A stretch of 13,276 bases of DNA from an uncultured bacterium (lineage in GTDB: Bacteria; SAR324; NAC60-12), in NCBI GenBank assembly GCA_964010765.1, contig CAXGMD010000083.1, forward strand, positions 1-13,276, read 5' to 3'. This document shows, one piece after another, positions 1-13,276 of the stretch. Under the pieces are notes generated by a model. The model had not been told where the DNA came from and did no database searches. It saw only the letters and a program-made list of their open reading frames with translations. Position 1 is the first letter of the stretch; every line of letters begins with the position of its first letter. The translations under genes were made by a program, and so were the position numbers.

Positions 1-67
1 CGAGGTCAAATCGCTGCAGAGCAGATGGTGCTTGAGATAGCGGGGAATTTTCGCAAAATTTTGAAAC

Positions 68-328
68 TTAGACCTTCCCTTCATATAAATCAATCAAAGG
101 AAAGCAGAGTTCAAAATCATTCCAGTCTAAGTTTCCATCTATGATTTGAAATTGCTTGAACTGATCTGGATTGAGGTAGCTCTGAATCTGAGGATGCTTT
201 GATCTTCTGAGAAAAGGCTCAAAATCAACAAGGCGCTCTGTTCCATCTGAGAATTGAAGTCTCAACTGATAGCCCTGATGATAATGAGCTTCTGTCAGGT
301 CAATCACTTGCTCAATCACTTCGCTCAT
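68..328 (-). CDS. DUF2442-family protein, putative type II antitoxin (DhiA-like)
   Basis: 86 aa with family-typical motifs YQLRLQFSDGTERLVDF and DGNLDWND...DLYE; ATGA overlap with the upstream DUF4160 gene at 325-328. Confidence 0.85.
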   Translation of the reverse strand: MSEVIEQVIDLTEAHYHQGYQLRLQFSDGTERLVDFEPFLRRSKHPQIQSYLNPDQFKQFQIIDGNLDWNDFELCFPLIDLYEGKV

Positions 329-630
329 TTGACTCTCTGGTTGATAATTTCTGTAGCGATTTCTCTGTTGTAGACGAAGTAGTCAATCCATCTTTGAACA
401 ATTTGTTCCGCATAAGCTTCAACAAACTCCTGAAGCAATTGCTGCTGAACCCGATCCAGGGTCTTTCGTCCTCTTACAGTTTTTGAACGAATACCCTTGA
501 TCTCCCCATTCTGAATCAATATTTCAAATTTACTCTCTCTACCCTGATAGCGCCCATGAACATGGACGGGTTCATGCTCGTTTGAGTAGAAGAAGATGCT
601 GATTCCCAGATACTCATAAAGTTTCGGCAT
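325..630 (-). CDS. DUF4160-family protein, putative type II toxin (DhiT-like)
   Basis: MPKLYEYLGISIFFYSNEHEPVHVH is the typical DUF4160 N-terminus (EHxPxHVH) with a C-terminal W (QRW). Start moved from 666 to the ATG at 630 (101 aa), because homology to the second copy stops exactly at this ATG (3490). Confidence 0.85.
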   Translation of the reverse strand: MPKLYEYLGISIFFYSNEHEPVHVHGRYQGRESKFEILIQNGEIKGIRSKTVRGRKTLDRVQQQLLQEFVEAYAEQIVQRWIDYFVYNREIATEIINQRVK

Positions 631-673
631 GACATATATCAGATGAAGTTCAAGCAGCAAACACAAATGAGTA

Positions 674-1243
674 TCACAACTTGATCATCTGTGCCAATTC
701 CAAAGCATCTTCGTTCTCCACTCCCAGATATCTTGATGTGTTCGCAACCGACTGATGACCAAGCAGTCGACGCACCGCTTCAATGTTCTGTGTCTTCTTG
801 AAAATCACACTCGCCTTTGTCTTGCGCACTGAATGTGTTGAGCGTCTTGCTCCATCAATCCCTGCCATCACACACCACTCCTTGACCAATCTGCGATGCT
901 GAACATCTGTGATTGCTTCGCTGCCCTTGCGTCCTGTGAAGAGCCAATCTGAATTCACTTTGCTCGAGAATTCTATCCAATTTGTCAGAGCACTCTTTGT
1001 CTTCTCATCTAAGACACAACTGACCATCCTGCCCGTCTTCTTCATTTTGACTTCAATGCGCTCTCGAATCTCACCTGTCGCTTCTTGAACATCGCAGACA
1101 CGCAAGCTTCTCAAGTCACTTGTGCGAAGCATTGTATCCACACCCATGCGAAAGAGAGCTAAGTCCCGAAGCTTGTCTGTTCTTCTGCTCAGCTCCTTCT
1201 CAATCTTGCGCACCTCAGTCTCAGTAAATGGTTTCGTAATCAT
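674..1243 (-). CDS. Small tyrosine recombinase/integrase (catalytic domain only, 189 aa)
   Basis: Full catalytic set visible: LRTSDL (R), KMKKT (K), THSVRKT (HxxR), LLGH, RYL (Y). Too short to include arm-binding or SAM-like N-terminal domains. RBS-like AGAGGG at 1248-1253. Confidence 0.92.
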   Translation of the reverse strand: MITKPFTETEVRKIEKELSRRTDKLRDLALFRMGVDTMLRTSDLRSLRVCDVQEATGEIRERIEVKMKKTGRMVSCVLDEKTKSALTNWIEFSSKVNSDWLFTGRKGSEAITDVQHRRLVKEWCVMAGIDGARRSTHSVRKTKASVIFKKTQNIEAVRRLLGHQSVANTSRYLGVENEDALELAQMIKL

Positions 1244-1284
1244 GCTGCCCTCTGAATGTTTGGTTTTGACGAAATTTTGATCTG

Positions 1285-1313
1285 ATCATACTTTTGAGCC
1301 CTCTCAATCGCAA
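1285..1313 (-). promoter_or_regulatory. Putative sigma70 promoter for the recombinase(-TA) transcript
   Basis: Minus strand reads TTGCGA (1313-1308), 17-nt spacer, TATGAT (1290-1285), ~40 nt upstream of the recombinase ATG. Confidence 0.55.
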
Positions 1314-1381
1314 CTAATTGTCCGTGATTCAATTTGAAGTCTGCTCAAACTATTGTTTTTTCATGATCTTTTTTCCAGCAG

Positions 1382-1422
1382 AAGCTGAATGTTTGTTTTG
1401 GTTCAAAGCAGACATTCGGCTT
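1382..1422 (+). repeat. 19-bp inverted repeat / hairpin between the divergent recombinase and hypothetical genes
   Basis: AAGCTGAATGTTTGTTTTG-GTT-CAAAGCAGACATTCGGCTT; 16 Watson-Crick pairs plus 3 T.G pairs on the + strand. Confidence 0.8.
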
Positions 1423-1510
1423 GGTTGTGCTGGGGAAGAATTCAGCGCTCCATAAATATTCAGAAGACGCACCCCATTCAAATCTGAACAACAATCAAAA
1501 AGGAGGAGCG

Positions 1511-1963
1511 ATGCTGTCGTTCAAACAGAAACTAGAGGAAAGTCGGGTAAGTCCATATTCGTTGGGCAATATTCTGAGAGTCGTCAATGAGAAGGAGTCC
1601 TTTCGTGGATTGGTTATTTCCAACAGAGGAAGTCAAGCAGTGCTGCTTGTGTTGACAGGAGAGAACACAGGAGATTTGGTTCACACAGAGAGTCTACAAG
1701 ACTATGACATCAGCATTGTGAGTGAGATGGAGGGCAGGATGCCAGAGACTCGCTATTTCTTCCAGAAGTCAGCAGCAGAGCAGAAAATCAAGTCGATTGA
1801 ATACCACAAGAGTGAATTGAAGGAGGATATATCACGTTCAGATATTCAATTATGGTGGAGTAGAGCCAGAAAATTACGAAAGACCGAGGAAACGAATAAG
1901 AGGTTGGACTTGGTGCTGGAAATTTTGCTGAGTGAGCAGATGGAGCGAAGGCTGGTGTATTGA
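1511..1963 (+). CDS. Hypothetical protein (150 aa), divergent from the recombinase
   Basis: Strong RBS AAGGAGGAG directly before the ATG at 1511, preferred over the TTG at 1421, which lies in the hairpin. Beta-rich N-half and charged helical C-half; no recognised family. Confidence 0.7.
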   Translation: MLSFKQKLEESRVSPYSLGNILRVVNEKESFRGLVISNRGSQAVLLVLTGENTGDLVHTESLQDYDISIVSEMEGRMPETRYFFQKSAAEQKIKSIEYHKSELKEDISRSDIQLWWSRARKLRKTEETNKRLDLVLEILLSEQMERRLVY

Positions 1964-2091
1964 GAATGTAGAAGTATTTTTGATCATTATTAAAAAGAGT
2001 ATATTTGCAAAATATCTAAATTTACAATGCTGCAATTTTGAAGAATAGGGAGAGCCATCATAGACAAGAGGTCATTTTTGACTTCTTTTTT

Positions 2092-2154
2092 ATTTTTACT
2101 CCTTTATTAAACATTGGTTGCCAACAAGATAGACTTAATCTCTGGAGTAAAAAT
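2092..2154. repeat. Imperfect long hairpin between convergent genes
   Basis: ATTTTTACTCC (2092-2102) / GGAGTAAAAAT (2144-2154) perfect 11-bp arms, with inner ATTAA/TTAAT and TTGG/CCAA pairings. Confidence 0.55.
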
Positions 2155-2168
2155 GCAACCACTAATAA

Positions 2169-3032
2169 TTACTGTTTATAATTATCATCATGTACATCTA
2201 TAATCTCTTGAGCGATTGTATTAAGGTTTGTAGTAAAGCCTGTGTTATAGTTGAATGAAGATAAATCAGTCTTATAAATACTGTTTAACCAAATCATTGT
2301 TCCAGCTTCGATAACAATCTGTCCCTGGTGGCCTTTTTCATCTGTGAATATTGAACTTGATTTTGGTCCAAACATCTCAATGTCATCCAATAATTCATTA
2401 TCAAGTTTCATTTGTGCTAAATTTTTAGCAGCCCATCCCGTTGGGATGGTAAAGATTTTTGTAGACGGGAATTTTACTCTCAATTCATCCACGATTTCTT
2501 TGTGTATGATCTCGTTTATATAATAATTATAAAATTCCTGAATAGAATTGAAGCCATTGTCTAATGCGAATGTTTTCCAGTCTGGTCGTGTACTGTTTGA
2601 ATCTCCATTTGGAAAGTCAAATGAACCAATAGCGATGAAAATTATAATATTTGGATTCTTTTGTAATGCATATCGTATCCATGCACTGTGACCTTCAGTT
2701 GGATTTTCAGAATCATAACCAGACGTCATACCAAAAACTTCAATGTTGCCTTGATCCAATGTGGATTTAATCAGTTGGTGCTCCTCACTAGTTGAATCGT
2801 TCCAAAAATTAATTGGTCTTCCAAGTTCTCCACCTCTTTTGACAACAATACTGCTGTGTTCATTAAGATTTGCTTCAGTTGCTAGATTGCTGAGATGATC
2901 TGCATATGGTTTAAAAAAACTATTCCCAATCAATAGCATATTATATCCTGTTGACTCGTCTTGTGATGACATATCTCCTTTACTACAAGACAGCATGAAT
3001 AACAGGATGCATAATTTAGAAATAGTTTTCAT
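2169..3032 (-). CDS. AT-rich lipoprotein, SGNH/GDSL-hydrolase-like
   Basis: Signal peptide with lipobox-like MLSC; block-I-like LLIGNSF (nucleophile Ser) and C-terminal DEKGH (DxxxH variant of the block V His). Confidence 0.7.
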   Translation of the reverse strand: MKTISKLCILLFMLSCSKGDMSSQDESTGYNMLLIGNSFFKPYADHLSNLATEANLNEHSSIVVKRGGELGRPINFWNDSTSEEHQLIKSTLDQGNIEVFGMTSGYDSENPTEGHSAWIRYALQKNPNIIIFIAIGSFDFPNGDSNSTRPDWKTFALDNGFNSIQEFYNYYINEIIHKEIVDELRVKFPSTKIFTIPTGWAAKNLAQMKLDNELLDDIEMFGPKSSSIFTDEKGHQGQIVIEAGTMIWLNSIYKTDLSSFNYNTGFTTNLNTIAQEIIDVHDDNYKQ

Positions 3033-3161
3033 ATTAGTTGTTTAATTACTTAGATCTTAATTTAACGAAAAAAGTTTGAATTATTATCAGTGCATAAAGT
3101 CAAATCGCTCTAGAGTAAATAGTGACTGAGCTAGCGGGGATTTTTGAACAGGTTCTGAAAC

Positions 3162-3410
3162 TCAGATCTTCCCCGTGTATAAATCCATCAGAGGAAAGCA
3201 GAGTTCAAAATCATTCCAGTCCAAGTTCCCATCTACAATCTGAAATTGCTTGAACCGATCTGGATTGAGATAGCTCTGAATCTGAGGATGTTTTGACCTT
3301 CTGAGGAAATGCTCAAAGTCAACTACCCGTTCAGAACCATCCGAGAACTGAAGCGTCAACTGGTAGCCCTGATGATACTGAGCTTCTGTCAGGTCAATCA
3401 CTTCGCTCAT
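3162..3410 (-). CDS. DUF2442-family protein, second copy (putative orphan antitoxin)
   Basis: 82 aa, 72/82 identical to the 68-328 product; open frame with intact start and stop. Confidence 0.85.
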   Translation of the reverse strand: MSEVIDLTEAQYHQGYQLTLQFSDGSERVVDFEHFLRRSKHPQIQSYLNPDRFKQFQIVDGNLDWNDFELCFPLMDLYTGKI

Positions 3411-3490
3411 TTGACCCTCTGGTTGATAATTTCTGTAGCGATGGAGTAGAAGAAGACACTGATTCTCAGATACTCGTAGAGTTTTGGCAT
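3407..3490 (-). pseudogene. DUF4160 toxin remnant with in-frame 222-bp internal deletion (27-aa mini-ORF)
   Basis: Translates MPKLYEYLRISVFFYS-IATEIINQRVK*: the first 16 and last 11 residues of the 325-630 protein fused. Sequence equivalent to 361-582 is absent. Confidence 0.9.
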
Positions 3491-3520
3491 AGTCCTGTTG
3501 GGTAAAGAGATTGTCAATGA

Positions 3521-3616
3521 TTATCGCAACTTAATCATCTGCGCCAACTCCAAAGCTGCCTCATTCTCCACTCCCAGATACCTTGATGTGTTGGCAATTG
3601 ACTGATGCCCCAGCAG
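3521..3616 (-). pseudogene. 3' fragment of tyrosine recombinase
   Basis: Translates LLGHQSIANTSRYLGVENEAALELAQMIKLR*, 28/30 identical to the C-terminus of 674-1243. Homology ends abruptly at 3616, and the R, K and HxxR motifs are missing. Confidence 0.9.
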
Positions 3617-3865
3617 GAGTTCTGTCTGTAGTAGATTAGTTGAGATAAAATGGCTGCTAGTGCTAACAGCAGCGACCACAGCACTGATTGATGTGGTCGA
3701 ACAATCGCATTATGACAATGCTATTTTGTGATTGATGTGGAGAGATCTTCAGAAAATCTGATAAGTTGTGTATTGGTGTATAAAAATTCCTCTTGTTATA
3801 GATTCTTTTCAGATAATTGAAGGTGATAGTAGAATGAGGTGGACAAACCATTTCACCGACTTGTG

Positions 3866-5089
3866 ATGAGAAAAATAAAAAGTCTGTTGACCATCCTTCT
3901 TGTGTTGCTGGTCTTCAATGACGCAACTCTGTGGTCTCAAGCAAAAACCGTCATCCTTTACATCAGTGATGATGATAGCAAGAGTGGCCAAGAGTCTGAT
4001 CCAACCAGTTGGAAAACAAGCAGAAATCTGGTGAGTGACCATGAGTATGTTGGAGAAGTCAGCAACGGATTGCCGAATGGCCAGGGAACCGAGACATTTC
4101 CAAGCGGAGTAGAATACGTAGGTTTTTTCAAGGACGGCAAGAGGAACGGCCAGGGGACCATGACTTTAACCGAGGGACGAGTGTTTAGTGGCTTCTGGCG
4201 CGATGGAAAGTTCATCGGTAAAGAACCATTGGAGCAAAAGCCACCAAAAATCACATCAGCAACGCTCTACATTGGTGAGGAAAAGACCAAGAGTGGGCAG
4301 GAGTCCAATCCAGCCAGCTGGAAAACAAGTAGAAACTCAGAAAGCGACCATGAGTATGTTGGAGAAATTCGTAACGGATTGCCGAACGGAGTGGGAAGTT
4401 ATACTGATCCAGACGGCTTGAAATACGAGGGTTCTTTCAAGGATGGTAGATTCAGCGGCCAAGGAATCTCGACCTTGCCAGACGGCTTGAAGTACGAAGG
4501 TTCTTTCAAGGATGGCAAAGAGCATGGAGAGGGAACTTTGACTTTGCCAAGTGGATCAAAATACGTAGGTTCCTTCAAGAATGGATTACCTGATGGAGAA
4601 GGGAGTTATGCTGATCCAGACGGCTTGAAGTACGAGGGTTCTTTCAAGAATGGTAAATTCAATGGTCAGGGCACAAAGACATTCCCAAACGGTCAGGTAT
4701 ACACGGGTGCATTCAAGAGCGGTGAGATGCATGGTCAGGGTACATTGACCCATCCATCAGGTCAGAAATACACTGGAGAATTTCAGGACGATTGGATGCA
4801 TGGTCAGGGTACATTAACTCGTCCAGATGGCTTGAAATACGTGGGTGACTTCAAAAAAGGTAAACCGGACGGAAAAGGGACGTTCACTTTGCCAAGTGGC
4901 ATAAAGTACGTTGGGGATGTCAAGAATGGTAAAGAACACGGTCAAGGGACTCTGACTCATCCATCGGGTCAGAAATATGTTGGGGAATACAAGTACGGCA
5001 AGATAGATGGTCGGGGAACAATGACCTATCCAGACGGACGAGTAGAAAGAGGACTCTGGAAAGAAAACAAGTTTTTGGGCAATCAGTGA
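3866..5089 (+). CDS. Secreted MORN-repeat protein with two tandem modules
   Basis: Signal peptide MRKIKSLLTILLVLLVFNDATLWSQA (ATG 3866 preferred; GTG 3839 possible). Twelve 23-aa repeats YxGxFKxGxxxGxGTxTxPxG plus two capping half-repeats. Confidence 0.88.
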   Translation: MRKIKSLLTILLVLLVFNDATLWSQAKTVILYISDDDSKSGQESDPTSWKTSRNLVSDHEYVGEVSNGLPNGQGTETFPSGVEYVGFFKDGKRNGQGTMTLTEGRVFSGFWRDGKFIGKEPLEQKPPKITSATLYIGEEKTKSGQESNPASWKTSRNSESDHEYVGEIRNGLPNGVGSYTDPDGLKYEGSFKDGRFSGQGISTLPDGLKYEGSFKDGKEHGEGTLTLPSGSKYVGSFKNGLPDGEGSYADPDGLKYEGSFKNGKFNGQGTKTFPNGQVYTGAFKSGEMHGQGTLTHPSGQKYTGEFQDDWMHGQGTLTRPDGLKYVGDFKKGKPDGKGTFTLPSGIKYVGDVKNGKEHGQGTLTHPSGQKYVGEYKYGKIDGRGTMTYPDGRVERGLWKENKFLGNQ

Positions 5090-5241
5090 GGACAGATTCT
5101 GTAGATTAGAAGATCTCTTTCATTTTTTAGGGGGTGTTAAGAATCTCTTTTTCAAACTCTCTGCAAACAGTCTACTTGTTACTCCCACCGTGGACATCAG
5201 TCCTTCTTCTTTTACTGAGATGGATTCGATCCTTGAACAAG

Positions 5242-5281
5242 TACTTTTTTGGAGACTTAGAAGTACGGATCCAAAAAAGTA
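5242..5281. terminator. 12-bp perfect inverted repeat between convergent genes (possible terminator or protein-binding site)
   Basis: TACTTTTTTGGA (5242-5253) / TCCAAAAAAGTA (5270-5281) with a 16-nt spacer. Confidence 0.4.
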
Positions 5282-5375
5282 GCAGGGCAATTGGCTAAGA
5301 AATTACTTGCCTAGAGTGATCACAGTGGCCCAATTTCCGAAGAAATATTTGGGAATTTCTGGGACCTCCAAACCG

Positions 5376-5801
5376 CTACTCCACAAACCGCTCCAAGCAA
5401 TCCTGGTGGATGAATTGTCCAAAAGCAATAGCAATCTCTGAGTCTCTTTTGCGATCCCTCCATTTCTGATAGTAGTTGGGAGCTGCATCCACTACGGAGT
5501 TACCCATTGATTTTGTACGAGATTCCCAAATCGCTTTCTCTCCTCTCTTAGCTACCTTCATCGCCTTCAAGGAAGTTCTGAACTCACCCAACGAACCACC
5601 TGCTTGGTGCGTCTGCATCACCATCCGTGCAAAGCCTCCCAGCCGATTACATGTGTCCGATTTTAAGTCTGGCGAATCTTGATTGCTGAAGGCAGCAGCA
5701 GAGCTCAGTAAAAGAATACTCGCTGTGATCCCAAAATATGTAACAAATTTGTTATTTATAAGACTATTTTGATACTGTAATCGGATGTTTTTTGTGAGCA
5801 T
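5376..5801 (-). CDS. Hypothetical exported protein
   Basis: 141 aa; hydrophobic signal-like stretch ending AAAFS; mature region helical with one Cys near each end (DTC...DCL), suggesting a disulfide. Start uncertain. Confidence 0.65.
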   Translation of the reverse strand: MLTKNIRLQYQNSLINNKFVTYFGITASILLLSSAAAFSNQDSPDLKSDTCNRLGGFARMVMQTHQAGGSLGEFRTSLKAMKVAKRGEKAIWESRTKSMGNSVVDAAPNYYQKWRDRKRDSEIAIAFGQFIHQDCLERFVE

Positions 5802-5972
5802 AAGACGCCTTTGGGGTTAAGTAGCAACAACGCTGAGAGTCTGTATAACTTTGCCCAGTAGGGAAACTGGAACCACAAACTTGATACTAACCGGCAGTTC
5901 TATGGGGTTCCAGTCGCTTTCGATCAATCCTACTTTGGTCTATCAGGACTACCAGTGTATGCGATGGAAGAC

Positions 5973-6488
5973 TTAAATCAAATCTGTCACGCTCATCGAT
6001 TCATACTTTTCCATGGGCTGATGGATCCAGGGAGAGTCCTCAAGATAGTCTACGTAATAGTCTGGCTTGTACTGTGAGACTCCTTTCATCCAGAGCACGG
6101 CGGTGCGGACTTCGTCTAGATAGAATCCGTAGAAATGATTCAACCACTTCAGGCTTTTTTCCAGAGTGATACCTGAGTCTGCCAGATCATCCACAAGGAT
6201 CACCCTGCTTCCAAGATTCGGGGTGGTTTGAGCAAGATCTCTGGAGAATGTCATTGAACCCTGCTCGTTCTTCACACCATCGCCCCGATACGATTCCACG
6301 GAAAGAATGGCGAGGGGTTTGTCGAATAACCGTGCAAAAATATCTCCTACCCGCAATCCACCTTTTGCAATACAAACGATCTGACTGAAGTCATATCCGT
6401 CTTGATACACCTTGATGGCCAACTCTTCGATCTTTTTGTGGTATTCATCCCAAGAGACGTACAGATCGGTTTGTTTCTCTGCTTTCAT
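5973..6488 (-). CDS. Type I phosphoribosyltransferase, xanthine/hypoxanthine-guanine PRTase-like
   Basis: IAKGG loop, SY flexible loop, PRPP-binding motif VILVDDLADSGITL, and PDYY...WIHQPME C-terminus. Confidence 0.88.
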   Translation of the reverse strand: MKAEKQTDLYVSWDEYHKKIEELAIKVYQDGYDFSQIVCIAKGGLRVGDIFARLFDKPLAILSVESYRGDGVKNEQGSMTFSRDLAQTTPNLGSRVILVDDLADSGITLEKSLKWLNHFYGFYLDEVRTAVLWMKGVSQYKPDYYVDYLEDSPWIHQPMEKYESMSVTDLI

Positions 6489-6536
6489 TTCCTCACTACC
6501 TCGTTTGAAATCCGCTGCGGATTGAATGTGCTAAGC

Positions 6537-6579
6537 TTGGTTGGGGTCTCCAGTCTAGAGAGCGGAGACAAACAACCAA
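6537..6579. promoter_or_regulatory. Intergenic stem-loop between ABC exporter and PRTase
   Basis: TTGGTTG/CAACCAA outer and GTCTCC/GGAGAC inner stems, ~50 nt upstream of the PRTase start. Confidence 0.45.
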
Positions 6580-6651
6580 TATCAACGGAGAAGTGACGAA
6601 TTCGCAAGTGAGTGGGTCCATAAACTAACTGGAAGAGCCAGAGAAAATGCC

Positions 6652-8508
6652 TCAGGCTGCCTGGGTTTTCTCTTCGTATTCTTCCGGAGCTAGGAACCCA
6701 CCAGATTGACGAGCCCAGAGATCTGCATAGATACGGGAATTCTGAACCAGCTCTTCGTGACTACCGGACTCGATCAGGTTGCCTGCATCAATCACAACCA
6801 AACGGTCCAGCTGGGCGATCGTGGAGAGTCGATGTGCGATGGCAATCACGGTTTTGCCCTCCATCAATTGAAATAAATTTTCCTGGATGGCGGCCTCGAC
6901 TTCTGAATCCAGCGCAGAGGTTGCTTCATCCAGTACAAGAATTGGAGCATCTTTTAGAAAGACTCGAGCGATGGCAATCCGTTGACGCTGTCCTCCAGAG
7001 AGCTTCACGCCTCTCTCACCGACATGGGCATCCAGACCTTTCCGACCTCCTGAATCTTCCAGCTCTTGAATAAAGTCCCAGGCATTGGCCTTACGAGCCG
7101 CTTCGATCACTTGCTCATCAGTTGCTTCGGGAGCTGAGTAGGCGATGTTTTCGCGAATGGAGCGGTGCAGCAGCGAAGTGTCCTGAGTGACCACACCAAT
7201 ACAGCTACGCAGACTCTCTTGCGTCATTTGGACGATGTCTTGTTCATCAATCAAAATCCGTCCTCGTTCCAGGTCATAGAAGCGCAGGAGTAGGTTCATC
7301 AGTGTGGTCTTGCCGGCTCCGGAGCGCCCTACCAGACCAATTTTTTCACCGGAGGTGATTTTCAGAGAGAAGTCGTCAATCACGCCGCTGGCCTTTCCAT
7401 AGTGAAAGCCGATATGTTCGAACTCAATCTGCCCTCGTGGCACATTGAGTGGTTGGGCTTTCGGCTGATCTACGATTTCATGAGGCTTGACCATCATCGT
7501 CATGCCGTCATGCACGACCCCGATATTCTCAAACAGGCCAGAGACTTCCCACATGATCCATTGTGACATCCCATTAATACGCAGGCACAGCGCAATCGAG
7601 ATGGCGATTGAACCAACGGACACCACAGATCCAAGCCAGAGCCAAATAGCTAGAGCAGATACGGCAAACACCAGGAAGGCGTTGTTGAAGTAAACTACAA
7701 ACTGAAACTGGGTCACCAGTCGCATCTGCTGATGCACGGTTCCCAGAAAACCTTCCATGCTCTCTCTGGCATAAGCGGCTTCCCTACCTGTATGGGAAAA
7801 CAGCTTGACCGTGGTGATGTTCGTGTAGCTATCAACAACTCGTCCGGTCATTAACGAACGAGCGTCTGCTTGGTCACTGGAGACTTTCTTGAGCCTAGGT
7901 ACGAAGTAGCGAATGAGTGTGGTGTAAACAATTACCCACAGCAGCAGCGGTAACGCCAGTATCCAGTCTGCGGAAGCAACCAGCACCATCATGGAAATGA
8001 AGTAGACACTTACGTAGACAAAGACGTCGAGTAGCTTCATCACGCTTTCACGGATGGAGAGCGAGGTCTGCATTACCTTGGTTGCCACCCGGCCAGCGAA
8101 TTCATTAGCGAAGAAGCCCATGCTCTGCCGGAGTAGGTAGCGATGCATCTGCCAACGGGCGATCATCGGGAAGTTGCCGAGCAGCGTCTGGTGAATCAGC
8201 AGAGATTGCAGCAGGACGATTGTTGGCAGGCCGATCAGCAGTACAGCCCCCATCCAGATCAACTTTCCTCCCTCACGCTCTAGAAATCCTTCCTGTCCAC
8301 TTGCCGCCAGCCAATCCACAATGTTGCCCAGAAATCCAAACAGGTAGACCTCTCCAATGGAAATTAGTGCGGTGACTGCCGACATCAGGAATAACCAGGG
8401 GCCTGCAGGCTTGGCGTAGTGCCAACAGAAGGCCACCAGTCCTTGGGGTGGCTGAGTTGGTTCTTCATTAGGAAATGGGTTCAGACGATCTTCAAACCAA
8501 GAAAACAT
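6652..8508 (-). CDS. ABC exporter, fused permease/ATP-binding protein (MdlB/MsbA-like multidrug type)
   Basis: N-terminal TM domain; Walker A GRSGAGKT, Q-loop VTQD, signature LSGGQRQR, Walker B/D-loop ILVLDEATSALD, H-switch IAHRLST. Confidence 0.95.
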   Translation of the reverse strand: MFSWFEDRLNPFPNEEPTQPPQGLVAFCWHYAKPAGPWLFLMSAVTALISIGEVYLFGFLGNIVDWLAASGQEGFLEREGGKLIWMGAVLLIGLPTIVLLQSLLIHQTLLGNFPMIARWQMHRYLLRQSMGFFANEFAGRVATKVMQTSLSIRESVMKLLDVFVYVSVYFISMMVLVASADWILALPLLLWVIVYTTLIRYFVPRLKKVSSDQADARSLMTGRVVDSYTNITTVKLFSHTGREAAYARESMEGFLGTVHQQMRLVTQFQFVVYFNNAFLVFAVSALAIWLWLGSVVSVGSIAISIALCLRINGMSQWIMWEVSGLFENIGVVHDGMTMMVKPHEIVDQPKAQPLNVPRGQIEFEHIGFHYGKASGVIDDFSLKITSGEKIGLVGRSGAGKTTLMNLLLRFYDLERGRILIDEQDIVQMTQESLRSCIGVVTQDTSLLHRSIRENIAYSAPEATDEQVIEAARKANAWDFIQELEDSGGRKGLDAHVGERGVKLSGGQRQRIAIARVFLKDAPILVLDEATSALDSEVEAAIQENLFQLMEGKTVIAIAHRLSTIAQLDRLVVIDAGNLIESGSHEELVQNSRIYADLWARQSGGFLAPEEYEEKTQAA

Positions 8509-8885
8509 GAGCGAACAAGAGGTGTTGGGTTGTAGTAGTGTGCAGAGTTGTCGAGACTGTTGTTAGCTAAGATGATTTGGAACTTTGCGGAAAGAGTAGC
8601 GAAATCTGCTGTGAAAAGATGATTTTCCAGAATGAACTTCAGTTTGCGAAGAGACAACCAGAAAAAAACTTTCTTTCAAGAATGCCAAAGTTGCTGAGTT
8701 TGTTTATGGAAAGAAACAGTTTGGAGTTTCTCAGTTAGGGCGTTGTGAGATTCAATTTTTTTAAATCTTTTGTTTTGAGTGATTGGTGGCCCAGATTGTG
8801 CCGCATACACGATAGATCAATCAAAATTTACGCAGATGGATGCGCCATAGTGCTTCATTAAGAGTGCTGACCACCAAGGGAATAA

Positions 8886-9044
8886 ATGGAAGGTAAAACT
8901 AACCGGGAACTGCAAGCATTGCTAGAAGTGCAGGACCATAAGATCAAGCAGCTAGAACAGCGAATCACGACCCTTGAGTGGGTTATCTGCACGGTCGTTG
9001 ATGACAGTGAGCCTGAGCTTGGAACCAAGCATAACCTGCACTGA
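8886..9044 (+). CDS. Small 52-aa predicted coiled-coil protein (below ORF-track cutoff)
   Basis: AAGGGA RBS-like site upstream of ATG 8886; MEGKTNRELQALLEVQDHKIKQLEQRITTLEWVICTVVDDSEPELGTKHNLH*; heptad pattern L9-V15/I20-L23-I27-L30. Confidence 0.65.
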   Translation: MEGKTNRELQALLEVQDHKIKQLEQRITTLEWVICTVVDDSEPELGTKHNLH

Positions 9045-9130
9045 ACTTGACAACAGGGCGGGAATTCACCTGATACAAATCCTTTTTTCGCACCCCAAGA
9101 TTCTCGCTAGCAACCACTCAATAGAAGTTT

Positions 9131-9178
9131 GGTTCAAACTGGAAATCATTTGAACCGATACTTCCATCTTGGTATGTT
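9131..9178 (+). promoter_or_regulatory. Putative sigma70 promoter with palindromic operator overlapping -35
   Basis: GGTTCAAA-N10-TTTGAACC (9131-9156); TTGAAC (9150-9155), 17-nt spacer, TATGTT (9173-9178) with an extended -10 TG. Confidence 0.5.
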
Positions 9179-9229
9179 CAATCTCTCAAAACTCCACTGT
9201 TCTTCCTTTAAAAATCTGGATACAAAGGC

Positions 9230-9769
9230 ATGAGAAATTTTGCCAAATGGCTACTGATCATTTGGTCCTTATTGTGTTTGATCGGTGTTTATTTCGGCTT
9301 TACTGAGTTTTCTGGCTCGTCAGAGAAGGTTGTCTCCGGGATTGGTGGAGAAGAGCTCGAAATTAACGTAATTGTCGCGATCTTCGCAGGGCTTCTGCTC
9401 TATTTGATCATCGCCATGCCTGCTCTGCTTATTTGGCTGCTGTTGGATCGCAGGGAGGATCAGGTGGTCGATCATCTACGCTACTACGATCTTGAGAAAG
9501 ATGATGAGTTTCAAGAAGTATATGATTTAGACAAGGAGGTTTCTTTTTTTCAGGTAGCACCTAAGGAGAAAGAGCAGGGCGAATTGTTCCCGACAGATCG
9601 TCAGTATGAAGATCCGGTTGCAGAAGTGGAGTATGATGAGAGCGAGGTCGGTCAACTGAAGTCAAGGGTTGCTATGCTGGAGCAAGAGAATCTCCAACTC
9701 AAGCAGATGCTACACAAGCGAAATCAAATCATCAGCCAGTTCAAGAGTTCCGTACGCAGTGGCCGCTAG
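9230..9769 (+). CDS. Hypothetical membrane protein (2 TM helices, acidic linker, C-terminal coiled coil)
   Basis: Two hydrophobic segments, D/E-rich middle, C-terminal QLKSRVAMLEQENLQLKQML heptads; AAAGG before the ATG. Confidence 0.75.
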   Translation: MRNFAKWLLIIWSLLCLIGVYFGFTEFSGSSEKVVSGIGGEELEINVIVAIFAGLLLYLIIAMPALLIWLLLDRREDQVVDHLRYYDLEKDDEFQEVYDLDKEVSFFQVAPKEKEQGELFPTDRQYEDPVAEVEYDESEVGQLKSRVAMLEQENLQLKQMLHKRNQIISQFKSSVRSGR

Positions 9770-9824
9770 GTCTATTCTTTTCTTGTTGATTCCAAAATCT
9801 TCCCTCAAGATTGTTCCCCTGTTC

Positions 9825-10208
9825 TCATTGAATTCTTGCTAAGTATTGTCCAATCTGACGAATTTCAGAATCGTTAACCTGGTTGATCGTGGGCCACATG
9901 ATGGTAGTCATGCCATTGTTGCGACGTTTGTACTTGATGTCGAGCATCTGATTAATCAAGTAGGAGGCTGGTTGTCCAGCGAGGTGTGGGTAGCCATCCA
10001 CAGGAGGGTTTAGACCCTCCGTACCGTGACAAGTTTGACAATTATATTGGAGATACAGGGCAGCTCCCACCTTGGTGTCGATCTGGTATTTGCCGATCGT
10101 GTCGTCATCCAATAGCCGGACATAAAGCACTCCAGTTCCTAACACCAAAGCTATCAGGAACCCACATCTCATTGTCCACGACCACACTTTTGCAATCAGT
10201 ATCAACAT
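9825..10208 (-). CDS. Membrane-anchored monoheme cytochrome c (c553/c4-like)
   Basis: CQTCHG heme motif, YPHLAGQ..YL..Q motif, distal Met (IMWP) and an N-terminal TM segment. Start could be 10211 (TTG), 10208 or 10172. Confidence 0.88.
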   Translation of the reverse strand: MLILIAKVWSWTMRCGFLIALVLGTGVLYVRLLDDDTIGKYQIDTKVGAALYLQYNCQTCHGTEGLNPPVDGYPHLAGQPASYLINQMLDIKYKRRNNGMTTIMWPTINQVNDSEIRQIGQYLARIQ

Positions 10209-10229
10209 CAATGACTACCCATGAAATGT

Positions 10230-11468
10230 TTAACGGAAGTCTCCAAGAGCTCTGAAAAACCCCTTCAATTCTTTGCTGGGAGACAAGAGCTGCAGCTTGT
10301 AGACGGCGCCACTCAGACTGGTTGCGTATAACTCTCCAGCTGCGTCCTCTGTCAGTGAAGAGAAGAACATCACCTCTCCTAGTTCTTCCCCATGCTGCAT
10401 TCTAGGCTTGTAGACCAAAACATGGGGGAAATGCTGAATGTCTGGTTCGGTAGGATCCAGTTGAAAGAGTCCACGAAAGTAGTCTCCATAAACATACTGA
10501 CCACGGAGCCAGGGAATGTCTTCTCCTCTGTAGACATACCCTCCAATTACAGACCGAATAAAGGTGTGTTCGAAGGAAGCAATTGGGAGCACAGTACCTT
10601 CCTTGTCACAATTTTCTGTCCCAGGAGGGTAACACTGGTCGCCTTCCAAAATTGGCCACCCGTGGTCTTTCCCTATCTCAACACGACTGATCTCTTCTTG
10701 ATGGTTGTCGCCGACATCTCCAACAAAAATGTGTCCAGTCAATTCATCAATACTGAATCTCCAAGGATTACGAAATCCCCATGCTAGGATTTCAGCACGA
10801 ATCCCTTCACTGTTACTAGCGAAGGGATTGTCTGGTGGAATTGCATAGGGCACCTCCTCACTGGCGTTGCGTATATCCAATCGCAGTAGACTACCTTTCA
10901 GGTCACTAAGGTCCTGAGCATCATCACCCTGATATCCATCACCTACAGAAACATATAGAAATCCATCAGTGCCGAACTGAAGCATTCCACCATTGTGGCT
11001 GTCGGAAGTTTTAGGAATTTCTAGCAGGGCTAACTCGCTCGAACGGTCTGCGATATTGTCTGAATTCACCGTAAAACGAGACAGCCGAGATCGTTTGGGA
11101 CTGTCTAATGAATAAAATATGTAGGCATAGCGGTTCTTGGCATAATCGGGGTCGAAGGCTAGTGAGAGGAGTCCTTCTTCCCAGCCTGCGGAATAGACTG
11201 TGTCAGTCAAGTCAAGTAGTAGGCCACTATTTTGAAGTGCTCCCTCGGTAAACCATTTGATTCGTCCAGCTTTTTCAGTGACTACAAATTCTGTGGTGGA
11301 TCCTGGAAAGAATGTCATTGAGGTAGGTAGTTCAAAACTTTCTTCTGGAACCAATAATTGTAAATCGACACGTGGACGAAGCAGTAATGCGTGTGTTAGA
11401 ACCAGTGCTAGCATCAATAGAAAAGAGATGCCTAGCAGAGTCCGAATTGTTTTCCAGATGATGGACAT
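10230..11468 (-). CDS. PQQ-dependent sugar dehydrogenase (glucose/sorbosone dehydrogenase, GSDH family)
   Basis: Motifs EEGLLSLAFDP, HNGGMLQFGTDGFLYVSVGDG, GFRNPWRFS, GDVG..EEI, GWP, GGYVYRG; N-terminal anchor helix. Confidence 0.9.
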   Translation of the reverse strand: MSIIWKTIRTLLGISFLLMLALVLTHALLLRPRVDLQLLVPEESFELPTSMTFFPGSTTEFVVTEKAGRIKWFTEGALQNSGLLLDLTDTVYSAGWEEGLLSLAFDPDYAKNRYAYIFYSLDSPKRSRLSRFTVNSDNIADRSSELALLEIPKTSDSHNGGMLQFGTDGFLYVSVGDGYQGDDAQDLSDLKGSLLRLDIRNASEEVPYAIPPDNPFASNSEGIRAEILAWGFRNPWRFSIDELTGHIFVGDVGDNHQEEISRVEIGKDHGWPILEGDQCYPPGTENCDKEGTVLPIASFEHTFIRSVIGGYVYRGEDIPWLRGQYVYGDYFRGLFQLDPTEPDIQHFPHVLVYKPRMQHGEELGEVMFFSSLTEDAAGELYATSLSGAVYKLQLLSPSKELKGFFRALGDFR

Positions 11469-11637
11469 GGTGTGGTGGGTGATGATTGCGAATAAGGATG
11501 GGCGGATACAATTGGTTGTTGTGATCAGTAATTCAAAAAAGCTTTAACAGGTTGGAAATACTGGTCAGGAATTGCAAGGCGAAGAATCACGTCCCACAAG
11601 GATTTGGCAGCCGAGAGTGCAGTCGAAGAAGAGCGGA

Positions 11638-11664
11638 TGGGGGACAAAGGACAGTTGTCCCCCA
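11638..11664 (-). terminator. GC-rich hairpin just downstream of glcF
   Basis: TGGGGGACAA / TTGTCCCCCA 10-bp perfect stem with a 7-nt loop, 8 nt past the stop; weak U-tract. Confidence 0.6.
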
Positions 11665-11672
11665 GAAGGAAT

Positions 11673-13037
11673 TTAGCCCTGTAGACGTTCAGCGAGATAG
11701 ACGGCAGGATGGATCACTCGCAAGGGGAGCTTGGCTTCACGAATACCGGCTCGGATCTGGTAGAGGCAGCCAGGATTTCCAGTGACCAGGGTGGTTGCTT
11801 TGGGATTGGCTTCTAAGGTTTCACGGACTGAGTCAATCTTGCGTTTGAGTACATCTCCAGCCAACTCGGGCTGAAGTAGATTGTAGATGCCCGCAGAACC
11901 ACAGCACCAGTTGGATTCCGTCAATGGCACGAGTTTCACTCCGGGTAGACTATTGACCAGTTGACGTGGGTTGGCGTCGATTTTCTGGGCGTGCATCAGG
12001 TGGCATGGAGCATCGTAAAGTACTACGTCTTCTTCTTGTCGCCAGGAGAGTTGAGTAACTTCTTCAGGGTGCCGAGAAAGTAGTTCAAGAATGTCAACAA
12101 TCTTACTGCTCAGCCCTTTCCAGTCCTTGTTGTGCCCAGGATCGCTCTTTGGGAATAAATGGTGATAGTCCTTGAGTTGAGCGCTACATCCGGCTGCGTT
12201 GGTAACGACCAGATCAAAGTTGTGCTCAGCAAAGGCCTGCCGGTTGGTTTCTGCCAGTTCTCTTGCGGTAATGCGGTCTCCGCTGTGAACATGCAGTGCC
12301 CCACAGCAACCTTGCTCTTCTGGAACAACTACGTCGTAGCCAATGGCACGCAGCAGACGCACAGTGGATTCGTGCACCGCAGCTTCGGAGACATCCATTA
12401 CGCATCCGGTGAAGAGCCCTACCCTACCTAGTGACTTGGTTCCTGCTACGGCTTGCAGATCGTCGTGGGCGTGCTGTTGCTTGAAGGAGCGTCCAGAGCA
12501 GTCAGGAAGTAGATGCTGCTGGAAAACGAAAGACTTGGGTAGGAACTTGCCCAAAGCTGTATTGGTGATCAACTTGGGTAGTCCTGTCAGTGCGTAGAGC
12601 TTAAGAAGCTTACTGGCTGTGGAGAGCAGAAAAGTAGAACGGAAGAGCCCCTTGAGCAAAACAGTTCGCAGAGTCTGCTCAATCACACCCTGTGAAGAGG
12701 TTTCATGGATTACACCTCGGACTTTCTCCAGTAGCTCTCCGTATGGCACTCCTGAAGGACAAGCCGTCTCACAGGCACGGCAACCCAGACAGCGATCCAG
12801 GGATCCCTTGATTTCTTCTGTCAGGTCCAGTTCCCCATCGTACAAGCCACGCATCAGGTAGAGTCGCCCGCGAGGGGACTCTTTCTCATCGTGTAATTCA
12901 CGATAGGTCGGGCAGTTATCCAGACATAAACCGCAGTGAACACAGGTCAGGATGTTATCGAAGTCGGTTCCTCGAAGCAACTGCTGGATAGTCTGACCAG
13001 AATTGCCCAGAGGCTTTTGAATGGTCGTGGTGGTCAT
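11673..13037 (-). CDS. glcF: Glycolate oxidase iron-sulfur subunit
   Basis: Two 4Fe-4S motifs (CVHCGLCLDNCPTY, CLGCRACETACPSGV), ESPRGR, and two CCG domains (GCCGALHVHSG, CCGSAGIYN, NPGC). Confidence 0.88.
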   Translation of the reverse strand: MTTTTIQKPLGNSGQTIQQLLRGTDFDNILTCVHCGLCLDNCPTYRELHDEKESPRGRLYLMRGLYDGELDLTEEIKGSLDRCLGCRACETACPSGVPYGELLEKVRGVIHETSSQGVIEQTLRTVLLKGLFRSTFLLSTASKLLKLYALTGLPKLITNTALGKFLPKSFVFQQHLLPDCSGRSFKQQHAHDDLQAVAGTKSLGRVGLFTGCVMDVSEAAVHESTVRLLRAIGYDVVVPEEQGCCGALHVHSGDRITARELAETNRQAFAEHNFDLVVTNAAGCSAQLKDYHHLFPKSDPGHNKDWKGLSSKIVDILELLSRHPEEVTQLSWRQEEDVVLYDAPCHLMHAQKIDANPRQLVNSLPGVKLVPLTESNWCCGSAGIYNLLQPELAGDVLKRKIDSVRETLEANPKATTLVTGNPGCLYQIRAGIREAKLPLRVIHPAVYLAERLQG

Positions 13038-13276
13038 GAGGCATTCATGGCTTGCGGAAGTTGGTAAAAGGGTGCGTGGAAAACACTAGCTGGGTCCAGA
13101 TGTCGTTGTAGTCGCTGCGTAAAGCTGTAGGCTATGGAGCGTCCAAATTCACCAAGATCTTGCAGGCTTAGATCTTGGTGTGCATTGCCAAAGACCATCT
13201 TTGCATCTGTACGCCGGAAACGATTCTTGAGCTCTTGCAGGAAATTCAGTTGTTCATTTGGATCTTCGACATCCAG
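13034..13276 (-). CDS. glcE: 3' end of FAD-linked oxidase, probably glycolate oxidase subunit GlcE (partial, runs off window)
   Basis: Open frame of 80 codons ending ...FTQRLQRHLDPASVFHAPFYQLPQAMNAS*, which resembles the LKxxFDPxxxFNP tail of FAD-linked oxidases; ATGA overlap with glcF. Confidence 0.6.
   Translation of the reverse strand: MDVEDPNEQLNFLQELKNRFRRTDAKMVFGNAHQDLSLQDLGEFGRSIAYSFTQRLQRHLDPASVFHAPFYQLPQAMNAS

Follow-up and report, generated by a model that had tools for sequence, protein, structure and literature searches.

The window, by which we mean the whole stretch of 13,276 nucleotides that was analysed, carries in its left 3.6 kb a gene for a small tyrosine recombinase, a DUF4160/DUF2442 toxin-antitoxin (TA) pair, a divergent gene for a 150-residue protein (c150), a predicted lipoprotein gene (c287) and the remains of a second copy of the recombinase and TA genes, followed by a MORN-repeat gene (Table 1). 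Four pairs of direct repeats were found in this region: 5-304/3099-3398 (84% identity, spacing 3094 bp), 312-360/3394-3442 (98%), 579-630/3439-3490 (85%) and 666-766/3516-3616 (85%). This is far beyond chance. What is repeated is a small gene cassette, present once intact and once decayed, within a larger mobile island.

Table 1. Positions of genes and other features in the left part of the window
Feature	Position	Strand	Remarks
SL non-coding element, downstream of antitoxin	1..67	-	window starts inside left arm of hairpin HP2 (bases 1-6)
TA cassette as discrete 617-bp indel	67..683	-	joint 66/684 in run X14
DUF2442 antitoxin (DhiA-like), copy 1, 86 aa	68..328	-	Pfam 31.2 bits (cut-off 23.9)
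DUF4160 toxin (DhiT-like), copy 1, 101 aa from ATG at 630	325..630	-	Pfam 50.4 bits (cut-off 23)
Small tyrosine recombinase, 189 aa, catalytic domain only	674..1243	-	Pfam PF00589 78.2 bits (cut-off 27.1)
c150, 150-aa lineage-specific protein	1511..1963	+	longest ORF starts at 1421; divergent from recombinase
11-nt 3' end of foreign tRNA (acceptor strand, discriminator, CCA) and terminator-like flank	2047..2155	+
c287, predicted lipoprotein, cargo	2169..3032	-	no family match
SL element, copy 2	3099..3161	-	ends at foot of missing hairpin, breakpoint between TTGACTT and TATGCAC
DUF2442 antitoxin, copy 2, 82 aa, intact, orphan	3162..3410	-	Pfam 28.6 bits
DUF4160 remnant, 27-aa ORF	3407..3490	-	in-frame 74-codon (222-bp) deletion
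Recombinase tail remnant, copy 2 (codons 160-189 plus one)	3521..3616	-	orthologous to tail1 beside MORN gene in relatives
Junction region and MORN-repeat gene	3617..5089	+	common to all hotspot alleles

The two copies and the small recombinase

A preliminary description of this DNA had reported a block present twice, 3094 bp apart and in the same orientation. The direct repeats and their spacing agree with this, but copy 2 is incomplete: it retains just codons 160-189 of the recombinase, and its DUF4160 gene has suffered the 222-bp in-frame deletion, while keeping its start region and the ATGA overlap with the antitoxin start. The 63-bp "tail" of the block (5-67/3099-3161) is indeed repeated; it belongs to a conserved non-coding element, SL, of which it forms the left part. 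The hairpin of SL is truncated in copy 1, where the contig ends, and absent from copy 2. We counted 38 differences over 249 nucleotides and 13 over 82 amino acids between the antitoxins, plus a 12-nt indel, instead of about 33 nucleotide and 10 amino acid changes, while the recombinase tails differed as originally stated (14 of 93 nucleotides, two amino acid changes and a lost stop). Compared with copy 1, the intact copy 2 antitoxin shows purifying selection (omega 0.125, dS 0.68). A recent segmental duplication in this genome followed by decay would account for the common orientation and the 3094-bp spacing; it is hardly credible, being contradicted by the divergence (the dS between the antitoxins, and spacers that cannot be aligned) and by orthologous remnants, the copy 2 junction being orthologous in other species of the genus that themselves lack copy 1. 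The copies are thus old, diverged relatives, as had been concluded before. No further copies of the module were found in the rest of this genome's contigs.

The only Pfam domain of the 189-aa protein is Phage_integrase, and the protein aligns to residues 109-287 alone of XerD. Residues R40, K69, H137, R140 and Y172 were invariant in 25 homologues, and H163 in 10; the protein has the catalytic domain with the R-K-H-R-H/W-Y residues of the tyrosine recombinase superfamily. Its omega was 0.06-0.15. It is not a Xer recombinase (XerC, XerD or XerA): it has no N-terminal core-binding domain and scored 52-80 bits against cut-offs of 220-335. Identity with integron integrases was similarly rejected (22.9 bits against a cut-off of 265 with TIGR02249, a model that takes in the IntI-specific insertion, the match covering residues 103-182 only). 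FimB/FimE-type invertases are small tyrosine recombinases devoid of an N-terminal DNA-binding domain, and the present protein resembles them in size (about 190-200 aa) and in consisting of a catalytic domain only. The repeats here are, however, direct rather than inverted, and the scores with NF007370 and NF007371 were 24 and 21 bits, compared with cut-offs of 221 and 222, so that this identity was rejected too. No close relatives of either the small recombinase or the large integrase described below were found in IMG/VR viral contigs.

The open reading frame 1421-1963, initially taken for cargo, turned out to be the constant divergent partner of the recombinase. Where 0.7 kb or more of sequence upstream of a recombinase 5' end was available, a c150 gene was present in 13 of 13 cases, though one of these genes is partial and two are frameshifted. 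The 33 homologues were 66-100% identical over 37-100% of the query, omega was 0.21-0.26, and homology ended at the c150 stop codon in 12 of 12 copies compared. An AlphaFold2 model (pLDDT 57.6) is a small beta-barrel, with Z values of at most 5.5 in structure comparison.

The toxin-antitoxin pair and the cargo

The DUF4160 assignment was obtained with the ORF 325-666, and the toxin gene overlaps the antitoxin start by 4 bp. The pair has the architecture of DhiTA, that is, both Pfam domains encoded by adjacent, overlapping genes with the toxin first. Pairs of this kind are described as a validated TA type in Dickeya dadantii, with the same gene order and overlap; in the plasmid-stability figure of that paper, the legend ascribes improved maintenance to ccdAB2 (PMC8198452). 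The window pair differs from the Dickeya one in that it matches NCBIfam DhiT (26.8 bits, cut-off 100) and DhiA (25.8 bits, cut-off 200) weakly, below the equivalog level, and is a predicted TA system.

The recombinase and the TA pair had been proposed to form together the constant module. This did not hold. A TA pair follows a full-length recombinase in the window and in three of the 13 loci whose downstream flank reaches 0.7 kb or more, and the pair is itself an indel: in a natural variant present in run X14, 11 nt replace the 617 bp and the last residues of the recombinase are changed. The TA-less form is also found in locus L040. The TA pair is therefore an optional insert and not a part of the constant module. 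It may serve to stabilise the unit that carries it, and the surviving orphan antitoxin of copy 2 could neutralise the sister toxin.

Between c150 and copy 2 lies the end of a tRNA gene, for which no match was present among the 32 tRNAs found in this metagenome-assembled genome. Loose ends in assemblies showed a tRNA T-arm before position 2047, with a contig depth of 258-293 versus about 12, and the segment 2047..2155 is probably captured donor-chromosome DNA. In marine runs, c287 reached 5-15 times the summed contig depth of its neighbours.

The surrounding island and the hairpin element

The preliminary description had noted that no phage, conjugation, IS or integron-integrase genes were visible, and had treated the module as a possible element of its own. 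Metagenome contigs L041 and L042, with 99-100% identity to the window, extend beyond its left end: past the antitoxin come the hairpin HP2, a 594-aa integrase (PF00589 and DUF6538) and tRNA-Leu. The integrase thus lies just left of base 1 and is unseen in the window because the contig ends there. Contig C50 of the genome analysed here stops at the final base of tRNA-Leu(CAG), and its sequence agrees with the flank in L055. Of the 13 loci with sufficient flank, 11 have an oppositely oriented gene for an integrase of about 600 residues downstream of the recombinase, and beyond it tRNA-Leu or comM. It directly adjoined the tRNA 3' end in L042, L044 and L055, as in tRNA islands; no direct repeat of the tRNA-Leu 3' end was detected at the far border in these three loci or in the window (E up to 1), while for the sister island at comM both an empty site and a direct repeat of 18 bp were found. 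The large integrase presumably inserts the whole island at the tRNA or at comM. G050, G055, L055, L056 and L058-L064 carry alleles of the hotspot that share the junction between the MORN gene and a recombinase tail, behind which lie TA type 1, TA type 2, HigBA or other DNA. The copy 2 tail of the window has lost a further 61 bp compared with tail1 of relatives, and the window is devoid of the second recombinase tail that flanks the MORN gene in relatives.

These data bear on the idea, put forward originally, of a free-standing element made of recombinase and DUF4160/DUF2442 pair, moving by itself and capturing cargo. A recombinase-TA-SL block does exist in two diverged versions (TA1 and TA2) at the hotspot, with varied cargo. 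Yet 10 of the 13 loci with flank have no TA pair behind the recombinase, the pair forms its own 617-bp indel, there are no other copies in this genome, and, wherever flanks allow a check, the module sits inside integrase-bearing islands at tRNA-Leu or comM. The proposal, which was to fall if the module was an internal part of a larger element, is largely refuted, and we consider it very improbable.

In contigs nearly identical to the window, SL runs on into HP2, and the integrase gene and tRNA-Leu follow. SL/HP2 is a non-coding element of about 115 bp ending in this conserved hairpin, after the last base of which at least eight different sequences follow. The 9-bp arms of HP2 are kept in 23 copies, three of which have a different loop, and a compensatory change is present at one of the nine pairs. 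With convergent genes on either side, HP2 may be no more than a terminator-like element. The constant module consists of the 189-aa recombinase, c150 and this element. As copy 2 in the window is without HP2, the unit found there does not have a complete site on each side.

The comM island of L046 equals that of G051 (contig C28) plus 2437 bp comprising DUF3015, c150 and the recombinase, and this block is flanked by direct repeats of SL/HP2 of about 112-119 bp. Since the 2.4-kb difference is bounded by repeats of the hairpin element, the unit appears to have been gained or lost as a cassette. This one pair, L046 and G051, provides a clean case of presence and absence, in line with the discrete unit suggested at the outset; it could equally represent a deletion by homologous recombination between two approximately 93%-identical 115-bp repeats. 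As for an integron-like array, we found this single clean indel bounded by SL/HP2, together with the conserved arms and their one compensatory pair. Assembled contigs showed neither a circular junction nor an excision joint for the 3094-bp unit. In L040, two [c150, recombinase] units stand in tandem. Its recombinase differs from that of the window along the whole gene, with a switch near the c150 start, which points to homologous exchange rather than to a fixed crossover site. The recombinase is dispensable in L041 and L042, where a 104-bp deletion removes its start.

SSV1-type archaeal integrases carry attP inside int. We considered a similar design here, with an attachment site near codon 140 of the recombinase gene and integration splitting the gene, so that C-terminal tails remain at the borders of the element. 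In its favour, two independent tails, tail1 (beside MORN) and tail2 (beside p156), both start at codons 140-143, no more than about 9 bp apart, no N-terminal remnant lies upstream of them, and the downstream module was swapped repeatedly behind a constant tail; C-terminal recombinase fragments at element borders are likewise seen with SSV1-type elements. The matching N-terminal halves expected of a partitioned integrase are, however, missing: 28 metagenome loci contained C-terminal tails only and no fragment limited to codons 1-139 (four of the six search patterns there). Furthermore, other truncations fall at codon 122 (L060, a relative of L040) and at codon 160 (the window), the demonstrable G051/L046 indel is bounded by the hairpin element and not by codon 140, and two events would fall within 9 bp of 570 with a chance of roughly 3%. 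We give this design little credence.

A proposed family of small cassettes

The anatomy, the existence of a larger island, the variety of alleles, one clean indel of a cassette, another of the TA pair and selection acting on the genes are directly supported. From these we propose that the left 3.6 kb of the window probably belongs to a genomic-island hotspot beside a tRNA-Leu gene in a marine bacterium, and that the units there are, rather likely, a family of small cassettes with cargo, c150, recombinase, an optional TA pair and SL/HP2. Reading from the tRNA, the order would be tRNA-Leu, the DUF6538-type integrase, SL/HP2 and unit 1, comprising the DhiTA-like pair, the small recombinase, divergent c150 and cargo (the foreign tRNA end and the lipoprotein gene). 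Then would come the stump of an older sister, unit 2, with the left half of SL, the orphan antitoxin, the dead toxin and 30 recombinase codons, and beyond it the MORN gene and the chromosome. Whole cassettes would come and go at the hairpin element, form tandem stacks, and later decay and recombine with one another. The earlier picture of an element family accumulating at one hotspot next to unrelated cargo is retained as far as unrelated neighbours on both sides and stacking are concerned; the constant parts are different ones.

Alternatively, there may be no separate cassette, the recombinase and c150 belonging permanently to the large-integrase island as internal genes. Entire islands would then have integrated successively at tRNA-Leu, the older ones being whittled down by deletions, with SL/HP2 as a terminator and the indels and mosaics produced by homologous recombination between related islands. 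Taken as one scenario, this seems to us rather unlikely. It would fit the presence of the integrase in 11 of 13 loci and its contact with tRNA-Leu, the L040 mosaic breakpoint off any fixed site, and a hairpin between convergent genes with a stem that shows conservation rather than covariation; integration in tandem, leaving decayed remnants, has also been described for marine tRNA islands (10.1101/2020.12.28.424599). It does not fit the G051/L046 difference, which is exactly [DUF3015, c150, recombinase] between two SL/HP2 copies, the two L040 units with neither integrase nor tRNA fragment between them, the many different flanks at one base after HP2, or the lack of partial tRNA-Leu between units.

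The island as a whole resembles tycheposon-like marine tRNA islands, in which an integrase faces inward beside the tRNA next to variable cargo and newer elements push older ones inward, leaving fragments (10.1101/2020.12.28.424599). Some relatives here (L046, L047 and G051) contain a primase-helicase module, another shared trait, and adjacent host DNA is carried along, in our case the foreign tRNA end and c287. The comparison covers the architecture. No flanking partial tRNA-Leu repeat was found here, and the available text of the preprint describes no second, catalytic-domain-only recombinase with c150 and SL/HP2 (10.1101/2020.12.28.424599).

The proposed cassettes also have features in common with two other systems. 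Integron cassettes and pdif modules (XerC/XerD, Acinetobacter plasmids) carry small cargo, often TA genes, are bounded by a site with inverted arms and stack in tandem next to a recombinase. HP2 recalls integron attC sites in its conserved arms and replaceable loop; its arms are 32-34 bp apart, not 6-8, and it is a candidate recombination site. In contrast with both systems, every unit here has a recombinase of its own. This small protein may, perhaps together with c150, recombine cassettes at SL/HP2. A tentative, somewhat doubtful suggestion is that SL/HP2 serves as a recombination site, folded or paired, and has the 189-aa protein (with c150) as its dedicated enzyme. If true, this would be an integron-like form of gene capture in which each cassette has its own minimal recombinase. 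Cassettes would dock at the hairpin site inside tRNA-Leu and comM islands and stack there, bringing along pieces of donor chromosomes and optional TA stabilisers.

The repeated block and its decayed second copy

The window corresponds to contig C83 in its entirety (13,276 bp), from a MAG that comprised 3.86 Mb in 266 contigs. Direct repeat pairs were found in the window at 5-304 / 3099-3398 (84%), 312-360 / 3394-3442, 579-630 / 3439-3490 and 666-766 / 3516-3616 (85%), and a DNA search and tblastn over the whole MAG revealed no further copies elsewhere in the genome. The preliminary description had the full block of antitoxin, toxin and recombinase genes occurring twice, but copy 2 proved incomplete: a clean in-frame deletion had removed 222 bp from its DUF4160 gene, so that a 27-aa ORF remained in which the start region of the toxin and the ATGA coupling to the antitoxin were nevertheless retained, and its recombinase was reduced to 30 codons. 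The antitoxin copies, previously put at about 33/249 nt and 10 amino acids apart, showed 38/249 nt and 13/82 aa differences and, in addition, an indel of 12 nt; a recount of the recombinase tails gave the same 14/93 nt as before. Synonymous divergence between the antitoxins was 0.68 and omega 0.125. We infer that the orphan antitoxin of copy 2 has been kept by selection, and it might neutralise the sister toxin. The survival of an orphan antitoxin next to a toxin so precisely inactivated offers a neat natural case of what may be an anti-addiction remnant.

DhiTA, a validated toxin-antitoxin system of Dickeya, has the same DUF4160/DUF2442 pairing of domains (PMC8198452). The DhiT and DhiA equivalog models gave only weak matches to the pair in the window. 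The toxin-antitoxin (TA) pair was optional, being present behind the recombinase in the window and in 3 of the 13 loci whose sequence runs on for at least 0.7 kb past a full-length recombinase; bases 67-683, which hold it, were replaced by 11 nt in a contig of marine run X14 and in metagenome locus L040.

Coordinates of the annotated features in the window
Feature	Position	Remarks
DUF2442 antitoxin, copy 1	68-328	Pfam
DUF4160 toxin, copy 1	325-666	Pfam
Small recombinase	674-1243	189 aa; Pfam: Phage_integrase catalytic domain only
c150	1421-1963 (ORF)	150-aa protein from M31; divergent from recombinase
tRNA 3' end, last 11 nt	2047-2057	Terminator-like flank after, to 2155
DUF2442 antitoxin, copy 2	3162-3410	Pfam

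The small recombinase, its constant partner and the hairpin element

The recombinase aligned with XerD over residues 109-287, which form its catalytic half, kept R40, K69, H137, R140, H163 and Y172, and scored far under the NCBIfam cut-offs of the Xer, integron-integrase and FimB/E-type invertase models. Two near-identical loci, L041 and L042, carried a 104-bp deletion (about window 1206-1309) that took away its upstream region and first 13 codons. Thus, the recombinase is dispensable in these strains.

Catalytic-domain-only relatives at about 40% identity were widespread (at least 599 matching stretches), mainly as ORFs of 205-235 aa. Their neighbours were heterogeneous in the 80 loci analysed (with a Pfam scan covering 143 of 281 neighbouring ORFs); the integrase HMM detected a large integrase near none of the 80, while 7 of them had another tyrosine recombinase within 10 kb and 2 had a tRNA. 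The link with islands is therefore confined to the present lineage. Some more distant relatives from the phylum (L036, L038, L009) were again located inside islands that carry a second integrase, or beside TA pairs. In L036 (contig C24 of genome G084, 1506-14842), a 45%-identical small recombinase had a helicase-integrase module on one side and, on the other, cargo resembling defence genes (KwaB of Kiwa, NACHT ATPase). Neither the small recombinase nor the large integrase had a close relative among viral contigs, and the literature on DhiT/DUF4160, tycheposons and small or accessory tyrosine recombinases, as far as its incomplete coverage went, did not describe the module.

The gene c150 accompanied the recombinase in all 13 cases having at least 0.7 kb upstream (one partial, two frameshifted). 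Only 33 homologues were detectable, with 66-100% identity across 37-100% of the query, and an omega of 0.21-0.26 indicated purifying selection. The protein belonged to no family in Pfam or NCBIfam, and the ESM Atlas provided no usable match. Because its AlphaFold2 model was weak (pLDDT 57.6) and matched generic small beta-barrels only (Z up to 5.5), we draw no function for it.

Downstream of the recombinase was a non-coding element (SL) of about 115 bp ending in a hairpin, HP2, with arms ACCTCGTGA/TCACGAGGT spaced by 32-34 nt. The arms were preserved in 23 copies, 3 of them with another loop; a compensatory change was seen in one pair only. Past HP2, homology stopped at one base and gave way to at least 8 different sequences. 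At the opposite boundary, it stopped at the c150 stop codon in 12 of the 12 copies compared. A search of four island loci and window 1-5400 against Rfam gave no match to SL/HP2, only a tRNA and chance-level matches, and the MAG contained no such element elsewhere. An extra HP2 inverted repeat was present on the opposite strand within a primase-helicase ORF (L046:3397-3447, L047:1072-1122, L151:7129-7179), where it may serve as an origin-like or regulatory site.

The larger island and the hotspot alleles

Base 1 of the window falls within the left arm of HP2. Loci L041 and L042, which showed 99-100% identity to the window, continued from the antitoxin through the hairpin element to an oppositely oriented gene for a 594-aa integrase (PF00589 + DUF6538), beyond which lay tRNA-Leu. 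This integrase was absent from the MAG, of which another contig, C50, terminated on the final base of tRNA-Leu(CAG) and matched the far flank of hotspot locus L055 at 93%. About 2 kb are thus probably concealed by the contig break. ARAGORN detected no tRNA in the window, and no distal tRNA-Leu repeat was found. An integrase homologue lay downstream in 11 of the 13 loci extending at least 0.7 kb beyond a full-length recombinase; L040 and L047, which offered 3.3 and 0.74 kb of sequence there, showed none. Past tRNA-Leu(GAG), L042 held another tyrosine recombinase gene of 243 aa (11896-12627). The equivalent point of L055 had tRNA-Leu(CAG) and other genes, and the two tRNA-Leu genes differed throughout.

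The same architecture was hosted by comM in L046 and L048. Since MAG contig C80 provided an uninterrupted comM, the island there could be delimited to 9.2 kb with an 18-bp direct repeat. C80 began 41 bp ahead of the 18-bp attachment core (C80:1-59), which may reflect strain heterogeneity at this site.

At the hotspot itself, eight other genomes of the genus yielded two matches, the species G050 and G055. These and the metagenome contigs L055, L056 and L058-L064 had in common a conserved flank (ABC transporter, PRTase, p141) and a MORN-repeat gene abutting a recombinase tail. Behind the tail came TA type 1 (L055, L056), TA type 2 (G050 and window copy 2) or HigBA and other DNA (G055, L058-L064). 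As relatives share the MORN/tail junction, copy 2 is an old shared remnant, from which the lineage of the window has lost another 61 bp. The MORN-repeat gene (window 3839-5089) was 89-100% conserved across all hotspot alleles; within it were repeats with a 69-bp period and repeats of 309 bp (families D1 and D3). Beyond an integrase fragment, L056 carried a gene like a Sf6-type small terminase subunit (10353-10829), which hints at a phage-satellite-like neighbour.

Across the MORN gene, relatives had an ORF of 156 aa (p156) together with another recombinase tail in a more advanced state of decay, both missing from the window: L055 held them between MORN and p141 (5474-6525), where the window has about 190 bp (5090-5280). 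The combination of p156 and this tail was rejected as a decayed full-length recombinase, similarity being absent upstream of codon 137. The two tails begin at codon 140 and codon 143, respectively, and neither is preceded by an N-terminal remnant, as would be expected if an SSV1-like site lay inside the recombinase gene. This possibility has a low probability, however, as none of 28 loci contained an N-only recombinase fragment and other truncations occurred at codons 122 and 160.

Possible exchange of cargo units within the island

The tRNA whose 3' end lies in the cargo was not among the 32 found in the MAG. In four marine runs, the summed contig depth over 2047-2155 was 258-293 vs about 12 for its neighbours (about 20x), and the contigs extended upstream into a tRNA T-arm; the c287 lipoprotein gene had a contig depth of 50-167. 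This cargo looks like a chromosome piece of a more abundant organism that was severed at a tRNA end and imported.

The comM island of related genome G051 (contig C28) contained a primase-helicase, a single SL/HP2, HigAB and an integrase. L046 corresponded to this island (86-91% identity) but had SL/HP2 in two copies, which enclosed an additional 2437 bp [DUF3015, c150, recombinase], and the single SL/HP2 of G051 had the L046 left flank on one side and the L046 right flank on the other. This fits insertion or excision of a block at SL/HP2, though the single indel could also be a homologous deletion.

L040 matched the window identically up to c150 and, after its first HP2, carried a further unit composed of two cargo genes, c150 and a recombinase, which likewise fits such a block. 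Its first recombinase differed from the window's over the full length, with a switch near the c150 start, which argues against a fixed crossover. We rejected L040 as the window plus an insertion within the recombinase tail, because mismatches were spread over the entire gene. Neither an excision joint of the 3094-bp unit nor a circle junction was found among the assembled contigs of the four marine runs, where absence proves nothing.

Stacking and decay have been described for marine tRNA islands (preprint 10.1101/2020.12.28.424599), and the overall picture here agrees with that account. The unit with the small recombinase, nested in the island, would work much as integron cassettes or pdif modules do, yet it belongs to neither group. 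If only whole-island accretion and homologous recombination were at work, this would be an ordinary decaying island. If cassettes are indeed exchanged, island hotspots of abundant marine bacteria would be remodelled at two levels: a large integrase would insert the island, at either a tRNA gene or comM, and a very small recombinase unit nested within would swap 1-3 kb of its cargo. This would provide a testable site-enzyme pair, the element with its 9-bp inverted arms and the small recombinase, and would bear on how non-element 'island genes' accumulate.
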